DNA of 64,000 nucleotides, taken from IMG/VR virus record IMGVR_UViG_3300041409_000458; one strand, written 5' to 3'. The notes beneath the pieces are model-generated. The model ran no database searches. It worked only from the letters and a program-made list of their open reading frames with translations, and was not told the DNA's origin. Origin of the DNA: a virus. Its lineage: Duplodnaviria > Heunggongvirae > Uroviricota > Caudoviricetes. This document shows, one piece after another, positions 1 through 64,000 of the stretch; the first letter of the stretch is position 1, and each line of letters begins with the position of its first letter. The position numbers were made by a program, and so were the translations under genes.

Positions 1-152
1 TCTTAACGTATAATTCGAGTCCTTCTTTACCTTCTTTAAATGTAAAGTGGTCGTTAAATTTCTCCTTGAATGACTTTGCAAATTCTGCAACATTATCAAT
101 GTTACCATCGAATATGTGGTAATCAATTATTACTGGTTTCTTTTGTGCTCTC
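1..152 (-). CDS. hypothetical protein, partial (N-terminus at 152, continues past window start)
   Basis: Minus-strand open frame from ATG at 152 (MRAQKKPVIIDYHIFDGNIDNVAEFAKSFKEKFNDHF...) with no stop before position 1; protein-like composition. Confidence 0.35.
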
Positions 153-548
153 ATTTTCTTGTTTTATAGTGTTAACTAATAATCTTAAATCGTTATACAT
201 GGAAATTAATCCTGCACGGTCATCAAGTAATGCAGAGAAGAAAGGTTTTTTACTTTCCCAAGGTAATGGAATACCTCCATCATTAATTGCATCAAAAGGT
301 AAATCATTTTTCTCAAGAAATTCTGCAACATACCCTAAATCTTTGTAAGCTGTCCAGCATACAAGTTTACAATCAATTGATTTCAAATCCTTCAGTAGTT
401 GCTTTACCAGAGGATATGTGTGACCAGTCCCATGATAGTCATGAATGGTATCATCAAAATCATAAGCTACAGTAATACTACCATATCTTTTATACTCAGA
501 TAATAATCTATTAAAGTTTGCTGTTGGTTCTAAATATTTATCACTCAT
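123..548 (-). CDS. HAD-superfamily phosphatase, 5'(3')-deoxyribonucleotidase-like
   Basis: 141 aa; N-terminal motif AYDFDDTIHDY matches HAD motif I DxDx(T/V); size typical of phage deoxyribonucleotidases. Confidence 0.55.
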   Translation of the reverse strand: MSDKYLEPTANFNRLLSEYKRYGSITVAYDFDDTIHDYHGTGHTYPLVKQLLKDLKSIDCKLVCWTAYKDLGYVAEFLEKNDLPFDAINDGGIPLPWESKKPFFSALLDDRAGLISMYNDLRLLVNTIKQENESTKETSNN

Positions 549-1366
549 ATTACTTTATATTGTGTTACATAATCGGTTACCGGAATACTTCCTCCAATTC
601 CAAATTCGAAAGTATTCAAATCATGATGAGAATTCGTACAGTAAATATGGTCAATTATCTTATGAAGTTCTATAAATCCTTTAGAGAAAAGTCCATGACT
701 CACATAGAGATAAACTTTCCGAGCTTTGTGTTCTCTTAGAGCTTTCCCTAATAACTCAAAAGTGTAACCTCCATCACATAAATCATCTACAATCAGACAA
801 TCTTTTCCTTCTACATCGTGAGTGAACATTAAAGTAATTTTTCCGTCCTTATCACGATGTTTCATAGCTCCCATAACTGGGAGATTTAATTTCTCTCCAA
901 ATTCAAAAACTTTCTTATAAGCTCCTGCATCTGGAGATACTAGTAATATATCATCCAATCCCGGAGAAAGCTGTTCATCACACATTTTCTGACGTATATC
1001 TGCAACAGCTTTCACAACGAACTCAAGAGAGCTTCTTTTCTTCGAGTTATTAATCAAAGCCAAGGTAACGTCACTGTGAGGGTCAAAGACTTCAACTTTC
1101 CAGAAGTTACAGCTATTAATTACATCTGTAATAATTTTTAAGTCAAAAGATTGGTCTGGACCAAATCTTCTATCACTCCTCTGTCCAAACATACAAGGAA
1201 TAAATAAATCATAATTTTCATGCTTATTCTTTCCTATTTCTCCTATTGCTGCTAAGAACATTAAATCCTCATAAGAGTTTAGTCTTTGTCTTATTACATG
1301 ACTATTGTCACCTTGTACCCATTTGGCAGATATCTGACCGTCAGGAAATCGTATCCTTTCAAACAT
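545..1366 (-). CDS. ribose-phosphate pyrophosphokinase (PRPP synthetase)-like protein; possible ADP-ribose pyrophosphate synthetase analog
   Basis: 273 aa; PRPP-binding motif DCLIVDDLCDGGYTF (type I PRTase/Prs signature); start/stop overlap with neighbours. Confidence 0.65.
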   Translation of the reverse strand: MFERIRFPDGQISAKWVQGDNSHVIRQRLNSYEDLMFLAAIGEIGKNKHENYDLFIPCMFGQRSDRRFGPDQSFDLKIITDVINSCNFWKVEVFDPHSDVTLALINNSKKRSSLEFVVKAVADIRQKMCDEQLSPGLDDILLVSPDAGAYKKVFEFGEKLNLPVMGAMKHRDKDGKITLMFTHDVEGKDCLIVDDLCDGGYTFELLGKALREHKARKVYLYVSHGLFSKGFIELHKIIDHIYCTNSHHDLNTFEFGIGGSIPVTDYVTQYKVI

Positions 1367-1369
1367 AAT

Positions 1370-1969
1370 TTAATATTTTATAAATGATAAAATTACCCTT
1401 AATTTCTCTAATTGTTTATTTTTGTTAGCACAGTTCCAAACATGACTTTTTGCTAACTTGTAAAATTCTGCAAAATCTTTTACAGATTTCCATTCTTTAA
1501 CAAATTTATTAGAGGAAGAGTATTCATATACCTTTTTCGGTACATATTTTCTATTCCATTTTGAAACATCTCTCTTTACTCCTCTTTTACTATCAGATAT
1601 TTTTTTTCTTGTCTCTTCTGAATAAGTTTTAAGATGAGTATTATAGAATGCTATTTTTCTTTTTGCTTCTTCTGTATGCTTCCTTCCAGCACAATTACCT
1701 GCAATCTTACAGATGTTGTACTGAGAAGGAGTATTATCTATCCACCATTGCTCTCTTGGAATTAAATTTTCTTCAGTGTCAAGCTTCTCTAAAATGAGGA
1801 ACTCAAAATTAGATTCTCCATATTTATTCCATGAGTTTTGAAGATAGGAATTGTCATGATTTCCATTCCTTAACTTAGAAATATGATAGTTCTTCCGTCT
1901 GTTAAATTTAACAGCAGAGCCAATGTACCTTTTCAGGTTTATTTTGTTTAGTATAGAGTATATTACCAT
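1370..1969 (-). CDS. GIY-YIG homing endonuclease
   Basis: 199 aa; N-terminal IYSILNKINLKRYIGSA ... RRKNYH ... NSW..YGE..FEF matches GIY-YIG catalytic motif; basic C-terminal DNA-binding tail. Confidence 0.75.
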   Translation of the reverse strand: MVIYSILNKINLKRYIGSAVKFNRRKNYHISKLRNGNHDNSYLQNSWNKYGESNFEFLILEKLDTEENLIPREQWWIDNTPSQYNICKIAGNCAGRKHTEEAKRKIAFYNTHLKTYSEETRKKISDSKRGVKRDVSKWNRKYVPKKVYEYSSSNKFVKEWKSVKDFAEFYKLAKSHVWNCANKNKQLEKLRVILSFIKY

Positions 1970-2037
1970 AATACTAATATACTAAATTATCCCGACATCA
2001 CCAAATTTAATCCGGATATTTTATTCTTTCAAACATA

Positions 2038-2508
2038 TTAACATTGATTTAGCTTAAGCTCATCTCTTACTCTCATAAGAATGATACCTAATTGATTTTG
2101 CCCTACTCCTCTACAAACTCCCCAGTAAGTGTCATTCCACCAGTTTGTTTCTTCAAGGTATTTATCTCCCGTTTCAAGCAGTTTAACTGCTAATTCCGGA
2201 TTTCTGCAGAATTTATCTTTGAGAATGTTATACATTATTTGTAATTTGACTTCTTCCCAATCATGTCTTAAAGTAAGTTCTTTTCCAGCTCTTTTAGCTT
2301 TACCAGCTTCCATAATTTGGAAAGGTTCTCTTTCAACAAGGAATTTGGTCTTAGCTGCCTGAAAGGCTGCCTCACTGTTTTTGAATTCCATGTCTTCAAA
2401 TACAATAACACAAGGCCAAAAGTTACTTAGCCATCTGTTTTCTCCTGCAAATCCTTTTATAGATGTACCGTTATTGACGTATTCATCTGTGTTTTGGTCC
2501 CATTTCAT
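2038..2508 (-). CDS. NADAR (YbiA-like) domain protein
   Basis: 156 aa; FLSNF, SEAAFQAAK, MYNILKDKF..NPELAVKLLETGDKYLEE and YWGV..G.N.LG motifs characteristic of the NADAR/DUF1768 family. Confidence 0.7.
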   Translation of the reverse strand: MKWDQNTDEYVNNGTSIKGFAGENRWLSNFWPCVIVFEDMEFKNSEAAFQAAKTKFLVEREPFQIMEAGKAKRAGKELTLRHDWEEVKLQIMYNILKDKFCRNPELAVKLLETGDKYLEETNWWNDTYWGVCRGVGQNQLGIILMRVRDELKLNQC

Positions 2509-2509
2509 A

Positions 2510-2986
2510 TTATACTTTTTTATTGCTTTTTTGACCTAATTTAAAGAAATATTCAAACAATCCTTCAAAACGCTGGTATATCCAATTCCACAAATCTCCT
2601 AAGAGGTCAGAGATTGCCCAATATATTAAAGATATCGGCCAGATAAACCACCACCTAAATACATTACCTTTTAGCTCATTAATAGCCCTTGTGGTGTAAT
2701 AAGAGCTTGAATCGTCTGATTTTGTATTTCGTCCATAAAAATAAACCCGAATTACAGCATAAATGAAGCCTACTCCGAGATATGCAAAAACATTAATCCA
2801 AGTAACAAATCGGAGAAGAGGAATATTTCCCCAAAAATGATTTACCAGAACAAAAGCAACTACTGCAACGAATGCAATACTTCCTTCCTCAGCACCTTCT
2901 GACCAGAAGAATGCAATAATTAGTGCTGCAAGGAATATGCAGAACCATACAAAGCTACCAAAGATAGTCAAAGATAATAAATCCAT
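2510..2986 (-). CDS. membrane protein (multiple predicted TM helices)
   Basis: 158 aa; hydrophobic segments FVWFCIFLAALIIAFF, IAFVAVVAFVLV, VFAYLGVGFIYAVI. Confidence 0.4.
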   Translation of the reverse strand: MDLLSLTIFGSFVWFCIFLAALIIAFFWSEGAEEGSIAFVAVVAFVLVNHFWGNIPLLRFVTWINVFAYLGVGFIYAVIRVYFYGRNTKSDDSSSYYTTRAINELKGNVFRWWFIWPISLIYWAISDLLGDLWNWIYQRFEGLFEYFFKLGQKSNKKV

Positions 2987-3300
2987 TATTCGTAATTTTT
3001 AATTGTTACCTCTTCTGCAATTAGATAATACATAATTGCTTTCTGAGAATAGTATTCAGCAGTTATATCTGCTATTTTTTCAATTTGTTCCTTAGTACAA
3101 GCTATTCTCACAGGAATCATCCTTTCTTTAAAAAGTTCTCCTGCAGATGAAACCCATTGACCTTTGATAGGTGGTATTATTGTTAATCCACCTGTAATCT
3201 TCCTTACTTTCGAATCCCACACCTTGTGATATCTCGTTCGAAAGGGTTTTCCTTCATTACTTATTGTTGGAACTAATATTTCATAGAAGAGCATTTTCAT
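2986..3300 (-). CDS. hypothetical protein
   Basis: 104 aa ORF, stop-start overlap with flanking genes (operon-like packing). Confidence 0.35.
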   Translation of the reverse strand: MKMLFYEILVPTISNEGKPFRTRYHKVWDSKVRKITGGLTIIPPIKGQWVSSAGELFKERMIPVRIACTKEQIEKIADITAEYYSQKAIMYYLIAEEVTIKNYE

Positions 3301-3704
3301 TCACAGTGCTTTTTATAGTTTTCAAGATAACTTTTGATGTTATGCAAACCCACATCATTCATAGAATGAATAAAATACTTTGGAAGAGGTTTCTTGTGCT
3401 CCATACAATACTCAACCAGCCATTTGGCACAATCCAAACCTGTCATCTCTCTATTCTCCTGCTTATTATATGTTTCCCAATCCATTGTATCTATCACAGA
3501 ATAGTGCTCATCTGCCAAATCATGGTCAAATGCAATCCATTCAGGTAGTCCAGTATTGCTAATTAAGTTGACGAATTCCTTGTAATCCTTACACGTAATC
3601 CACTTCATATTAAGAAGCATATCAGCATAATCAGGATGCATATAAGAAGCTGCTACTTTCGGTGTACGAATGTCATCTAAAAATAAATTATAGGCCATTA
3701 TCAA
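3297..3704 (-). CDS. hypothetical protein
   Basis: 135 aa ORF, tightly packed with neighbours. Confidence 0.35.
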   Translation of the reverse strand: MIMAYNLFLDDIRTPKVAASYMHPDYADMLLNMKWITCKDYKEFVNLISNTGLPEWIAFDHDLADEHYSVIDTMDWETYNKQENREMTGLDCAKWLVEYCMEHKKPLPKYFIHSMNDVGLHNIKSYLENYKKHCE

Positions 3705-4251
3705 AAAGTTTAATCAAGTAATCTCTCATTTCAGGATACATATCGGCATTTACACTTTTGAGAAAGTGAGGGTTTTCCTCCTTATATTTCTCAACCATTC
3801 TGCTTTTAGTCAATTTTCCCCATTGAACATTTGCTATTCTATCACAAAGTTTTACAAAGGTAGCACCTTTTGTATTACGAATTCCTTCATAGTACTTTTC
3901 ATTTGCTTTTTCTGCTCTGTTTTTTCCTTTTTCATTAGAGACTGCATAAATAATATCTGCAACTTCCTGACCTAACATTTGTTTGATATCATTGTAGGAG
4001 CATCTGGCATCCTCATAAAGGTCATGTCCCCAACATGCATCTTCAATTGTTGAATGAGTAATATCTACTATTTGAAAAGAGTTGTGGTAGCAAGACTCTT
4101 CTGTTGTTATAAAATTCTTTGGTAAGAGATGTTTGAAATCATTATAGACCTGAACAACCATTCTCAAGTGCATCTCATATGGTAGGTATTTATCATAATA
4201 ATGATTTGTTTTTTGGTGTCGTTCAATACACCAGCTTTGTGCTGTTTGCAT
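3688..4251 (-). CDS. HD-domain phosphohydrolase-like protein
   Basis: 187 aa; H...HD motif (CYHNSFQ ... CWGHDLYED ... KLCDRIANV) resembles HD metal-dependent phosphohydrolases (e.g. 5'-deoxynucleotidase type). Confidence 0.4.
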   Translation of the reverse strand: MQTAQSWCIERHQKTNHYYDKYLPYEMHLRMVVQVYNDFKHLLPKNFITTEESCYHNSFQIVDITHSTIEDACWGHDLYEDARCSYNDIKQMLGQEVADIIYAVSNEKGKNRAEKANEKYYEGIRNTKGATFVKLCDRIANVQWGKLTKSRMVEKYKEENPHFLKSVNADMYPEMRDYLIKLFDNGL

Positions 4252-4407
4252 CTTATTTAGGTTTATAGTGTTTAAGAAAAACAGAAAGTAGAACTAGGAT
4301 TGTTCCAATTACTCCTGTTAATACTTGGTCCTTAGCTATTGCATAGCCAATAAGTACACCTCCAACACAGTCTCCTGTATCTTCAATGAATTCTAACCAA
4401 TTTGATT

Positions 4408-4809
4408 TCATGTTTGCTTTTTTAAATACTGTGAGAATTGAAAGAGAGCTTCAAATATAGCTTCTTTCTTATTTGGAAACCTATGCTGAGTTCCATTCCA
4501 GACAGATGGTGTAGATATTGTTCCGTTACTCTTTATTACAACATCAGTCTTAACGATGTATATAGGATGACCCCGAGCTTCAATCCACTCAAGAGCATAG
4601 AATTGCCAGTTAGCATCAGAGTCATATTTTGCATGACGACCAAGCGTTTCAAGGCATTCATCTTTATCTTTCATTCCACAGCACCAATCTCCTTCTATTA
4701 AAGGATTATATATTGTTCCCTTGTAATATGGTTGTTGAATTTCTAACCAAGGTTCCACCTTAGCTCCTAGCATTTCAGCTATGGCTAAGTTCTTTTCTTG
4801 TGTTGTCAT
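4408..4809 (-). CDS. phage ABA-sandwich-domain-like protein
   Basis: 133 aa; N-terminal NLAIAEMLGAKVEPW resembles the conserved start of phage ABA sandwich domain proteins. Confidence 0.3.
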   Translation of the reverse strand: MTTQEKNLAIAEMLGAKVEPWLEIQQPYYKGTIYNPLIEGDWCCGMKDKDECLETLGRHAKYDSDANWQFYALEWIEARGHPIYIVKTDVVIKSNGTISTPSVWNGTQHRFPNKKEAIFEALFQFSQYLKKQT

Positions 4810-4820
4810 ATTCTATTGAT

Positions 4821-5087
4821 TTAGGGGTGATTGAGTACATCTGCAACTAAATCATCTATGTGAACAGTTGTTCCACCAGATTTAGCAGCTTCAGATAATT
4901 CTTTAATTAGATATATCATATCTATTTCAAGAGGTATAACTTGTCCATTTTGACAATTTTCCTCAAGAGAGTTTTGAGCTTTCTTCAGATTATCAAAAAT
5001 AAGTGGCTCTCCACTTCCATCGTCTTTACAAACAATGGACAGATTACCATTGAAGTTATCAAGTTGTATGTATGTCATTATATTCAA
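4821..5087 (-). CDS. hypothetical protein
   Basis: 88 aa acidic ORF. Confidence 0.3.
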   Translation of the reverse strand: MNIMTYIQLDNFNGNLSIVCKDDGSGEPLIFDNLKKAQNSLEENCQNGQVIPLEIDMIYLIKELSEAAKSGGTTVHIDDLVADVLNHP

Positions 5088-5742
5088 TTTTAATTGGTGT
5101 TATTGTATTAGTTTCAGTATTAGTGATTTTAAATTGCCAACCTTGCTTTCCTCCTTTCATAGAACTTGCTATGTTATTGTACTCATACTCTAATTCTACA
5201 CTTATAGGTACTTTTTGTAGAGATTTGATATATGATTCTTCAAAATTTATAAAAGCTTTATCCCATGAATTAGTTACTGAACTAAGCATTGATTTGGCTC
5301 TTGCCCCAGCTTTAAAAGCTTTTCTTACATCAGCTTCTGTGTATTGTTTTTGATTATTTGTACCTTTTATCCAATTTGGCAATATTTCTAAATGAGTGTA
5401 TGGTTTACAAAAATTAATAGCATCTTGTTCATCTATAAAAGTACAAACATGTATTCTTGAATTAGCTTTTTCACCAGCTTTTGGATTGTATACCTCAAAT
5501 ACATGTATATCTGGTAATGGTTCTTCAATTAAAGGAACTCCTTCAATACGAATACCTATAGAAGCTATTACTTTAAAATCAATATTATTTAATAATTCAT
5601 AATCCATTGCTGGACCATAAACACATTCATTAACAATATTATAAAAATAATCACCTTTTTTAGCTTCTTTATCAACTACTACATATCCTCCATCTATAGG
5701 AATAATAGAGTCTTGTTTAAATATTTTTGTCATTTTTGCCAA
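5059..5742 (-). CDS. hypothetical protein
   Basis: 227 aa ORF, no recognisable motif. Confidence 0.35.
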   Translation of the reverse strand: MAKMTKIFKQDSIIPIDGGYVVVDKEAKKGDYFYNIVNECVYGPAMDYELLNNIDFKVIASIGIRIEGVPLIEEPLPDIHVFEVYNPKAGEKANSRIHVCTFIDEQDAINFCKPYTHLEILPNWIKGTNNQKQYTEADVRKAFKAGARAKSMLSSVTNSWDKAFINFEESYIKSLQKVPISVELEYEYNNIASSMKGGKQGWQFKITNTETNTITPIKIEYNDIHTT

Positions 5743-6209
5743 GTTTTATTATTGACAATAGATGATATATTAGCAGATGTTATATTAAATTGTTGTGCTA
5801 ATTTATATCCATTACCATATTTGTAATTTTGTTTTATATAGATTATATCCTCTAAAGATAATTTAGCATTAGGATTATGTCCTATACCTCTTTTGATATT
5901 ACCAGATTTTAGAGCATGTGCTATATTCTCCACACCTGTAGACCATTCTAGATTCCAATCATTATTATTTAGTTTATTGCTATCTAGATGGTTAATTTGT
6001 GGTTTATTAAAACGATTAGCAACAAAATGTTTTCCTACAAGCGTGTGAACTAAAACACTTTTACCTCTAAGTCGTATTTGATAATACCCACTTGTATTAA
6101 TACCAGCACTTAATATCTTCTTCTTTTTACTAATTAGGCTCTTTACCTTACCAGTATTACTAATCTGATATTCACCTTCATATCCCATTACATCTTTCCA
6201 AATTTCCAT
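5730..6209 (-). CDS. HNH homing endonuclease (NUMOD4 + HNH_3 type)
   Basis: 159 aa; W..V.GYEGEYQISNTGKV ... VHTLVGKHFV ... INHLDSNKLNNNDWNLEWST..EN matches the HNH_3 homing endonuclease signature. Confidence 0.7.
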   Translation of the reverse strand: MEIWKDVMGYEGEYQISNTGKVKSLISKKKKILSAGINTSGYYQIRLRGKSVLVHTLVGKHFVANRFNKPQINHLDSNKLNNNDWNLEWSTGVENIAHALKSGNIKRGIGHNPNAKLSLEDIIYIKQNYKYGNGYKLAQQFNITSANISSIVNNKTWQK

Positions 6210-6210
6210 G

Positions 6211-6423
6211 TTATTTTATATTTTCTAAACTATAAGCATTTAATATAGAATCTTTATCTATAGGTTGATAAGAATAACCATTAGAAGCATCTTTCCAATC
6301 TTTGGATTTCTCCAGTATAGCTTCAGCTTGTGCTTCTACATGAAGTTTAGCAAATTCTCTTGCCATACTACCATAATCATCCCACTCGCCAGACATTTCC
6401 ATTTCTTCCCAAGTTTGTATCAT
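6211..6423 (-). CDS. hypothetical small acidic protein
   Basis: 70 aa ORF. Confidence 0.3.
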   Translation of the reverse strand: MIQTWEEMEMSGEWDDYGSMAREFAKLHVEAQAEAILEKSKDWKDASNGYSYQPIDKDSILNAYSLENIK

Positions 6424-6692
6424 AGTAAGTCTTTTAATGCTTGTTTAGGCTCAAAATGATTTAAAGTTTCTGAACTATTACTACGGATTAGATATTCTAT
6501 AGCTTTTGCTTCTATATCTTCTTCATCGAGAGATATTTGTTTATGAGTTAGTATGTTTTCGAGGACTTCTGTAGCTGTATCCAGTTTATCCCAGCTACTG
6601 TTTCTTAATCGTCTTTCGACAGAATCCAGATATCTTCTGTTATTCTCTATCTCCTTCTTAAGGCTCTCTAGAGGTATTAATAAATGTGTCAT
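6420..6692 (-). CDS. hypothetical protein
   Basis: 90 aa ORF. Confidence 0.3.
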   Translation of the reverse strand: MTHLLIPLESLKKEIENNRRYLDSVERRLRNSSWDKLDTATEVLENILTHKQISLDEEDIEAKAIEYLIRSNSSETLNHFEPKQALKDLL

Positions 6693-7465
6693 TTGCTGAA
6701 TTTTGCCTCAAGAGCTTGTATGAGTTTTGACATATTACCATCATAGAAGCCTGAGCAGTTTATACAATTGATTTCCAACACTTTATACTCATCTTCAGAT
6801 AGACAAATATCTAATACGAAGGCATCTGCAGGACAATATAAATCACAAATTTGCTGAGCAAATATCTGAGCTTCCTGATTATTGTCCATGTTCAGGTAAT
6901 TAACTCTTCTACCAATTTTGTATTGACTAATTGTCACAGGTTTACCGTCAACAATCCAACAGCGTATCTCCTGTTGAATTTCCTTTAGAGGAGCTATGAG
7001 AATCTGTGTTTCTGCTGTTAAAGTTTGTTTAAGTGAGCTATCCTCAATTTCCTGACTCCATTCATTCCAGCTTTCATGGGTAAATATTTGTCCACTGAAT
7101 TGCTTCGTATCCTTTGTAGGACGAGCAAAGAACAAATGCGGATAATCTTCTGGAACTTTATCTCCAAAATTGATGACTTTACCATCAGAGTTAAGCATGT
7201 GATTGCCATAATGAGCTCCATAAACAGTCAAATCATGGTTTTCATTATACATTGAGCCCGGATACCAGTCATATTTCTTAGCTACAACAGCTAAATTTGT
7301 GGACCCGAAAGCCCAAACGTTTTTACGGTCCGTTTTGAACTCAAGTTCATCAGTAAATGGACGGAAGGGTATAACTTCATAGTCCATATTATATCTCTTC
7401 AAATGCTCTATTAGAGTATTGAAGTGGTGCTCTCTAAAGAGATTCTCTTGAATGATGTAATACAT
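6689..7465 (-). CDS. ATP-grasp fold enzyme
   Basis: 258 aa; C-terminal EIRCWIVDGKPVTISQYK ... FVLDICLSEDEYKVLEINCINCSGFYDG typical of ATP-grasp ATP-binding/catalytic lobes. Confidence 0.55.
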   Translation of the reverse strand: MYYIIQENLFREHHFNTLIEHLKRYNMDYEVIPFRPFTDELEFKTDRKNVWAFGSTNLAVVAKKYDWYPGSMYNENHDLTVYGAHYGNHMLNSDGKVINFGDKVPEDYPHLFFARPTKDTKQFSGQIFTHESWNEWSQEIEDSSLKQTLTAETQILIAPLKEIQQEIRCWIVDGKPVTISQYKIGRRVNYLNMDNNQEAQIFAQQICDLYCPADAFVLDICLSEDEYKVLEINCINCSGFYDGNMSKLIQALEAKFSK

Positions 7466-8020
7466 TACTTCTGTTTTTGTAGCTTCTTAATAAATTTTTC
7501 AGCATCAGATATAAGTTTTGCTGACTTTTTATCTTCAGCTATTTGAGCTTGCCTGTTGGCTTCATGCTTTTCGAGGTTTTCACCATTATAGATGTCCTCA
7601 GCTATTCTTTTACCTTCAGTGGAGTTTTCTGCTCTGTAGGCATTTGGAGATTTGTACTTCTTAGAACTTCTGCTTTCTCGTAAGTCTTGAACATAGGTTC
7701 CAGATACATGAAAGGAGCACCATTCTTTTTGTTCTTTAATCCATCCTTCCCAACCTCCCATTCGGTGTTTCCAAGTTATTCCTCTCATATTACTTGTTTT
7801 CTCCAAGCATATCACCATTTCTCATGGCAATAACCTCGGCTGTTGGATGATTACCTTTCATACCGCTAATAAGTATAGCAGCTTTAAGGAATTCTCTAGG
7901 ATTTTTCCTGTAAAACTTACTGTCTTTAGCCCATAAATTCTTCATCTGTGACCTGTGACAGTTGTCTCCTTTTGCCTTACCTGCTGTTGAGGAAGGTCTT
8001 TCTTTTCTACTTTTTGGCAT
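7465..8020 (-). pseudogene. possible disrupted HNH-AP2 homing endonuclease (two overlapping ORFs 7790..8020 and 7465..7818)
   Basis: Downstream ORF has AP2-like RGITWKHRMGGWEGWI motif; upstream basic ORF has degenerate H-N-N-like residues (CHRSQMKNLWAK); the pair overlaps in different frames. Confidence 0.3.
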
Positions 8021-8190
8021 AATATTTGGTTTAAATAAGAGAATTTGGCTCTATTTCACTGCCCCATTTCTGGGATTCTTTTCAAACCAAGAGAGCAGAC
8101 GTGACTATCACACGCTGTGGTCGGTCTTTCCAGTGCCCTTTACCTGCTCATGGTTCCATTTTCTCTTAAGGTTTAATTCACAAACCTAGT

Positions 8191-10242
8191 TTAAAATAAT
8201 GTTAATTGTTGTGTTCCTGAAAGTGACTCTACAAATGCTTTTGCCTTCTTACTCTTCTCAAGAGAGTCTATACGTTCTAAGACTTCCAGAATATACTGGT
8301 CATAATCAATATGATAGTTCTCTGATGTAAAAAACTTGTTAAAGTAGGTTATTAAAGGTTGTCCAAGTAAATTAGGAGCGTTGACATGATTATTCATTGC
8401 TTTTCCAAAGTTGTTATAGCCTCTTTTCCAAAGGACTGAGCCTTTAGTTGAAAGGAAATATCGTACTAATTTCTTATGTACTTTCTTTGTTACCCCTGTT
8501 TCATCACTCCATTGTTCTTCATAGTGCATTTTACCAGATGCTTTTTTAGCTATACAGAAATCAAAGATATTTTTATGCTCCCTAATAAAAGCTTCCGGAC
8601 TCTTTCCTTCTATAAAGTATGCCTCTAGAGCCAATGGAATAATTCTAGCAGATTTATTTTTGTTGATTTCAAATTCAGTCATGAATCTACCTTTCTTCTT
8701 AACACCTCCATCTTTCTTTTTGCCAATGTAGGAGTTAATAGAATCCTGCCATAAACCTTCAAAATCAACATATTCTAGCTTACCATTCTCAAAGTTTCCT
8801 ACCTGAGTTTCCCACTTAGCACAAATTTCATTGTACAAAGGCTCTTTATCCTTTGGAAACATAGTTACAATACCATCAGTGTTTCCACTAACTACTTGAA
8901 AACCAGCTTCTTCCATCATTTCAATGAGCATCAAAATCTCAATCTCATTGCCCATACAAACCCTCAGCAAACCTTCCGGGTATTCAAGGAATGAACCTTT
9001 CTGTCCTAGCTTACCAAAGAGACCACCATTATTACAAAGTTTAAGCATTTCCTGCAATCCCATCAAAGGTCTTGCTTCATCATGCTTACCCTCTGCTTTA
9101 AGTCTATTAGCTTCCTTTTTGTAAACTGACCTATTCTTTACATTCCTATCAGCAATCTTAATGATAGTAATCTTCAAGTGTGGAGGACAAACTGGTTCTT
9201 TAATGATGAAATTTGGATATTGACCACCAACGTCAGCATCTCTCAAGAGGTAGCCAATCAAAGCTTTGAGCTTTCTATTCTTCTCATTTGAGTGCAATCC
9301 TCCTTTAGCAACTGTGTAAACAGTATTTCCAATAGTAATAGGAAACTCCTGCTTTTCAGCTAATACAAAGGTTTCTCCAAGTTCTTTTATGAATTTCTTA
9401 AGCTTTGGAGTAGTAAATTTCATACTCTTAGGAAAGAACTCCTTAAACTTTTTACCATAAGGATAAACAACCTTCTTTGGGAAGATACTCTTCTCATCAG
9501 CTATTCTTTCCTCTTTGATATAGTTCAATTTGTTCCATTCTTCACCAATCTTAACGTCACTCCAATTCAAGCATTGCATACCTGTTTCTTTCTGAACATC
9601 AAAACGGTCCTGAATCTTGTTTTTACCTTTGTAATCCTTAAGCTCAGGTAGGTCAACATTTCCTAATATGAGATTAAATACTCCTTCAGTAACTTCTACG
9701 TCATTACGACGGTAATTCTGAATCAATTGCACATCTTCTTCTGTTAATCCCAGCCTTGTGTGATGAATTGGCATTTCTTCCACGTCCATGTTCAGTATAA
9801 AGGCACACCATTTCAATGATGTTCTTCTGGCCTCATTATCAAAGTGAAGGATTTTGAACACATCTAAAGGTGGAATTGTGAATTGGTGTTCTTTACAGGC
9901 TGGAAATAAGCCATAATTACTATCTTCAATTACCTTTTGAGCGTAATCAGAGATTTTCTTACAAATCTGGAGATTTTCCAAATCAAACCATTTCTGATGA
10001 TTATCAACTATATATTCCATGACCTGTTGGTCAAAGTTGATTCCGTTGAACGTAACTAAATAATCATATTCTCCAGAGGTGTAATGCTTAACGAACTCGA
10101 AAAGCTCATTCTTGTACTTTGACACTTGAAATTCGTGCCATTCTTTGGTATCTGGATTGTAGAAACCTGCGTCGAATAGTTCAACCATGGTCTCAATATC
10201 ACAAATACCAATCTTTTTGTCTGTGTTATGTGCAATTAACAT
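8191..10242 (-). CDS. family B DNA polymerase with 3'-5' exonuclease domain
   Basis: 683 aa; Exo I GICDIETMVE, Exo II FNGINFDQQVMEY; Pol motif A DADVGGQYPNFI (DxxSLYPS-like), motif B KLCNNGGLFGKLG (KxxxNSxYG-like), motif C VSGNTDGIV (YGDTDS-like). Confidence 0.8.
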   Translation of the reverse strand: MLIAHNTDKKIGICDIETMVELFDAGFYNPDTKEWHEFQVSKYKNELFEFVKHYTSGEYDYLVTFNGINFDQQVMEYIVDNHQKWFDLENLQICKKISDYAQKVIEDSNYGLFPACKEHQFTIPPLDVFKILHFDNEARRTSLKWCAFILNMDVEEMPIHHTRLGLTEEDVQLIQNYRRNDVEVTEGVFNLILGNVDLPELKDYKGKNKIQDRFDVQKETGMQCLNWSDVKIGEEWNKLNYIKEERIADEKSIFPKKVVYPYGKKFKEFFPKSMKFTTPKLKKFIKELGETFVLAEKQEFPITIGNTVYTVAKGGLHSNEKNRKLKALIGYLLRDADVGGQYPNFIIKEPVCPPHLKITIIKIADRNVKNRSVYKKEANRLKAEGKHDEARPLMGLQEMLKLCNNGGLFGKLGQKGSFLEYPEGLLRVCMGNEIEILMLIEMMEEAGFQVVSGNTDGIVTMFPKDKEPLYNEICAKWETQVGNFENGKLEYVDFEGLWQDSINSYIGKKKDGGVKKKGRFMTEFEINKNKSARIIPLALEAYFIEGKSPEAFIREHKNIFDFCIAKKASGKMHYEEQWSDETGVTKKVHKKLVRYFLSTKGSVLWKRGYNNFGKAMNNHVNAPNLLGQPLITYFNKFFTSENYHIDYDQYILEVLERIDSLEKSKKAKAFVESLSGTQQLTLF

Positions 10243-10296
10243 GTCTATGTGTTATCATGCTGATACAATATCGTACCCGAGGGCTGACAAGGCCAC

Positions 10297-10698
10297 TTAA
10301 GGAATATCTTCCGTTGATAATACTTTTTCTGCATAGTGATTATCAATATAGTTGTGAATTCTATATGTAATCTCCTCTCTATCATAAGAAACTCCTATTT
10401 CATTATGTGGATGGTCCTCAAACTCACAACTGTATTTTATGAAATAGTCAGAGATTGCTGTCCAAAACTCATGTATATAGAATTCTCTGAATTCACTTGG
10501 TATATCATTATATGATTTATCATGTAACTTGTTATTCTCTCTATACCATGATAATCCTGCTGCTGTTGGTCTCCATCTCTGAACTACCCTTCTAAAAGTC
10601 CATACCTTACAATTTCTATAGGTATGTTCCTCAACATCAAGAGGTTTTGCTGTACGAGATAAATATATCTCCGCAACATTTCTGAACTCTTCTGTCAT
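10297..10698 (-). CDS. hypothetical protein
   Basis: 133 aa ORF. Confidence 0.35.
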   Translation of the reverse strand: MTEEFRNVAEIYLSRTAKPLDVEEHTYRNCKVWTFRRVVQRWRPTAAGLSWYRENNKLHDKSYNDIPSEFREFYIHEFWTAISDYFIKYSCEFEDHPHNEIGVSYDREEITYRIHNYIDNHYAEKVLSTEDIP

Positions 10699-11045
10699 CT
10701 TCCATTAAAGTTAGGGGTTAAGTAATGACCTCCAGCATTAGAAGGACAGTTTAAATACTCACATACTTCTTCTCTAGTAAGTCTTTTGGCTTTATTCCAG
10801 TTATTTCGTTCCATTACGTCCATGCTTAAGCCATCTACTTTAGTCATATAAAACCCTTGCTCTTTTGAGTCGAATTTTATTATAGTACAAAAGTTGTCCA
10901 TTCTGGTAACAATAAGATTTGGAACTATATCTTTCGGTACCCATTTACGAGGAACTCTTTTGGTCACCTCAGCTGATGCTGGAATAAGTTTACCTATTAA
11001 AGGTAATACAAATAATCCAGCTAAAAAATTACGTCTATTCATATT
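10695..11045 (-). CDS. secreted protein with twin-arginine (Tat) signal peptide; start adjusted to internal Met
   Basis: Internal MNRRNFLAGLFVLPLIGKLIPASA has RRxFL Tat motif plus hydrophobic core and ASA-E cleavage site; using this Met removes the overlap with the upstream gene. Confidence 0.45.
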   Translation of the reverse strand, partial: NMNRRNFLAGLFVLPLIGKLIPASAEVTKRVPRKWVPKDIVPNLIVTRMDNFCTIIKFDSKEQGFYMTKVDGLSMDVMERNNWNKAKRLTREEVCEYLNCPSNAGGHYLTPNFNGR

Positions 11046-11052
11046 ATATAAT

Positions 11053-11679
11053 TTATAATAATAACAATCTATCAACTCCAAAAGCAAATCCGACTCCTCC
11101 TTTATATTCTCCTCCTCCACATACCTGTTTTTGAGCACCTAAGTTATTACAGCTTATTTCAAAGCCCTTTCCGTCCTTGTAGTAATCCAAACCTCTCTTT
11201 ACATCACTTCTAAGCTCAAATGAGCCCGGAATGCTCTTATAAAGGCTTACAGCTAAATCCTTCAGATATCCAAGGTAATCTTTTGTAGGGTTAAGTATTT
11301 CAACCCCTAATTGAGTAAATTGACGATATCTTCCAGATTGAGGTCGTTCTCCTCTGAAACATTCCTGAATGTAGAATAATTTGACGTCCTTTTTATGTTT
11401 GAAAGTTGTAGACGCAAGTTTTTGGACTATTGCCGTATATTCTGGAGCCAAACATATATCTCTTCCTCCTCTGTCTTGAAAATTGAACATGAGATTGTTG
11501 TTTTCCTCTCCTACTTTTCCTTTAAAGGTCTCCTGAAGCTGAATTATTGGAATCGACATTTCTGTGAATCCTTCCGTAATGAGTCTTTGAACTGATTGTT
11601 CAATAAAGTCTCGTTTTCTGTTGCCAAAGAGGATTCGGGTACCTTTATAGCAGGTTTCTTTGATTTCAATGTCTTTCAT
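11053..11679 (-). CDS. class II aminoacyl-tRNA synthetase-like core (HisRS/HisZ-like), lacks anticodon-binding domain
   Basis: YKGTRILFGNRKRDFIE ... FQDRGGRDICLAPEYTA (HisRS N-terminal pattern); motif 2 FRGERPQSGRYRQFTQLGVEI; motif 3 GGGEYKGGVGFAFGVDRL; only about 210 aa. Confidence 0.6.
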   Translation of the reverse strand: MKDIEIKETCYKGTRILFGNRKRDFIEQSVQRLITEGFTEMSIPIIQLQETFKGKVGEENNNLMFNFQDRGGRDICLAPEYTAIVQKLASTTFKHKKDVKLFYIQECFRGERPQSGRYRQFTQLGVEILNPTKDYLGYLKDLAVSLYKSIPGSFELRSDVKRGLDYYKDGKGFEISCNNLGAQKQVCGGGEYKGGVGFAFGVDRLLLL

Positions 11680-11681
11680 AG

Positions 11682-12068
11682 TTATTTTCTTTCTTCTGGT
11701 TGTCCACAATAAATGCAGGAATCTTGCTCTGTATCATCTTCATGATAGTCACATTTGCCATCTGGTGAGTCTCCATTGCAATCCCAACGGTCATCAATTT
11801 CTTCACGTAATCTTGTACCTGAGTAACCCTCAAGCTCAGGAACTTCTTTTAGAGGATATTTACCAAGATAATGAGGTTTAAAACTGTCTCTAGAGTGAAG
11901 TAGGATTGGGTCAGTATATAGAGAAGCAATATAATCAATACTTTGACTCCATTTTTCATTGCTTTTAGGGATATCCATCAATTTATGGATTATCACCCTT
12001 TCTCTGGTAAAGACATTACGTATCATTCTCACTCTATCCTGAAAGCTATAGGGATTTCTTTTATCCAT
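11682..12068 (-). CDS. hypothetical protein
   Basis: 128 aa ORF; Cys/His-rich C-terminus (CDYHEDD...CIYCGQPE). Confidence 0.35.
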   Translation of the reverse strand: MDKRNPYSFQDRVRMIRNVFTRERVIIHKLMDIPKSNEKWSQSIDYIASLYTDPILLHSRDSFKPHYLGKYPLKEVPELEGYSGTRLREEIDDRWDCNGDSPDGKCDYHEDDTEQDSCIYCGQPEERK

Positions 12069-12077
12069 AATTTCAAT

Positions 12078-12110
12078 TTAAAAAGGAGGTCCACGATTGT
12101 GAACCTCCTC
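12078..12110 (-). terminator. rho-independent terminator downstream of OMP gene
   Basis: Hairpin ggaggtccacgattgtgaacctcc with T-tract in minus sense (A-tract on plus). Confidence 0.5.
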
Positions 12111-12120
12111 ATTTAATAAT

Positions 12121-12594
12121 TTAGAAGCTAAAAGTAAGCCCCGATGTTGCAAAGGGAACACTTCCTGATGTGGTTGAACCTGTAAAGTAAAACCCACCAA
12201 GTCCAGCTGATAGCTGAAGGTTCTTGGCAATGTTATAACCAACTGAAGCTCCATACTCTGTCATGAAGTTCCTGCTGGTCCAAACAATTCCACCTCCCAG
12301 TGAGCCATTCACTGAAAAATTGCCACTTTCCCAAAGGGTAGGCGTAACTCTTACTGTGGTGTAACAATTCCCTTTTGACAGAGAAGTTGAGCCAACTGCT
12401 ACACCAAATTTCACTTTTTTCACCTTAATACCTAATTCCCCGGAAGCTAATGATTTGTTGTCAAAAGTGCCAGATGTTAATAAAGGTGAAACTGAAGCAG
12501 TTACGTACAATTGTGGTACGTCTAACTTCTTTGTTTGTGCCATTGCTGTCAATGACAAGCAAATAAGCGTTAATCCTACTAAAACCTTTTTCAT
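12121..12594 (-). CDS. outer-membrane beta-barrel protein (OmpA/OmpW-like small porin) with signal peptide
   Basis: 157 aa; signal peptide MKKVLVGLTLICLSLTAMAQ; alternating amphipathic beta-strands rich in G/S/T; C-terminal aromatic ...GLTFSF typical of OMP beta-barrels. Confidence 0.6.
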   Translation of the reverse strand: MKKVLVGLTLICLSLTAMAQTKKLDVPQLYVTASVSPLLTSGTFDNKSLASGELGIKVKKVKFGVAVGSTSLSKGNCYTTVRVTPTLWESGNFSVNGSLGGGIVWTSRNFMTEYGASVGYNIAKNLQLSAGLGGFYFTGSTTSGSVPFATSGLTFSF

Positions 12595-13047
12595 AAATAT
12601 TTATTTGTTTAAAGATTAGCACCCTCCTGTTAACTAAACCTAGTAGGATTCGCACCTAAATGGGTTGGGGTCACATAGTTATCCGAGCCTACCTCCACCA
12701 CAGCCACCCATTTCTGAGTGCGAATGATAACTACTTGCTGAGAACTCATTTGTGTTGTCTGTACTGTTGAATCTACTCCAAAGGAGCATACTATTCATTC
12801 ATAGCGTCTGTTCAGTCCTATCTTTCTCAAGGATAGCAACACATTTCGACTTTCATCGAATATTCTTATTTAGAGTCGTGTCAATGTTTTCCGACTATAG
12901 CTTTTAGTATTATTGTATTAAGAGGCTCGTTCTAATCCCAAAGGATTTAATCTCTATTACTCATACTCAGGTCAACTGTTACATGTGTCAAGAATTACTT
13001 CGGAATCACGTCATAACATATCTATCTATTGCTCCTGTTTAGCAAAT

Positions 13048-13359
13048 TTAGCCCTTTTCTATCAATCTTTTGGCTTTTGCCACAAAATATTTCCCAATTC
13101 CCATATTTTTAACAACATGGTCAGAAAGAGTTACTTTTGTTTTGATATCAAGGTTCTTTAAAGCCAACTTCCTACCTGTCTCTTTAGAGAAAGAATCTTC
13201 TCTGCTACAAACAGCTATTCCGAATGTTATTGTATCTCCCTCCAAGACACCAGCAACGGTGTAGCTTGGTTGGGTTTGTTTTCGTTCTCTACCAGTCATT
13301 TTCCGGTAGGATTTACGGTTTACATGATTATTAACATGTACATAAAGTGTGTTGCTCAT
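13048..13359 (-). CDS. hypothetical protein
   Basis: 103 aa basic ORF. Confidence 0.35.
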   Translation of the reverse strand: MSNTLYVHVNNHVNRKSYRKMTGRERKQTQPSYTVAGVLEGDTITFGIAVCSREDSFSKETGRKLALKNLDIKTKVTLSDHVVKNMGIGKYFVAKAKRLIEKG

Positions 13360-13540
13360 TATCTTAATTTTTGCTGTGATGCAATTATCAACTGTAGAGC
13401 CTCTTCTCTGGTAAAACCTTGAGCCATAAAGAAATCAAGCAGTTGCTTGGCATATTTTGCCTGCAGTTCTGCAATCCTTGGACTATCAGTAATACTTGAT
13501 AAAATCTCTGTTAGCATTTCAACGGTCTCATTCATAATAA

Positions 13541-14392
13541 TTAATTTGCAATTGACAATCTTGATTTCTTGTACTGTTCAATTAAGGCAGCACCTTCCTG
13601 AGCATTCAAGGTTCTCTCTGTTGAATTACTACTCATCTTAGGAAGAACATTTCTCCTAAAATCTTCAATATCAGCAGTATATGAATCAAGAGAAGCATCA
13701 ATTTGCTTCAATGACTCATTAAATGCTACCATCTCAGTAGAGTTTTTCATCCAATTTGAAGCATTGGCTGTAGCTTTAGCCATTTGCTTGTACAGTTCGT
13801 ACTCCTGAGCTTTGCCATCCAAGTTTATTTTGAGAATCTGTGTATCAGCTACTCTGTTTTCATAGTAGTCAATCAAATCTTTCTCCAGTTGCTCAGCAGC
13901 TAAAACCTTTGGTTCAATGTTCTTAAACTGTTGGTCAAGCATTTTCACTTTAACTTCCAGAACCCTCCTTTGAGTAGGATTAGTCTCCAGTTCATGGAGT
14001 TTTGAAGCTGTAGTAGCATCAGAAGCTATTGACTGAAGTGTTTTCTGAGATTGAATACGTGAAGCTGTTATGGCTTTAAGGTCCTGTGCCATTTTGTCAT
14101 TCTCACCTAAGAGGTAATTATAACCTTGCCAAAGATACCAAAGCTTATCAGAAGATATCATTTTCTTCGTCATATTCCATGATAATCGTTTGAATAGGCT
14201 CCAAAAAGCTTCATAACTATATATCAGGAAGAGCATCGGAACTGCAAGTGCTATAAGTATCCAAATGTTAGCAAATATTGTGATAAGTGGTGGTAAAAGG
14301 AACCACAGAATCACCAAAACAGCACCAACCATTAGAAGAGCTACACCTTTCTGAAACGGATTGGTTAAATCCGCTGATTTTACGTTTAGCAT
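13541..14392 (-). CDS. membrane protein with N-terminal TM helices and C-terminal coiled coil
   Basis: 283 aa; hydrophobic stretches VALLMVGAVLVILWFLLPPLITIFANIWILIALAVPMLFLIY followed by helical, charged region. Confidence 0.4.
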   Translation of the reverse strand: MLNVKSADLTNPFQKGVALLMVGAVLVILWFLLPPLITIFANIWILIALAVPMLFLIYSYEAFWSLFKRLSWNMTKKMISSDKLWYLWQGYNYLLGENDKMAQDLKAITASRIQSQKTLQSIASDATTASKLHELETNPTQRRVLEVKVKMLDQQFKNIEPKVLAAEQLEKDLIDYYENRVADTQILKINLDGKAQEYELYKQMAKATANASNWMKNSTEMVAFNESLKQIDASLDSYTADIEDFRRNVLPKMSSNSTERTLNAQEGAALIEQYKKSRLSIAN

Positions 14393-14396
14393 GTTA

Positions 14397-15374
14397 TTAG
14401 TTTAGATTTAATAAAAATCCAACGGTGAAGTTGGCATCCCAATCGAATATGAAGGTATTACATTTAGTTCCATCCTCCAATCCTCGGTAAATATTTAATC
14501 CTGAACGAAGTTTTACATCATCTCCGGCACTATAAAAATCAGAGGGTTTCAACAAAGTAAATCTTTCATTACCAGTTCTTACCTTACTCGCCAGTTGAAA
14601 GGGTACTCCTCCAATAATGAAGCAGTTTTCCCTTTTGGGTACAGGTATACTTTGTAATGCTTCTACAATTTCATTATATACATCTGCATCTTTCTTACCA
14701 TCCTGATAATATTTGGCACCTGAGCATTCAATTGTTCTGGATTTTCCGTTTTCATACCACGAAATTTTGGTATTTCCACTTCCAATATCAACCACAAAAG
14801 AATTATCAAAATAAGCCTTAGGTAAAAGTGCCTTTAGAGCGTATTTACCTTCTTGCTCTGGAGTAACTCGATTTACCACATAACCCATCTTTTCAATGGC
14901 AGAGGCTATCAGCTTTGTCTTCTCATTCTTAAGTGCTCCAGAGGACATTACAAAATGAATATTTCTCCCAGCAACCCCTTTGGTTGAGATAGAGGAGATA
15001 TAATCCTTCAATCCTTTTTTCACATCTTCTTCTGTTATAAAGCCTTCATAAGCAAGTGATTTTCCAAATTCCTTACTTACGAGTTCCCAATTCTTATTGG
15101 CATCCATATTGATAACGAAAGAATTGAAGCCGGAAGCTCCAACTTCAATAACACCTTTGTAGACACCGTTGATAGGTACTTCAGTGGTTACATTAATGGA
15201 AGAACCTTTTGGATTAGAGGCTGGTTCTGTAGTTGCTGTCCCGTCCTTTGTGCTCACGGTTTGTTCCGTTGGATGAGCTACTACTGGTTTCGGGTGCTTG
15301 TAATCATAGAACTTGTATCCTACAAGTCCTAGAAATATTATTCCTAATATAATAGGAAGGCTTTTCTTTGTCAT
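14397..15374 (-). CDS. membrane-anchored Ppx/GppA-like (actin-like ASKHA fold) phosphatase-family protein
   Basis: 325 aa; N-terminal TM anchor LPIILGIIFLGLVGYKF; IEVGASGFNSFVINM and VVDIGSGNTKIS resemble Ppx/GppA phosphate-binding motifs. Confidence 0.45.
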   Translation of the reverse strand: MTKKSLPIILGIIFLGLVGYKFYDYKHPKPVVAHPTEQTVSTKDGTATTEPASNPKGSSINVTTEVPINGVYKGVIEVGASGFNSFVINMDANKNWELVSKEFGKSLAYEGFITEEDVKKGLKDYISSISTKGVAGRNIHFVMSSGALKNEKTKLIASAIEKMGYVVNRVTPEQEGKYALKALLPKAYFDNSFVVDIGSGNTKISWYENGKSRTIECSGAKYYQDGKKDADVYNEIVEALQSIPVPKRENCFIIGGVPFQLASKVRTGNERFTLLKPSDFYSAGDDVKLRSGLNIYRGLEDGTKCNTFIFDWDANFTVGFLLNLN

Positions 15375-15625
15375 GTGTTTTCTAAATTAAATTGTTCAAG
15401 ATTTGCTCTCAATGTTTTATGAGCTATAGTTAATACAGCTGATATGAAAGCTTTTTCGGTTGGTTGTTCTTCGAATATGGCTTTTCTGACTCGGGCGTAC
15501 TTAAATTTACTGACACGATACATGTGAGTGGGCTTTACATAGCCACTTTTCTTAATGTAACAATTGAAGATTTTAACTTCATGAACACCGGGTTTTGCCG
15601 AGGCAATTAATCTGGGAGTCTTCAT
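15371..15625 (-). CDS. hypothetical protein
   Basis: 84 aa ORF. Confidence 0.3.
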   Translation of the reverse strand: MKTPRLIASAKPGVHEVKIFNCYIKKSGYVKPTHMYRVSKFKYARVRKAIFEEQPTEKAFISAVLTIAHKTLRANLEQFNLENT

Positions 15626-15656
15626 TCTTTTTTCAGTTTTAAGTGAGTCAAATTAG

Positions 15657-16103
15657 TTATTCTTTGTCCTTTGCCAACTCCTCCTTAGCACTCTTAAGTG
15701 CTTCAGCGTACCCTTCGTTCCTTACATCCCTTTCGGAGATAGTTTTCTTGAAATTGTTCACTGCTTCAGTAAACTCTTTCTTTTTCTGCTGTTCCTTTTG
15801 TTCCAGCTCTTTCTTAGCCTTACTCATTTCATCCATGAATAAGAAATACTTTTTGAGAAGGGTTTTTAGCTCTTCAAGAGCTTTCTTTTCAAATTCTTCC
15901 TGTTCATCTTTGAAAAGGAGAGCAACAACATTAGCTGTTCCCTCTGTTCCAAGACTCTTTCGAGGAAGTAAGGCTTCATCTCCTCCTAAGAGTGTTTTGA
16001 CAAAATCCAACGCAGCTGCATGATTTTTGGAAATTTTGTCCTTTTTGTCCTGTTCGGACTCTAGTTGTTGACCTTCTTTCAGGTCTTCGGTTGTGTCTGA
16101 CAT
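15657..16103 (-). CDS. hypothetical acidic coiled-coil protein
   Basis: 148 aa; K/E-rich helical composition. Confidence 0.35.
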   Translation of the reverse strand: MSDTTEDLKEGQQLESEQDKKDKISKNHAAALDFVKTLLGGDEALLPRKSLGTEGTANVVALLFKDEQEEFEKKALEELKTLLKKYFLFMDEMSKAKKELEQKEQQKKKEFTEAVNNFKKTISERDVRNEGYAEALKSAKEELAKDKE

Positions 16104-16112
16104 GTTATAGTT

Positions 16113-16568
16113 TTAAAATTTGATAGAATCAATTGCTGAGAATGATACAAAGAAGAATGGGTCAAATTCAAGCTTCTTTTCTGAATATCCCAGTTCCTTG
16201 TAGTCATTTGGGTTATATTTCAAGGATTCATAATTCATAAAACGTAACACTTCAGCTACTGTATTATAAATCTTATAATATTCTCCACTGGAAGACAGAA
16301 AAATACCTGAAATATATGCTTCTTCAGAGTCTACATTTACGACCATACCTCTGAATATCATATCAGCCTCTCTGTATCCAATTACCCCTCGTAGTAGACG
16401 GACAATCCAATTACGAGCTAATCCGGTTATTTCTGAATGAGAGAAGGTAAGTTGAATTTTACCTTTTTTGATACCTCTTGTCCATTCATAGAGATTTCTG
16501 TTAACATGAGTAATGGCTTCTCTAATACCATTAATCAGTGTCTCTTTCGAGACAATTTGTTGGTCCAT
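16113..16568 (-). CDS. hypothetical protein
   Basis: 151 aa ORF. Confidence 0.35.
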   Translation of the reverse strand: MDQQIVSKETLINGIREAITHVNRNLYEWTRGIKKGKIQLTFSHSEITGLARNWIVRLLRGVIGYREADMIFRGMVVNVDSEEAYISGIFLSSSGEYYKIYNTVAEVLRFMNYESLKYNPNDYKELGYSEKKLEFDPFFFVSFSAIDSIKF

Positions 16569-16571
16569 ATG

Positions 16572-16787
16572 TTAATTTTTACGGGTGTAGCTGACATTAA
16601 AACTGTCAACATAGGTAAATCTGTAACCTTTGAACTTCTTAAGGAAGTCAATTTTACCTCTACTCTTCTTGCCAATATCACCTTTTGATGCTGGTGGTAG
16701 TAATTCCTGAATTGTGTTTCCTACCACACGTAAATCGTGCTTTTTCCCTAGTTGTTCAACAACCAAATGTTCTGCATACTCTGCCAT
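16572..16787 (-). CDS. hypothetical protein
   Basis: 71 aa ORF. Confidence 0.3.
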   Translation of the reverse strand: MAEYAEHLVVEQLGKKHDLRVVGNTIQELLPPASKGDIGKKSRGKIDFLKKFKGYRFTYVDSFNVSYTRKN

Positions 16788-16807
16788 TCTGTTAATTTTT
16801 AAGTAAT

Positions 16808-16841
16808 AAAAAAGCCTCTACATTTCTGCAGAGGCTTTTTG
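16808..16841 (-). terminator. bidirectional rho-independent terminator
   Basis: aaaaaagcctctacatttctgcagaggcttttt: 6 bp GC-containing stem flanked by A-tract and T-tract. Confidence 0.5.
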
Positions 16842-17163
16842 TAAATACCCGATGTTACTCTGTAATTTCTTTTCTTATTAGAATCTTATCTTGGGCTCGT
16901 CTTTTTCCAGATGTTACCCTTTTCATCCATTTCTTTGCATGTTTGGCCCATTCTCCATTTAACTTGGAATTGGCTGCATGCCCTACTCTTAATTTTGACA
17001 TAATTATAAATGTTTGATTCATTTACCAATGTTGTCATTATTAGATTACCTCCATGAACCCTCTCAGGAACAGCTGGGATTTGCACCCGCATCACTGGCT
17101 TGGCAAGCTCTTAGTGAGGTTAACTTATCTCTAATAAGTTTGAGACACATCCTTATTCCCGGA

Positions 17164-17439
17164 TTAGGATTTAGTTAGTAAATAATCTTCTTTCTTGGTC
17201 TTTTTCTTGAAATTGTACCCTCGTGCAACTCGAGCATTGTATAGCTCTTTTACATCTCTCCTCTTTTGTTTGTAAGCATTGAGTTCCCAATGTGTTTCAG
17301 CATTTAAGCCGAAGATTTTATCGAAGAGTCTTTGCTTTTCCTCTAGAGTGAAACTGTCTATGTTTCTTTTGTAAAGGGTTATTCTTATCTGATTGTACAC
17401 TCTGGTTTTCATAGCTAGAGTTTTATTTGCTACTGACAT
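17164..17439 (-). CDS. hypothetical basic protein
   Basis: 91 aa ORF. Confidence 0.3.
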   Translation of the reverse strand: MSVANKTLAMKTRVYNQIRITLYKRNIDSFTLEEKQRLFDKIFGLNAETHWELNAYKQKRRDVKELYNARVARGYNFKKKTKKEDYLLTKS

Positions 17440-17444
17440 GTTAA

Positions 17445-17747
17445 TTAGTTTTTATCTTTAAGTAATAGTGGTATTTTACGTACCAACTTTTGGGTTAATG
17501 ATGATGGCTCAATAGCCACTGCTGTAATCTGATTGCCAATATCTGGCTCTCTAAATACAGTGTAACACAGTTGATTTCGTTCACAATTTGCAATCAATAA
17601 ACGAAGCTGGGCTTCATTTTGAACTTCCAACTGAACTAAAGTGTTACTTTCATTAAACCAAGGACTCGCTCGTCCCGGATGCTCAAAGATAAAATTAATT
17701 GCTGCATGACAGCTTTGTACAGACTTATACCCGTCTGCAAGGTCCAT
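17445..17747 (-). CDS. peptidyl-tRNA hydrolase, PTH2 family
   Basis: 100 aa; GYKSVQSCHAAINF (PTH2 GK..AQCSHAA motif) and TVFREPDIGNQITAVAIEPSSL (DAG.T.I..GS.TVLAIGP-like). Confidence 0.6.
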   Translation of the reverse strand: MDLADGYKSVQSCHAAINFIFEHPGRASPWFNESNTLVQLEVQNEAQLRLLIANCERNQLCYTVFREPDIGNQITAVAIEPSSLTQKLVRKIPLLLKDKN

Positions 17748-17829
17748 TCTAGTGACTGTGACAAGTTTACCTTGTCTCTACATCAAATCTATGTCTTTCA
17801 TATTTGTAAATACCATGTTTTGTCATGGT

Positions 17830-17905
17830 TGGAGCTCCCTCTATGATTCGAACATAGGGTCCCTTCCTTTGCGGGGAAGTGCTTTACCAACTCAGCTAAG
17901 GGAGC
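17830..17905 (-). tRNA. tRNA, anticodon GCA (Cys-like) with atypical C32-C33 anticodon loop; CCA encoded
   Basis: Hand-folded cloverleaf: acceptor GCTCCCT/AGGGAGC, D-loop AGTTGGTA, anticodon stem CTTCC/GGAAG with loop CCGCAAA, T-arm CTATG-TTCGAAT-CATAG, 3' T-CCA. Confidence 0.55.
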
Positions 17906-17911
17906 TTCTTA

Positions 17912-18130
17912 TTATTTGATTTTTGCTACTATTCCGGATTCATCCTCAACTATCTCTAAAGTGCCTCTAAATTGGAGAGCTCCTTTGGTGTGTGGAGAAT
18001 CAGGAGTTTCTTTTGTTGAAAAACCAACTTCTGAATCTAGGTGGTTTACATAAAATGTCTGACCTTTTGTCTTAACAATCCACTGAGGAATTGTTGAATC
18101 TTCGTTGTGCTTCTTGTTAAAGTGGAACAC
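17912..18130 (-). CDS. hypothetical protein
   Basis: 72 aa ORF. Confidence 0.3.
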   Translation of the reverse strand: MFHFNKKHNEDSTIPQWIVKTKGQTFYVNHLDSEVGFSTKETPDSPHTKGALQFRGTLEIVEDESGIVAKIK

Positions 18131-18183
18131 AATTCTTTCTGTTTGTTCATTTTTGAATATCTAGCTCATATTTAATCTTTTAG

Positions 18184-18255
18184 TGCAGATAAAGAGAATC
18201 GAACTCTTGACAAAAGCTTTTAGAGAGCCATGTTCTACCCCTGAACTATATCTGC
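18184..18255 (-). tRNA. suppressor-like tRNA with anticodon CUA (amber-reading)
   Basis: Hand-folded: acceptor GCAGATA/TATCTGC (7 bp), D-arm GTTC-AGGGGTA-GAAC, anticodon loop CTCTAAA (C32 U33 CUA A37 A38), T-arm AAGAG-TTCGATT-CTCTT; anticodon stem has only 3 WC + 1 GU pairs. Confidence 0.55.
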
Positions 18256-18461
18256 AGGTAATTTAATTATTCCAGCATGTAATTTCCTGTGACAATTTGC
18301 ACATAAGATTATACACTTATTAATTTCTTCTTCAACTTTTAATAGTGAACCTTTATTGTGACCCTGACTCATTAAAAATTTCTTATCTCTAAGATGATGG
18401 TAATCCAGACATACTTTTTCAGATTCATTACATAAAATACAGAATGTTTTAGAGTCTTGAA

Positions 18462-18650
18462 TTAGCTTTTTAAGTGATTGCCTTTTTTCTCATTCCTCTT
18501 ATAAAAAGCTGGTTTATTTTTGTAGTAATGTTTTCTTTTATATTCTCTTTGACATAAGCTACAAACTGTGTGCTTTATTCCTTTAGCTTTATTTTCATAA
18601 ACAAAATCATCTTCTTTTTTGATTACTTTACATTTTATACATTGTTTCAT
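18462..18650 (-). CDS. small Cys-rich (zinc-ribbon-like) protein
   Basis: 62 aa; CIKC ... CSLC pairs. Confidence 0.3.
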   Translation of the reverse strand: MKQCIKCKVIKKEDDFVYENKAKGIKHTVCSLCQREYKRKHYYKNKPAFYKRNEKKGNHLKS

Positions 18651-18826
18651 GATACAATATACAAATAAATCTCTAAATAATCAAAGATTTATTTTAGAGA
18701 TTATAGAGAAAACGAAGGTCTACTATGAATTCCCTTTCATAATAAAGATAAAGACTTTCATCTTATTACAACGTTAATGCATTGTTAAAAAAGGAGCCTG
18801 ACCATTCAGAAACTCCCTAAACCTAG

Positions 18827-19615
18827 CTATTTCAAAGTGTCATACTTGCTAACAGGCAGATTTTCTCTTCTTGTAGCAAATACTTCCACTGTTTTATCAC
18901 TGGTAAATCCGTATTTGTAATCAACATGTGGTCGTCTGAGGAAGACGTTATAAAAGTTATTAGGATAAATATCCAGCAACGTATTATTAACATTTGCCAA
19001 CTGCTGACATTCAACCTCTAGCTGATAGTAACCTTCTCTCTGAGTCTCTACATAATTGGACAGGTCCTTCCACATACTTGTAAACTCCTCAAAAGGAATA
19101 ACTTTCTGTTCAGATAACCATTTCCATGCCAATTGAGCACCATCCTTTTTGTTATCCATTACAATGGTAGTAATTTGCCTGAACTGGTCAAAATTGATGA
19201 AGGATATCTCTTTTTTTTGATAGTAGCTTTTGCACATCTTATCGAAATACACACCTCTTTGTTGACTCTTTTGAGTGAAAGCATTATATGAAACAACACT
19301 CTCATTAAACATTTTCTTAGGACCATTTACTGGCACCAAGGCTGCAATGAATATAATGATAAGCCATATTCTGAACCATTTAAAGGCAGGTAAGATATTA
19401 TCTTCCGCTTTGGCTAAATCATCGTCTACTGCATAGGCAAATGTTAAGATAATCATTGCAAGACTGGTTAAGCCCAATATCCAGCACATTCCATCGCCAA
19501 GGTTGAAAGTTTGAACTACGAGGTAAGACGTCGTAGGCATTAATAATAAAGTTAAAATGAATAACTTCAGATAATTTTTGTTCATGTTTTTTGGTTTTTT
19601 AGTTAACCCTCCCAT
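18827..19615 (-). CDS. membrane protein
   Basis: 262 aa; several hydrophobic helices (LFILTLLLMPTTSYLVV, ILGLTSLAMIILTFAYAV, IWLIIIFIAALV). Confidence 0.4.
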   Translation of the reverse strand: MGGLTKKPKNMNKNYLKLFILTLLLMPTTSYLVVQTFNLGDGMCWILGLTSLAMIILTFAYAVDDDLAKAEDNILPAFKWFRIWLIIIFIAALVPVNGPKKMFNESVVSYNAFTQKSQQRGVYFDKMCKSYYQKKEISFINFDQFRQITTIVMDNKKDGAQLAWKWLSEQKVIPFEEFTSMWKDLSNYVETQREGYYQLEVECQQLANVNNTLLDIYPNNFYNVFLRRPHVDYKYGFTSDKTVEVFATRRENLPVSKYDTLK

Positions 19616-20220
19616 TTTAAGGAAGAAAGTGAGTTATTTTTATACAATCTGTAGACTTTTCCATAGTCTATCTTTAACTTTTCAGCTATTCTCCTAAGAG
19701 AATAAGATATACCATTTCTTTGTATACATATTGTATTTGAGCGATTTGCTGCTTGTTCATTTAATTCAATCCACTTACAATTCTCCTTGTAATAACCTTT
19801 CTCAATTTCCAACCTCTCAATTGATGAGGTTTGAGTAGGTAATTCTCCCATATCTTCCAAGAAATTCTCAAAAGACATCCACCTTTCACAAACTGTAATT
19901 CCTTTACCTCCATAGTACTTATAGTTCTGCGTAGCTGGGTTATAGCAACGCTTTTTCATATCACACCATATACTATATATCTTGGAATTTCTCATTCCAT
20001 GAGTTTTAGCTGGTGGATTTTCTATACTTATGCATCCACATGATGCTATTTTTCCACTCTTTAAATGGTCTAATCTAACAGTCTTACTATTACCACAATC
20101 ACATAAACACTTATAGTAATTCTGATAAGCATTGTTTTTGTGTGAAAATTCGATAATAGTAAGTCTGTTAAATTTATCTCCTAGTTTAATTGTCTTTTTC
20201 ATGATGTGAAGATACAACAA
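19603..20220 (-). CDS. putative HNH-like homing endonuclease / zinc-binding phage nuclease
   Basis: 205 aa; Cys cluster CLCDCG...SCGC and RCYNPATQNYKYYGGKGITVCERWMSFENFLEDMG, a pattern common in phage HNH-type endonucleases. Confidence 0.4.
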   Translation of the reverse strand: MLYLHIMKKTIKLGDKFNRLTIIEFSHKNNAYQNYYKCLCDCGNSKTVRLDHLKSGKIASCGCISIENPPAKTHGMRNSKIYSIWCDMKKRCYNPATQNYKYYGGKGITVCERWMSFENFLEDMGELPTQTSSIERLEIEKGYYKENCKWIELNEQAANRSNTICIQRNGISYSLRRIAEKLKIDYGKVYRLYKNNSLSSLKWEG

Positions 20221-20249
20221 TTAATTGATATTACCAAATAAAAGAGTAT

Positions 20250-21500
20250 TTAGTCACGCCACTCGATTGCTGGGCAATTGTTTTTGAGCATCTGTACCAC
20301 AAAGATACCAGCATTCCTGATACTTTTACAGAATTTGGATATAATTTCATAGATGAAAGAGAGTACATTAAGTACTGGGTCTAAGATATACTTGTCTATA
20401 AAAGCCTTTCTTTTTAATCTCCTTTGTTTTCTTAAGTTTCGTACCTCAGCCTCTTTAGTCCAACTATATTCCTTTTTTGGAAAATAATTATAAAATGTAA
20501 GAACTTTTGGCCAGTGAAATTTTGATGATGCTATCTTAAGAATGAGTTCACGGACAAAGAATACTAATAATAAAAAGACAGCTATAATAAGTAGTACTAG
20601 TCCAACTTTACCAAGTATATTTCCCATATCAACATAAGTTGTATGTTTTACACTAGTAAATCCTTCATAAGACCAATAGATAAATTGCCAAACATAGTAT
20701 AAAGCTACTAAAACAGCTGCACTTCCGAGAGTATAAGCTAAAAATGCTGTGATTGGTTTTGTCATCTTAAGAATATGATTAATCCGGGCTTTATTAGCAC
20801 GTAATCTTGCAGCTTCAGCTTCAATTTGAGCTTGTTTCTTCTCCTTTTCATACTTCCGTAAAACAACTTCAAAGCTTCCATCACTCAAGAGAGCTTCAGT
20901 ATCATCACCTTTATAAAAGGATAGAAATTGTTTTTTCTTCTCTTCCAAATATTGAGCAGCTTTTATTCTAGCTTCTTCAGCTTCTTTTATCCATTCATCA
21001 TCAGCTAGCTTTTCTGCAACCTTATGAACTTTGTGTGATATATCTCTCCAATCGTCATAACGCCATTGTCTCAGTTTCTGTGTTATTCTTTCATAGGCTG
21101 ATTCTTGCTTATTTTTGAGTTCAAGCAACTTTTCCGGATGTGCTTTATAATATGCACTCCATTTATCCCAGATTGCTTTTTCTTTCCGTCTTTTTATCTC
21201 TTGTTTGGCTTCCCAACGTATTTCTCTCTTTTTATTACCTTCTTCAATCCATATCATAATGGACTTATATACAGGTTTTAGAGCCATACCTAATCCAATG
21301 TATACAAGTTTTAGGATATATTTAAGTAACCTAAAACCTTCTTTAATTGGGGCCACGAAGAGGATGGCAAAGTGATTGAAGACAGATAACCACCAGTACG
21401 GACACATGTGACTAAAGTCAGTGGGGTCCAGCTTCCATAAGTATCTCATCAATTTTGCGTGATAAGAGCTTTTCTTTAAAACAAAGACGTCTTTAAACAT
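20250..21500 (-). CDS. membrane protein with K/E/W-rich coiled-coil region
   Basis: 416 aa; TM segments near residues 35-60, 235-260, 285-310; long charged helical middle. Confidence 0.4.
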   Translation of the reverse strand: MFKDVFVLKKSSYHAKLMRYLWKLDPTDFSHMCPYWWLSVFNHFAILFVAPIKEGFRLLKYILKLVYIGLGMALKPVYKSIMIWIEEGNKKREIRWEAKQEIKRRKEKAIWDKWSAYYKAHPEKLLELKNKQESAYERITQKLRQWRYDDWRDISHKVHKVAEKLADDEWIKEAEEARIKAAQYLEEKKKQFLSFYKGDDTEALLSDGSFEVVLRKYEKEKKQAQIEAEAARLRANKARINHILKMTKPITAFLAYTLGSAAVLVALYYVWQFIYWSYEGFTSVKHTTYVDMGNILGKVGLVLLIIAVFLLLVFFVRELILKIASSKFHWPKVLTFYNYFPKKEYSWTKEAEVRNLRKQRRLKRKAFIDKYILDPVLNVLSFIYEIISKFCKSIRNAGIFVVQMLKNNCPAIEWRD

Positions 21501-21514
21501 AGCGTTTGATTTAA

Positions 21515-21700
21515 TTATGATTCATTTTTGTCCTTCAGCGTAATAATTATATTGTCTGAATTAGGGACAGTTTCTATTGTTGCAAGTCCTCCAACGAACA
21601 ATTCACTAAAGAATTGTCTTTCAAGTGTATTAGTTGGCTCTATTATTAATTTTAGCTCCTTTTTACCCTTTGTAGATGAGTTGCACATGGTATAATCCAT
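21515..21700 (-). CDS. hypothetical protein
   Basis: 61 aa ORF. Confidence 0.25.
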   Translation of the reverse strand: MDYTMCNSSTKGKKELKLIIEPTNTLERQFFSELFVGGLATIETVPNSDNIIITLKDKNES

Positions 21701-21896
21701 ATTACTCTTTTTTAGTTAACATAAAGATGAATTCTGCTCTTACATGCTTTGCCCATTTTTCACAATAACTATAAGCTTCTTTTATACTCAACTTAAGACC
21801 TCGTGCAATGTAATTTAGAGTCTTATCATGATTATCATCAATATAATCATAAATTTCTGCTGCTTTCTTCTCATCCATGATTTTGATTTGAAGTAA

Positions 21897-21930
21897 TAAA
21901 AAAAGGGCTCCTCATTTCTGAAGAGCCCTG
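21897..21930 (-). terminator. rho-independent terminator after 21952..23841 gene
   Basis: aaaaaaagggctcctcatttctgaagagccctg hairpin with T-tract in minus sense. Confidence 0.5.
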
Positions 21931-21951
21931 TTATAGTTGGTCTGAAAAGCC

Positions 21952-23841
21952 TTAAATTGTGTTCTTTCTCACCAGTTCATATCTGTTTGACCTGTGGAAT
22001 GATTGCAATGGTGTATAAACATCCATTACATCCATATCCTTAAAGTTTGTTAACAGTTGCTCAATCTGAGCTGGATTTGGTGGAACAAACATGAAATTGT
22101 CAATACCTGAGAATCTGTCAGCCTTAGCTGAAGATGCCCCGGCAACATCAATGGCGATGATAAATGGTCTGAAGCCAAAGTATTTCTCACATCTCTTCAT
22201 AAAGTCATTGATTGAGCTCTCTGGAGAAGGCATGTTATTCCAGTTTCCATCGGAAATGATGGTCCAAACAGGGAAATGCTGTAATTGTTCAGTCATTGTT
22301 AAATCTCCCTGCAATTGCTGGTTCAGGTATTCCGGAATAGAACTAATATTCGTACCGTTTCCTGTCTGTACAGCATGACTAAACTCTCTTATTCTCTTGA
22401 GGTTATCAAGGAAATGAAGATTTGGGTCCAGTAATGGCTGACTTACCTTCTGTGCAGTTGTACGCAGAATTGAATTACCTGTTAAAGGAGCTCTGGCTGT
22501 CATTGTATTATACAACCTTGCATGACTTGAATAAAATCCAAGTAATGACCTTCCTTCTTCAGATGGGTTCTTTGTAAGACAGATTGTAGCCATGAAAGCA
22601 GCAAAATCAAAGGCTGTAATACCATTGGTTTTGTAAGTAGTCATTGAACGTGAATCATCCACAAACACCAGATTGTTGAATTCCAGCTTAATCTTATCAA
22701 GGAATGGCTGTAGTTTTAACTTATCAACAGTTCCAAGGATTATTTCTGTGAATAATTTCTCAAATTCAACAGCACCAACAGTAACTTTAGCTTCTTTCTT
22801 CAGCTTTACCACGTTTTCCTTTTCTTCTTCAGTAGCTGTTCCCTGACGAACCTTTTCTTCTACTACACGTACCTCGGTCTGCTTTGCTTCCTTAAACTTC
22901 TCCCAAGCTAAGAACCAGTTACCAATATCACCCCATTTCTCCTTGCACTTGTTATCCTTATCCAGAACCCTGCAACGAACTCTATAACGAGCAGTTGCTG
23001 GCAGTTTGTCAAGAAATAACAGGAAACTATCCTTATCAAATTCTCTCACCTTACCTGAGGCAAACATTACACTTTCCAGTTCACCAATGTATTCCTTTCT
23101 CCAGTTAATGTAACCAGTGAATTCAACATGTGTTGTTTTCTTCACATATGGCAGATTGGCTTTATCACACACCAATTTCAGGAAGTGTTGTTTTGCACCC
23201 ATGTTTGCTTTCGTTTCCAGAAGCATGGTTTTGTGATTCTTCCTCTTACTTAACCTTGGTCTTGTAAGGAATTTTGCCAACAGATGCTTATCAGAAGGAT
23301 TTCTTCTTTTAATAACACCTGCACAAAAGTCAGCAAGGTCATTCAGATATTCATCTGTACCATCAAAACTGGAAGTAACTGATACAACTTTCTTGGTCTT
23401 TTTGGTTGTTTTTACCCTGTTCTTAAGTAATGTATCAAATGAAGTAAATTCATTGAACAAGTTTGCAAACAGGAACTTCTTGAATTGTGGATAGTTCGTC
23501 TTTTTAAGCCATTCGAAGGCTAACAGAAATGGTTCCCTTTGTGATGAACCACCACTATCCGTTTTCACTCCTTTAAAGATATTGTGCTGACGAGCAGTAA
23601 TATCTCCAATAGAGAATAATAAGGAGAAGAACATCTCTCTTCCTTCTTTACTTTTCTGAGCTTCAGCCCAGCTTCTGTCGAGCATACCTTGGTTGATTGT
23701 CCCTTTCGAGGCATTCTGATAGAACTCGAGAGTGTTTCTCATTCCGTAGAATGGATTGTCTGTCTTTTTGTTCACTTGAACTGCTAAATTTGCCATGTTG
23801 ATGGTTTTGTAGGACACTTTTTCCTTTTGATTAACATTCAA
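21952..23841 (-). CDS. large protein with C-terminal von Willebrand factor A (vWA) domain
   Basis: 629 aa; MIDAS-like LVFVDDSRSMTT (DxSxS) and downstream WTIISDGNWN (DG motif). Confidence 0.5.
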   Translation of the reverse strand: MNVNQKEKVSYKTINMANLAVQVNKKTDNPFYGMRNTLEFYQNASKGTINQGMLDRSWAEAQKSKEGREMFFSLLFSIGDITARQHNIFKGVKTDSGGSSQREPFLLAFEWLKKTNYPQFKKFLFANLFNEFTSFDTLLKNRVKTTKKTKKVVSVTSSFDGTDEYLNDLADFCAGVIKRRNPSDKHLLAKFLTRPRLSKRKNHKTMLLETKANMGAKQHFLKLVCDKANLPYVKKTTHVEFTGYINWRKEYIGELESVMFASGKVREFDKDSFLLFLDKLPATARYRVRCRVLDKDNKCKEKWGDIGNWFLAWEKFKEAKQTEVRVVEEKVRQGTATEEEKENVVKLKKEAKVTVGAVEFEKLFTEIILGTVDKLKLQPFLDKIKLEFNNLVFVDDSRSMTTYKTNGITAFDFAAFMATICLTKNPSEEGRSLLGFYSSHARLYNTMTARAPLTGNSILRTTAQKVSQPLLDPNLHFLDNLKRIREFSHAVQTGNGTNISSIPEYLNQQLQGDLTMTEQLQHFPVWTIISDGNWNNMPSPESSINDFMKRCEKYFGFRPFIIAIDVAGASSAKADRFSGIDNFMFVPPNPAQIEQLLTNFKDMDVMDVYTPLQSFHRSNRYELVRKNTI

Positions 23842-23865
23842 ATGCTGGAATACCAGCTTTAATTT

Positions 23866-23884
23866 GATTGTAAGTGTCCAAAGT
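23866..23884 (-). promoter_or_regulatory. instance of recurring motif (minus sense TTAAG..ACTTACAA), here 25 nt upstream of the vWA gene start and just 3' of a tRNA
   Basis: Plus strand ttgattgtaagtgtccaaag; the same core ttgtaagt recurs about 10 times between 23.8 and 26.8 kb. Confidence 0.4.
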
Positions 23885-23893
23885 TAATAATTG

Positions 23894-23967
23894 TGTAGAA
23901 GGTAGGAGTCGAACCTACGACTTCTGATACCGGGTATCAGCACTCTAGCCAACTGAGTTACTTCTAC
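23894..23967 (-). tRNA. tRNA with canonical cloverleaf but atypical anticodon loop ACCCGGU (possible CCG, Arg-like)
   Basis: Acceptor GTAGAAG/CTTCTAC, D-arm ACTC-AGTTGGCTA-GAGT, anticodon stem CTGAT/ATCAG, T-arm GTAGG-TTCGACT-CCTAC, discriminator A; no U33. Confidence 0.55.
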
Positions 23968-23968
23968 A

Positions 23969-24026
23969 TGGTGAGGAACAGGTCTGAATCTTTCAAGCTT
24001 TCGCCAGCTAACTCAGTTGTTCCTCA
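23969..24026 (-). ncRNA. tRNA-like minihelix ending in CCA (9 bp helix TGAGGAACA/TGTTCCTCA + CCA) immediately 5' of the 23894..23967 tRNA
   Basis: Minus sense TGAGGAACA-N37-TGTTCCTCA-CCA-T followed directly by the tRNA 5' end; internal CTGA..TCAG helix and GCGAAAGC GNRA hairpin; no D or T loop. Confidence 0.35.
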
Positions 24027-24267
24027 TTTAAAGATACTTGGTTTTGTTGACATTATCATAAAATGTTGCGTCTACCAATTTCGCCACCCCACCATTTACT
24101 CAACAGTTACTCCTTTTGAGAGACTGAAGAGTTAATCACATACAAAGGGAACGTATCGTACGAGCCGTTCATGTCTACGTACAGTATTCGGGTATGTGAG
24201 CCCATTGTGGTGGGGCTAGGAATCGAACCTAGAAGTACCCTTTCGGGAGATTGTCTAGTAAGTATCT
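24027..24267 (-). tRNA. candidate circularly permuted / two-piece type II (Leu-like) tRNA gene
   Basis: In minus sense the 3' half (variable hairpin CCCGAAAGGG, T-arm CTAGG-TTCGATT-CCTAG, acceptor CCCCACC) at 24208..24245 lies upstream of the 5' half (GGTGGGG-TG-GCGAAATTGGTAGACGC-A-ACATT-TTATGAT-AATGT) at 24050..24093; 114 nt linker; flanked by inverted repeats agatactt (24260..24267 / 24031..24039). Confidence 0.4.
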
Positions 24268-24335
24268 TAATATTTTGCTAAGCACTATTTGGTCATTGTT
24301 GCAAAATGGTGTCCCACTGAAGGAACTTGATTTGT

Positions 24336-24352
24336 TTGTAAGTGCTTAAAAG
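24336..24352 (-). promoter_or_regulatory. recurring ttgtaagtgcttaaaag motif instance
   Basis: Plus tttgtaagtgcttaaaag; same motif family as 23866, 24659, 24794, 25906, 26716. Confidence 0.35.
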
Positions 24353-24355
24353 TTT

Positions 24356-24541
24356 TTACATATGTTGTCCTAATTCCTTATACGCTTCAGCTAATGCATT
24401 AATCGCTTCACGTATTTTTTGTTTGGCTTTAGGAATATTCTTAACTGCTTTGTTTTTGGCTACATAATCTTCAAGGTTGTTAGTTATGATAGAAGTTCTA
24501 TCCATAGCTTCATGAAGGTAACCTTTGTCTACTTTTGCCAT
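24356..24541 (-). CDS. hypothetical small protein embedded in tRNA array
   Basis: 61 aa ORF MAKVDKGYLHEAMDRTSII...; helical, K-rich. Confidence 0.3.
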   Translation of the reverse strand: MAKVDKGYLHEAMDRTSIITNNLEDYVAKNKAVKNIPKAKQKIREAINALAEAYKELGQHM

Positions 24542-24576
24542 TGGTTTTATTTTAAAAATGAAAGACGCTTATCATA

Positions 24577-24647
24577 TTACAATTGTGGGAATTGAACCCA
24601 CGAGTTTTTATCCAGATTAAAATGCAGAACCACTCTGCAAATTGTTA
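24577..24647 (-). tRNA. tRNA-like element with anticodon CUG (Gln-like) but poorly paired acceptor stem
   Basis: D-arm GCAG-AGTGGTT-CTGC, anticodon stem TTTTA/TAAAA with loop ATCTGGA (U33, CUG), T-arm GTGGG-TTCAATT-CCCAC; 5' TAACAAT vs 3' AATTGTA pairs at only 4 of 7 positions. Confidence 0.4.
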
Positions 24648-24670
24648 GATTGATTTGATTGTAAGTGTCT

Positions 24671-24810
24671 TAATAAATTGAGGATACTTATTTTTTGATT
24701 TCGTGAAAAGAAATTGCACTACCAACTATGCTACCCCTCCATTAACCGACGTGAAACTTGCGGAGGGGGCTGGATTCGAACCAACGTATATTTTGATGGT
24801 CTTGTAAGTA
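24671..24810 (-). tRNA. candidate circularly permuted / two-piece tRNA gene (anticodon UUC)
   Basis: Minus sense order: leader AGGATACTT (24799..24807) - T-arm GTTGG-TTCGAAT-CCAGC (24762..24778) - acceptor 3' CCCCTCC-G (24754..24761) - 20 nt linker - acceptor 5' GGAGGGG (24727..24733) - TA - D-arm GCAT-AGTTGGTA-GTGC - A - anticodon arm ATTTC-TTTTCAC-GAAAT (24691..24707) - trailer AAGTATCCT (24674..24682); acceptor halves perfectly complementary (7/7); leader/trailer 9 bp complementary. Confidence 0.45.
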
Positions 24811-25059
24811 TCCTAAAAAGGTGATATAGTTAGGGGACCCTCTTATCAGGAGGACCTGCCAGCTTATGAGGCCAACAGTTAAAATTTTATTATAAGTAGC
24901 AACTCCAGACCATCTGGATTTTCGACTACTACCGGAGACTCCCCTCGTATGTTATCTACTCCGTGGCTTGTGAAGCTTCGGGAGCGTATTTAATATTTTT
25001 ACTATAGCTTCATTCTTTGCATGAATGTGTGCTGGTAGAAAATGTGATTTTGCAAGATA

Positions 25060-25551
25060 CTATTTATGCTGTAACCAGCTACCATAATCCAAATTTCCTC
25101 TCTTCTTGTTACACTTCTTACATGCTGTAAGTAGGTTTGATGGATGACTTGCACCTCCTGATTCCCATGTGATAATATGGTCTACAGTCAAAGGTACATT
25201 ATCTATTCCACAATACCTACAACAATAATTATCCCTACGGAATACTTGCCATGAAATCTTTTGGTCAATTTGTCTCTGACCTTTACGAAGCAGTTTTCCT
25301 TCTTCGCCTTCAATGTTACACTTGTCAAGCTGGTCTTGTAAAGTATACCATTGCTCAGATGTTGGTGTGATTATAATCAACTCACCTTTCACTTTCTCTA
25401 GAGGTAAATTGACAAGGTAAACCTCATCATCCTTACCCTCCATCAAAAGACCTTTTATTTGAATATCATTACCCCATGAGAGTAATGGGATTTCGTTAAA
25501 CCCTAGAACTTTCGTCATAAGAGTAATTTTAAATGTTAAAAAAGAAGTCAC
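25060..25551 (-). CDS. HNH endonuclease
   Basis: 163 aa; C-terminal CRYCGIDNVPLTVDHIITWESGGASHPSNLLTACKKCNKKRGN is a canonical HNH motif. Confidence 0.7.
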   Translation of the reverse strand: MTSFLTFKITLMTKVLGFNEIPLLSWGNDIQIKGLLMEGKDDEVYLVNLPLEKVKGELIIITPTSEQWYTLQDQLDKCNIEGEEGKLLRKGQRQIDQKISWQVFRRDNYCCRYCGIDNVPLTVDHIITWESGGASHPSNLLTACKKCNKKRGNLDYGSWLQHK

Positions 25552-25658
25552 TAAATCAATACGACAAATTGGTGGGCCGAAACCCTAAGTGTTAGTAAGT
25601 GACTTATAATCTTCAATGTAGCGGAGTGTTTAAGTTTCCGTGCCAATTGAGATATTTG

Positions 25659-25767
25659 TGGGGGAGATAGGAGTTGAACCTATTATCTGTACATTGTAAG
25701 TGTATTGCTTTAACCTTTGAATTTCTTATAAGTAACAAACTATTACTTTTTCTTTAGCTTCTCCCCC
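25659..25767 (-). ncRNA. tRNA-like element: 7 bp acceptor (GGGGGAG/CTCCCCC) and T-arm (ATAGG-TTCAACT-CCTAT) enclosing a 75 nt insert without recognisable D/anticodon arms
   Basis: Perfect 7 bp G-rich acceptor complementarity 100 nt apart; canonical T-loop; insert contains the recurring ACTTACAA motif (25693..25715). Confidence 0.3.
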
Positions 25768-25803
25768 TATTTTACCATTTTTCTAAACGGTACCAAAATA
25801 AAA

Positions 25804-25919
25804 GCTACTAATTTTTTTGTCAAATTACAAGTTTGATGCTCAACCGCTGAGCCAAGATTCCAATGAAGGATTCTATTGGATTCGAACCAATGTTATTTTA
25901 ATTTTCTTGTAAGTAGCTT
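25804..25919 (-). tRNA. candidate circularly permuted / two-piece tRNA gene (anticodon UGU, Thr-like)
   Basis: Minus sense order: leader AAGCTACTT (25911..25919) - T-arm ATTGG-TTCGAAT-CCAAT (25875..25891) - acceptor 3' AGAATCC-T (25867..25874) - 5 nt linker - acceptor 5' GGAATCT (25855..25861; 6/7 complementary) - TG - D-arm GCTC-AGCGGTT-GAGC - A - anticodon arm TCAAA-CTTGTAA-TTTGA (25820..25836) - trailer TAGTAGCT (25804..25811; 8 bp complementary to leader). Confidence 0.45.
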
Positions 25920-26044
25920 AAAAGTTTGATGTAGCACCCTCATAAAGAAAGGGGTCATGTTGACTTACTCTTCCCACAATGCTACCACATCGTTTACCAC
26001 CGCACAACCATCCGTAGTAAACTAGGCTCCTCCGCTAAGAGCAA

Positions 26045-26569
26045 TTATGAGGGTGCTTCATCTTTAATTATTTTATAACCATAATGTTCAAGTACTTCCT
26101 TGCAAGTATCTATGAATTCCTTATCGGTTAAATTGTGTTTCATCTTGTTTATCGTAGCATCAGATAACCCTAAATTTCCAAGCGAATTATCTCCACCTCT
26201 TGATACAGGAATAATATGGTCAAAGTGGTAAGACCTAGAGTCATTAATATCTATTTTGCGTCCAGATAGATAGCAGGTATAGTTATCTCCTATCTTCTCT
26301 CTGAGCTCTTCTAATGTAAACAGAGGAAGGGCTTTTCCCTTCTTATTTGGAAGACCTCTTCTTGCAAACTGAGATTTTTTACAATAGAATTGTTCTCTTT
26401 TCCTAACTAAGGTACTCTTTCCTCGACTTGTTTTTGTTCTCTGCCGTGTCTTTTGCTTCTGTCCTTGTCCACAATGGTAAGAAATATTTCCCTTCGAACA
26501 CCCAACAATTGCTTGGATTTCATCGTAGGATTTTCCTTCTGCTCTTAAACTTAATATTTGCTCTTTCAT
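26045..26569 (-). CDS. HNH endonuclease with N-terminal helix-turn-helix
   Basis: 174 aa; HFDHIIPVSRGGDNSLGNLGL...N..K HNH motif; N-terminal LSLRAEGKSYDEIQAIVGCSKGNISYH HTH. Confidence 0.7.
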   Translation of the reverse strand: MKEQILSLRAEGKSYDEIQAIVGCSKGNISYHCGQGQKQKTRQRTKTSRGKSTLVRKREQFYCKKSQFARRGLPNKKGKALPLFTLEELREKIGDNYTCYLSGRKIDINDSRSYHFDHIIPVSRGGDNSLGNLGLSDATINKMKHNLTDKEFIDTCKEVLEHYGYKIIKDEAPS

Positions 26570-26639
26570 AATTAGTAGTTCAATACAAATGTATGGAAAA
26601 TGTATTGAACTACCAAATTTATTTTCAAAGAAACTTTAA

Positions 26640-26709
26640 TCACAATGTGAGAGTTGAACTCACTACCCTTTTGTTTGAAAAAATGCTCTACCAAGTGAGC
26701 TAATTGTAT
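26640..26709 (-). tRNA. tRNA-like element (canonical D- and T-arms, weak acceptor and ambiguous anticodon loop, possibly CAA)
   Basis: D-arm GCTC-ACTTGGTAG-AGC, T-arm GTGAG-TTCAACT-CTCAC; 5' ATACAAT vs 3' ATTGTGA pairs at 5 of 7 positions plus one GU wobble; anticodon region TTTTTTCAAACAAAAGG ambiguous; preceded by motif at 26716..26735. Confidence 0.35.
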
Positions 26710-26715
26710 AAGTTG

Positions 26716-26735
26716 TTTTGTAAGTTTCTTAATAC
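26716..26735 (-). promoter_or_regulatory. recurring ttttgtaagtttcttaatac motif upstream (minus sense) of tRNA-like element and HNH gene
   Basis: Same ttgtaagt..cttaa core as other instances. Confidence 0.35.
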
Positions 26736-26739
26736 TTTG

Positions 26740-27183
26740 TTATACTTCTACAGCTAATGGGCCAGCAGCAATTTTATCTTCCAGTTCCTTGATACGTGCT
26801 TCTGGTGTCATTGTTTCCTTTTTAAGGGTATCTAGTTGAGCTTTTAGTTCCTTCACTGTTGCTTTTGTATTAGCATCTTCTTCAGTCTTTCTTTTGAAAC
26901 CAATCAAAAGATTGATGAGTTCCTGCATTTTCTTCAAGCCATCAGCTTTCCTTTGTTGGTAATCAGTTAAACTCCATTCATCCAAATTCTCAATGGATGC
27001 AATTTCGTTTTTGATGTTTCCATGAATTCGGCTCAGGGTTCCAATGTTCACATTATGAAATAAATCATAAATGTTGTTTGTGGTTCCAGTGCTTCCTTTG
27101 AATGTTGCTCCACTTATCAGGGCTTCTCCTGCAAGTGCCATGAGCTTATCTCTGTGCTCTTTTGTGAAATTAATTGTTGCCAT
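26740..27183 (-). CDS. hypothetical protein (C-terminal coiled coil)
   Basis: 147 aa ORF. Confidence 0.35.
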   Translation of the reverse strand: MATINFTKEHRDKLMALAGEALISGATFKGSTGTTNNIYDLFHNVNIGTLSRIHGNIKNEIASIENLDEWSLTDYQQRKADGLKKMQELINLLIGFKRKTEEDANTKATVKELKAQLDTLKKETMTPEARIKELEDKIAAGPLAVEV

Positions 27184-27240
27184 GTTTTTATTTTTAGCAA
27201 AGATAGGAATAAAGTTTAGAATATTCCTATCTTTAAATTG

Positions 27241-27714
27241 TTAATAATATGTTAATCCATACTTTTTGTAATGAGATTGGTCTTGTGCTAAAGGAAAATG
27301 TTGTTCTCTTATAGTTTCAAACCGTTCTGGATTCAGTTCTTCATAGGGGAATTTAAAACCGGGCCTTTGGTCCATACAAGTTATGTGAAGGTTCTTTGGA
27401 TGATTAAAGGAGAATGTATTATCACATTGAATGGCATAATTTAAGAGTCCAGTATCAATTTCTCCATATCTGAATACTCCTTGCCAATTCCCTGTTGTAT
27501 TAATTTCCTCTTGAGTGTTAACTAATGCTACGTGATTTTCGATAACGGTATTTTCACTTGACATCCACCCATTACCATGCCCAATAGATATACCTGCATC
27601 CTGAAAAGGATAACCTACCCTTTTGAGAGCTCTGGTAATAGCACAATCACAAGAATCCTCATAATTCGTGGTTCTTATATCCTCTGCAAGGATAGTTCCT
27701 TTTATTTGTCCCAT
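27241..27714 (-). CDS. hypothetical protein
   Basis: 157 aa ORF. Confidence 0.35.
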   Translation of the reverse strand: MGQIKGTILAEDIRTTNYEDSCDCAITRALKRVGYPFQDAGISIGHGNGWMSSENTVIENHVALVNTQEEINTTGNWQGVFRYGEIDTGLLNYAIQCDNTFSFNHPKNLHITCMDQRPGFKFPYEELNPERFETIREQHFPLAQDQSHYKKYGLTYY

Positions 27715-27732
27715 TTTAGTTACTTAAAAGTT

Positions 27733-27764
27733 AAAAATAGGGGTTACCCAAATTGAGCAACCCC
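27733..27764 (-). terminator. terminator-like hairpin in 180 nt intergenic region
   Basis: ggggttacccaaattgagcaacccc stem-loop with T-tract in minus sense (TATTTTT). Confidence 0.35.
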
Positions 27765-27892
27765 TCGAGTTCATTTGTGGAATTCTGCCGAGGTCATCCA
27801 CTGAATCTTGTAGTTTTTCTGTAGCAGACTCCCAAGCCTTAAACCTGAGAGTCCTAAGCAATCTGTACAAAGAGTTTAAACATAGTATTACA

Positions 27893-28417
27893 TTAAGGAA
27901 TTATTAATACGAAGTCGAAAAATGCCAGCATTAAAGCTGTAATTGCCTTTTTCTTCCTTGATTGAATATCATATCTGTAGTTAAATTCTACATCCATCTG
28001 AAGCTCTTCCTCAGCTCTGATGTTTAACCAGTCATTATTTGCTATTCCAAGTAACTGGAATCTGTCACCATCACGATACCACCATCTTCCTGTTGTAGAG
28101 GCATTATCAATCTCCCTCTGAGTAGGAATACTTCCACTCAAGGATATAAACGTAGCCACGTTAAGAAATCGTTCCAGATTACTCTGAAATTGCTCCTTAG
28201 TTCTACCTGTAATTCTTACCTCTAACTTCTGAGCTGCAGTTGGCATTCCAGTTATCCGGACATATACAGAAGGGCGTCCTCCGGAATGTTCCTCCAATTC
28301 TTCCTGTGCTTTCCTATTTTGCTCAGCATCCTGCTCATCGTAAGTGGTATAAAGAAAATCAGGTCTGTCCCTCGAAAGGACTACATAAAGTGTTTTCATA
28401 TTAAGTTTATTTCCCAA
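27893..28417 (-). CDS. hypothetical protein
   Basis: 174 aa ORF. Confidence 0.35.
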   Translation of the reverse strand: MGNKLNMKTLYVVLSRDRPDFLYTTYDEQDAEQNRKAQEELEEHSGGRPSVYVRITGMPTAAQKLEVRITGRTKEQFQSNLERFLNVATFISLSGSIPTQREIDNASTTGRWWYRDGDRFQLLGIANNDWLNIRAEEELQMDVEFNYRYDIQSRKKKAITALMLAFFDFVLIIP

Positions 28418-28968
28418 AGTTTAAGATAATCGGTTCGTGCATCTTCCTTAGTAAATTTACCTTTATCAATTATAACGCACAGGTTATTAGCCATGTTTCT
28501 AAGCGTGTTACTTTTATAAGGATAATCATACTCAAAACAGTTTCCTTCATAGATATTTTCCATATCTTCTAATTCCTCCTGAGTAAAAGGTTTAGCTGCT
28601 CCTTTACTACCATCTGAAGTGCCTACATCAGTTGGAGATATGGTGTTACCAATCCTGATTTTGCTTATCATTAACATTCCTCTTTCACACACTTCACAGG
28701 TTTGAGGTAAGTTTTCGAGGAGATTTTTCTGGAAATTTTTAGGATTAAGTGATTTAATGGCTAAATTATTAAGTTCCCAATTAACCCAGTAACCATTTCG
28801 GAAGGTTTCACCTTTATGGTGACCTCCAGCAGGTCTTATCCTGTCCTTTATAATCAAGTTCAAAGCATCAAGTGCTATCTCCCTTCTTTTATTTCTTGGA
28901 GTGAGGGTTTGATAAAGAGTATTCTTCTTAGAAGTTATACCCTTTAATTGTGTTTTATATGGAATCAT
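28396..28968 (-). CDS. hypothetical protein
   Basis: 190 aa ORF. Confidence 0.35.
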   Translation of the reverse strand: MIPYKTQLKGITSKKNTLYQTLTPRNKRREIALDALNLIIKDRIRPAGGHHKGETFRNGYWVNWELNNLAIKSLNPKNFQKNLLENLPQTCEVCERGMLMISKIRIGNTISPTDVGTSDGSKGAAKPFTQEELEDMENIYEGNCFEYDYPYKSNTLRNMANNLCVIIDKGKFTKEDARTDYLKLWEINLI

Positions 28969-29042
28969 TGCTTTTAATTTTAAAAACTCTCCTTTGAGCT
29001 GAATAGAAATTCGACTCTCTAGAGAGAAAGATGAAAGGTAAT

Positions 29043-29504
29043 TTAAACCAGTTCTGTATCCTTTACTTCAGCATAAGTTTTTGCAAACTCATCCTTTTGA
29101 ATACGGTAGGCTTCAGTAATTTCCTTGTTCGGAGATACCAGCATATCCCCTTCTTCAATCAGCATACCTTCCGGGCTGTTCCATGATGCAGGTGCTTCAA
29201 ATCTTTGAGTTTCACCTGTATAAGGAATTCCCCAACATTCTCTTTTGGCTTTTGCAGTTTTTTCGTCAACAATATCATACCTTTTTACAAAGGTTTCAGC
29301 TTTTACCACATACTGCTCACCTGCCAAACCTGTCAAAATGTAATCACCGGGTTTTGCTGTGTTCGAAACTTCTTCTTTCCCATTCAGAGTTGTTTTAACA
29401 TCTTCTTCAGTCTCAACGAGCCTGTAGGAAAATATACCGGACTTTTTGTAATGAACGGGACTGCCTGCCAGTAATAAGGCAATCATTTGCGATTGTGTTT
29501 GCAT
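29043..29504 (-). CDS. hypothetical protein
   Basis: 153 aa ORF. Confidence 0.35.
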   Translation of the reverse strand: MQTQSQMIALLLAGSPVHYKKSGIFSYRLVETEEDVKTTLNGKEEVSNTAKPGDYILTGLAGEQYVVKAETFVKRYDIVDEKTAKAKRECWGIPYTGETQRFEAPASWNSPEGMLIEEGDMLVSPNKEITEAYRIQKDEFAKTYAEVKDTELV

Positions 29505-29637
29505 ATATTGATTTGTTTTTTACGAGGAACGAACAGGCATTTTTCTACCAAATTCACGGGTTCGTACAGTGGGTAAACCACCTTTTTTGCTTGAAAACCT
29601 TGGGTCAGGAGTCGAAACAAAGATAGTATCAATTAAG

Positions 29638-29898
29638 TCATCTGTTAACATTCCTACGAGTCTTCCCCTCTTTTTTGGAACCTTGTCCCAAAGATTTGTT
29701 TCTGGTTGATGCGTTCTTTTCATTGAAATATTTTTTAAACTGTTTTTCGTATGCTTGTTTGTAAGTTTTTCGACCTTGCATCAGCTCTTTTAGTGCTGTT
29801 TCTTCTGCCAAACTTTTACTGTATATCCTAGAATCATCAGATTGTGAATAATACCAGTCATGATTGGCTAATCTCGTCTTAAATTCTTTTAAATTCAT
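29638..29898 (-). CDS. hypothetical basic protein
   Basis: 86 aa ORF; preferred over overlapping 29520..29723 ORF. Confidence 0.3.
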   Translation of the reverse strand: MNLKEFKTRLANHDWYYSQSDDSRIYSKSLAEETALKELMQGRKTYKQAYEKQFKKYFNEKNASTRNKSLGQGSKKEGKTRRNVNR

Positions 29899-30791
29899 CG
29901 TACAAATCCAATTTTATCCCTTTTCTTACTGTAAGATTTGATATCCATGATTTTATCAACACAGAATTGCTTAATAATATCTAAAGTTTGACCTTTTAGT
30001 TCATTTGCAAATGTGTCAATATCATCATCTGAGAAGTTATTTTTTAACATACCTTTAATGATAGTTTTAACATCCTCTACTCCCTGAATACCTTCAATAT
30101 TAAGACAATATTTGAATCTGGAAGGTCTATCTTTAATAGCTTCTGGGATATCGGCAATGTAATTAGTAGTTGAAAAGAATATACAGTTATCAATGCTCAT
30201 ATTACCATCCAAGGCCGTTTTCAGAAAGGCTTCTTGTCTGTTCTCTATAAGCTCATCGAATTCCTCAAAAATAACAACAATTGGAGTTTCCTGTACTCTT
30301 CTTACATCCATAACCACATCCCAACATTTGCTAATATTTGCAGTTAAACACTCCATATAGAAAATGATAGCACCTTGCTCTTCAATTAATCTCTTACAAT
30401 AATGTTTTATAATAGTAGATTTCCCTGTGCCTTCTTTTCCATATAATAAGACACCTACTTTATGGTAAAAACCAAGTTCAGTCATTTCATTAATAACTCT
30501 CTTCTCAAAGAATGACGTAATTAAATCATCTATCTTTTCTTTATCGGGGAAATCATGAATTTTCACCATTTCTTTGTCTCTATTTACTTTTAAGACAACT
30601 CTGCTACTTGGATATGCTTCTAACCAAGATAGCTTGTAAGAACCAGACTCCAGCTTTTTAACACTTTTGATAGTATCAAATACTGAGAATGATACCTCAC
30701 CATTTTCCAAGTAATGGAAAGATTTTAGGTCAGTTGTTGTCATATTAACAGAAATCATATTTTGAATCATATTCTGGGCGAACAATGCCAT
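29895..30791 (-). CDS. AAA+ family ATPase
   Basis: 298 aa; Walker A GVLLYGKEGTGKST, Walker B-like VVIFEEFDEL. Confidence 0.6.
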   Translation of the reverse strand: MALFAQNMIQNMISVNMTTTDLKSFHYLENGEVSFSVFDTIKSVKKLESGSYKLSWLEAYPSSRVVLKVNRDKEMVKIHDFPDKEKIDDLITSFFEKRVINEMTELGFYHKVGVLLYGKEGTGKSTIIKHYCKRLIEEQGAIIFYMECLTANISKCWDVVMDVRRVQETPIVVIFEEFDELIENRQEAFLKTALDGNMSIDNCIFFSTTNYIADIPEAIKDRPSRFKYCLNIEGIQGVEDVKTIIKGMLKNNFSDDDIDTFANELKGQTLDIIKQFCVDKIMDIKSYSKKRDKIGFVR

Positions 30792-31074
30792 CAGCTCCTA
30801 CCCAACCGAGAAATCCCCTTTGCTCCTGTCTTTTAAAATCAGGAAAGAAGCATTCTAAAATATCAGCATCTGTATATTTAGATTTTACAATGTACCGTAA
30901 ATATGCTCCTCCACACGTAATACCTAAACTTTTACATTTACTATAAGGTTGCAAAAAGCTTCCATAAGGAGTTGCCTTCAGTTCATCATAGATTTTCTTG
31001 AAGATTTCTTCGGATACATTAAAAGAGACTTTATCAAACCTTCCTTTGATGGCTTCCTGTAATTGTTTTAGCAT
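30745..31074 (-). CDS. hypothetical protein
   Basis: 109 aa ORF. Confidence 0.3.
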   Translation of the reverse strand: MLKQLQEAIKGRFDKVSFNVSEEIFKKIYDELKATPYGSFLQPYSKCKSLGITCGGAYLRYIVKSKYTDADILECFFPDFKRQEQRGFLGWVGADGIVRPEYDSKYDFC

Positions 31075-31083
31075 AATTAAAAT

Positions 31084-31482
31084 TTAAGTGTCAAAATTTT
31101 GTTGTCTTGTTACCTCGTGAGGTGATATTTCAAGGATTTTACGGAAATCTACATGAGGATTAAAGAGGATAACATTATCAAACATAAATCCTTCCATAAC
31201 CTCGTGATGTACAACAGCTTGTGCAGCAGCCCAAGCTTTTTTAACTATTTCATCATCAGTCATATGCTCAGAAAGGTAATATTTTCCACCTCTCCACTCT
31301 TTTATTTCTCCCGTTTTTGAACATGGTGCATGATAGAACCATTGAAGATATAATCTTTTACCATATTTCTTATCCTCCTGAACTGAAAGGAAGAATATTT
31401 GTCCGAACACGCTGAATGATATATGTGATGTTAGTTCTTTAACAGATTCTATTGTTTGCATGATATTTGTTTTAAAATCCAT
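31084..31482 (-). CDS. hypothetical protein
   Basis: 132 aa ORF. Confidence 0.35.
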   Translation of the reverse strand: MDFKTNIMQTIESVKELTSHISFSVFGQIFFLSVQEDKKYGKRLYLQWFYHAPCSKTGEIKEWRGGKYYLSEHMTDDEIVKKAWAAAQAVVHHEVMEGFMFDNVILFNPHVDFRKILEISPHEVTRQQNFDT

Positions 31483-31531
31483 TGGGTGAGGAATTTCTCC
31501 CTCACCCTTTAGATTTGCTTGCCTGCTAAAA

Positions 31532-32455
31532 TTATTGCTTCATTAAATATGAAGTTCCACTTCCTAATATGGTTGAAGGGACACGGGGGACATTATCACC
31601 TGCATTAGACCATTTAATATATTCCACATATGTTGGTGATAATTCCTTGGTCTTCAATTCGATAACCTTAGCATCTGCTAAAGCATTAATCACTTTTTCT
31701 GCTGAATCACCACGGGCATTTGCCATCTTTGTTTGAGCATCAGCTATAGCTGTTATTTTTTGTAATTCAGCCTTCTGAGCATTCTGAACAGCATTAGTTT
31801 TATCTATGATAACTTGTTTAAGCTCTGGAGGTGCTACAGTTCCGGGATTTATCTGTGTAACATAGAAATATGCTGACAGTTCCCTATTTAGTTCATTCTC
31901 AACGGCTTTATTGTAACCTGCCTTATTATTAAAGATACTATCAATAGGATAATAGTTACTGGCATTATTCAATGAAAGCATTGTAGCTGTCTTGAGGTAA
32001 TTTTCCTCTAGAGAGCTAAAGTTAGTACCTTTCAAGAGGTGTATGTACAAATCAGCCACTCTTTCCGGCTTTAATGCATAGTTAAATGAAGGAGTTACAT
32101 CCATTGGGAATCCTCCTTTACATGTAACTGAGAAAGCTGCATAAGCTACGTGATTTTGCCTGATTGGATATTCTACGATATCACTAAACCAAGCATTGTA
32201 GAATACCCAGCCTTTTACCGGGACAGCAACGGGAATACCTTTATTGTTTCCTGCTCTATCAATTTTTAAACCTACTGAACCCGCATCAATTCTTTCTACC
32301 TTAATTGGTTCAAAGCAGAATACCAAAATGGCCAAAAGTGCAACTACAAATGCTCTGACCTTATATTTGGTCTCGTCATAGTTTGAAATTCTAAGTACGC
32401 CCAGAGGGCCACCAATTAATAGCACTACTAAGAGTGCAAAACCTAAACCCATCAT
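31532..32455 (-). CDS. SPFH (band 7/prohibitin-like) domain membrane protein
   Basis: 307 aa; N-terminal TM helix; central beta-rich region followed by long helical A/Q/K-rich segment (QNAQKAELQKITAIADAQTKMANARGD...) typical of SPFH proteins. Confidence 0.45.
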   Translation of the reverse strand: MMGLGFALLVVLLIGGPLGVLRISNYDETKYKVRAFVVALLAILVFCFEPIKVERIDAGSVGLKIDRAGNNKGIPVAVPVKGWVFYNAWFSDIVEYPIRQNHVAYAAFSVTCKGGFPMDVTPSFNYALKPERVADLYIHLLKGTNFSSLEENYLKTATMLSLNNASNYYPIDSIFNNKAGYNKAVENELNRELSAYFYVTQINPGTVAPPELKQVIIDKTNAVQNAQKAELQKITAIADAQTKMANARGDSAEKVINALADAKVIELKTKELSPTYVEYIKWSNAGDNVPRVPSTILGSGTSYLMKQ

Positions 32456-32605
32456 AATTTTGTCTTTTTAATTGTAAAGTAAATAACTGCTATCAGTATA
32501 ACAGCAGCACCTACAAAAGCTAAAGTATTAGCCATTGTAGCAAGCCATCCTGCAAATGACAATAGTGCCAATATCAGGATAAAAGTTAACAAATTCTTTG
32601 TCATA
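32456..32605 (-). CDS. small membrane protein (49 aa, below ORF-track cutoff)
   Basis: Minus-strand ORF MTKNLLTFILILALLSFAGWLATMANTLAFVGAAVILIAVIYFTIKKTK, two TM helices, directly upstream of SPFH gene. Confidence 0.3.
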
Positions 32606-32909
32606 TAATTAAATTGAAAAGCTCCCACCACAAGGATGGGAGCAGTTTGCCCCGTTGTAGCTAGGGGCGAATCTCATTAGGCAGCTGCTCTTAGGCGGCT
32701 ACCAAACATGTTGTATACATTGTTATGTATGTTTCTGATAATCTCTTTTTGCTACTATCCTGCTGTCAAAACCGGTCACCCCCACCACATCGACCCTAAA
32801 GTCAATGTAGTTCATTGTGCCACAGCTCTTTGACGAAGATGTGGTGGAGGTGCCGAGAATCGCAAAAAGTAAATTTGTTACTCTCCACTATTTTATGTAT
32901 ATTTGATAC

Positions 32910-33422
32910 ATGAAAACAATAGAATGTATATGTAATAACTGTAATAAGTCTTTTACAAAACCACTAAAGGAACATACGAGGTCCCAAAAAGTAGGGAGGT
33001 CTTCATTTTGCTCCTTGGCTTGTGCTAGTAAATTCAACCCAAATAGATTTGGAGGGAAAGTAGGTAATAGAATTCCACCTAGAAATCCCACTAATCCATT
33101 CAAGTATTATCTAAGAAATATAATGAGGAGACATCATAAATGGGATGTCACTCTTGAGTACCTAAAGCAAATCTGGGATGAGCAAGAAGGAATATGTCCT
33201 TATACTAAAATTAAACTTGTTCTAAATACACATAGTCATAGAAATACTGACATACGATTTACTGCCTCTTTAGACAGAATTAATTCTTCAATAGGTTATA
33301 TTAAAGGAAATGTTCAATTTGTCTCAATGGCAATAAATTATATGAAATCTTCTATGTCTCATAGTGATACTACAGAATTCTTACAAATTATAACAAAGAA
33401 CTTGAATCCACTACTTTCATAA
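32910..33422 (+). CDS. HNH_3-type homing endonuclease, free-standing on the opposite strand
   Basis: 170 aa; N-terminal Cys cluster CICNNC...CSLAC; C-terminal CPYTKIKLVL ... ASLDRINSSIGYIKGNVQFVSMAIN matches the HNH_3 motif; lone plus-strand gene in minus-strand block. Confidence 0.55.
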   Translation: MKTIECICNNCNKSFTKPLKEHTRSQKVGRSSFCSLACASKFNPNRFGGKVGNRIPPRNPTNPFKYYLRNIMRRHHKWDVTLEYLKQIWDEQEGICPYTKIKLVLNTHSHRNTDIRFTASLDRINSSIGYIKGNVQFVSMAINYMKSSMSHSDTTEFLQIITKNLNPLLS

Positions 33423-33682
33423 TGGCGTGGACTATATCTTCACCCGTTCTGGGTGTTGGATGCTCTGGGCTCACCGTAGTGTCCCTAGTCTCTGAACCTT
33501 CCTCAATCTTCCCTGAGGCTCGGCTGCTGATTGCCTACGTCTTTACGTTTAGGGTTCCAGCAATTCTTCCAATTTTTTCATCTGTATTCCTACAAAGCGA
33601 GTCCGATTTTATTCAACTCGGGTCCAAACAGGTGTCTTTCAAAAAATCAATCCTTACGAACTTTGGGCGATTACCATTTATT

Positions 33683-33982
33683 TTAAGCTCTTCTGGCAGG
33701 ACTACTCCTATGTTTTATAGGAGATTGTGGTCCACCGGGCTCTTTTATTACTTCTTTCTTAGGTACCGGTAATACATAAGGTTTTGAACCTTTAATTACT
33801 TCCAAACGATTTTCATCTATCTGTCTGGCTTCTCTTGGTTCACCTTTTTCATCTAAATCCTCAGGTTGGACACCATATTGGTTACAACCAGTAAGATATT
33901 GAGCTCTGTATGATATTACACCTTTAAAACCTGTTAAGGTATCTTTGACCTTTGTTCCAAGGTCGAACTTAAATTCACTCAT
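33683..33982 (-). CDS. hypothetical protein
   Basis: 99 aa ORF. Confidence 0.3.
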   Translation of the reverse strand: MSEFKFDLGTKVKDTLTGFKGVISYRAQYLTGCNQYGVQPEDLDEKGEPREARQIDENRLEVIKGSKPYVLPVPKKEVIKEPGGPQSPIKHRSSPARRA

Positions 33983-34296
33983 AATTTTTCTTTGTTTTGT
34001 AAAGTTACTAAATATTCCTGAATTTCAAAATCTACAAGCTCAAATTTTATGGTATGAGGTCCACTTACCTTCTCAAAAGTGCCACTCTTGAGGTAATTGA
34101 TGAGGGTTTCCTTTCTATACCACTTCGACCCGTGAATACTTGTATGAACAAATGCCTTGCTTTTTGAATTCAGGACGTAATGACCAGAAGGTAAATGTAC
34201 GGCTTTCCAATAGCGATAATATACTTTTGGTTTCATTTCTTCTTCTTTTTCTTTTTCTTTTTTTAGGGAAAACAGTGAATCCGGGATTAACTCCAA
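33979..34296 (-). CDS. hypothetical protein
   Basis: 105 aa ORF. Confidence 0.3.
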   Translation of the reverse strand: MELIPDSLFSLKKEKEKEEEMKPKVYYRYWKAVHLPSGHYVLNSKSKAFVHTSIHGSKWYRKETLINYLKSGTFEKVSGPHTIKFELVDFEIQEYLVTLQNKEKL

Positions 34297-34373
34297 CTCT
34301 TATTGGAATTCCAAGCTCTTTCTCTTCCCTTACAAGAACTGCAACTGAATATCTATTGAACATATTAATGTTT

Positions 34374-34670
34374 TTACAGGTTTAACAGAATTTTCATTTT
34401 ATTAATCCGGAGCTCAAAGAGTTTAACTACAGTTTCCAACGATTCCTTAATGGGAGTATTATACCAATACTGTGTATTATGTTCACAGTTACCTTTTATC
34501 CAAGATTCATCACGAATAATGGTGTTAAATTTGTCCTCTGCACATTTACATATACCAAAAGCAGTATTTGTCTCAAAGAGAATATCGGTAATGCTCTTAC
34601 CTTCATCAGCTAAGATTCTTGCCAATGTATCCTCATAATGAGGTATTAAAAGGGCTAAAATTTGTTTCAT
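34374..34670 (-). CDS. hypothetical protein
   Basis: 98 aa ORF. Confidence 0.3.
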   Translation of the reverse strand: MKQILALLIPHYEDTLARILADEGKSITDILFETNTAFGICKCAEDKFNTIIRDESWIKGNCEHNTQYWYNTPIKESLETVVKLFELRINKMKILLNL

Positions 34671-34672
34671 AT

Positions 34673-34924
34673 TTATTGTTTAATGATTGTTGTATCCTTT
34701 TGAAGGTACTCAATGATTTCATCCTTGGTAAAGCTTTTCACTTTATCCATGAATTCATCCTTCTTTGTTTGTACCCCCAACTCTTTTTTGGTTTCCGTAC
34801 CCAAATCGTTCAGCTCTGCATTAAGCTTTAGATGCAAATATTTTGTTAAATCTGCAGGTAAAGCCCTTGATGAGCTATCTGATGTAATAAATGAGCCAAC
34901 TGAACCACCTGCAATGATTAACAT
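34673..34924 (-). CDS. hypothetical protein
   Basis: 83 aa ORF. Confidence 0.3.
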   Translation of the reverse strand: MLIIAGGSVGSFITSDSSSRALPADLTKYLHLKLNAELNDLGTETKKELGVQTKKDEFMDKVKSFTKDEIIEYLQKDTTIIKQ

Positions 34925-34951
34925 GCAATCCTTCTTCGAGGGTATAAATAC

Positions 34952-35218
34952 TCAAAGTGAAGATGCTATAAAGCAAGTGATAATACTCGCAGTAAATATT
35001 CTTTTCCAAGCTTTTAACCAAACCATCCATTCATTATATGGAGTAGATTGATTTTCAGGTGTGCCTTGTCTGGCAGCATCTGAAACATTAGTTGTTGAAA
35101 TAAAATACCCAACTATAGAGGCTATTAAACCTATTAGAGTAAGGATTGCTATAGTTCCAAAGACCAGTTTTACTGAGTCTGCTATTGACATCCAGTAAAA
35201 TACTTTATACCAATTCAT
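34952..35218 (-). CDS. small membrane protein
   Basis: 88 aa; two hydrophobic helices. Confidence 0.3.
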   Translation of the reverse strand: MNWYKVFYWMSIADSVKLVFGTIAILTLIGLIASIVGYFISTTNVSDAARQGTPENQSTPYNEWMVWLKAWKRIFTASIITCFIASSL

Positions 35219-35292
35219 AGTTATTATTTAAAAGTTTAATAAAAGGAGGAGGACCGTCTTAAAACGAATGCCAACGACCCCCTCCAGTTTCT

Positions 35293-35748
35293 TTATGCTT
35301 TACGGTACATTCTTACAGCCGTGTTGTTTCCAGCAATATTGGTAAAACCAAATTTATGCCGGGGAAATCTTTGAGTTGCAACTTCCATTGCAGCTACTTT
35401 ATCAGCTCTGTGAATATTCAAAGCATATCTTCCAACTTCCATCTTCCTCATGCTCGGAACCAGTTTCTCCATATTTGCTATCCTTAAAGCCTTATCATTC
35501 CTTGCGGAAATGATTATATCTTCAAGGATATACAGGACTACACCTTGTGGTTTTGATACCGGTTTATTCTTACCTAAGGGTCTTTCCTTCTTTTTCAAAC
35601 GGTAGTTCCAAATTGCATATAATTTGGGATATGTTGTACCCCATTGCTTTGCCAAGGCTTCAAGTTTAACTTTAGAGCCTTCGTCTCTCTTAATTACATC
35701 AAGATACGTTCCTTGCGTTTTGGAAAGCTTAAATGTTTGTTTTGACAT
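35293..35748 (-). CDS. hypothetical protein
   Basis: 151 aa ORF. Confidence 0.35.
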   Translation of the reverse strand: MSKQTFKLSKTQGTYLDVIKRDEGSKVKLEALAKQWGTTYPKLYAIWNYRLKKKERPLGKNKPVSKPQGVVLYILEDIIISARNDKALRIANMEKLVPSMRKMEVGRYALNIHRADKVAAMEVATQRFPRHKFGFTNIAGNNTAVRMYRKA

Positions 35749-35771
35749 TGTTTTAATTTATGGTTAGATAA

Positions 35772-36038
35772 TTAGGTGACGGGGTTGGTATTTATTGTCC
35801 TTGCAATTGCTTCAGGGTCAGGATTGTCTCTCAATTTGGCTATATCTTCAACCAAATCTGCACTGCTGTAATGCCCTTCTAGATTATGTGTGATATCACG
35901 GTTTAAATCAAATAGAGCAGAATATCCAGCTCTGATATCTGGATTATTTAATGCCTCTTGAGAGGCTTTAGCAAGAGGGCAATTCTTATCATCAAAGTAA
36001 TTTGCCCCAAGATGCTTTTTACGTATTATTATTTCCAT
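35772..36038 (-). CDS. hypothetical protein (start moved to internal Met downstream of terminator hairpin)
   Basis: ORF-track start at 36074 is a GTG inside a hairpin/T-tract; MEIIIRKKHLG at 36038 is a more plausible start. Confidence 0.3.
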   Translation of the reverse strand: MEIIIRKKHLGANYFDDKNCPLAKASQEALNNPDIRAGYSALFDLNRDITHNLEGHYSSADLVEDIAKLRDNPDPEAIARTINTNPVT

Positions 36039-36055
36039 GATTGTTATTTTAAAGT

Positions 36056-36100
36056 TAAAAAATGCATCCTTCACTGTTTCTCAAACCAGTAGAAGGATGC
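36056..36100 (-). terminator. rho-independent terminator
   Basis: gcatccttcactgtttctcaaaccagtagaaggatgc (9 bp stem) followed by T-tract in minus sense. Confidence 0.45.
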
Positions 36101-36378
36101 ATCAAGAGAATTCAGTGAGCATTCAAACACCATTCTGTTTACACTGTCACCGTGGTTCAACCACATAGAGCCTGAGAGCCCTATCCCCATCTTTCCTAAC
36201 TTCTCAGGGTCAGTTATATGGGCTTTTGTGTGTCACAACTATTTAAAACATCTATACTTGGGTTTTCTGCACCTACAGATTTACTCCGGAGTAGACTAGC
36301 GAGCTCCAATATTCGTACACCGATTAACCAAGAGCAACCAAGGACAGCGGAATACTTCCATCTTACAGGATATAGATA

Positions 36379-36663
36379 TTAATCTTCTTTATTTCTCTCT
36401 TTCCATTCTTCATAAGCTTTCAGAAATGGAACGTATGCTATTTTAGCATCTTCACCAAATTCTGCAATCATCCAGTTTTTCTGTTCCTCCTGACTCTTTG
36501 CTCTTTCTGGATATTCTTCATCTAAAGGTGGGTATCTGGTAGCATTATATGGATTAGATACAGCTATATATGACATACTTGCCAGATACAAGGGATTTCT
36601 GTCTTTAAATTCTACCTGTAGGACAGTTCTTGCACTATCAGGTATTTCTATTACATGTTTCAT
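36379..36663 (-). CDS. hypothetical protein
   Basis: ORF 36379..36690; start trimmed to internal Met MKHVIE to avoid overlap with tRNA-like element. Confidence 0.3.
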   Translation of the reverse strand: MKHVIEIPDSARTVLQVEFKDRNPLYLASMSYIAVSNPYNATRYPPLDEEYPERAKSQEEQKNWMIAEFGEDAKIAYVPFLKAYEEWKERNKED

Positions 36664-36681
36664 TTTAGTTGATTTATTTTG

Positions 36682-36750
36682 TAGAGGCACCGAGATTCGA
36701 ACTCAGATTTCTCCCTCGCAGGAGCGTCCTAGCCATTAAACTATACCTCT
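36682..36750 (-). ncRNA. tRNA-like element lacking an anticodon loop (anticodon arm replaced by a GCGA tetraloop hairpin)
   Basis: Acceptor AGAGGTA/TGCCTCT (6 WC + 1 GU), D-arm GTTT-AATGGCTA-GGAC, T-arm CTGAG-TTCGAAT-CTCGG; middle arm CTCCT-GCGA-GGGAG is a 5 bp stem (4 WC + 1 GU) with GNRA tetraloop. Confidence 0.4.
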
Positions 36751-36808
36751 GTTTTAGAAGAAACCCCTCACTGCCAGCGCATATATTGGGGTTTCAACTA
36801 AAAAGTAT

Positions 36809-37171
36809 TTATCGTTCTTCAAATGAGAACAGGAATCTATGACCTTTTGAGCCATCCGGATAAGTATTTTGAGGATATGCTACTGGCATATCAAGCACAG
36901 GCATTACTCTCATTACCATGTGGAATTTCTCCCTATCCGCTAACTCAATATCATTTAACTTACTAAACCATGTAGCAGTTACAGTCTGTGCCTGTATTGC
37001 TAATGCATTCGGTTCGTTGATTTGCTTGAGTGCAGAAACAAGGTCAGTACAATCCTTAACCTTTATTATTGGGTCAAACATTGCTTCTATTACAACTCCA
37101 TCCTTGTCTTGGACTATTGTTGCGATTCCTACTTGTATTTTTATTTTCTTCTTTTCTATTATCGCTTCCAT
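36809..37171 (-). CDS. hypothetical protein
   Basis: 120 aa ORF. Confidence 0.3.
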   Translation of the reverse strand: MEAIIEKKKIKIQVGIATIVQDKDGVVIEAMFDPIIKVKDCTDLVSALKQINEPNALAIQAQTVTATWFSKLNDIELADREKFHMVMRVMPVLDMPVAYPQNTYPDGSKGHRFLFSFEER

Positions 37172-37176
37172 TCTTT

Positions 37177-38091
37177 TTAGTTTATAAAGTTATAGGGACG
37201 GTTATCTTTGTACTGTAGCTCATATCCAGCAGCAATTGCATCTTTCTTGTGGATTGTAACAAAATCTCCATTTTCCAATAATAATGCAGCGTGCCAAGGT
37301 GAATGTTTGGCTTTACCCTGTTTTGAAGGTATTAGCTGAAATGAGTACTTTGCTCCACTGTTGACAGAAGGATGCATTGATAAACGTATGTGTTGCTTAA
37401 ACTCCTGTCTCACAAGTCCTGAATAAGCTTCATTACGTAACATCATCTCTCTTGTCAAAGCTTTTGCTGCTTTCTGCCTTTGGTTATTCGAAGGATATTC
37501 TTTGATAGCTTCCTCTTGTTGCATGAATATTGTCATACCTTTGTACAAGTAATTCACATCATTATCAAATAATATTCTTCTCTGTAATTCCTCTGGAGAG
37601 ATTCCGAATTGGGCTACTATCTTCTCCCTGATGGTAGATTTAGTCAACTTCTTGCTATAGAAGTGAGTCATATCAAACCATGTCATTGGAGCAACTTTAC
37701 TCATATCTATTGACATTTCTTCATATTGTTCAACGGTCCTGTCTTCAATACTCAGAATATCATTAAAAATGAACCCATCAGAAACAATTGTCATATTTAC
37801 TCCCGGAGGATACAAAGCACGAATGCAAGCATCAAAGTTAGCAAAGTTTTGAAAGGCTACCTGCTCAGCCATATCTGGTAGAGTTCCTAATACTTTATCA
37901 CGGTCATTCTTGCTTTTCATAGGAAAACCAAGCATAACAAATGATATTGGAAGATTCTTTGAAATAAACCAAAGAATTTTCTCGTACAGAACAGCTTTAC
38001 CAGTTTGCTCATATTGGTCATCAGCCATTGGAGCCATCTTGAATGCTTCGAAAGCACTGAGAATAGCAGTAGTTAAAAGTATGTGTTCCAT
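37177..38091 (-). CDS. Dit1/PvcA-like (isonitrile-synthase family) protein, tentative
   Basis: 304 aa; segment ISFVMLGFPMKSKNDRDKVLGTLPDMAEQVAFQNF...LYPPGVNMTIVSDGFIFNDILSIEDRTVEQYEEM resembles the conserved FPFKSPN...LPD.gE...YpPG...SDG.vf.D..gv.D core of the Dit1/PvcA family; recalled from memory. Confidence 0.35.
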   Translation of the reverse strand: MEHILLTTAILSAFEAFKMAPMADDQYEQTGKAVLYEKILWFISKNLPISFVMLGFPMKSKNDRDKVLGTLPDMAEQVAFQNFANFDACIRALYPPGVNMTIVSDGFIFNDILSIEDRTVEQYEEMSIDMSKVAPMTWFDMTHFYSKKLTKSTIREKIVAQFGISPEELQRRILFDNDVNYLYKGMTIFMQQEEAIKEYPSNNQRQKAAKALTREMMLRNEAYSGLVRQEFKQHIRLSMHPSVNSGAKYSFQLIPSKQGKAKHSPWHAALLLENGDFVTIHKKDAIAAGYELQYKDNRPYNFIN

Positions 38092-38093
38092 AT

Positions 38094-38594
38094 TTAAGCT
38101 GTTTTAGAGGTTAAATATTCAACTTTCCTTCCTTCTACCTTCATCTCATTAAATGCATGAAAAGCATCACGTAAACGTGGGCTTAAATGCAATAGAATGG
38201 TACCATTCATTGGTTCAAACAAATCCAATAAACTATAACCATTTGGAGATGCTGCTATAGCCATGGTTTCTGGTCTTACCCCATGCTCCTTGTTGGTAAT
38301 TGGTCCAGATATTATCACAAAATGGTCTCCCATAGTTGTAACATTCTCCGAACGTACCATTAAGACTTCACCAATGCGTAAATAATTGGCCTCAAATGTG
38401 GTCAATTGCTTAACATCTTCGACAGTCATATAATTCACATCTTCAAAATACTGTGTTTTGAAAGATATCACTTTGTCATGAGCAAGAGGGTGCAAATCCG
38501 TCTTTTTGTCAGTAAACTGTCTCATGATACTAACTGGGAAGTGCATAGAGCCAAGTCCTCCCAGTTTTCCGAAATGCAGGTAATGTGTATGCAT
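38094..38594 (-). CDS. hypothetical protein (possible small cupin-like metalloenzyme)
   Basis: 166 aa; His-rich N-terminus MHTHYLHFG and HPLAHD motif; beta-rich. Confidence 0.25.
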   Translation of the reverse strand: MHTHYLHFGKLGGLGSMHFPVSIMRQFTDKKTDLHPLAHDKVISFKTQYFEDVNYMTVEDVKQLTTFEANYLRIGEVLMVRSENVTTMGDHFVIISGPITNKEHGVRPETMAIAASPNGYSLLDLFEPMNGTILLHLSPRLRDAFHAFNEMKVEGRKVEYLTSKTA

Positions 38595-38647
38595 AATAGG
38601 TTTTGTTTTACGTCCTCCTACAGACGCTTTTTAGTTGAAAATAGTAT

Positions 38648-39286
38648 TTAATTCTCCTTCAGATACATTTTATATGTCTTCCCGGTCTTTTTGCTCATTT
38701 TAACTACATATCTCTTCCCTTCATAAGTTTGATACACTCTATATACTAACCCTTTTGAGTCAGTATAAGTATACTTTGTTGGTATATCAGGCTTTTTAGC
38801 AGGTGTAACAGATATGTAATTACCAAGACTGTCTCTTTTTACATTCTGAGAGAAAGCTGGAAGAGATAACATTAGTACAAGCATTACAATCAAGGTTTTA
38901 ATTTGATTAAAGTATTTCTTGTATAATTTACCTGTATTACCATTAATTCTCCATATATATGTTCCTCCATCAGGACCTTCTATTAGATTATTTGGAGTAA
39001 CAGATTCAGTGTGAGAAGAAGCAACCTTAATATGAGTCAATCTTGGAGCTGCTACATACAGCTTATTTCTCATATCAATCGCTTTTTTACGAGTATACTC
39101 GTCTTCAGTTTGTATTTTTGCCAGAGGAATAGTTAAATTCTTTTGCATGGCATATATCGTTGTAATCATAATTTCTTTTTTAGTTGTGAAGAAAAAAGAG
39201 GAGAGCATAGAAATGCTCCCCGTTACCAAAACTAACTGCTTGTGAAAACGTATTTTAAGGTAAAGGAACCTCCTCCAAAGGCTCAA
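38648..39286 (-). CDS. membrane-anchored hypothetical protein
   Basis: 212 aa; N-terminal and central hydrophobic helices. Confidence 0.35.
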   Translation of the reverse strand: MSLWRRFLYLKIRFHKQLVLVTGSISMLSSFFFTTKKEIMITTIYAMQKNLTIPLAKIQTEDEYTRKKAIDMRNKLYVAAPRLTHIKVASSHTESVTPNNLIEGPDGGTYIWRINGNTGKLYKKYFNQIKTLIVMLVLMLSLPAFSQNVKRDSLGNYISVTPAKKPDIPTKYTYTDSKGLVYRVYQTYEGKRYVVKMSKKTGKTYKMYLKEN

Positions 39287-39482
39287 GGGCTATAATTTTA
39301 TAATTACGCCATTCTCCCAGTCTCAAGTTGTGCAGAAACCAACTTAAGTCATCATGCTTATTACCAGCATCATCAACCAAACCTTTAACTTCTACATCAA
39401 GTCCACCAAAGGTCTCTTCTGATGTAACAACACCTTTGTGTTCCTTACCATCAATTTCAATTGTGATTCTTTGTTTTTTCAT
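39255..39482 (-). CDS. hypothetical protein
   Basis: 75 aa ORF. Confidence 0.3.
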   Translation of the reverse strand: MKKQRITIEIDGKEHKGVVTSEETFGGLDVEVKGLVDDAGNKHDDLSWFLHNLRLGEWRNYKIIALEPLEEVPLP

Positions 39483-39498
39483 TTTTGTATTTTTTGAT

Positions 39499-40137
39499 TT
39501 AAGATACTATTTGAAATGCTCCCTGCAAAGTTTCTTCAAGATTACTGAAGGTTGTAATATCAATAAGTCCCAAATTCTTAATTTTAGGGGGATTTTGCCT
39601 GACTGCTGCAAAAAATACATCAATGTACTCTATATCGTTATATATATATGCACTTAACAATTCAGCTATTCCCCCAGTTCTTGGTATTGCTATAACAGGT
39701 ATTCCATTCTGTAATAACATAACAGCTTCATGAAGCGTACCAATCCCACCATTCATAACAATAGCAATATCAACCGATTTAGCTAAGAATTCTCTTCTTT
39801 CAGCCATATTATTACCTGCTGAAATTACCTGTATGGTCTTCTTTGTTAGCTTAGATACAATTTGATATGCTTCAGGTAAATGGTATGGAGTATTGATTAC
39901 CTCTTTATTCTTACCTATACTTTGAGTTTGTTTGGGAATGATACATTCAAAAGTGCCTTTTGAGGGTGTAAGACCAAATCCTGTAAATACATCAAGACCT
40001 ACTCCTTCTACTCCTCCGGTGATTAATACATCACCTTTTTTCATCATCTTTGCGATGATATTACCTACTCTTATACCCATTGACGAGTCATAAGAATAGT
40101 CAGGTACCTGAGCACCAATTACTACTATTCTACTCAT
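39499..40137 (-). CDS. LOG-family (SLOG / TIGR00730-like) Rossmann-fold nucleotide-binding protein
   Basis: Start placed at MSRIVVIGAQ; motif ERREFLAKSVDIAIVMNGGIGTLHEAVMLL matches the LOG-family PGGxGTxxE signature; N-terminal VVIGA...ITGGVEGVG Rossmann glycine loop. Confidence 0.55.
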   Translation of the reverse strand: MSRIVVIGAQVPDYSYDSSMGIRVGNIIAKMMKKGDVLITGGVEGVGLDVFTGFGLTPSKGTFECIIPKQTQSIGKNKEVINTPYHLPEAYQIVSKLTKKTIQVISAGNNMAERREFLAKSVDIAIVMNGGIGTLHEAVMLLQNGIPVIAIPRTGGIAELLSAYIYNDIEYIDVFFAAVRQNPPKIKNLGLIDITTFSNLEETLQGAFQIVS

Positions 40138-40927
40138 ATAAATGGAAATTTTCAGTTGAGGTAATTTGGTTAAGGTCATTCGGATTGTCATTGTAAATAC
40201 ATGAACCCCATATTTTCAGTGCTCCAAGACTACGAACATAATCCATAGCTTTTGTCATTGAAACACCGTATTGTACGCAGTCATCTATTACTAATACACT
40301 CTTGAGGTTAATAGATTGAGCTATTTCTTCAGCCTTGAAATCAAGAACTGTAACTCTGTCATCACTTCTACGCTTAGAATAGCGTATAAACTGTAGTTCA
40401 TTACCTGTAATACCAGCCAAAGCCATGGCAGGTTCAGATGCACTTGCTGCAATACCAATTATGGTATCATAGTTAACTGAATCACCAGCTTCTTGCAGGT
40501 AATATGCTACATTTGATGCTTCTACAAGGGAGCCAAAATTACCCCGGCTTTTGTAACGATAATCATCATCGTAATTTTTGAGTATTTGCAGAGATGGTAA
40601 CAGATTAGTAACAGTTTCAATTTTACCCTGTCCTAAATAGAAGGATGAGTAGAAATCAATACCAGTTCTAACTATTCTGTCATACAACTCTTCTATTGCA
40701 GGAATTGTGTGATTCTGCAAAAGGTCATATACTCCCTGAAATATACAATGCATAGCATGTCGTGCTTCATTCAGGTCTTTTATATTCTCAGCATAAATGA
40801 GTAGGTCAGTGAAGCTGCTGAAGGACTTGTTATAATAAACACCGTCCGTTGGAATCACGACCCTTGATTTTACAAGCATAAGCTTTCTTTTTAGGCGTTT
40901 GAAAAGTAGTTTTAGTTTTATTTTCAT
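40130..40927 (-). CDS. type I phosphoribosyltransferase-domain protein
   Basis: 265 aa; PRPP-binding motif SVLVIDDCVQYGVSMTKA in C-terminal half; about 130 aa N-terminal extension of unknown function. Confidence 0.55.
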   Translation of the reverse strand: MKIKLKLLFKRLKRKLMLVKSRVVIPTDGVYYNKSFSSFTDLLIYAENIKDLNEARHAMHCIFQGVYDLLQNHTIPAIEELYDRIVRTGIDFYSSFYLGQGKIETVTNLLPSLQILKNYDDDYRYKSRGNFGSLVEASNVAYYLQEAGDSVNYDTIIGIAASASEPAMALAGITGNELQFIRYSKRRSDDRVTVLDFKAEEIAQSINLKSVLVIDDCVQYGVSMTKAMDYVRSLGALKIWGSCIYNDNPNDLNQITSTENFHLYE

Positions 40928-41193
40928 TCAATTCTATTTAAAGAGAGTGTTACTTCATCACCAATCTTCACGTTCATCATATCAACATCAGAATATATCA
41001 TTGAGGTAGCAGATGTTTCAGATGTCATCTTTTCTGTAAACAACCCTGTTTTCATCATCCAACTTCTGTTTGTTATGTCCATTGAAGTCTCAGCCAATAA
41101 TCTGGCAAGAACTCTAGCACCCGGACAATCAAATGGATTCATCTTATTTCCTGTCAAGTCAGACGCAATTATTGTGGTTTTTACTGGGAACAT
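40924..41193 (-). CDS. hypothetical protein
   Basis: 89 aa ORF. Confidence 0.3.
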   Translation of the reverse strand: MFPVKTTIIASDLTGNKMNPFDCPGARVLARLLAETSMDITNRSWMMKTGLFTEKMTSETSATSMIYSDVDMMNVKIGDEVTLSLNRIE

Positions 41194-41546
41194 ATTACAT
41201 TGTTATTATAACGGTTAGTGTAATTGAAGTAAAAATCAATGATAATATCCCATATAATCTGTTCTTGTTAACATAACGATTATATAGAATAAATGCTAAT
41301 ATAGCTTGTGCAGATAGTAGTATTTTAATTAATATCATTGTTTTCTCTTTAGAGATTAAAAATAAACTCCCCATAGAAATGAGGTGTTTTCGCTTGACAT
41401 CACATCCCTGTGACCACCATTCGTCCAGTCCCCCAAACGAACAATTATTTATAGTAAATTCTGAGGATTATTAACTATGGTTTCCCGTGTCTTATCATCT
41501 CCAAAGGTCAATAATATAACCTTGAGTATTGCTCTGAATATTCTTT

Positions 41547-41822
41547 TCATGGTGTTAGCATTTTCTCCTCAAGCTCATCATATTCAGCTTTAGGGTATTT
41601 TAAATGGAGTATATCAAGTTGATAATCAAAGGAATCATCATTGCCTACATATTTGAGGACAGCATGAACGTACTCGCTTGGTTGAACTCCTTTGTATGGA
41701 CAAGTGGTCCATCTGCACTCATGTCCTGATTGAGGCACTTTAGAGCATCCAAATAGTAATAATACAAGTATTACTGCTATTGTAATGATATCTCCTGCTG
41801 TAAAAGTTTTTGTTATTTTCAT
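41547..41822 (-). CDS. lipoprotein
   Basis: 91 aa; signal peptide with lipobox LLLFGCS. Confidence 0.45.
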   Translation of the reverse strand: MKITKTFTAGDIITIAVILVLLLFGCSKVPQSGHECRWTTCPYKGVQPSEYVHAVLKYVGNDDSFDYQLDILHLKYPKAEYDELEEKMLTP

Positions 41823-41837
41823 CTCAATTTGATTTTA

Positions 41838-41876
41838 AAAAAGGAGCCAATAAATATTGACTCCTCTTCTTTTGTT
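41838..41876. terminator. bidirectional rho-independent terminator
   Basis: aaaaaaggagccaataaatattgactcctcttctttt: 9-10 bp stem flanked by A- and T-tracts. Confidence 0.5.
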
Positions 41877-41893
41877 AACCCCTAAAACTACTG

Positions 41894-42106
41894 TTAAACT
41901 TTTGGCCTCCAATGTGTCGGAGTATAATAAACTCTTGTCATATCACCATGTGCCCATATTCCTCCAACAACCATTAAATCTCTTGTGTTACGTACACCTT
42001 CAGTATCATCAATCTTGGTCTCAACTAACTGATAATCAATAGGTTGTTGGTCACTGAGCTTAATCCATTCAGGTAATATTGCAATTTTCCAATTACAATC
42101 CTCCAT
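41894..42106 (-). CDS. hypothetical protein
   Basis: 70 aa ORF. Confidence 0.25.
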   Translation of the reverse strand: MEDCNWKIAILPEWIKLSDQQPIDYQLVETKIDDTEGVRNTRDLMVVGGIWAHGDMTRVYYTPTHWRPKV

Positions 42107-42894
42107 GAATTTAATATATACATCCTCAGCGTATGTTCGGACCTAATAGGTAGAAGCTCCCAATACCGAGATTTAATCAACCCCTGTTCCTTCAAATAAG
42201 GATAATTCAAGGATTTCCAGCTCATTTGTTATGGCTGATGTTGCTGACAGTTCAAAGTAGATGTTCATTTTGGTATAGTTTTGGGATAAATAATCAGTTT
42301 AAAACCATTTGTAATAACCACAACCCTCTTATTAATCTTCCGAGAATTCCAATAAGGCTTAGGAACATCAACATATTCACTCCAACCAGAATGTGTCTTA
42401 TATCTGTATTGCCGGAAGTACTTGGCTTGATATATTACTGTCATATAATTCCATTTATAGTGTAGTTTTTATAATTACTATACATGTAACCAGAATAATA
42501 ATCACAGTTGATAAAGGATATAATGGTCCAAACCATGATATCAAACTAGCTAAAATAGCAATTCCCATTACTACACAAATAGATTTAATCCACTTACTAT
42601 TTAATATTCTCATGTTATTATGATTTAAGGATTGGTTATATTTTGTGGCTCAAAGCCGATGATTTATATTATAGCACTTTAGTTGAATCCCAAATAATAA
42701 CTCTCTCCTCACTATCCCAAACATGTGCCCAGTCATTCTCTATCTTCTTTATATTAGCCTTAGCACCAACAATAGCAGCTGAAACATTATTCCAACTACC
42801 AATAAAGTCATTCATTCCTCCCAAAGGATAGAAATTAGACCCTGCAAATATGAAATATCTCTCGTTCATAATGATAGATTATGTAACCATTCAG

Positions 42895-43254
42895 TCACAG
42901 ATTAGTAATAAGGTCAGCTCTTCCAAGATATGTTAAAGCTTCATTTTCACTCAATTCTTTATTATCAAGGACAAATACAACTTTTTCAAGATATATTGGA
43001 TTATCCAAGATATATAAGAGCTCATGACATGTCCAACTGTTGGTTGAACTATTAAAGGGAAACTTAATGCCATCTAATACAAAATAACACCTACTAAGAG
43101 CTAACTTAACAACTTCAAGAATCCCAGCTGTACCATTAACCAACTCAGCACTTAATACATCATTATCCCAAAAAGGATAAGTAGAAGCATTAAATCTCTT
43201 TTTTAACCCATATGAGTATATAGACATAAATAATCCAAGTATAATTGATTTCAT
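42895..43254 (-). CDS. secreted hypothetical protein
   Basis: 119 aa; N-terminal signal-peptide-like MKSIILGLFMSIYSYG. Confidence 0.3.
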   Translation of the reverse strand: MKSIILGLFMSIYSYGLKKRFNASTYPFWDNDVLSAELVNGTAGILEVVKLALSRCYFVLDGIKFPFNSSTNSWTCHELLYILDNPIYLEKVVFVLDNKELSENEALTYLGRADLITNL

Positions 43255-43714
43255 GTGATAGTATTATGTAGCCACTTGACTACAGATTAGTAATATATTC
43301 ACGACAAACGGATTTGAAATAATCATTACATTTTCCCTCCAGTCAATTGTTGAAAGGGAGAATAGTAACTCATCTCTCAGCTCTATTTCTTCAATTGTTT
43401 TGCAATAATAATCATTTTCAACTCAGATAACTCATTAGGAGTCAATCCTTTAGTGAGGTTTTGTAGTTTAACTGTCTGTTGGAGTTGAGCAGTTGTCTTA
43501 TCTTTGATGTACATGATTGAGTATTTAGTTTTGATTAAAGAAATGAGCAGCATAATACTGCCCATTTTTATTTCCGAGGTTTATATTTGTTGATTAACGA
43601 TAAATTACTAACGGTTGAATGTTGATATTTTCCGGGATTTAATAAATTGATATTCTTGATAACTTCTTGAGTGCCAATAGATTACAAGGATTATCTTCGT
43701 CTATCCCTAATTTG

Positions 43715-43786
43715 TGGTAAGAGTATGAATCGAACATACCCACAGAGCTTTTCAGACTCTTGCTCTACCTGCTGAGCTATCTTACC
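43715..43786 (-). tRNA. tRNA-Phe (GAA)
   Basis: Canonical cloverleaf: acceptor GGTAAGA/TCTTACC, D-arm GCTC-AGCAGGTA-GAGC, anticodon loop CTGAAAA (U33, GAA, A37), T-arm GTATG-TTCGATT-CATAC, discriminator A. Confidence 0.75.
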
Positions 43787-43928
43787 AGTTAAAAACTCTC
43801 TTGAGAACATGATACTTTGGCTGCTTATTGCACAACGGCTAATGCATATCATATTCTCAAGAGAGGTAAATAATAACACGTACTTCGGCTTGGGACCCGA
43901 AACTATTCGTTTCCCCCAAGCCTCGTAC

Positions 43929-43950
43929 GAAAAAAGGGGCTGAGCCCCTT
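43929..43950 (-). terminator. rho-independent terminator at end of minus-strand block
   Basis: aaaaaaggggctgagcccctt hairpin with T-tract in minus sense. Confidence 0.45.
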
Positions 43951-43952
43951 AA

Positions 43953-44402
43953 TTATGGTCCTACTACCACTTCAGTCTTAACCGCAGATTCCAGAGTATC
44001 AAAGGTGATACCAGATGGTTTACCAAATGAAATGTATTTAGCCCCTGTATAAGGATATTCTCCTTCAACATCACCTTCACCGAACTTGTTGCGAACATAA
44101 AACTCACCATCCAATAACCCATCAGGATTCTCATCCAGCTCTTCGCTGAAACCCCGGCTCATTGGAAATGCAACACGCTTGTCTTTGAATTCAAGCACCA
44201 GATTGGTTATCTCTGTGCCATCTTCCAATGCCTTCTTACCCACTGCAATGTCAATGAGCTTGCCATCATACTTAAGGTCAATGTCAACTAATGATTTACC
44301 ATCAAAGGATAAGAACTCCTTGATTGTCTCATCAGTTTGGTTGGCAAGGACATTCCTTTTGCCCCTTGCTTCTGCTCCCGGTTTTGCTTTAATTAAAGCC
44401 AT
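43953..44402 (-). CDS. hypothetical protein (last gene of minus-strand block)
   Basis: 149 aa acidic ORF. Confidence 0.4.
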   Translation of the reverse strand: MALIKAKPGAEARGKRNVLANQTDETIKEFLSFDGKSLVDIDLKYDGKLIDIAVGKKALEDGTEITNLVLEFKDKRVAFPMSRGFSEELDENPDGLLDGEFYVRNKFGEGDVEGEYPYTGAKYISFGKPSGITFDTLESAVKTEVVVGP

Positions 44403-44549
44403 AGTTGTAAAATTTAGTGTTTGAAATAATTTGATAGGGGGTACTCGGCATACCCTATTCCAAGTAGTTGTTTAAAGTGGAAGTGCTCTCCAGAATTCTG
44501 CTCATAAAAAATTTTACAAAAAAATTTTATACTAGATATTGTTAAAGCA

Positions 44550-44807
44550 TTGTTAACAAATGAAGAATTATTTGGAATAGGCAGAATGTCATCATATATT
44601 TGTGTCATGACATTCAGACAGTTAACAAATGATTTAATGCTACAGGGATGGAGGGCATATTACGTAGAGGATGTTGAGTCTCTGACTAGGGGGCACAAGT
44701 TAAATACGCTTGCTATACGGAATCTGATTGAGATTCAGGTATATGAGGGCAAGAACATTCTTTTCGTAAAGACGGTTCATCCACCAAAAACAGAAAGTAA
44801 TGGTTAA
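44550..44807 (+). CDS. hypothetical protein (first gene of plus-strand block)
   Basis: 85 aa ORF. Confidence 0.35.
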   Translation: MLTNEELFGIGRMSSYICVMTFRQLTNDLMLQGWRAYYVEDVESLTRGHKLNTLAIRNLIEIQVYEGKNILFVKTVHPPKTESNG

Positions 44808-45018
44808 AAAGTACATCAGCCAATCAGGCGTAACCATAGAGATTGGAGATTTCTATGGAGGAGGTCCAGATGAGCATGTTGTCTCTCTAGAGGAGAAAGA
44901 GAAGCAGCTTTATATCTCGACAAATCTTGACATTCATATTATTGACCTTAGAGCAGGGGATTATCTTGGTATGCAGGATGGTTCTGGCAAGTTAGTTAAA
45001 CCTAAAGAAAGTATATGA
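44800..45018 (+). CDS. hypothetical protein
   Basis: 72 aa ORF with start/stop overlap to neighbours. Confidence 0.35.
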   Translation: MVKKYISQSGVTIEIGDFYGGGPDEHVVSLEEKEKQLYISTNLDIHIIDLRAGDYLGMQDGSGKLVKPKESI

Positions 45019-45578
45019 ACGAAGTTTATACAGACTTAGAGAAGCAACCTTTTAAACAGGTAGTGGATGAGGTTGGGATAAAGGACCCAACTAAGCTTTT
45101 AAAGCTAGTTCCAAATAATCCAAGATATTTTACTCCTTCTCTAGAGGATATCAGGGTAGGATATGAATGTGAATGGTTACAAGACCCTGCATTTGAAAAA
45201 TGGATTCCTTTTACAGTAGCTTTGAGTAATATAGGATTATTACTAAAGAATGACCAATCTGGATTAAATTTCGGTATACGAGTTCCTTATCTCTCAAAAG
45301 AGCAGATAGAAGCAGAGGGTTGGGTTAAGCAGGATAATAACTTTAATGAAACTCAAAGGTTAGCTTGGATTCCAGATTATGAGTTGAAAACAGACTTTGG
45401 CTCCTTACGCTTGTACATCTCTAATAAGGACAAACCTTGGGAGAATATAACGATTGAAAAATATACAAAGTCAGATGTCAATGACGCATTTTCAATGTCC
45501 AGTAAATGGGTAGTTTACAGGGGGCAATGCAAAGACATAAACACATTTAGGTACATTTGTAAATTATTAAACATATAA
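45015..45578 (+). CDS. hypothetical protein carrying KDPTKLLKLVPNNPR motif shared with the putative major capsid protein C-terminus
   Basis: 187 aa; residues 21-37 GIKDPTKLLKLVPNNPR vs MCP C-terminus VKDPTKLLKLVPKNPR; nucleotide sequences differ at synonymous sites. Confidence 0.45.
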   Translation: MNEVYTDLEKQPFKQVVDEVGIKDPTKLLKLVPNNPRYFTPSLEDIRVGYECEWLQDPAFEKWIPFTVALSNIGLLLKNDQSGLNFGIRVPYLSKEQIEAEGWVKQDNNFNETQRLAWIPDYELKTDFGSLRLYISNKDKPWENITIEKYTKSDVNDAFSMSSKWVVYRGQCKDINTFRYICKLLNI

Positions 45579-45799
45579 GTGAAGAAACAACAGCAGTAGT
45601 TGAAGTTAAAAAAGATGCTCCTTCTCCAATCAAAGAGATTTGTGATGTTATTACAACTCTAGAAGATTTGCTGACGGCAGTTAAGCCCATGAAGAAGGAT
45701 GGGTTTCAGGAGGGAACAATTTGGATGCCAGCACTTTCGAGAGAAAGCCAGATTAAAATTGAAGAGAAGTTAATGTATTTTGTAGAAAAACTTAAATAA

Positions 45800-46468
45800 A
45801 TGAATATACACGTAAAAGACATACTAAAGAACAACCTTGGAATTCTTATTATAGGGATAGCATTCCTTATATTTTGGTTTGGTGGTTATGGGAAGAACAC
45901 AGGGAACCAGAAACCAGATACTCATGATACGGTTACAACGACTACACAGGTCCTGCAGCCTATGATTATCAATCCTCCTTACACACCTCAGCAGCAGGGG
46001 AACACAGTATTCCCAATTAATATCCCAGCACAATACAATGCTTCTGCAGATATAGCCAAATTGACAGCTCAGTATGAAGAATTAGTTAAGAATTTCTTGG
46101 CTTTAAAGAACTACAAGGACTCTATTACTCTAAAGGACACAGCTGGAAACAGGGTTGGAGTAGTTAATCTTGACCAAGTAGTATCAGAGAACACTCTAAA
46201 GTCTACACAGTCCTCATATCAGCTTTATTTTCCAAAGACAGTTACAACTATAACCAATACAATTTATCCTAAAATCAAGAATCAGTGGTTCTTGGGAGCT
46301 CAGGGTTCATCTACAGTTGGGAATCCGAATATAAATCTGGGATTGGGGTTATTATTAAAGAACAAGAAAGAAAACATCCTACAATTGGGTGTTGGATATA
46401 ACTTAACAAACAAACAACCTCAGGTATTTTTGGGTTATTACCAGAAGATACGCTTGGGTAAAAACTAA
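45800..46468 (+). CDS. membrane-anchored beta-rich protein
   Basis: 222 aa; N-terminal TM LGILIIGIAFLIFWFGG; G/N/T-rich C-terminus. Confidence 0.4.
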   Translation: MNIHVKDILKNNLGILIIGIAFLIFWFGGYGKNTGNQKPDTHDTVTTTTQVLQPMIINPPYTPQQQGNTVFPINIPAQYNASADIAKLTAQYEELVKNFLALKNYKDSITLKDTAGNRVGVVNLDQVVSENTLKSTQSSYQLYFPKTVTTITNTIYPKIKNQWFLGAQGSSTVGNPNINLGLGLLLKNKKENILQLGVGYNLTNKQPQVFLGYYQKIRLGKN

Positions 46469-46472
46469 AATT

Positions 46473-46910
46473 ATGTTAGAAGAACTATTTAAGTTTCCAG
46501 TTGTCATGGTTGATGGTGACAATGAAGAGAGAAAATTTAGGCAGAAGGCAAAGCTTGATGCATTGGGTATGAGTAATTCAGAGGAAGAGGATGAGGATTA
46601 TGATGTAATAGAAGTAGAGGCTGAGTATCCTTATTGGAATGTGGTAGGAATAGAAGACAGATGGTTACCAACTAGAAAATCCTTTACAAAAGCAATGGAG
46701 GGTAGATTTGAAGCTTGCCTTGTACGTTTTACACATGGTGTCTATACTGTACCTTGGACCAAGAAGAAGTTCAAAGCAGAGCTATTAAAGTTTGCTGAGG
46801 AATATAAAGCTGCAAACAAGGAAGAACAAATTGTCCCTAAGTTAGTTAAGATTAAAACTGTATCTAAGGAAGATTACGAAAAAATAGTGGGTGATGGAAC
46901 AGATAAATAA
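46473..46910 (+). CDS. hypothetical protein
   Basis: 145 aa ORF. Confidence 0.4.
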   Translation: MLEELFKFPVVMVDGDNEERKFRQKAKLDALGMSNSEEEDEDYDVIEVEAEYPYWNVVGIEDRWLPTRKSFTKAMEGRFEACLVRFTHGVYTVPWTKKKFKAELLKFAEEYKAANKEEQIVPKLVKIKTVSKEDYEKIVGDGTDK

Positions 46911-47445
46911 TTATTTTCATGTAACATATGAAAAAGAGGGATTGGATAGTACTAATCTGATTAACCAGATAGCCAAGAGTGGCTGGGTAGACAATGAGAT
47001 GACAATCATAAATTGTTCTCCGGATTATTCATCAAGGCTTACACAGATGGTGAATCACAAATTGTCCTATCTAAATGCCAATGAGACATTTGAGGTAATA
47101 GATTTACCAATGCCTTATCCTATAATGTTCCAGATTTGGGACACTCAGGAGAGGAAATTCATTCAGTTCGACAGATATCTGTTCGACTGGGTGAGGAAAT
47201 ATATCCTGCCAAATGGTAAGTACTTGTTCTTGGATAGTGGAACCTTAAGAGGTAAGAACTTCACGAAGGTTTATCAGGCTATTAAGGATAAGGTTGACAG
47301 GGATAAAATCAAGTTTGCATCACTTTACCTCGAGAGTGACAGCATATTCACACCTGATTTCTTCGTTCAGAAGTTTGACAAGGAGAAACAGGGAGGATTA
47401 TTATTTGAATGGGAAAACGTAAACAACCCGAATTGGGATTATTAA
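46891..47445 (+). CDS. hypothetical protein
   Basis: 184 aa ORF. Confidence 0.4.
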   Translation: MMEQINNYFHVTYEKEGLDSTNLINQIAKSGWVDNEMTIINCSPDYSSRLTQMVNHKLSYLNANETFEVIDLPMPYPIMFQIWDTQERKFIQFDRYLFDWVRKYILPNGKYLFLDSGTLRGKNFTKVYQAIKDKVDRDKIKFASLYLESDSIFTPDFFVQKFDKEKQGGLLFEWENVNNPNWDY

Positions 47446-47462
47446 TAAAACAAACAACAACA

Positions 47463-47789
47463 ATGGCAAAGCAAAATCAGGGTATTAACAATGTAGATAC
47501 CAAAGACATGGAACAAATGAGAACGAAAGTAGTAGAACAGGAGTTATCTGCTCGTTCATGGAAAGCTTACTACGAGAAGATGTATTATTCTCTGGAAGCA
47601 GAAAAGCTGGAGAAGCCTTATAAGGAGCTTCAGGAGAGAATGAATGAACGTATTAAGAAAGAGAAGGAAGAATACGAAGCATTCATTAAGAAGATGCAGG
47701 AAACTCTTAAGGATGTAAATGTTGACAATCCACTGGGTGAAGTAGCAATTGAGGAAAAAGAAACTACTCCAGTAATTCAAATGAACTAA
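47463..47789 (+). CDS. coiled-coil protein (start at Met preceded by conserved AACAACAACAATG motif)
   Basis: Internal MAKQNQ start sits behind the late-gene start motif; K/E-rich helical sequence. Confidence 0.35.
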   Translation: MAKQNQGINNVDTKDMEQMRTKVVEQELSARSWKAYYEKMYYSLEAEKLEKPYKELQERMNERIKKEKEEYEAFIKKMQETLKDVNVDNPLGEVAIEEKETTPVIQMN

Positions 47790-47791
47790 TT

Positions 47792-48241
47792 ATGCCAATA
47801 GATAAGAAATCACAACATGTTGGTAATCATGGTGGTGTGTACACTGACAATGATGGTCAAACCAAACAGTTTACCTATGTTGACCATGACAAGAAATCCA
47901 GAATATCTGCCCACATGTCCTCAAAAGAGTCTTTGGAGGAGTTAAAGAAGAAGTTAGATGAGTATACCCAAGATAGCATTGAATTTGTTCTACTCATGCC
48001 AGCTATTAATATAGTGGATGCATCAAGTGGTATATATAATCACCTTGTTAAAATGGAGGGTACAGAAGTAGTATGGATAGAAGAAGAGGTCAGAAAGCAC
48101 TTGACAGACAGTCCCAACAGTTTCTTACCAACTATGATATGGAGGAGAACAGTACCAGAAATTCATTGGTTTCATCCTGCGTGGATGAATAGTGAAAAGG
48201 ACTTTTTCAAAAAGGGAGAGTGGAAGAATTTACTCCCATAA
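47792..48241 (+). CDS. hypothetical protein
   Basis: 149 aa ORF. Confidence 0.4.
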   Translation: MPIDKKSQHVGNHGGVYTDNDGQTKQFTYVDHDKKSRISAHMSSKESLEELKKKLDEYTQDSIEFVLLMPAINIVDASSGIYNHLVKMEGTEVVWIEEEVRKHLTDSPNSFLPTMIWRRTVPEIHWFHPAWMNSEKDFFKKGEWKNLLP

Positions 48242-48249
48242 GTTATTTT

Positions 48250-48299
48250 AACTTTCCAAGTTTATAATTGAAATAAATTTGGAAAGTTAATTTATTTTT
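48250..48299 (+). terminator. rho-independent terminator
   Basis: aactttccaa-N19-ttggaaagtt 10 bp inverted repeat followed by aatttattttt. Confidence 0.45.
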
Positions 48300-48325
48300 A
48301 GTATATTATCTTTATAAAACCAACA

Positions 48326-48694
48326 ATGGTAATCAAATCATTTTTAGACAAGGTGTTATTGCCCGATAAGAGGGATGTTCTGAGGATACATTTGTATCTG
48401 AAGTTTTTGCAATATGGGGTTCATCCGTATGAGAATGACCTTAATATAGTAATAGAACTATATACATTTGGAGGATACACAAATTCTCAGAAGCAGGAGG
48501 AGTTCTTTGACTTATGTTTGGAGAAGAAGTACAAAAAGAGTAGGCAATCCATTAGGAATACCCTCTCGAAGTATACTAATCTAGGTGTATTTGAGAAACC
48601 AAGGAACACTTCGTTATCTGTTTCCTCTAAGTATATCCCTGCAATTGAATTTGATAGGTTACTACTACAGCACACGATAACACATGCAAACTAA
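48326..48694 (+). CDS. hypothetical protein
   Basis: 122 aa; preceded by ataaaaccaacaATG motif. Confidence 0.4.
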   Translation: MVIKSFLDKVLLPDKRDVLRIHLYLKFLQYGVHPYENDLNIVIELYTFGGYTNSQKQEEFFDLCLEKKYKKSRQSIRNTLSKYTNLGVFEKPRNTSLSVSSKYIPAIEFDRLLLQHTITHAN

Positions 48695-49106
48695 TCATCA
48701 GGATATATACTCGGCCTTGGCAAAAGAGAAGGATAAAAGTGAGCAAGTGTATAAAGATATTGGTTCATTCATTTTCCGTGAAACTGCAAGGATGCTCAAA
48801 GACCCTACATCTTTGATATTAAAGTTGAAAGGTGTAGGTTCTTGGCGTCTAAGAAAGAAGAGAATGGATATCATTATAAATGAATGTGCTGATAGAGGGT
48901 TAGTTCGTCCACGGGATGAGTTTCCTTCTGATGAATCTTACAACATTTACCTTGAAAAACATATTCAATACAATAACTTTAAGGAGAGATTGAAGGAATA
49001 TGACAAGTACATGACAATTAAGAAACAAATAAAAGAAAAAAGAAATGCGACTCAAGTATTATTGGAACCTAATTCAGGGGAAGACGAACGCTTTAAATCC
49101 AGCTAA
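48684..49106 (+). CDS. hypothetical protein
   Basis: 140 aa ORF. Confidence 0.4.
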   Translation: MQTNHQDIYSALAKEKDKSEQVYKDIGSFIFRETARMLKDPTSLILKLKGVGSWRLRKKRMDIIINECADRGLVRPRDEFPSDESYNIYLEKHIQYNNFKERLKEYDKYMTIKKQIKEKRNATQVLLEPNSGEDERFKSS

Positions 49107-49380
49107 GCTTAATTGGGAGAATATATATGCAGTAATTCAAAGCTGGGTACGTTCAATCTACACTAAGAAGCATATCAAAGAGCAAATAGCTTGGAGAAGG
49201 AAGCAGGTTGAGTTACTCTCTCCAGAGTGTATGAAACAGGGTCATTGTATTCAGTGTGGATGTGAGATTATGGGGAAGACTAAAGCTGATATGGGATGTG
49301 AAAATCCTCCTTATTGCTTTCCTGAGATGATGAACAAGAAAGATTGGAAAGATTTTAAGTTAACCCATCCATTATTATAA
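49045..49380 (+). CDS. hypothetical Cys-rich protein
   Basis: 111 aa; CIQCGCEIMG...GCENPPYC; overlaps upstream ORF by 62 nt so start uncertain. Confidence 0.3.
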   Translation: MRLKYYWNLIQGKTNALNPAKLNWENIYAVIQSWVRSIYTKKHIKEQIAWRRKQVELLSPECMKQGHCIQCGCEIMGKTKADMGCENPPYCFPEMMNKKDWKDFKLTHPLL

Positions 49381-49390
49381 AACCAACAAT

Positions 49391-49663
49391 ATGTTAGGAA
49401 GGAAAATAAAAACAGAATTAGAAGGTAAACGAGACCTTCTGTACAAAAAGCTCAAAGATTTGGATACTTCTCGTAATAGATTAGAATCAGACATTGAAGA
49501 GACTGTAGATAAGATAGCCAGAGAGGAAAGGAAGACTCTACAACCTAAGATGTATTACGATTTACTAGATGAGTATGTAACAGTAGAAGAGTTTATAGAG
49601 TATGAGGCATTTTTTAATCAAAGAATTCCAGATTTATCAACAGATTTAACTTCGATATGTTAA
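49391..49663 (+). CDS. hypothetical coiled-coil protein
   Basis: 90 aa; preceded by tataaaaccaacaatATG motif. Confidence 0.4.
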   Translation: MLGRKIKTELEGKRDLLYKKLKDLDTSRNRLESDIEETVDKIAREERKTLQPKMYYDLLDEYVTVEEFIEYEAFFNQRIPDLSTDLTSIC

Positions 49664-49959
49664 CAGCTAGTCCTACATCAATAAACCTTGGTAGTATTCC
49701 ATTCGGAAAACCACACAAGTTTCAGTTTACAGTTAAAAATGAAGGATGTGAACCTATACAAATAACAAAATTATGGGTTGGGTGCTCATCCTGCACTAAA
49801 GCTGAAGTTAAGAAAGCAATGCTCGCAGATGGAGAATGTACTACAGTAGATGTGACATTTACTCCCGGAAGTATTGGGATACAAAATAAGAATGTTCAAG
49901 TTCAATGGAATGAAGATAAAGTAATAAAGCTGTCATTTACAGCAGAATCATATGCATAA
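49657..49959 (+). CDS. DUF1573-like Ig-fold protein (Bacteroidota-typical)
   Basis: 100 aa; INLGSIPFGKPHKFQFTVKNEGCEPIQITKLWVGCSSCT...VDVTFTPGSIG...VQVQWNE matches the DUF1573 pattern. Confidence 0.5.
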   Translation: MLTASPTSINLGSIPFGKPHKFQFTVKNEGCEPIQITKLWVGCSSCTKAEVKKAMLADGECTTVDVTFTPGSIGIQNKNVQVQWNEDKVIKLSFTAESYA

Positions 49960-50752
49960 GGTAAAATTCATAGAGGAGAGCCATCAATACATTTCGGATG
50001 ATAATAGGGAATTAATCTCTGTGTCAGCCTTTACGGAACGCTTTAAGAATAAAGTGGACTGGAAAGCCGTTGCTACGAAGGTGGCAGCCAAGAAAACAAG
50101 ACAAGGAGAACCAACAACCACTGAGGAGGTCCTAGCTAAGTGGGAGAGAAAGAGGGATTTAGCTGCAGCTATTGGTACGAACTACCACAGCTTCAGAGAA
50201 ATGGATGCTCACGACACTCCCAACTTCTATGACATCAAATGTGATGTTGAATTTTGCCCTATTATTGAAAACAACAAATGGTCTATTCCCATTAATCAGT
50301 TGAAGAATAATACTGAGTATAGGGAATTGATGATATATGACATGGATTATATGATTTGTGGTCAGGCTGACAAGGTTATTGTGGTGAACAAAAAGATTAA
50401 TATCTGGGATTACAAGACAGATGCCAAGATTGATTTCAAAGCTTTCTCTTCTAAATGGGTGGAACCAGCTATGATGTTACATCCACTATCTCATCTAGAG
50501 GAATGTAATGCTAACATATACTCAATTAAGATGTCGATGTATATGTATCTTCTTTGGAAATCCAATAGGGGAATGCTCAAACCCGGAGATATTATCTTGG
50601 AGCACATTCATCTCCAGAGAGACCCTGATAATGATAATTTGCCCGTGCTGGACCAGAACAACAGACCTATCGTATTAAAAATTGAAAAGATAAAGCTTCC
50701 ATACAGAAAGAAAGAAGTGATGGATATGCTTGAAACATTAAAAACCAAGTAA
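49952..50752 (+). CDS. PD-(D/E)xK (RecB/Cas4-like) nuclease
   Basis: 266 aa; MICGQADKVIVVNKKINIWDYKTD carries the G.aD...(I/V)xDYKT nuclease motif. Confidence 0.5.
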   Translation: MHKVKFIEESHQYISDDNRELISVSAFTERFKNKVDWKAVATKVAAKKTRQGEPTTTEEVLAKWERKRDLAAAIGTNYHSFREMDAHDTPNFYDIKCDVEFCPIIENNKWSIPINQLKNNTEYRELMIYDMDYMICGQADKVIVVNKKINIWDYKTDAKIDFKAFSSKWVEPAMMLHPLSHLEECNANIYSIKMSMYMYLLWKSNRGMLKPGDIILEHIHLQRDPDNDNLPVLDQNNRPIVLKIEKIKLPYRKKEVMDMLETLKTK

Positions 50753-50982
50753 TGGAACATTACGAACGAAACCCTGATGACATGATATTTGAAGCAAACT
50801 CACCACTAATATTCGTAGGACAGAAGAAAGCTGAGTATCAGCCGGAACAGAAAATCTTTAAGATGCTAGATATTCCCAGATGTCTTGAAGAACCTATCAG
50901 AATGGACCTTGTAAACAAAGGGCTGAATCTGGATGACTATAAAATAACAGTTGAGGTAAAGATAACAGCAACAAAGCTATGA
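50752..50982 (+). CDS. hypothetical protein (possible small terminase-associated)
   Basis: 76 aa ORF immediately upstream of terminase. Confidence 0.3.
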   Translation: MEHYERNPDDMIFEANSPLIFVGQKKAEYQPEQKIFKMLDIPRCLEEPIRMDLVNKGLNLDDYKITVEVKITATKL

Positions 50983-51482
50983 TACCAAGAATATTAGAAT
51001 ATGAAGAAGGCAGGATTAAAGTAACAGCAGAGGCTTATGCCATACCAGAGATAAACAAAATTATCCAGAAGTATGATTATGAGAATTGTGAAGCGTATTT
51101 GACCTATGTTGCTTATTTATCATATCCTGATTCTCCTTATATTAATCTTCCGGAGAATGAAAGAACAGAGTCTGCTTTATTTGATGTGAAGGAGACCTTT
51201 GGAGAATTCGATGAAAATGATGCTTTAATACCTCCGGCAGTTGAAAAGCTACAGGGTTTATATAAATCTGCAGCTGTACTTGCAGCAGATGAAATGGAAC
51301 AGGAATTACACAGATGGAGAATATACCTCAGAGACACTCCAATGGGAGGAGAAATGAAAGACCGTATCTCTATAGTAGATAAATTCGAAAAAGTAGCAGC
51401 TTCCGCAGCCAATCTAAGAAAAATAGCCGATGATGAGATTGGAGGAGCTATGAAAGGTAATAATGAACTCGGTGCATATTAA
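50979..51482 (+). CDS. hypothetical protein (candidate terminase small subunit by position)
   Basis: 167 aa acidic ORF directly upstream of large terminase. Confidence 0.3.
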   Translation: MIPRILEYEEGRIKVTAEAYAIPEINKIIQKYDYENCEAYLTYVAYLSYPDSPYINLPENERTESALFDVKETFGEFDENDALIPPAVEKLQGLYKSAAVLAADEMEQELHRWRIYLRDTPMGGEMKDRISIVDKFEKVAASAANLRKIADDEIGGAMKGNNELGAY

Positions 51483-51484
51483 TT

Positions 51485-53761
51485 ATGTTTTGGAAATTTC
51501 CACTTAAAATACAGACGTATACCTCGGAGAACCAACAATGGGGAACTAGAATCTTTGAAACACCTGATGAATTTACTAATTATGTAGAGAGTCAGTTTAA
51601 GGAATCTCCAGAGCATTATAATTTGCATGATGTACAGAGCTTTCAGATAGAAGGTTTAAAGTACACTGTAGAAGATGAGAAATCTGGTAGACCAAACTTT
51701 GAGGGTGGAGTTTATACAAAAGCTCTTAAAGGTACACATCACAGAAAAAGATACTTTCAGAATGAGAAAGACAAGGTATTAAACGGAGTTATTGTAGATG
51801 AATTCTACATTCCTCCATTCTATTACTGGTATCTTAACTTCTGTCCTATCTATGATGCTGTTAAAAAGGTAACAAGACTCCCGGACGTGTGGGATGGTGA
51901 CTTGTGGTACATGCATTATTGTATGCTTGCCATATTAAAAGGAAGGCATATAGGTGGTGTAAAAGGAAGGCAGAAGGGTTATTCCTACAAGCACATGGCA
52001 ATTCTTTATTGGTCATACTGTTGGTTCGAAAGGTCCGTAAATACTATTGGTGCCTTTGATGAAAACTTAGTTAAGAAGAGTTGGAGATTCCTTGAAGGGT
52101 ATCGTAAGCACATAAATACAAAGACAGATTGGAAAAGAGGACCTGTTATCCCTAAAACTCTTGAGTGGCATGAGGTTACTATGGGTCAGGATAACAATAC
52201 TTATGGAAATCATGCAAAATTAAAAGGTGTAACCTTTAAACAAACACCATTTAATGATGTGGGTGGTGCTCAGACTTTCTTCAATTATGAAGAGCCGGGG
52301 GTATCTCCAACATTACTTGATACAATCGAAGCTACTCGACCTGCACTCGAAAGGGGTTCTCTGACAACAGGTATTATTATTGCCTGTGGTTCAGTGGGTG
52401 AACTGGATGATGCTGCTGGTATTAAAGCAATTTTCTATACTCCGGAGGATTATAACTTCCTGAGTGTCAAGAATATATGGGATAAGAATCCTGAAAGAGA
52501 AAGATGTTGCATATTTATCTCTGAAGCATACAATATGGATGGTGTGGATGATTTAACAGGTCAACCTTTCATGGATAAGAATGGTAACTCCAATGTCAAA
52601 TTGTCGTTAGAGTGGATAGCCAGAGTCGAAGAGAAGATTAAAAATTCTTCCAAAAGAGCTGACCTTAAGCAATTACAGTTATCTCAGAAGTGTATTTCTC
52701 CTGAACAAGCATTTGCTCAGAGAAAAATGTCAGAGTTCCCCGTGGAACTATTGAAAAAGCAACAGGAACGTATCAAGCTCAAAGAAGAAACCAATGCTTG
52801 GGAGTTCAAACCAAAGAAAGGTCTCTTTGCTGAAGGGGTGGATGGAAAGATTATACTTTCTGATTTCAGACTTCCGGAAGAGCACAGATATCCAATCAAT
52901 CCTGAGTGGGAAGACAAAAGAGGAGTTTGGACTATATATGAACCACCTGATGAGGATGCTGAATTCTTTACATATTTTGCCTGTGTCGATGCCATTGAGG
53001 TGGACCAGACAGACACATCTGCATCTATTGCTTCAGTGGATATATTCAAAACTTCAGTAGAGGTTACTTATAGAGATACAAATGGAAAGATATCAAAGCG
53101 TATAGAAGGCGATAAACTCGTTGCAACCTATAGGGGAAGGTTTGACACAGCCAGAAAGACAAACGAGCAGATATGGCTTGGTTTAAAGTTATACAATGCT
53201 TTTACCTATGCTGAGCGTAATAAGCCAAACTTTATCAATTACATGAGAGAAATAGGTAAGGCTGAAAAGTATTTGGCTAAGGAACAAGACGTTCCATTAT
53301 TCAAGGATTTGAATGTGAAGAGTGGAAATGGAGCAAATAACTCTAAGTTCGGTTTTCACAAGGGTGACAACACAGAGATATGGAAATATTTCAAGGCTTA
53401 TACCAAAGAGTATTTCCACACAGAATATAACAGAACCTCTTTTGAGGGTAAGGATGGTAACGAAAAGATAATAAAGTTATTCACAGGTATTGATAGGATT
53501 GATGATTATTGGCTACTTGAGGAATTTATAAGGTATGTGGAGGTGAAAGGAAAGATTGTAGGTAACTATGATAGACTGGTATCCTTTATGGGAGCTTTGT
53601 TTATCTGTAAGATATATCAACAGAATCGTTACATAAAAAGAAAATCAGAGATAGTTGAAGAAAAAAGGCCAGAATATAGGCCACCAAGGAGAACCGACAT
53701 GCTGGGGGGAACATTATACAAAACAATGGGTAAACCCCGTAAACCCCACTCAATGATATAA
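51485..53761 (+). CDS. terL: terminase large subunit
   Basis: 758 aa; deviant Walker A with terminase-typical RQ (GGVKGRQKGYS); acidic residues in C-terminal region consistent with RNase H-like nuclease domain; position upstream of portal. Confidence 0.65.
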   Translation: MFWKFPLKIQTYTSENQQWGTRIFETPDEFTNYVESQFKESPEHYNLHDVQSFQIEGLKYTVEDEKSGRPNFEGGVYTKALKGTHHRKRYFQNEKDKVLNGVIVDEFYIPPFYYWYLNFCPIYDAVKKVTRLPDVWDGDLWYMHYCMLAILKGRHIGGVKGRQKGYSYKHMAILYWSYCWFERSVNTIGAFDENLVKKSWRFLEGYRKHINTKTDWKRGPVIPKTLEWHEVTMGQDNNTYGNHAKLKGVTFKQTPFNDVGGAQTFFNYEEPGVSPTLLDTIEATRPALERGSLTTGIIIACGSVGELDDAAGIKAIFYTPEDYNFLSVKNIWDKNPERERCCIFISEAYNMDGVDDLTGQPFMDKNGNSNVKLSLEWIARVEEKIKNSSKRADLKQLQLSQKCISPEQAFAQRKMSEFPVELLKKQQERIKLKEETNAWEFKPKKGLFAEGVDGKIILSDFRLPEEHRYPINPEWEDKRGVWTIYEPPDEDAEFFTYFACVDAIEVDQTDTSASIASVDIFKTSVEVTYRDTNGKISKRIEGDKLVATYRGRFDTARKTNEQIWLGLKLYNAFTYAERNKPNFINYMREIGKAEKYLAKEQDVPLFKDLNVKSGNGANNSKFGFHKGDNTEIWKYFKAYTKEYFHTEYNRTSFEGKDGNEKIIKLFTGIDRIDDYWLLEEFIRYVEVKGKIVGNYDRLVSFMGALFICKIYQQNRYIKRKSEIVEEKRPEYRPPRRTDMLGGTLYKTMGKPRKPHSMI

Positions 53762-53763
53762 CT

Positions 53764-56544
53764 ATGGCAAAGACATTAATATGGGGCTCAGACCTCTACA
53801 AAGGATTCAAACTTGATAGAAACAAACTGTTAGGTGGTGCAATCGACGATATTCTCCCGTTCCAGATGCTCACTCTGGAGGAAAAAACAATTGACTGGAT
53901 TCAGGCAGTAGCTGACTACTATGAAGTAGCTGGCTGGAGAAATGTAGAGTTAAAAGCTCCGAAGATACAAAGGAACTATTGGATGAGATATGGTAAATTA
54001 AACCCATCTGATTACATTGACAATCCTACTGAGAATGATTATTATCAGGCTGTAGGCTGGATTGTTCCACCAGAATCACGTTCTCCATTACAACAGTTTT
54101 ATCCACTTGCTCCAAACTTCATAGACGTACTCCGTGGTGAATTCATCAAGAGAGACAACAAATGGAGTATTGATGCAATTGACCCTACTTCAGTGGCCGA
54201 GTCATTTGAAGACAAACGCTCCAACTTTGAAGAGATTGTATTACAGCAAGCAGCTATTGAAAAGCAACAAGCACTTGCTGAAATGGGATTGACCGAAGAA
54301 GTTGACCCTGAACAGTACCAGCAACAAATGGAACAGTTCATGCAGCAGATGAAGAATGTGGAAATGATTTCCCGTAACTTCCGTACAACTGGTGTTAAGT
54401 GGGCTCAAAAGGTCCTTGAGATACAGGATAAGAGATATAATCTGGCTGAGATAGAACCTGATGGTTTCGAGAGTGGATTAATTTGTGACAGAGAATTCTG
54501 GCACATTGACCTGATGGATGATGATTTCAAACTTGAACTATTGAATCCTAAGTGGTGTGATTACCACAAGGGTCCTAATATTAAGTACGTTTCCGATGGT
54601 GATTACTTCCTGTGGTTCGACTTCATGTCTGCTGGGGATATTGTAAATAAGTATGGAAGGAAGATGAAAGAAGAGGATATTCTTAAGTTAAAAGATATCT
54701 ACGTAAAAACTTCTAATATTATAGTTCCGGATTATCTAAAATCTCATCAAGGTTCATATTATGATTTATCTAAGCCTTGGCTGGAAGCAACTTCTCTTGA
54801 CCCTAAGATGAATGATGCTATGCTTGGTAAGGAATTGGCTTATAGTTATATGCGTTCTCCAAACTTTGACCATAATCAAGAGGTTGATATCCTTAACCCC
54901 GTTTGGGGAAGAAGGGTAACTGGTCATCCACAGATGTTCCGTGTAATGAGACTTTATTGGCGTTCTCTCAAAAGGATTGGATGGTTAACTAAGATTAACA
55001 GGGATGGTTCCGTTGAACAGCCAGACTGGGTTGATGAGAACTACAAAGTTACAATTGAGCCTCAGTATGACAAGTCTGTGGTTAAGGAAGAAACCAAAGA
55101 CAATCTTCTTTATGGAGAGCATATTGATTGGACATGGGTTCCGGAATGGAGACATGTTATGAAGATATCTCCAAACCAAAAACATACATTCTGGTTAAAT
55201 AATGCCAATACATTAGAATCTATATACATAGATGGTGGTCCTGTTAAGTTCCAATTCAAGGGTAGAACTAATCCATTTGATAGTTTACCTCCTGTTGAAG
55301 GATGTGAATATTCGTGGGTTAATACAGATACTCATGCATTTATGGACAGAATTAAACCTCTACAGATATTATATAATATTTGTATGAATCAGGTTCCAAA
55401 GAAATTCCTGAAGGATTATGGTAATAAGATTGCAGTTGATAGAAGAATCATAAACAATGGTAATCTTTCTACAAGTGGTCAGATTGACCAAGATGAAGCT
55501 TTTGAAGAATCACTTCGTGAATCTGACCTATTTAAGTATTCCGTATCGAGAGATGCAATGGAGGGAGCCGGACAGCCACACATGCCAGAGGTTATGAATT
55601 TATCTACTATTAACGAAGCCTCGTTATATTTCAATCTCGGCATGCAGATTAAGTGGGAAGCTGGTGAATTGATAGGTATTACTCGTAATCGTCTTGGACA
55701 GAATAAAGCATCTGAGACGGCAACTGGTATAAATCAAGCTATTGCTTACTCAGAAGCTCAGACTGAGAAATACTTTGAACAGCACTCAAACCTGATGCAG
55801 AGGGTTAGACAACGTATGTTGGATGCTGCCCAGTTCTACACCACATTTCAAGATGCCTCTAGAGCGACATACATGAACAGTAAAGATGAAACAGCTTTCG
55901 TTACAATCGAAGGTATGGATAATCTATTGCCTCACTATAACATCTTCTTAACAAGTAGAGCTAATGTGAGAGCAGCACTTCAAACTATTGCAGACTTCCT
56001 TAAGAATAATAACACATTGGAAATCAAGCCTTCAGCTCAAGTTCAGGCTTTAGTTGAACAGTCAGTTCCTAAGCTAATGGATTTAATCCGTCAGGGTGAA
56101 GTTGAAGCTGCAGAGAGAGAAGAAACTACAAGAGAACATGAGATGGCATTGGCTAAACAGCAGCAGGATGCTGAACAGGCTAAGATTGATGCTGAACATG
56201 CATTCAAATCTAAAGAAAATGCTCTTGATAGAGAGTCTGAAGAAGCACAGGCAGCATTAAGAGCCTTAGGAGGAAAAGAAAATACAGTTGCAGAAGACTT
56301 TCCAGAAGTTCAAGGTCAGCTGGATAACTACTTCCGTCAGCAGGAATTACATAATGCCACTCAGCATAATCATGATGCACTTCAACAGAAGCGTCAAGCT
56401 GACATGGATAAGAACTTAGTACAGAGAGAGAAGAATCAAATTGACCTCAAAAAGGCAAAGATTCAGGCAGATGCTTCAATCACTGTAGCAAGAGAAAATA
56501 AGACAGCAGCTGAATTAAAGAAGAAGGCGGCTAAGAAGAAATAA
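53764..56544 (+). CDS. portal protein
   Basis: 926 aa; size and position directly after terminase; long charged C-terminal coiled coil (AAEREETTREHEMALAKQQQDAEQAKIDAEH...) typical of large podovirus portals. Confidence 0.55.
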   Translation: MAKTLIWGSDLYKGFKLDRNKLLGGAIDDILPFQMLTLEEKTIDWIQAVADYYEVAGWRNVELKAPKIQRNYWMRYGKLNPSDYIDNPTENDYYQAVGWIVPPESRSPLQQFYPLAPNFIDVLRGEFIKRDNKWSIDAIDPTSVAESFEDKRSNFEEIVLQQAAIEKQQALAEMGLTEEVDPEQYQQQMEQFMQQMKNVEMISRNFRTTGVKWAQKVLEIQDKRYNLAEIEPDGFESGLICDREFWHIDLMDDDFKLELLNPKWCDYHKGPNIKYVSDGDYFLWFDFMSAGDIVNKYGRKMKEEDILKLKDIYVKTSNIIVPDYLKSHQGSYYDLSKPWLEATSLDPKMNDAMLGKELAYSYMRSPNFDHNQEVDILNPVWGRRVTGHPQMFRVMRLYWRSLKRIGWLTKINRDGSVEQPDWVDENYKVTIEPQYDKSVVKEETKDNLLYGEHIDWTWVPEWRHVMKISPNQKHTFWLNNANTLESIYIDGGPVKFQFKGRTNPFDSLPPVEGCEYSWVNTDTHAFMDRIKPLQILYNICMNQVPKKFLKDYGNKIAVDRRIINNGNLSTSGQIDQDEAFEESLRESDLFKYSVSRDAMEGAGQPHMPEVMNLSTINEASLYFNLGMQIKWEAGELIGITRNRLGQNKASETATGINQAIAYSEAQTEKYFEQHSNLMQRVRQRMLDAAQFYTTFQDASRATYMNSKDETAFVTIEGMDNLLPHYNIFLTSRANVRAALQTIADFLKNNNTLEIKPSAQVQALVEQSVPKLMDLIRQGEVEAAEREETTREHEMALAKQQQDAEQAKIDAEHAFKSKENALDRESEEAQAALRALGGKENTVAEDFPEVQGQLDNYFRQQELHNATQHNHDALQQKRQADMDKNLVQREKNQIDLKKAKIQADASITVARENKTAAELKKKAAKKK

Positions 56545-56648
56545 AAATTAGTAATATTGTCAAATTCTAATTAGCTATATTCACATTTATTTGGAAAATT
56601 AACTTAAAAGATTTATTATCAATTTATAGAACACTAAAAACCAACAAG

Positions 56649-57890
56649 ATGGACACAGAAGTACAGAACGTCAACCATGATGCGTTGATTGACCTTTTCC
56701 CCGGAATCGGTAACAATAATCCCTTAGGAGGGAAAGTAAATTTCGGAGGTTCACAGGACCAACCTGTAGATATCTTCGCAAGTAGCACGACGGATGATAC
56801 AACATTAGCTCCTTCTACGACAGATGATACCACATTGGCACCATCAACAACAGAAGAAACTACAGAATCAGCAACAGGAGAAACAACAATTCCACCAGAT
56901 GCTGACATTCTAGGAGCAGGAAAAGGACCACCTGAAGTTAAAACAAAGACAACTGCCCTGTCAGATTTACCTGCATATTACGAAGAACGTATCAAAAATG
57001 GTAAGTTCGTAGCAATACAAGAGGTGGATGACAAGGGAAATAAAGTAAATTTCATCCCTAAGACGGCTGAAGAATACGATGAGGTTCTGGAATTACAGAT
57101 TGATTATCGTGTTAATGAAGCCAAGAAGGACCTTGAGAAGAAATGGTTCGATTCAAAATCTCCAGCATGGAAGGCGATTAGTCAATATGCAGAGATGGTA
57201 GATGACCCAACTCAACTGATTCCTTTCCTTTCAGGAGTAAAGATGCTACAATCTGTAGCTGATTTGAATGAAGGAGAAATAGAAGGAGCTGAGGCCATTG
57301 TCCGCACAAGGATGGAACAGAGAGGTGACCCTGAAGAAGTAATTGCTTCTCAGATTGAAGCTCTTAAAACAACAGATAAATTACTTGCAACTGCTAAGCA
57401 GTATAAGCCAATCATTATTCAGCAGGAGCAGCAAGCTCTACAGCAGCAGATGAGACAGCAGCAGCAGTTACAGGAACAATACGTAAAAACTGTTAGTGAA
57501 GTTAGGAATAACGCAATAGCAGCTATAGAGAAGCCAATTTTTGGAAAGCAGGTTTTGAAGAAAGACGAGAAGTTTGCAATCTATGAGTTGATTGCTGAAC
57601 CCTCAGAAGAGGACAAAGGCTACGGAATCTACTCAGCAATAGATAGTCTGTTTGACAAGAAAGACTTTGAGACGTTGAAAGAGTTAGCATTCCTGATTGC
57701 AAAGAAGGAAGCTTTCTATAATTACCTTGGGACAACAGTACGAAATGATACTGTTGCTCAATTAACAAAGAAACTGATACTGGCTGGAGAGACCCATAAG
57801 GGTTCAGGAAATGACTTTGATGAAGATACGGACCGTCCAACAGTAACACGTAATCAATTTAATAAAAAGCCCTCATTTGGTAGAGGTTAA
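56649..57890 (+). CDS. acidic scaffold-like protein with tandem TTLAPSTTDD repeats and Q-rich coiled coil
   Basis: 413 aa; STTDDTTLAPSTTDDTTLAPSTTEETTE repeat; QQEQQALQQQMRQQQQLQEQ; located between portal and capsid gene; preceded by aaaaccaacaagATG motif. Confidence 0.4.
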   Translation: MDTEVQNVNHDALIDLFPGIGNNNPLGGKVNFGGSQDQPVDIFASSTTDDTTLAPSTTDDTTLAPSTTEETTESATGETTIPPDADILGAGKGPPEVKTKTTALSDLPAYYEERIKNGKFVAIQEVDDKGNKVNFIPKTAEEYDEVLELQIDYRVNEAKKDLEKKWFDSKSPAWKAISQYAEMVDDPTQLIPFLSGVKMLQSVADLNEGEIEGAEAIVRTRMEQRGDPEEVIASQIEALKTTDKLLATAKQYKPIIIQQEQQALQQQMRQQQQLQEQYVKTVSEVRNNAIAAIEKPIFGKQVLKKDEKFAIYELIAEPSEEDKGYGIYSAIDSLFDKKDFETLKELAFLIAKKEAFYNYLGTTVRNDTVAQLTKKLILAGETHKGSGNDFDEDTDRPTVTRNQFNKKPSFGRG

Positions 57891-57915
57891 TTTACCAGAG
57901 TAAAAACAAATATAT

Positions 57916-59625
57916 ATGCCAGAATTCATTCCCGGAACAGACACAAGAACGGGCTTAGGTACAATAGGTCACCCCGGTATTTTTATCGGTCAAGCACGTT
58001 CACTTGGTTTAAAAAACCATGTAGACATTCCTTATGTAACAGCTCTTGCACCACAACAGCCACTCGATTTTGGCGTATTAGATTTGTGGGCTTTAAGACA
58101 AAGGACTGACTCCCCATTATTAACATTAGCTATAGACAACGCTCAAGTTATCTATACTGATGCAGACTATTACACATTTGAGCTTCCGTCTGCTGCTGAT
58201 TCTACTACTCGTTTAGTTTCGGGTGGTCTTGACAAGGACAAGCAGGGTATGGATGGTGAAGAAATTCCATTTGTAGTTAGCAGACGTGACCTTGGTCCGG
58301 GCTCTATCTTCAAGTTTGACTTGACTTCACGTATCTCTTTCACTGTAGTTGACCGTCCTATCGAGCAGATGGGTGAGCACTATAAGGTGTGGGCAGTACT
58401 GAATACAAACGCACATGTTAAGTTTGTAACTAAAGCTGAGTTCCAGCCACAACGTCAGATTATCAAATTAGCTGATATGAGAGGTCTTGATTTCTCGTCT
58501 CACAAATCTGTATGGTCTATCAGTGGTGTGCCTTCTCTTGCTAAGTACAAGAACTACTTATCAAACATGATGCTACAGCAGTCTTATCGTGTAACATCAG
58601 GTGCTTGTGAGTATCTTAATACCAGCACAAGATTTGATGCTAAGCAGATTTCCATGATGGAGCAGACTGTATTACAGTTCTATCAAGTTCGTGGTATTGC
58701 TGACAACAAGGTAATTGACCTACGTAATCCAGAACATTACAAGTTATACTTCCAGAGATTACAGGAAGAAAAAATTAAGGGTAATGGTGAAGCTGCAATG
58801 GTAAACTTATTAGATAGTGTTGCTATCAATATGATGCAGAAGCAGAATAACGATATCATGATTTGGTCTGACCAGATTGATATCTTAAGAGATGGATATG
58901 ATACTCAGAGACTTGTTCCCGGTGTATGGTTCCAGCTTGATATGGCAGGTTTCAAGCATACTTATTCGCTTGACACCTTCTCTCTTGACACATTAACCGA
59001 TGCTATCAAGGACTTTGAATTTGGTAAAGTACCTTTAAGAGAGTCTATCTCTGACAATGTGTACATCATCAAGACAGGTCGTGGTGGTCAGGAATTAATC
59101 TACAAGGCATTTATGAAGAGTGGATTCCAGATTCCTGCACAGTTAAACAACGAACAGTTCAACTTCATTAGTGGTCCAAATGCTGCAAACCTGCAGTACA
59201 ATGCATCACGTTTCACATCCTTCCAGATACCAAACATTGGTTACATCAAGGTGGATTGGGAACCCGGCTTTGACCCAGTGAAGGCTGATGAGTTTGTTAA
59301 CCCAATTCTTGCAGGTGGTTACCGTCTATCTTCATACACAATGTTGATTGAAGATTACAACACATCAAGAGACAACATAGCTATCATCCGTAAGAATGGT
59401 ACTAAGATGAGAATGATTGTTGAGGCTGGTGATAACACTCACCCATTATTAAGGTCTTCTACAAACATCAATGGTCAGAACATTACCGTGTCTCAGGCTT
59501 CAGATGAGTTGACAGGTTATCAGGTTAAGTTTATTAGTAAGGCTGACACAGCGATTGTGAAAGACCCAACTAAGCTACTGAAACTGGTTCCGAAGAACCC
59601 AAGAACAGGAATAGCAGCCCTATAA
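57916..59625 (+). CDS. major capsid protein (putative)
   Basis: 569 aa; position after portal and scaffold; beta-rich; C-terminal KDPTKLLKLVPKNPR motif. Confidence 0.45.
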   Translation: MPEFIPGTDTRTGLGTIGHPGIFIGQARSLGLKNHVDIPYVTALAPQQPLDFGVLDLWALRQRTDSPLLTLAIDNAQVIYTDADYYTFELPSAADSTTRLVSGGLDKDKQGMDGEEIPFVVSRRDLGPGSIFKFDLTSRISFTVVDRPIEQMGEHYKVWAVLNTNAHVKFVTKAEFQPQRQIIKLADMRGLDFSSHKSVWSISGVPSLAKYKNYLSNMMLQQSYRVTSGACEYLNTSTRFDAKQISMMEQTVLQFYQVRGIADNKVIDLRNPEHYKLYFQRLQEEKIKGNGEAAMVNLLDSVAINMMQKQNNDIMIWSDQIDILRDGYDTQRLVPGVWFQLDMAGFKHTYSLDTFSLDTLTDAIKDFEFGKVPLRESISDNVYIIKTGRGGQELIYKAFMKSGFQIPAQLNNEQFNFISGPNAANLQYNASRFTSFQIPNIGYIKVDWEPGFDPVKADEFVNPILAGGYRLSSYTMLIEDYNTSRDNIAIIRKNGTKMRMIVEAGDNTHPLLRSSTNINGQNITVSQASDELTGYQVKFISKADTAIVKDPTKLLKLVPKNPRTGIAAL

Positions 59626-59732
59626 GGCTTAAAAATATAGGAGAGCCCGTAAGCTCTCTTGGCACTAAGAAGACGCCTCCCCGTGGCAGTGCTGGATATC
59701 CAACTAAGTCTCAAATCTAAAAAACCAACTAT

Positions 59733-60728
59733 ATGTCATTAAAATTCGCAATTAGAAACACGGCTGACAAAGCCAAGAAAGAGGGTGACCTCGTATTAAG
59801 GTACTCTGGAACTGGTGAACCTTTTGATAGAGCTGACGAAAGAGCTAACATAGCTGTAGAAACTGACTCTAGAGGAACTCCAATCAAATGGAGATTTGCT
59901 ACTGGTCTTGATGAAGCCAAAGTTGAATTCTATGATTGGCTTTCAGAAGATGAAAAACCGGTTGTAAGAGAGACAATCAAGTCTTTAAAACCTCTGATAA
60001 CAAGATATTACGGAGGAGAGAAGAATCTGAATGCTGAAAATTATGCCTTCTGGAAAGCCAGAAAGGATATAAACAATTTGAAAGTTACTCATGACACAAT
60101 TGATGTGTTCTATGATACAGATAAGCCAGAACATGCATTATTGTATTTATCTATTTTAGGTGGTGCTTTTGCAGGTGTGGTTGCTCCAAATAAAGATTGG
60201 GCAGAAAGATATCAGATTCCTCATTACTTAGCTCTTGAGATTGAGACTGGAGATTTTGGAGAAGAAGAAGACATCACACGTTCAGATGCTCATGGAGAGT
60301 TAGCTCTTCTGAGAAAAGAGTTTGGTAAAGATGCTTTATATATCCTTGCTTGGTGTATTCAATATGACACAAATGCATTTGGAGCTTACAGTTACTCTAC
60401 TGCAGAAAAGGATTTAATCAACTATCACATCAAATTTATTGATGGTAAGTTGCAGACAAAGAAAAAGAAGAACTGTCCTAAGACGTTCATTGAATATGCT
60501 GAGAAGTGGAGAACTCCACAAACAAGGCAATTACTTTACACAGAAGCTTATGTTAAGGCTGGAGAATACTTCAACTACATAAACCAGAGAGAGAAGAAAT
60601 TTGTTACCTCAGAAGGTACAATTCTTGGAAACACTGTAAAAGAAGCTGTGGAAAGTTTACAGAAGCCAAAGTTCAGAGTGGACTTTGATAATTTGAAGAA
60701 TGCCGTTGAGGCGAAATGGAAAGAATAA
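59733..60728 (+). CDS. structural/hypothetical protein
   Basis: 331 aa; preceded by aaaaaccaactatATG motif. Confidence 0.4.
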   Translation: MSLKFAIRNTADKAKKEGDLVLRYSGTGEPFDRADERANIAVETDSRGTPIKWRFATGLDEAKVEFYDWLSEDEKPVVRETIKSLKPLITRYYGGEKNLNAENYAFWKARKDINNLKVTHDTIDVFYDTDKPEHALLYLSILGGAFAGVVAPNKDWAERYQIPHYLALEIETGDFGEEEDITRSDAHGELALLRKEFGKDALYILAWCIQYDTNAFGAYSYSTAEKDLINYHIKFIDGKLQTKKKKNCPKTFIEYAEKWRTPQTRQLLYTEAYVKAGEYFNYINQREKKFVTSEGTILGNTVKEAVESLQKPKFRVDFDNLKNAVEAKWKE

Positions 60729-61387
60729 TGACTTTAACCCAAGCATCCACGAAGATTAACCTGAGAATGAATAAGAGTGATTCCTCTGATTATGACAATC
60801 TTTGGAATTATGTGAAGTCAGAAGCCCTTAATAAGGCAGTTACTGAGTGGGTGAGGAGACAATATAGAGGCAATAATCAAAGCCGAGAGGGAGATGAGGA
60901 ATCTACAACGAGAGTCGATGATTTACAGATTCTTCTCAAGAGAGACGGAATGACAATAAGAGATAAAGGGGTATATGTTGAGACTAATAAGTTACCATCA
61001 GATTACCTTTATTTCAAAAGACTCACTCCTTATGTAAGTAATGGCAATTGCAAAAGTATTGCAATCAAGTCTCACTTAAGAGAAGAAGCTAATGTAGATG
61101 ATTTATTACCTTTACTGCCTTCTTTCCAGTTTGAAGAAACATTTCACACACTAATAGGAAATAAAGCTCATGTTTACCACAATAAGAAATTTGATATTGA
61201 AAAGGTAGAGCTTACTTACTACAGGAAACCAATCACTTATGATTTTAAAAAGTTATCAACAGTGATGGAATTCAAAGATGATGAGTGTGATATTATTATA
61301 GATGAGGCTTGTAAGATTATAGCTTCAGATATTGAATCATTAAATGCAAAAGCTCTGGCACAAGAGAGAGCAGAGAATAATAATTAA
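60716..61387 (+). CDS. structural/hypothetical protein
   Basis: 223 aa ORF with overlapping start. Confidence 0.4.
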   Translation: MERIMTLTQASTKINLRMNKSDSSDYDNLWNYVKSEALNKAVTEWVRRQYRGNNQSREGDEESTTRVDDLQILLKRDGMTIRDKGVYVETNKLPSDYLYFKRLTPYVSNGNCKSIAIKSHLREEANVDDLLPLLPSFQFEETFHTLIGNKAHVYHNKKFDIEKVELTYYRKPITYDFKKLSTVMEFKDDECDIIIDEACKIIASDIESLNAKALAQERAENNN

Positions 61388-61409
61388 TAACAATTAACAA
61401 CACAGTTTT

Positions 61410-63674
61410 ATGGAAAACAACAGTTATCACGTACCTTTTTATGTAGTTACAGGAGGTATTGCAACAAGTGGTCATTCAGCAGACCTTACCGCAGGTAAAG
61501 TCGGTTTATTTGACCGTGCAACCTTTTCAGTTGCTACAGGCATTGGAAACGGAAAAGAATTTTTCTTTGCTCAGGGAGCCACTGGTGGCTTGGACTGGTA
61601 CGGACAACCCGTAAGAAACAGTCACAAATCTGCCTTCTTCTTTGGCAATGATGTGGAAGATATGTATCTTTCTCGTCCTCAAACTCTTGAGAATGAAGAG
61701 TGGGTAATCGGATTCAATGGTGGCCCAAGCTCTAAGAGCTTATCTTACGAAACAGGAGTTCCTCTTCGTATTAAGTTTTACTTCCATGGACAGCCTATAT
61801 ATCGTTTCTTTAACGGTCCAAAGGAATATGTAGTTTCTTACACTCCAAAAGCGGATTGTGAAGAACCATGTTCTGGCTCAGATTGTCCAGAAGGAATCAC
61901 AGACTGTCTGACTCATACTCAGGCACTCATTGACCTAATTAATGGTCATACAGAATTGCGTAAATTTGGTGTAACAGCTAAATTAGTAACTGCTGATTAC
62001 TCAGCAACAGCAACAAATATGACAAAGTATTGTTTAACACTTTGTGACAATGGAGATGCACAAGCACTTAACAGTGTTATTGCACAGGCTCCAGTTGGAA
62101 GTAAGGTAGTTAGAACAGTGAGAAATGGTTCAATGTCAACTTACCAGATTTGCATCAGTGATGATGACGATGCTCCAGAAGATTTTACTCAGGCAGGTGC
62201 TATTGACTTAGCAATTTGTGGAGAATGTCCAGCTGGTTCAACATTAACAGCAGCACATGATACTTATATTGTTAATCGTCCTTTAGCAGGTACAGAAGAT
62301 TTGAATGACCCAACTGCTCGTCAGACTTATGCTGACCTTGTTGGTACTTCTTATGAAACTGCAGGTACAATTACATTTAATGGTGCAACAGCCGTTGAAG
62401 TAGTAGCTGCCTCAGATGCAATCACACTGACTGCTCATGGATTATCAACAGGTACTAAGGTGAACTACACCGATGGTGGTGGTACACAGATTGTAGGTTT
62501 AACAGATACCAACGATTACTATGTAATCAAGGTAGATGATAATATTATCAAATTAGCTACAACAGCTGCTAATGCTTATGCAGGTACAGCTATTGCCATC
62601 TCTGATGGTGTTGGTGCTGCTCACACTTTAGCTCCAGTAATCACAGCTGTATTCGTTGGAAACAACGGTGCTACTGCCTCAGTTAAGCTGAGTGTTGGAG
62701 AGGGTGTAGTGTTAAGCCCAGTATTAGCAGATAGTGTAATCTTTGCTAACTCAGTAGGTGCTACTTGTATATTCGCAGATGCTACACCAGTTGAGTGGGA
62801 TGAATGTGGTGCAGGTATTTCTTCTTCAAGAAACCTACGTATCTCAAACATTAACCGTCTGGATTGTACAGGTGGAAACAGGTTAGCAGACCTTACTGCA
62901 GCATTAGCTGGAGTTGTAGGTATTGACTTAACAACACTTGCAGTGGTTGCAGGAACAGATTGTATGGATGACTATACAGTTACTCAGAATTCACAGGATT
63001 GCCTTGATGAAGGATGTTTAACAAGTAATGTAACATTTACATATGACACATTACCAGCATTTGAAAACCAGTCATGGGTAGTAGTACCTCCAACTGTAGT
63101 AGCAGATGAAACAAGAAAATGTGGTATCCGTGTAACAGCAGGATATATTGACCCTAAATTTGGTGATTGTTCGTTCAATCCAATGGATTACTACGAAACT
63201 GAGCCAATTAAGATGGAAATCTCAATGCTACAGGAAGATGGAGATGTATGTGACGTGGCAAACTGGCCTACAGTAGCACAGAGCAGAATTGGTAGAATCT
63301 CTCGTCAGAGTGGTGAATATGTAGTAAGGGAGTTAATCATGAAAACTGATGCTTACCTGAAACATGTAGACCAGTTCTCTCTAGAGCCAAGAATGAGAGA
63401 AGCATTTGATATGCAGTTGCTGTCAAGTGTAGATAAGAACGCTTATTACAACCTGTACTATGTAAGGTTCAGAGCTTCTTACGGAGTTAATGGCTTCAGA
63501 AAGAAATCAGTTCAGGAAACATTCACAGCAGTATTTGCCTTCAAGGAAGGTGATGCTTCAGCTGCAGCATTTGAAACTCAGGTTCTGAATGTTATCACAG
63601 CCAAATCAGGAGTTGTACTTCATATCAATGAAGCCAACGTAGGTGGAAGCAGTGGTATGCAGGGAATAGGGTAA
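61410..63674 (+). CDS. large structural protein with T/A/G-rich Ig-like central region (capsid auxiliary or tail-associated)
   Basis: 754 aa; central low-complexity beta region (TAAHDTYIV...GTKVNYTDGGGTQIVGLTDTNDYYVIKVDD...); strong terminator downstream. Confidence 0.4.
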   Translation: MENNSYHVPFYVVTGGIATSGHSADLTAGKVGLFDRATFSVATGIGNGKEFFFAQGATGGLDWYGQPVRNSHKSAFFFGNDVEDMYLSRPQTLENEEWVIGFNGGPSSKSLSYETGVPLRIKFYFHGQPIYRFFNGPKEYVVSYTPKADCEEPCSGSDCPEGITDCLTHTQALIDLINGHTELRKFGVTAKLVTADYSATATNMTKYCLTLCDNGDAQALNSVIAQAPVGSKVVRTVRNGSMSTYQICISDDDDAPEDFTQAGAIDLAICGECPAGSTLTAAHDTYIVNRPLAGTEDLNDPTARQTYADLVGTSYETAGTITFNGATAVEVVAASDAITLTAHGLSTGTKVNYTDGGGTQIVGLTDTNDYYVIKVDDNIIKLATTAANAYAGTAIAISDGVGAAHTLAPVITAVFVGNNGATASVKLSVGEGVVLSPVLADSVIFANSVGATCIFADATPVEWDECGAGISSSRNLRISNINRLDCTGGNRLADLTAALAGVVGIDLTTLAVVAGTDCMDDYTVTQNSQDCLDEGCLTSNVTFTYDTLPAFENQSWVVVPPTVVADETRKCGIRVTAGYIDPKFGDCSFNPMDYYETEPIKMEISMLQEDGDVCDVANWPTVAQSRIGRISRQSGEYVVRELIMKTDAYLKHVDQFSLEPRMREAFDMQLLSSVDKNAYYNLYYVRFRASYGVNGFRKKSVQETFTAVFAFKEGDASAAAFETQVLNVITAKSGVVLHINEANVGGSSGMQGIG

Positions 63675-63695
63675 TAAAACCCAAAAATAGTAGAA

Positions 63696-63738
63696 AAGGG
63701 TGGTAGGGCAGTGACTCTGCCACCCTTTTTCTTTTTTA
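63696..63738 (+). terminator. strong rho-independent terminator
   Basis: gggtggtagggcagtgactctgccaccc nested GC-rich hairpin followed by tttttcttttttaa. Confidence 0.6.
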
Positions 63739-63797
63739 ACGCTCAGAATTATTTTAATTTCTCACATTTTTTAACTATATTATACTGTGGCAAGTAA

Positions 63798-64000
63798 CGA
63801 ATTATATATGGAAGTTTCAGATGCTCCGAACCTAAAAGTTCTGAGAGTTTTTGATACGTCCCATTATTGTGATGATGATATCACTAATTACCTAATAGAG
63901 GTCCTGCCAGTAAATAAGGACAAATGGTTGACCTTTCATGTTAAGAAGGGATTCTCTTTATCCCTAAATTCATCTAGCTTAGGATACAAAAAGGTAGCTG
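63798..64000 (+). CDS. hypothetical protein, partial (continues past window end)
   Basis: ATG at 63798; MEVSDAPNLKVLRVFDTSHYCDDDITNYLIEVLPVNKDKW... open to end of window. Confidence 0.35.

What the first reader, a model, noticed from the sequence alone, without database searches (positions are those of the whole stretch)
24027..25919. Three apparent circularly permuted (or two-piece) tRNA genes in a phage tRNA array
In three separate units (24027..24267, 24671..24810, 25804..25919) the minus-sense order is T-arm + 3' acceptor strand, a linker of 114, 20 or 5 nt, then 5' acceptor strand + D-arm + anticodon arm. Within each unit the two acceptor strands are complementary: GGTGGGG/CCCCACC, GGAGGGG/CCCCTCC and GGAATCT/AGAATCC (6/7). 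D-loops (AGTTGGTA, AATTGGTAGA, AGCGGTT) and T-loops (TTCGAAT, TTCGATT) are canonical only on this strand. Unit 1 has type II (Leu-like) features in both halves, a GCGAAATTGGTAGACGC D-arm and a CCCGAAAGGG variable hairpin, which argues the halves belong together. Each unit is bracketed by 8-9 bp inverted repeats whose sequences differ between units but stay complementary (AGATACTT/AAGTATCT, AGGATACTT/AAGTATCCT, AAGCTACT/AGTAGCTT). This fits a leader-trailer helix, as in permuted pre-tRNAs of Cyanidioschyzon, or an intermolecular helix holding a two-piece tRNA together, as in two-piece tmRNA from permuted ssrA. Permuted or split tRNA genes have not, to my knowledge, been described in phages.
Basis: seen in the sequence. 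Interest (0 to 1): 0.9.

Follow-up and report, generated by a model that had tools for sequence, protein, structure and literature searches.

The report
Permuted tRNA-like genes in a phage
A crAss-like phage and its many relatives carry small RNA genes holding every part of a tRNA in rotated order, next to a gene for a Ro60-like RNA-binding protein; this resembles known bacterial "Y RNA" tRNA mimics but, unlike them, keeps a complete anticodon arm, so they may even be two-piece working tRNAs.

Summary
Three minus-strand units (25919-25802, 24814-24681, 24268-24031) each read: terminal helix P1, T arm, 3' acceptor strand, linker (5/20/114 nt), 5' acceptor strand, D arm, anticodon arm, P1. ARAGORN and Rfam find no contiguous tRNA there. 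Rejoining the halves in silico gives tRNA calls (Thr-UGU, Glu-UUC, "AUG").

A covariance model finds 56 such units in 51 related phage loci. All helices covary (94-96% of cells paired against 35-45% in slid controls). So does the tertiary 15:48 pair, which bridges the two halves. CCA follows the discriminator in 9 of 39 units.

P1 is a plain helix, not a bulge-helix-bulge. It also brackets conventional tRNAs and mRNA leaders, so algal-type circularisation is not supported.

Best reading: complete permuted tRNA mimics, opened by RNase P and CCA enzymes into two-piece molecules that work with the Ro60-like protein. Genuine two-piece decoding tRNAs remain a serious rival. I file it as a new variant of a known kind.

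The parts
25802..25919 (-). Unit 3: permuted tRNA-like gene with anticodon loop CTTGTAA (UGU, Thr-type). P1 25919-25912/25809-25802; T arm 25891-25875; 3' acceptor 25874-25868; discriminator 25867; linker 25866-25862; 5' acceptor 25861-25855; D arm 25852-25838; anticodon arm 25836-25820.
   Evidence: Parse; model R1 108 bits; un-permuted sequence called tRNA-Thr(tgt) by ARAGORN; orthologues in L001, L004, L005, L008, L010, L022, L024, L032 and L035 keep CTTGTAA while the stems covary.
24681..24814 (-). Unit 2: permuted tRNA-like gene with anticodon loop TTTTCAC (UUC, Glu-type). P1 24814-24805/24690-24681; T arm 24785-24769; 3' acceptor 24768-24762; discriminator 24761; 20-nt linker 24760-24741; 5' acceptor 24740-24734; D arm 24731-24716; anticodon arm 24714-24698.
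   Evidence: The RNAfold minimum-energy structure is exactly this architecture, z = -3.15; R1 94.3 bits; weak full-length YrlA match of 27 bits; un-permuted sequence called tRNA-Glu(ttc).
24031..24268 (-). Unit 1: permuted tRNA-like gene with a variable hairpin (within 24259-24233), a 3-bp D stem with an 11-nt D loop, anticodon-type loop TTATGAT (AUG), and a 114-nt structured linker (24207-24094) capping the acceptor stem. P1 24268-24260/24039-24031; T arm 24232-24216; acceptor 24215-24209/24093-24087; anticodon arm 24066-24050.
   Evidence: Orthologues L001 6608-6829, L002 8541-8762 and 9284-9424, L003 9783-9919 and L004 9721-9900 share P1 and the ACATT/AATGT stem, but their loops are irregular and 6-8 nt long.
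26628..26730 (-). P1-bracketed unit (AAGAAACTT/AAGTTTCTT) holding a conventional tRNA (ARAGORN Leu-caa, 26639-26709).
24562..24671 (-). P1-bracketed unit (AAGACACTT/AAGCGTCTT, one mismatch) holding a conventional tRNA (ARAGORN Gln-ctg, 24576-24647).
25545..25605 (-). Short P1 unit (AAGTCACTT/TAGTGACTT) that forms the leader of the HNH endonuclease gene 25060-25551.
24279..24348 (-). Short P1 unit (TAAGCACT/AGTGCTTA) between a small ORF and unit 1.
   Evidence: I22.
23812..23879 (-). Short P1 unit (GGACACTT/AAGTGTCC) that forms the leader of the Ro60-like gene. It holds a tetraloop hairpin and an anticodon-arm-like hairpin, with a competing alternative pairing.
   Evidence: z = -5.6; conserved at the same place in L001-L004 and L010.
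21952..23796 (-). Ro60-like protein gene (614 aa): helical repeats plus a vWA domain with the MIDAS motif DDSRS.

Best explanation
Each unit is a gene for a complete but circularly permuted tRNA mimic.

**Shown.**
- The transcript is closed by a terminal helix, P1. Its 5' strand reads NNNN-ACUU and is followed by ACAA. Its 3' strand is the complement and is followed by a U-rich run.
- Inside P1 the order is T arm, 3' acceptor strand, discriminator, linker, 5' acceptor strand, D arm, anticodon arm.
- The RNA can fold into the tRNA L-shape. All helices covary, and so does the 15:48 Levitt pair that bridges the two halves. The universal nucleotides U8, A14, G18, G19, U33, G53, T54-C56 and C61 are kept.

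**Inferred.**
- Host RNase P cuts at the 5' side of the 5' acceptor strand.
- 3' trimming and the CCA enzyme then finish the 3' acceptor end. This happens in vivo to Mycobacterium smegmatis YrlA.
- The product is a two-piece, CCA-ended tRNA-like molecule. The acceptor stem holds it together on one side, and P1 acts as an open 'variable arm' clamp on the other.

**Inferred from context.**
- The RNAs work with the Ro60-like protein encoded in the same array. They would be Y-RNA-type partners in phage tRNA and RNA quality control or counter-defence, not ordinary decoders.
- This fits unit 1 best. It has irregular loops among its orthologues and a structured cap on the acceptor.
- It fits units 2 and 3 least. 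They are indistinguishable from real tRNAs apart from the permutation.
For: **Architecture and conservation.**
- Parse of 39 distinct units.
- Covariance model R1 finds 56 hits in 51 sources.
- 96.2% (A2) and 94.1% (A3) of cells are paired, against 35-45% when the partners are slid. 25 of 31 and 26 of 30 pairs show changes on both sides. 0 of 500 shuffles reach the observed values.
- The Levitt pair reads CG 16 / UA 12 / UG 1. It was not used in selecting the units.
- The minimum-energy fold of unit 2 equals the proposed structure.

**Maturation.**
- Acceptor stems are 7 bp.
- CCA follows the discriminator directly in 9 of 39 units (p = 1.6e-10), against 12 of 155 conventional tRNAs in the same loci. 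C74 is present in 26 of 39.
- In L013 the linker holds a whole conventional tRNA.

**Y-RNA link.**
- YrlA is the best-matching Rfam family other than tRNA itself; it is the only one to match the permuted order over its full length (27, 31.3 and 29.7 bits).
- The adjacent 614-aa protein models as Ro60-like.
- A permuted unit lies within the held flank of the Ro-like gene in 33 of 46 loci, at a median of 355 nt. It is upstream in 14 loci and downstream in 19.
- Ro60 or TROVE proteins with tRNA-like partners are known in phages (PMC12135203, PMC7824862).
- The window also carries cREC and NADAR genes, a theme of RNA repair and NAD-centred conflict.
Against: - The units fail YrlA's own criteria. 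Scores are far below the gathering threshold of 69 bits. There is no GNCGAA/CGAA Ro-binding motif. The terminal stem does not replace the anticodon arm.
- P1 also brackets 31 conventional tRNAs and about 56 short units. A number of the short units are gene leaders, the Ro-like gene's among them. P1 is therefore not a dedicated Ro-binding stem.
- Conventional tRNAs lie as close to the Ro-like gene as the permuted units do. Two loci hold units with no Ro-like gene within 4-5 kb.
- Several features are what a decoding tRNA would show: canonical 7-nt anticodon loops, invariant U33 in 29 of 29 short-linker units, UGU conserved in 10 units across deep divergence, and encoded CCA.
- The Ro60 assignment rests on a predicted fold only. 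The Foldseek TM-score is low (0.22-0.27), and no sequence profile hits TROVE.
- No RNA or protein-binding data exist.
Confidence: 0.45

Rival explanations
1. The units are genuine two-piece tRNAs used in translation. RNase P and the CCA enzyme open the acceptor loop. The two pieces stay joined by the acceptor stem and P1, which acts as an open, long variable arm. The molecule is aminoacylated and decodes ACA (unit 3), GAA (unit 2) and perhaps CAU (unit 1).
For: - Every tRNA hallmark is present: U33 invariant, a purine at position 37, a 7-nt loop in all 29 short-linker units, a 7-bp acceptor with discriminator, and 15:48 covariation.
- The UGU anticodon is conserved in 10 units while all stems change.
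- Encoded CCA is enriched more than in the neighbouring conventional tRNAs.
- The units sit in tRNA arrays with the same P1 flanks as the conventional tRNAs.
- Their anticodons do not duplicate the window's conventional tRNAs. They match the phage's most used codons: ACA 46%, GAA 68%, CAT 63%.
- The phage group invests in translation: a HisRS-like ORF and PTH2 in the window, EF-Tu and tmRNA in relatives.
- From my own knowledge: two-piece tmRNA from permuted ssrA is aminoacylated and works on the ribosome.
Against: - No natural two-piece tRNA is known to act in translation.
- The break carries a roughly 50-nt appendage: single-stranded linkers of 4-27 nt plus P1.
- The unit 1 family has loops of 6-8 nt, without U33 in some members, and a structured cap or an extended helix on the acceptor.
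- Near-identical bodies in L025, L027, L028, L031 and L038 carry five different anticodons, and their discriminators do not track the expected identities.
- Some loci already hold a conventional tRNA with the same anticodon, for example L034 Leu-UAA and L012 Asn-GUU.
- The codon match is expected anyway in a genome of 36% G+C.
Confidence: 0.3
2. The units are decoys or sponges for host tRNA-targeting defence nucleases (anticodon nucleases) or tRNA-modifying enzymes. They would present authentic anticodon stem-loops on a scaffold that cannot be depleted from translation, and would act independently of the Ro60-like protein.
For: - The anticodon triplet is hypervariable (UUU, GUU, GAU, GUC, UCA) in otherwise near-identical units, while positions 32, 33, 37 and 38 stay canonical.
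- Anticodon-arm-like hairpins also occur in short P1 units, including the Ro-like gene's leader.
- RNA-repair and NAD-conflict genes are present in the window.
Against: - A decoy needs neither a 7-bp acceptor, nor a discriminator with CCA, nor the full set of tertiary pairs.
- The UGU unit is conserved rather than diversifying.
- The anticodon-arm reading of the short units competes with an alternative fold.
- No defence nuclease is identified.
Confidence: 0.12
3. The units follow the algal or archaeal pathway for permuted pre-tRNAs. The ends are joined at P1, giving a circular intermediate. The linker is then removed, leaving a normal one-piece tRNA.
For: - The gene order is the same as in Cyanidioschyzon permuted tRNA genes.
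- Rejoined sequences are called as tRNAs by ARAGORN.
Against: - P1 has no bulge-helix-bulge and lies 4-27 nt from the body on each side.
- P1 also flanks conventional tRNAs and mRNA leaders.
- No splicing endonuclease, RtcB or RNA ligase was found in the scanned ORFs of the window.
- From my own knowledge: bacteria lack the tRNA splicing endonuclease.
- Only 64 kb of the genome was available.
Confidence: 0.05
4. The units are non-functional debris of tandem tRNA genes, rearranged by homing endonucleases.
For: - HNH genes lie inside the array.
- From my own knowledge: tandem duplication is the accepted route by which permuted tRNA genes arise.
Against: - The units are conserved in 51 sources.
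- Compensatory changes occur in every helix and in a tertiary pair.
Confidence: 0.02

Closest known systems
YrlA, the tRNA-like Y RNA bound by bacterial and phage Ro60/Rsr (Rfam RF02553; Chen et al. 2014, PMC4201824)
   Same: - Same topology: terminal 5'/3' stem, optional variable hairpin, T arm, acceptor-like stem closed by a loop, D arm.
- The 15:48 Levitt pair covaries.
- The genes are encoded beside a Ro60-type gene.
- In M. smegmatis the 7-bp acceptor form is cut by RNase P and receives CCA, giving two pieces.
   Different: - Here a full anticodon arm is present. The terminal helix leaves the junction between the anticodon arm and the variable/T region, instead of replacing the anticodon arm.
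- There is no GNCGAA/CGAA motif.
- Rfam scores are 27-31 bits against a gathering score of 69.
- The terminal helix is shared with ordinary tRNAs and mRNA leaders.
- The neighbouring protein is Ro60-like only at fold level.
Circularly permuted tRNA genes of Cyanidioschyzon merolae, other algae and Thermofilum (Soma 2014, PMC3978253; Chan et al. 2011, PMC3218864)
   Same: - The 3' half is encoded upstream of the 5' half in one unit.
- The acceptor strands are joined by a short linker that RNase P and 3' processing must remove.
- All tRNA elements are present.
   Different: - Those precursors form a bulge-helix-bulge at the leader-trailer junction. The splicing endonuclease and a ligase circularise them, giving a normal one-piece tRNA.
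- Here there is no such motif and no such enzymes. The host is bacterial. The break lies in the variable region.
Two-piece tmRNA from circularly permuted ssrA (alpha-proteobacteria, cyanobacteria and others; my own knowledge, and Rfam RF04321)
   Same: - A permuted gene places the T arm and the 3' acceptor-CCA upstream of the 5' acceptor strand.
- The intervening segment is excised.
- The two pieces stay base-paired and the tRNA-like domain is functional.
   Different: - There is no tag reading frame and there are no pseudoknots.
- These units have D and anticodon arms, which tmRNA lacks.
- Rfam gives only a 28-bit partial match in a relative.
Split tRNA genes of Nanoarchaeum equitans and Caldivirga (my own knowledge; PMC3218864)
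   Same: The tRNA is assembled from separately bounded halves that are brought together by an extra helix.
   Different: - Those halves are separate genes, joined by bulge-helix-bulge splicing and ligation.
- Here both halves lie in one transcript, and nothing suggests ligation.
Theta (HDV-like) ribozymes that process the 3' trailers of phage tRNAs (PMC10879173)
   Same: A structured RNA sits immediately 3' of the discriminator of a gut-phage tRNA. The unit 1 family has a conserved insert of about 75 nt at that position.
   Different: - The lenient Rfam scan (E <= 10) over the region matched no family in the linker.
- The predicted fold is two plain hairpins.
- The short-linker units have no room for a ribozyme.

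Membership tests
YrlA / tRNA-like Y RNA | Order: terminal stem 5' strand, (variable hairpin), T arm, closed acceptor-like stem, D arm, terminal stem 3' strand | tested here: met
   Full-length alignment to RF02553; parse of 39 units; covariation.
YrlA / tRNA-like Y RNA | Reaches Rfam's gathering score (69 bits) | tested here: not met
   27.0 bits for unit 2; 31.3 and 29.7 bits for units in L007 and L024.
YrlA / tRNA-like Y RNA | Ro60-binding module: conserved GNCGAA(N)G / CGAA in the 5' strand or bulge of the terminal stem | tested here: not met
   The 5' strand is NNNN-ACTT followed by ACAA in all units. There is no CGAA there. The motif is defined in PMC4201824 and PMC12135203.
YrlA / tRNA-like Y RNA | The terminal stem takes the place of the anticodon arm | tested here: not met
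   A 5-bp stem with a 7-nt loop follows the D arm, with U33 invariant in 29 of 29 units. All 5 of its pairs show changes on both sides.
YrlA / tRNA-like Y RNA | Encoded next to a Ro60 (TROVE + vWA) gene | tested here: inconclusive
YrlA / tRNA-like Y RNA | Bound by Ro60 in vivo | not testable with these tools
   Needs immunoprecipitation or a gel-shift assay.
Circularly permuted tRNA genes (algal/archaeal type) | 3' half upstream of 5' half; the rejoined sequence is a tRNA | tested here: met
   ARAGORN calls Thr, Glu, Ile and others on the rejoined halves.
Circularly permuted tRNA genes (algal/archaeal type) | Leader and trailer form a bulge-helix-bulge motif at the junction | tested here: not met
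   P1 is a perfect 8-11 bp helix with no 3-nt bulges, set off from the body by single strands.
Circularly permuted tRNA genes (algal/archaeal type) | Splicing endonuclease and ligase available; circular intermediate | tested here: inconclusive
   None found among about 60 window ORFs scanned with Pfam. Only 64 kb of the genome was seen. Circular RNA cannot be tested here.
Two-piece tmRNA (permuted ssrA) | Permuted tRNA-like domain plus a tag reading frame and pseudoknots | tested here: not met
   ARAGORN finds no tmRNA in the window. Rfam tmRNA matches in this region score 15.8 bits or less. The units have no room for a tag frame.
Ordinary tRNA (RF00005 / ARAGORN) | Contiguous cloverleaf | tested here: not met
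   No call over the units. Only sub-threshold partial matches of 28.7, 18.9 and 18.8 bits.
Ordinary tRNA (RF00005 / ARAGORN) | Universal nucleotides and tertiary pairs (U8, A14, G18, G19, U33, G53, T54-C56, C61, 15:48) | tested here: met
   These columns are invariant in alignment A2. The 15:48 pair is a standard pair in 100% of cells and covaries.

The most novel reading that the evidence does not exclude
A large clade of crAss-like phages makes working tRNAs in two pieces from circularly permuted genes, without any ligation. Host RNase P and the CCA enzyme open the acceptor loop. A terminal helix clamps the break in the variable region. The molecule is charged and decodes on the ribosome. 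Anticodons are swapped freely on a constant body, in one case to the opal-suppressor UCA. This would be the first natural split tRNA that functions unjoined, and the first permuted tRNA in a bacterial system.
Probability: 0.3. Interest if true: 0.9.

Novelty: new variant of a known kind. Interest (0 to 1): 0.72.

Why it matters
- **If these are Y-RNA-type partners.** They extend the Ro60/Y RNA system to the crAss-like phages, an abundant group of gut and environmental viruses. The Ro60 relative is too divergent for sequence profiles to see. The RNA mimics the whole tRNA, anticodon included. That sharpens the open question of what the tRNA-like module of bacterial Y RNAs is for.
- **If these are decoders.** They would show that a tRNA can work as two unjoined pieces in vivo. 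That would be a new way of encoding tRNA, and it bears on ideas that tRNA arose from half-molecules.
- **For annotation.** Standard tRNA finders miss these genes, so the tRNA repertoires and recoding potential of these phages are under-counted.
- **A second structured signal.** The shared terminal helix with the ACUUACAA motif marks RNA units and mRNA leaders in this clade, and can now be searched for.

Tried and rejected
- **GenBank phages.** A megablast of the region and a tblastn of the 614-aa protein found nothing. The lineage is only in metagenomes. The terminase is 27% identical to crAss-like phages.
- **Sequence searches for the 614-aa protein.** Pfam, PHROGs and PDB sequence or profile searches gave nothing. 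Only the fold comparison was informative.
- **Viral DNA pattern scan.** The pattern ACTTACAA-gap-GGTTCGA was too unspecific. Only 4 of about 120 loci held real units.
- **Genome scan.** The same idea on genome contigs was wasted. CTTACAA is also the anticodon loop of ordinary tRNA-Val(UAC) genes, so the hits come from many unrelated bacteria.
- **Promoter and terminator scan.** It showed no meaningful excess at the units.
- **Ribozyme idea for the unit 1 linker.** I considered a theta or HDV-like ribozyme. The lenient Rfam scan over the region matched no family in the linker, and the fold is two plain hairpins.
- **Recoding test.** I tried to test whether the relative with a UCA (opal-suppressor) permuted unit recodes TGA. 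The 11.8 kb held shows no signal. A terminase-based search did not retrieve that contig.
- **ORFs beside units in loci without a Ro-like gene.** They are unrelated to it. One opens with a GroEL-type motif by eye (not scanned); the other is unidentified.
- **Splicing or ligation enzymes.** None was found among the window ORFs scanned.


Full report
**Setting**

The window is part of a tailed phage genome at 36% G+C. Genes on 1-44,400 run on the minus strand, and the structural genes run on the plus strand after 44,550. The large terminase is about 27% identical to those of crAss-like phages. Neither the region's DNA nor the protein next to it matches any GenBank phage record. ARAGORN finds seven conventional tRNAs in the window, three of them in the 23.8-26.8 kb array. 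It finds none over the three units of the finding. Rfam gives only sub-threshold partial tRNA matches there.

On the minus strand each unit reads: a terminal helix strand, a single-stranded linker, the T arm, the 3' acceptor strand, the discriminator, a linker of 5, 20 or 114 nt, the 5' acceptor strand, positions 8-9, the D arm, A26, a 5-bp stem with a 7-nt loop, a linker, and the complementary terminal strand.
- The exact spans are 25919-25802, 24814-24681 and 24268-24031.
- The repeat finder recovers the bracketing repeats and the unit 1 acceptor independently.
- Joining each 5' half to its 3' half with 4-5 nt from the linker makes ARAGORN call tRNA-Thr(UGU), tRNA-Glu(UUC) and a tRNA with anticodon AUG.
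- RNAfold's minimum-energy structure for unit 2 is exactly the proposed architecture, with z = -3.15.

**The units are a conserved family**

The 614-aa protein encoded 235 nt downstream has more than 900 unannotated homologues on contigs of 90-185 kb. I fetched 46 loci around these homologues.
- A rule-based parse found 39 distinct permuted units.
- A covariance model built on 29 short-linker units finds 56 matches at E <= 1e-5 in 51 sources.
- On the seed alignment 96.2% of cells form standard pairs, against 35-44% when partners are slid. 25 of 31 pairs change on both sides. No shuffle reaches the observed values.
- On the model-derived alignment of 51 distinct sequences the figures are 94.1% and 26 of 30.
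- The seeds were chosen by a parse that demanded these helices, so the percentage paired is inflated by selection. The compensatory changes are not.
- The 15:48 Levitt pair was not used in selection. Position 48 comes from the 5' linker and position 15 from the other half. It reads C:G in 16 units, U:A in 12 and U:G in 1.
- U8, G10, A14, G18, G19, U33, G53 and C61 are invariant.

The two halves therefore fold together into a tRNA-like L-shape.

**What the terminal helix is**

The 5' strand is (A/T)(A/G)G-NN-ACTT, followed by AC(A/T)A. The 3' strand is its complement and is followed by a T-rich run. The variable positions covary.
- The motif RGNNACTTACWA occurs seven times in the window, all on the minus strand between 23868 and 26729, against 0.8 expected.
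- The helix is not peculiar to the permuted units. Across 47 sources I counted 127 such units. Of these, 27 were permuted, 31 enclosed a conventional tRNA, and 56 were short units (13 further units were unclassified).
- A number of the short units are gene leaders, among them those of the HNH genes and of the 614-aa gene itself. In some relatives the 3' strand lies inside the start of the coding region.
- P1 is therefore a general transcript-end helix of this phage group.
- It is a perfect helix without bulges and is separated from the tRNA body by 4-27 unpaired nucleotides. It is not a bulge-helix-bulge splicing motif.
- No splicing endonuclease, RtcB or RNA ligase turned up among about 60 window ORFs scanned.

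The Cyanidioschyzon-type pathway is therefore not supported.

**Signs of tRNA-type maturation**

- All acceptor stems are 7 bp with a discriminator.
- CCA follows the discriminator directly in 9 of 39 units, against 1% expected from composition (p = 1.6e-10). Among conventional tRNAs of the same loci the figure is 12 of 155. C74 is present in 26 of 39 units.
- In one relative (L013) the linker between the acceptor strands holds a whole conventional tRNA.
- Chen et al. 2014 showed that M. smegmatis YrlA has the same closed 7-bp acceptor. It is cut by RNase P in vitro, and in vivo it is found as two pieces, one of which has gained CA.

I therefore infer that the phage units are opened into two pieces that stay joined by the acceptor stem and P1.

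**The closest known kind**

Apart from the tRNA family itself, YrlA, the tRNA-like Y RNA, is the best-matching Rfam family. It is the only one to match the permuted order, over its full length but weakly. Scores are 27 bits here and 31.3 and 29.7 bits in relatives, against a gathering score of 69.

Y RNAs are encoded beside Ro60. The neighbouring 614-aa protein has no Pfam, PHROG or PDB sequence match. It does carry a MIDAS-like DDSRS motif.
- Its AlphaFold model has pLDDT 82.7.
- The best Foldseek hit is D. radiodurans Rsr, at E 4e-5 over 598 columns but with a low TM-score.
- I read it as a very divergent Ro60-like protein.
- A permuted unit lies within the held flank in 33 of 46 loci, at a median distance of 355 nt. 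It is upstream in 14 loci and downstream in 19.

This link is weaker than it looks. Conventional tRNAs are equally close. Two loci carry units with no Ro-like gene within 4-5 kb.

The units also fail three defining features of YrlA:
- They do not reach the score threshold.
- They lack the GNCGAA/CGAA Ro-binding motif.
- The anticodon arm is not replaced by the terminal stem. Here it is intact and canonical.

**Decoder or mimic**

The short-linker class includes units 2 and 3. Apart from the permutation it looks like real tRNA.
- The loops read C/U-U-NNN-R-A.
- UGU is conserved in 10 units across phages whose Ro-like proteins are only about 50% identical, while every stem changes.
- The three window anticodons do not duplicate the conventional set. 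They match the phage's preferred codons: ACA 46%, GAA 68%, CAT 63%. That match is expected in an A+T-rich genome.

Other observations point away from decoding.
- Five near-identical units (L025, L027, L028, L031, L038) carry UUU, GUU, GAU, GUC and UCA, with discriminators that do not track those identities.
- Some loci duplicate a conventional anticodon.
- The unit 1 family keeps the ACATT/AATGT stem but has loops of 6-8 nt, some without U33. Its acceptor is capped by structured inserts of 68-114 nt or by an extended helix.

I cannot settle this in silico. My probabilities are:
- 0.45 for Y-RNA-type partners of the Ro60-like protein
- 0.30 for genuine two-piece decoding tRNAs
- 0.12 for nuclease decoys
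- 0.05 for circularisation
- 0.02 for debris

**Novelty**

Searches of the paper library found no description of permuted or split tRNAs in phages, nor of Y RNAs in crAss-like phages. Phage Ro60 with Y-RNA-like partners is known in mycobacteriophages, jumbo phages and Thermus phage phiLo. I therefore file this as a new variant of a known kind. It is a permuted tRNA-like RNA of the YrlA topology that retains a complete anticodon arm. It is widespread in a crAss-like clade, it is invisible to tRNA finders, and it lies beside a Ro60 relative that sequence profiles miss.

Noticed in passing
window 23812-26730 (-); L001-L046: The helix NNNN-ACTT / AAGT-NNNN, with a conserved ACAA after the 5' strand and a T-rich run after the 3' strand, brackets 127 units in 47 sources. 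These include conventional tRNAs and the leaders of protein genes. In some relatives (for example L019 4965-5028) the 3' strand lies inside the first codons of the Ro-like ORF. It may mark transcript 5' ends or a processing or stability signal.
   Followed up: partly
window 25912-25906 versus 25831-25825 (-): The conserved 5' motif UUACAAG is perfectly complementary to the 7-nt anticodon loop CUUGUAA of unit 3, the most conserved loop in the family. The minimum-energy fold of unit 3 uses this pairing instead of the anticodon hairpin. It could be chance in A+U-rich sequence, or a cis or trans kissing contact.
   Followed up: no
L025 7470, L027 7418, L028 7376, L031 7485, L038 7524: Near-identical permuted units share P1, the T arm, the D arm and the anticodon stem. 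They differ in the anticodon triplet (UUU, GUU, GAU, GUC, UCA), in the linker and at a few acceptor-stem positions.
   Followed up: partly
window 24094-24207 (-); L001 6608-6829; L002 8541-8762: The long linker of unit 1 starts with a conserved insert of about 75 nt (CAATGGGCTCACATACCCGAATA ... GACAxGAxCGGCT ... GTATGTGAT). One of its stems covaries (GTACG/CGTAC, CTACG/CGTAG, ACCTG/CAGGT). The insert sits right after the discriminator. No Rfam family matches it.
   Followed up: partly
L013 4549-4759: The 101-nt linker between the acceptor strands of a permuted unit contains a complete conventional tRNA with anticodon loop TTTACAC. A tRNA is thus nested inside a permuted tRNA-like gene.
   Followed up: no
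window 25652-25768 (-): This is another tRNA-like element. It has an 8-bp acceptor-type helix GGGGGAGA/TCTCCCCC followed by A, and a T arm ATAGG-TTCAACT-CCTAT. About 77 nt of other sequence stands where the D and anticodon arms would be. The Rfam matches are weak (tmRNA 15.8 bits, tRNA 27.4 bits).
   Followed up: partly
L024 3289-3678; L012 3752-4152: Relatives of this phage encode tmRNA. The match is 73.1 bits in L024, above the gathering score, and 41.9 bits in L012.
   Followed up: no
window 25925-26065 (-): An 18-bp long-range helix closes a four-hairpin structure of about 100 nt that begins at the stop codon of the HNH gene 26045-26569. z = -4.4, and no Rfam match.
   Followed up: no
window 23812-23879 (-): The leader of the Ro60-like gene can form either an anticodon-arm-like hairpin (TTTGA-ATGTTAA-TCAAA) or an extended hairpin that uses the 5' ACAATCAAAT. 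The two folds exclude each other. z = -5.6. Relatives carry other 'anticodons' at the same place.
   Followed up: partly
window 11053-11709 (-): An ORF has the histidyl-tRNA synthetase / class II core fold (PF13393 1e-15, PF00587 9e-8). It is only 218 aa. The adjacent ORFs 10695-11138 and 10297-10698 lie in other frames. Unit 1 carries the His-codon-reading triplet AUG and can form an eighth -1:73 pair. This link is untested.
   Followed up: no
window 2038-2508, 3297-3704, 6689-7465 (-): Three minus-strand ORFs match NADAR (3e-23), the cREC cyclic-phosphate-processing receiver domain (6e-21) and an R2K-clade ATP-grasp (3e-19). A PTH2 peptidyl-tRNA hydrolase match (9e-8) belongs to a minus-strand ORF that I did not locate.
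   Followed up: partly
L005 1615-2805; L119 5435-7021: A relative encodes a full EF-Tu (GTP_EFTU domains D1-D3) just upstream of its array. In L119 a permuted unit sits next to an ORF whose N-terminus looks like GroEL by eye; it was not scanned.
   Followed up: no
window 33408-33624 (-): A group I intron matches at 75.2 bits, above the gathering score of 50.
   Followed up: no
window 18183-18255 and 36681-36750 (-): One tRNA has the anticodon CUA (amber suppressor type). An odd tRNA-like gene was called by ARAGORN with a 2-nt 'anticodon'. The window's large ORFs show no recoding.
   Followed up: no
window 26639-26709 and 24576-24647 (-); L001 4523-4598, L002 9030-9098: Most of the conventional tRNAs that sit inside P1 brackets share A+U-rich acceptor stems of the form ACAATTx/xAATTGT. 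The two window copies score low for tRNA (38.3 and 41.7 bits).
   Followed up: no

What the first reader, a model, noticed from the sequence alone, without database searches (positions are those of the whole stretch)
37177..40927. Enzyme island: Dit1/PvcA-like + small His-rich protein + LOG-family + type I phosphoribosyltransferase
Within 3.7 kb the minus strand encodes four candidate enzymes.
- A 304 aa protein with a Dit1/PvcA-like (isonitrile synthase family) core, assigned tentatively from memory of the family motif.
- A 166 aa His-rich beta protein, possibly cupin-like.
- A LOG-family protein with the PGGxGTxxE signature (LOG enzymes cleave N-glycosidic bonds of nucleoside monophosphates).
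- A PRTase-domain protein with a 130 aa unknown N-terminal extension.

LOG/SLOG and PRTase domains are recurrent in nucleotide-based conflict systems. A phage-borne combination could synthesise or destroy a nucleotide-derived signal, for example degrading defence second messengers, or build a modified base.
Basis: inference. Interest (0 to 1): 0.6.

Follow-up and report, generated by a model that had tools for sequence, protein, structure and literature searches.

The report
Phage isonitrile-synthase cassette plus unrelated PRTase–SLOG pair
The four "enzymes" are real but belong to two independent gene modules in a large soil phage: a three-gene cassette, widespread in uncultured phages and apparently undescribed, built around a Dit1/PvcA-type isonitrile (or N-formyl) synthase with two novel partner proteins, and next to it a rare, separately inherited phosphoribosyltransferase–SLOG gene pair.

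Summary

**Dit1 cassette.** Across about 40 related loci the conserved unit is a p166-type protein, then Dit1/PvcA, then a ~115-aa protein (window 36809-37171, just outside the finding).
- The small protein follows Dit1 in 30 of 30 testable loci. The p166-type domain precedes it in 26 of 28.
- Both partners occur fused to Dit1 in some relatives.
- In most relatives the p166-type domain is the C-terminal end of a 300-370-aa protein. Its N-terminal half is a cysteine-dioxygenase-like 3-His cupin.
- The window's p166 lacks that cupin, as do 58 of the 148 family members.

**PRTase→SLOG pair.** It has an 8-nt overlap and only 4 homologues in 5.8 billion proteins. One relative (L045) has the pair without the cassette. 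Another (L034) has the cassette without the pair. A terminator-like hairpin lies between the two modules.

**Most likely function.** Dit1 joins a primary amine to C2 of ribulose-5-phosphate to give an isonitrile or formamide. Substrate and role in infection are unknown. I found no phage example in GenBank phages or in the literature searched.

The parts
40130..40927 (-). Module B, gene 1: a type I phosphoribosyltransferase-fold protein (265 aa). Residues ~39-122 form a confident helical bundle with no informative structural match. The PRTase core spans ~137-265, with the PRPP loop VLVIDDCVQYGVS and an invariant RYSKRR.
39499..40137 (-). Module B, gene 2: a SLOG-superfamily protein (212 aa from Met at 40137; the ORF extends to 40191). 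It overlaps the PRTase stop by 8 nt and keeps the LOG-type motif MAERRE...NGGIGTLHE.
   Evidence: Pfam LDcluster4 E 5e-10, 39.6 bits against 26.3; Lysine_decarbox 24.8 bits, below the 27-bit cut-off. NCBIfam TIGR00725 E 3.9e-11, below cut-off. Best PDB matches are 1rcu (TM1055) and TRPM2 SLOG domains. The same PRTase→SLOG overlap is seen in L045 (53% id) and L046 (73% id).
39255..39482 (-). A 75-aa ORF of unknown function, downstream of SLOG and upstream of the terminator-like hairpin. It is probably co-transcribed with module B. It was not found in L045-L047.
   Evidence: ORF list and gene call. No Pfam or PHROG hit. tblastn negative in L045-L047.
39200..39221 (-). An intrinsic-terminator-like hairpin (9-bp stem with 5 G-C pairs, 4-nt loop, then TCTTTTTTCT) between module B and the Dit1 unit.
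   Evidence: Consensus scan: 7 terminator-like sites against 2.6 ± 1.6 in shuffles, and this one has the longest stem. This is a prediction only.
38648..39169 (-). A small membrane-anchored or secreted protein, called as 173 aa. The true start is probably the internal 'MLVLMLSLPAFSQ', giving about 80-90 aa. It sits upstream of the Dit1 cassette in the window's clade only and is not part of the conserved cassette.
   Evidence: phrog_16207 E 1.4e-7 on the C-terminal 80 aa. Homologues lie upstream of p166 in L034 and nearby in L024.
38094..38594 (-). Module A, gene 1 (p166): the cupin-less short form of the Dit1 partner. Residues ~45-160 form the conserved 'C-domain' (motif GxVxLVRSxNVPxxGDH...KEHGxRPQ). 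The N-terminal ~45 residues are a degenerate, disordered remnant of the last cupin strands. There is a 2-nt gap to Dit1.
37177..38091 (-). Module A, gene 2: a Dit1/PvcA-family enzyme (304 aa), the isonitrile synthase / N-formyl-tyrosine synthase family. It belongs to a phage-specific clade.
   Evidence: Pfam DIT1_PvcA E 7.3e-62, profile positions 4-271 of 273. PDB 9dhm/9dh4 E 2e-33 and PvcA 3e59 E 8e-27 over residues 27-301. NCBIfam PvcA equivalog scores 126 bits, far below the 600-bit cut-off. 303 homologues, the best 120 at ≥51% identity. 61 invariant columns across 24 sequences.
36809..37171 (-). Module A, gene 3 (p120): a small conserved partner of unknown fold with the motif ...WFxKxNEIELADR... 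and invariant G15, G25, E76, D79. There is a 5-nt gap after Dit1.
   Evidence: Directly downstream of Dit1 in 30 of 30 loci. Alignment A3. Fused in frame to Dit1 in L015. No Pfam, PHROG or PDB relative.
36682..36750 (-). A tRNA-like gene with an abnormally short anticodon loop, immediately downstream of the cassette. It is probably unrelated to the cassette's function.
   Evidence: ARAGORN calls 'tRNA-???'. Rfam tRNA 44.3 bits against a gathering score of 29, with 6 nt where the model has 9 in the anticodon-loop region.

Best explanation
The region holds two functionally independent accessory modules in the early/accessory arm of a large tailed phage from soil-type metagenomes (longest contig carrying these proteins is about 170 kb).

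**Module A (38594-36809, minus strand)** is a self-contained three-gene cassette: p166, Dit1/PvcA and p120.
- Dit1/PvcA is the catalytic subunit. By homology with PvcA/IsnA and yeast Dit1, it condenses a primary amine with the C2 carbonyl of ribulose-5-phosphate. In all characterised relatives that amine is the alpha-amino group of an aromatic amino acid. The nitrogen becomes an isonitrile, or a formamide after hydration or in a Dit1-like manner.
- The two small proteins are obligate partners, probably forming a complex with Dit1.
- In most related phages the p166-type domain is the C-terminal part of a protein whose N-terminal half is a cysteine-dioxygenase-like 3-His Fe(II) cupin. That cupin would add an O2-dependent tailoring step, taking the place of the Fe/alpha-ketoglutarate oxygenase PvcB/IsnB in bacterial pathways.
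- The window's phage and its clade have lost the cupin, so they should make the un-oxidised product.

**Module B (40927-39499)** is a translationally coupled PRTase→SLOG pair. It most plausibly acts on PRPP and a ribonucleotide: the PRTase makes or binds a phosphoribosyl compound, and the LOG-like SLOG protein cleaves or senses an N-glycosidic nucleotide.

**Shown:** gene presence, family membership, synteny statistics, fusions, and independent inheritance of the two modules.
**Inferred:** the chemistry, complex formation, the cupin's role, and every biological role in infection.
For: **Family membership of Dit1**
- Pfam E 7e-62 over the full profile length.
- Alignment over residues 27-301 to solved isonitrile synthases at E 2e-33, with the shared motifs FPxKSxN..KVLGxxPDxAE, YPPG...SDG.xFxD, IRLSxHP and PWH retained.
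- These same positions are invariant across 24 phage homologues.
- PvcA uses tyrosine plus ribulose-5-phosphate, while Dit1 gives formyl-tyrosine (PMC7345447).

**Cassette integrity**
- p120 lies downstream of Dit1 in 30 of 30 loci. The C-domain lies upstream in 26 of 28.
- Intergenic gaps are 2 and 5 nt.
- Rosetta-stone fusions exist: C-domain+Dit1 in P0027, P0154 and P0258, and Dit1+p120 in L015.
- No other Pfam family recurs in more than 2 of 140 flanking ORFs.

**Cupin**
- The long-form profile hits only cysteine dioxygenase in the PDB. HGH aligns on CDO His86/His88, HNF on His140 and SLH on Ser153/His155.
- Pfam CDO_I or PCO_ADO matches 6 of 19 members.

**Short form is a stable variant**
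- Orthologues share 50-58% identity.
- 58 of 148 family members are stand-alone short forms.

**Independence of the two modules**
- L034 has the cassette but lacks the ~2.7-kb PRTase-SLOG block between the same flanking genes.
- L045 has PRTase-SLOG but no Dit1.
- A terminator-like hairpin lies at 39221-39200.

**Module B**
- The 8-nt overlap is conserved in L045, and L046 and L047 show the same overlapping gene order.
- The SLOG protein retains the LOG-type Arg and Glu motif (sequence; Pfam).
Against: - No chemistry was tested, and the amine substrate is unknown.
- The phage clade is only about 30% identical to characterised enzymes and scores far below the PvcA equivalog cut-off. Its specificity, and even its product class, could differ.
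- I could not find a published list of catalytic residues for the family, so 'active site intact' rests on motif conservation only.
- The cupin assignment is weak statistically (PDB E 0.014-0.1; Pfam 23 bits, exactly at the cut-off).
- The p166 model is mediocre (pLDDT 62) and gave no fold match. p120 has no detectable relatives. So 'accessory subunits' is an inference from synteny and fusions. They could instead be substrates, carriers, immunity proteins or regulators.
- The L015 fusion comes from a single metagenomic contig and could be an assembly or deletion artefact.
- The terminator is a consensus prediction.
- For module B there is no evidence of activity. PRTase-fold proteins can be regulators (PurR, PyrR), and SLOG domains can be non-catalytic sensors.
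Confidence: 0.6

Rival explanations
1. All four enzymes form one pathway that makes or destroys a nucleotide-derived molecule. For example, the PRTase builds a nucleotide from PRPP and a base, LOG/SLOG releases ribose-5-phosphate or a modified base, and Dit1 uses the resulting pentose phosphate (after isomerisation to ribulose-5-phosphate) or modifies the base's amino group.
For: - The genes are close together on one strand.
- All three enzyme families handle pentose-phosphate chemistry: PRPP, NMP→R5P and Ru5P. This is established family knowledge, supported by PMC7345447 and PMC9503650.
- The phage also encodes a PRPP-synthetase-like protein at 545-1366.
Against: - No other Dit1 locus (about 40, of which 17 have ≥5 kb of flank) carries SLOG or PRTase.
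- The close relative L034 lacks the PRTase-SLOG block, and L045 has it without Dit1.
- A terminator-like hairpin and two unrelated small ORFs separate the modules.
- Host metabolism already supplies ribulose-5-phosphate.
Confidence: 0.05
2. Module A modifies a macromolecule and does not make a free small molecule. Dit1 would convert an amino group on a protein (an N-terminus or lysine, possibly on p120 or p166 themselves), on a tRNA-bound amino acid, or on an amine-bearing hypermodified DNA base into an isonitrile or formamide. The small partners would act as substrate, carrier or targeting subunits.
For: - Two small, always-present partner proteins are unusual for known isonitrile pathways, which need only IsnA/PvcA plus an oxygenase. 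They occur fused to Dit1.
- The cupin's nearest relatives include PCO/ADO enzymes, which oxidise protein N-terminal cysteines.
- The cassette sits in a phage replication/early arm rich in tRNAs and RNA- or nucleotide-handling genes.
Against: - All characterised family members act on free aromatic amino acids (PMC7345447; names of PDB entries).
- p120 has no conserved Cys at position 2, and no invariant Lys or Tyr is evident.
- No DNA-hypermodification genes were detected near the cassette in 16 loci.
Confidence: 0.15
3. Module B is a ShosTA-like toxin-antitoxin or superinfection-exclusion pair carried by the phage. The PRTase would be a PRPP-consuming toxin, neutralised by the SLOG-superfamily partner.
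For: - PADLOC ShosT HMM hit, E 1.7e-4.
- ShosT is an N-domain+PRTase toxin followed by a DprA-like antitoxin, and DprA belongs to the SLOG superfamily (PMC11961720; PMC7824862).
- The gene order is the same, with overlapping genes.
- The distribution is patchy and indel-like, as for mobile defence or TA modules.
Against: - ShosT's N-domain is a Rossmann-fold pyrophosphatase. Here it is a helical bundle.
- The SLOG partner is LDcluster4/TIGR00725-like with a LOG-type catalytic motif, not DprA-like.
- No PADLOC hit for the SLOG protein.
Confidence: 0.2
4. Module B is a sensor or regulator and not an enzyme pair. The PRTase-fold domain would bind PRPP or a nucleotide as an effector, as in PurR, PyrR or GfcR-type regulators, with the helical N-domain as the output. 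The SLOG protein would sense or sequester a host immune nucleotide such as an ADPR-derived signal.
For: - The best NCBIfam hit is the 'orotate PRTase-like protein' subfamily PRK02277.
- The PRPP loop deviates from the canonical TG-x-T (DDCVQYGVS).
Against: - The helical N-domain has no detectable HTH or DNA-binding match.
- The acidic DD pair and the invariant RYSKRR and SASEP loops are conserved, as expected for a catalytic PRPP site.
- The SLOG protein keeps the LOG-type Arg and Glu.
Confidence: 0.15

Closest known systems
Bacterial isonitrile synthase pairs PvcA/PvcB and IsnA/IsnB (paerucumarin and rhabduscin pathways; PDB 3E59, 9DH4/9DHM)
   Same: Same enzyme family (PF05141) with a full-length alignment and shared motifs. 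An adjacent, tightly linked oxygenase-type partner is present in most phage relatives. The expected chemistry is amine plus ribulose-5-phosphate giving an isonitrile.
   Different: - Only about 30% identity, and far below the PvcA equivalog threshold.
- The partner oxygenase is not a TauD-type Fe/alpha-ketoglutarate enzyme. It is a CDO-like 3-His cupin fused to a novel ~110-aa domain.
- The window's phage has lost the cupin altogether.
- A third obligatory small protein (p120) has no counterpart.
- The cassette is encoded by lytic-type phages and is essentially absent from bacterial genomes: 2 loci among 185,579 species representatives, when scanned with peptide patterns taken from the phage clade.
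Yeast Dit1 (with the P450 Dit2) in spore-wall dityrosine synthesis
   Same: Same Pfam family. It shows that family members can give an N-formyl product in place of an isonitrile, so either outcome is possible for the phage enzyme.
   Different: It is eukaryotic and paired with a P450. It has no cupin, C-domain or p120 partners. Its biological role in the spore wall is irrelevant to phages.
Cysteine dioxygenase and other thiol dioxygenase cupins (CDO, MDO, PCO/ADO)
   Same: The N-half of the long-form partner aligns to the CDO cupin, with the three iron-binding His and the S-x-H motif in register.
   Different: The similarity is marginal statistically. The protein carries an extra N-terminal ~100 aa and the C-domain. 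Its context with an isonitrile synthase is unprecedented as far as I could find. The window's p166 lacks this domain entirely.
ShosTA (PRTase-domain toxin plus DprA-like antitoxin) and other PRTase/SLOG nucleotide-centred conflict systems
   Same: A PRTase-fold protein with an extra N-terminal domain is followed by an overlapping gene for a SLOG-superfamily protein. Distribution is patchy and mobile.
   Different: The N-domain is helical and not a Rossmann pyrophosphatase. The partner is LOG-like/LDcluster4 and not DprA-like. No significant sequence or fold match to ShosT or ShosA. The pair is phage-encoded.
LOG family cytokinin-activating enzymes / TIGR00725 proteins (e.g. TM1055, PDB 1RCU)
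   Same: SLOG Rossmannoid fold, with the motif M-x-E-R-R ... GG-x-GT-x-x-E in the same register as LOG's catalytic Arg and Glu.
   Different: It falls below the curated cut-offs of PF03641, TIGR00730 and TIGR00725. The first motif residue is Asn, not Pro. The best Pfam family is SLOG cluster 4.

Membership tests
DIT1_PvcA (PF05141) isonitrile / N-formyl-tyrosine synthase family | Full-length match to the family profile above the curated threshold | tested here: met
   209.8 bits against a cut-off of 26.4, profile positions 4-271 of 273, E 7.3e-62.
DIT1_PvcA (PF05141) isonitrile / N-formyl-tyrosine synthase family | Collinear similarity to experimentally solved isonitrile synthases, with the family's conserved motifs retained | tested here: met
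   9dhm/9dh4 E 2e-33 and PvcA 3e59 E 8e-27 over residues 27-301. FPxKSxN..KVLGxxPDxAE, YPPG..SDG, IRLSxHP and PWH are conserved and invariant in 24 phage homologues.
DIT1_PvcA (PF05141) isonitrile / N-formyl-tyrosine synthase family | Orthology to L-tyrosine isonitrile synthase PvcA (NCBIfam equivalog NF045653) | tested here: not met
   126.4 bits against a cut-off of 600. It is a family member but not a PvcA orthologue, so substrate specificity cannot be transferred.
DIT1_PvcA (PF05141) isonitrile / N-formyl-tyrosine synthase family | Adjacent Fe(II)/alpha-ketoglutarate oxygenase partner (PvcB/IsnB type), as in canonical bacterial clusters | tested here: not met
   No TauD-type protein is present in the window or in the 16 flanks surveyed. 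Relatives carry a CDO-like cupin instead, and the window has none.
DIT1_PvcA (PF05141) isonitrile / N-formyl-tyrosine synthase family | Catalysis: amine plus ribulose-5-phosphate gives an isonitrile or formamide | not testable with these tools
   Needs biochemistry. No published catalytic-residue list was found in the library searched.
Cysteine dioxygenase-type cupin (PF05995), as the identity of p166 | Cupin metal site: H-x-H ... H (3-His) and the S-x-H motif | tested here: not met
   Window p166 and its orthologues lack HGH and PEHTRDGRDN, and 0 of 58 short forms match the HxH motif. Long-form relatives do carry them, so p166 is a cupin-less derivative.
LOG family (PF03641 / TIGR00730) | Score above the curated family thresholds | tested here: not met
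   PF03641 24.8 bits, below 27. TIGR00730 17.7 bits, below 96.
LOG family (PF03641 / TIGR00730) | Catalytic motif PGGxGTxxE with an upstream Arg (MxxRK) | tested here: inconclusive
   The sequence reads MAERRE...NGGIGTLHE. Arg and Glu are present in register, but Pro is replaced by Asn. Activity is untested.
SLOG superfamily, cluster 4 (PF18306) | Match above the curated threshold | tested here: met
   39.6 bits against 26.3, E 5e-10. The same family was precomputed for the L045 orthologue.
Type I phosphoribosyltransferase fold (PF00156) | Profile match above threshold and a PRTase core fold | tested here: met
Type I phosphoribosyltransferase fold (PF00156) | Canonical PRPP-binding loop (acidic pair followed by T/S-T/S-G-x-T) | tested here: inconclusive
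   VLVIDDCVQYGVS: the DD pair and the Gly are present, but Q-Y replaces the usual small hydroxyl residues. The loop is conserved in 4 orthologues.
ShosTA defence / toxin-antitoxin system | ShosT architecture: an N-terminal Rossmann-fold pyrophosphatase plus a C-terminal PRTase | tested here: not met
   The N-terminal domain is predicted at pLDDT above 90 to be a helical bundle. ShosT's architecture is taken from PMC11961720. ShosT is absent from sequence hits and from the listed fold hits. Only a weak partial PADLOC hit was found, E 1.7e-4.
ShosTA defence / toxin-antitoxin system | ShosA: a DprA-like partner | tested here: not met
   The partner is LDcluster4/TIGR00725-like. It has no DprA or ShosA hit in Pfam, PADLOC or PDB.

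The most novel reading that the evidence does not exclude
Hundreds of uncultured, mostly soil-derived large phages would carry a dedicated three-component machine that makes an isonitrile-bearing (or N-formyl) metabolite inside the infected cell. It consists of a Dit1/PvcA-type synthase, a new ~110-aa domain usually fused to a CDO-like iron cupin, and a new ~115-aa protein. This would be the first virus-encoded isonitrile pathway. It would also be a new isonitrile-tailoring logic, with a cosubstrate-free 3-His cupin in place of an alpha-ketoglutarate oxygenase. The product could be a metal- or haem-binding compound used to manipulate host metabolism or disarm a host defence.
Probability: 0.4. 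Interest if true: 0.8.

Novelty: new variant of a known kind. Interest (0 to 1): 0.62.

Why it matters
Isonitrile natural products are potent metal- and haem-binding compounds. They are known from bacteria, fungi and sponges, and I found no report of one from a virus.

A phage-restricted clade of the synthase points to a specific, selected role during infection and not to a stray host gene:
- It is conserved at more than 50% identity across 120+ protein clusters, on contigs of 40-175 kb.
- It is always flanked by the same two uncharacterised partners.
- It is almost absent from bacterial genomes.

The cassette offers three things:
- A compact three-gene system that can be tested directly by heterologous expression.
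- Two new protein domains with a strong functional anchor.
- A possible new oxygenase partner for isonitrile chemistry.

It is also a caution for 'island' reasoning. Adjacent enzymes in phage accessory regions can be independently inherited modules, as shown here by a clean double dissociation.

The PRTase-SLOG pair is rarer. It adds a phage-borne example to the PRTase/SLOG theme seen in nucleotide-centred conflict systems.

Tried and rejected
- **GenBank phages.** Megablast of the region, and tblastn of Dit1, SLOG and PRTase, gave no match. No cultured relative was identified.
- **IMG/VR scans with SLOG or PRTase alone.** Nothing found.
- **Word-indexed homologue search with p166.** It returned only short forms, so long forms could not be passed to structure prediction. 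The long-form cupin was therefore analysed by sequence profile only.
- **p120.** No Pfam, PHROG, NCBIfam, PADLOC or PDB-profile hit.
- **ShosTA membership.** Considered after a weak PADLOC hit and rejected on architecture and the lack of sequence or fold similarity.
- **L045 375-aa protein.** The idea that this protein downstream of PRTase-SLOG is a divergent Dit1 got only Pfam E 0.012 and hhalign probability 24%. Not accepted.
- **Larger pathway around the cassette.** No family recurs in the flanks.
- **Catalytic residues of the family.** Literature searches for these and for the 9DH4/9DHM structures found nothing usable. One search for the original SLOG classification paper returned only noise.
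- **Sigma-70 promoter scan.** Not enriched over shuffles, 23 against 22.5, so no promoter claims are made.

Full report
**1. What is there**

The window is part of a large tailed phage.
- It encodes a terminase, portal and major head protein on the plus strand beyond ~44.5 kb, and a DNA polymerase plus seven tRNA genes on the minus strand.
- GC skew flips at ~44.5 kb.
- The longest contig carrying the same proteins is 169,883 bp.
- No GenBank phage matches the region at DNA or protein level.

Domain searches confirm three of the four calls:

| Coordinates (minus strand) | Assignment | Evidence |
|---|---|---|
| 37177-38091 | DIT1_PvcA | E 7.3e-62, full profile length |
| 39499-40191 | SLOG cluster 4 | E 5e-10; the LOG family proper scores just below threshold |
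| 40130-40927 | Type I PRTase domain, residues 150-239, behind a ~130-aa extension | E 1.5e-9 |
| 38094-38594 | No family hit | |

**2. The conserved unit is not the one proposed**

I collected loci encoding relatives of the Dit1-like protein from several sources:
- IMG/VR.
- JGI and ENA metagenomes.
- Logan and JGI assemblies.
- GTDB species genomes.

I then searched them with the window's proteins by tblastn and with profile HMMs. The HMM results over de-duplicated loci were:
- A homologue of the 120-aa protein at window 36809-37171 lies immediately downstream of Dit1 in 30 of 30 loci with enough sequence. In one locus a methyltransferase-like gene intervenes.
- A homologue of the C-terminal ~110 residues of p166 lies immediately upstream in 26 of 28.
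- SLOG and PRTase were found in none of these loci except the window's own genome.

In the window the three cassette genes are separated by 2 and 5 nt.

Gene fusions also tie the partners to Dit1:
- P0027 (424 aa, on a 48-kb phage contig) has the p166-type domain fused in front of Dit1. So do P0154 and P0258.
- In L015 the Dit1 and p120 homologues form one 398-aa ORF.

I scanned 140 ORFs flanking the cassette in 16 loci. No Pfam family occurred more than twice. The cassette is therefore self-contained and sits in otherwise variable accessory regions.

**3. What p166 is**

In most relatives the upstream gene is 300-370 aa long. Alignment shows that p166 corresponds only to its C-terminal part.

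The N-terminal half of the long forms carries a cupin signature: W-G-x-G-x-x-S-P-V-H-G-H-x-x-G-Y-x-H-E-E, then H-N-F, then S-L-H-Y-L-P-E-H-T-R-D-G-R-D-N.
- A profile of the family hits only cysteine dioxygenase in the PDB (E 0.014-0.1). The three iron-ligand histidines and the S-x-H motif are in register.
- Pfam CDO_I or PCO_ADO is hit by 6 of 19 members, at or near threshold.
- This assignment is weak statistically but internally consistent.

The window's p166 and its orthologues (147-168 aa, 50-58% identity) lack these motifs.

An exhaustive HMMER search of 1.84 billion representative proteins found only 148 members of the domain family:

| Architecture | Count |
|---|---|
| Long forms, domain at the C-terminus | 80 |
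| Stand-alone short forms, none with the HxH motif | 58 |
| Fused to Dit1 | 3 |
| Duplicated domain | 2 |

So the cupin-less arrangement in the window is a common, stable variant and not a pseudogene.

**4. The Dit1-like enzyme**

- It aligns over residues 27-301 with solved L-Tyr/L-Trp isonitrile synthases (9DHM/9DH4, E 2e-33) and with PvcA (3E59, E 8e-27). All strongly conserved family motifs are retained.
- Those same positions are invariant among 24 phage homologues.
- It is not a PvcA orthologue: 126 bits against an equivalog cut-off of 600.
- The phage clade is large, with 303 hits at E≤1e-5. The best 120 are ≥51% identical and ~300 aa long, many on contigs of 40-170 kb. Samples come from soil, rhizosphere and activated sludge.
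- It is nearly absent from bacterial genomes. A scan of 185,579 species representatives, using peptide patterns from the phage clade, found two loci. One is a MAG contig that also carries the cupin partner. The other is a distant Dependentiae paralogue pair.
- Characterised family members convert the amino group of Tyr or Trp into an isonitrile using ribulose-5-phosphate (PvcA), or give N-formyl-tyrosine (Dit1) (PMC7345447).
- I found no paper describing a virus-encoded member.

**5. The PRTase-SLOG pair is a separate module**

- The PRTase has only three homologues besides itself in 5.8 billion clustered proteins.
- It is followed by an overlapping SLOG gene in L045 (62% and 53% identity, same 8-nt overlap) and in L046 (78% and 73%). 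In L047 an overlapping ORF with a SLOG-like start follows it, but the contig ends there and the ORF was too short for a significant match.
- L045 is a related phage sharing flanking genes with the window. It has no Dit1 cassette in 19.7 kb.
- Conversely L034, whose Dit1 is 74% identical to the window's, has the homologue of window ORF 41547-41822 followed within ~155 nt by the small secreted protein, then p166 and Dit1. The window has ~2.7 kb between those anchors, carrying p89, PRTase, SLOG and p75.
- A strong terminator-like hairpin at 39221-39200 separates the two modules.

On structure and sequence:
- A weak PADLOC hit to ShosT prompted a comparison with ShosTA, which is a PRTase toxin with an N-terminal pyrophosphatase plus a DprA-like antitoxin (PMC11961720). 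Architecture, sequence and fold searches do not support membership.
- The SLOG protein keeps the LOG-type Arg and Glu motif (MAERRE...NGGIGTLHE). It is closest to TIGR00725/TM1055-like proteins and SLOG cluster 4.
- Viral SLOG domains are known, but LOG-like ones are reported to be uncommon in phages (PMC9503650).

**6. Most likely mechanism**

*Module A.* Dit1 condenses a primary amine with C2 of ribulose-5-phosphate to give an isonitrile or formamide. p166 and p120 act as obligate partners. In most relatives a CDO-like Fe(II) cupin adds an O2-dependent step, and this step is missing in the window's clade. Family membership, synteny, fusions and independence are shown. Chemistry, complex formation and biological role are inferred. 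The substrate is unknown, and a macromolecular substrate is a serious rival.

*Module B.* A PRPP- or nucleotide-handling pair whose role cannot be decided here. Candidates are an enzyme couple, a ShosTA-like toxin-antitoxin pair, or a sensor.

**7. Verdict**

- The domain calls are largely right.
- The 'four-enzyme island acting on a nucleotide signal' is not supported.
- What emerges is a phage-specific Dit1/PvcA cassette with two new partner domains, and an unexpected oxygenase partner in relatives. It appears undescribed. I class it as a new variant of a known kind, of moderately high interest because it is compact, widespread and directly testable.

Noticed in passing
window 18183-18255 (-): A suppressor-type tRNA with anticodon CTA (reads UAG), called 'Pyl' by ARAGORN, among seven tRNA genes on the minus strand. 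The large structural and replication ORFs are intact under the standard code, so there is no sign of genome-wide TAG recoding.
   Followed up: partly
window 36682-36750 (-): A tRNA-like gene directly downstream of the cassette. It passes the Rfam tRNA threshold (44.3 against 29 bits) but has a shortened anticodon loop, and ARAGORN could not assign an anticodon.
   Followed up: partly
window 545-1366 (-): A PRPP-synthetase-like protein (273 aa; Pribosyltran, Pribosyl_synth and Pribosyltran_N hits) about 39 kb from the PRTase-SLOG pair. It could supply PRPP or be an ADPR-PP-synthetase-type enzyme. No link to the finding was tested.
   Followed up: no
window 6689-7465 (-), 11053-11679 (-), and unlocated ORFs: The replication arm also encodes an R2K-clade ATP-grasp protein, a truncated HisRS-like protein (208 aa), and proteins with NADAR, cREC_REC and PTH2 domains. 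The last three were detected in a pooled scan and not located. This suggests a rich repertoire of nucleotide, ADPR or RNA-repair functions.
   Followed up: partly
L045 11752-12879: In the relative that has PRTase-SLOG but no Dit1 cassette, the next large gene (375 aa) shows a faint resemblance to the N-terminal third of DIT1_PvcA (Pfam E 0.012; hhalign probability 24%). Not significant, but curious given its position.
   Followed up: partly
L002 9435-9962 and 10888-11631: One relative has two extra genes inserted in the cassette: a 175-aa unknown between the cupin protein and Dit1, and a 247-aa protein with weak SAM-methyltransferase similarity and a GAGAGFF motif between Dit1 and p120. These may be tailoring steps.
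   Followed up: no
L018 1732-2352; L032 398-1114; L036 604-1617; P0142, P0143: Some relatives carry a second copy of the p166-type C-domain, either as an extra small gene after the long cupin protein or duplicated within one 458-474-aa protein.
   Followed up: no
L051 4777-6771 (Candidatus Dependentiae MAG, 1.2-Mb contig): Two tandem, distant (25-28% identity) Dit1/PvcA paralogues in a bacterial genome, without the phage-type partners.
   Followed up: no
P0172 (2307 aa) and P0273 (756 aa): Two long proteins match a ~30-residue segment of the p166 C-domain (profile positions ~62-113) 10-11 times. This is either a repeat protein built from the same beta-hairpin unit or a low-complexity artefact.
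   Followed up: no
window 38648-39286 (-): The mechanical 212-aa ORF with a TTG start runs across the terminator-like hairpin. The real gene is probably a ~85-aa signal-peptide or membrane-anchored protein (phrog_16207), as in L034 1311-1640.
   Followed up: partly
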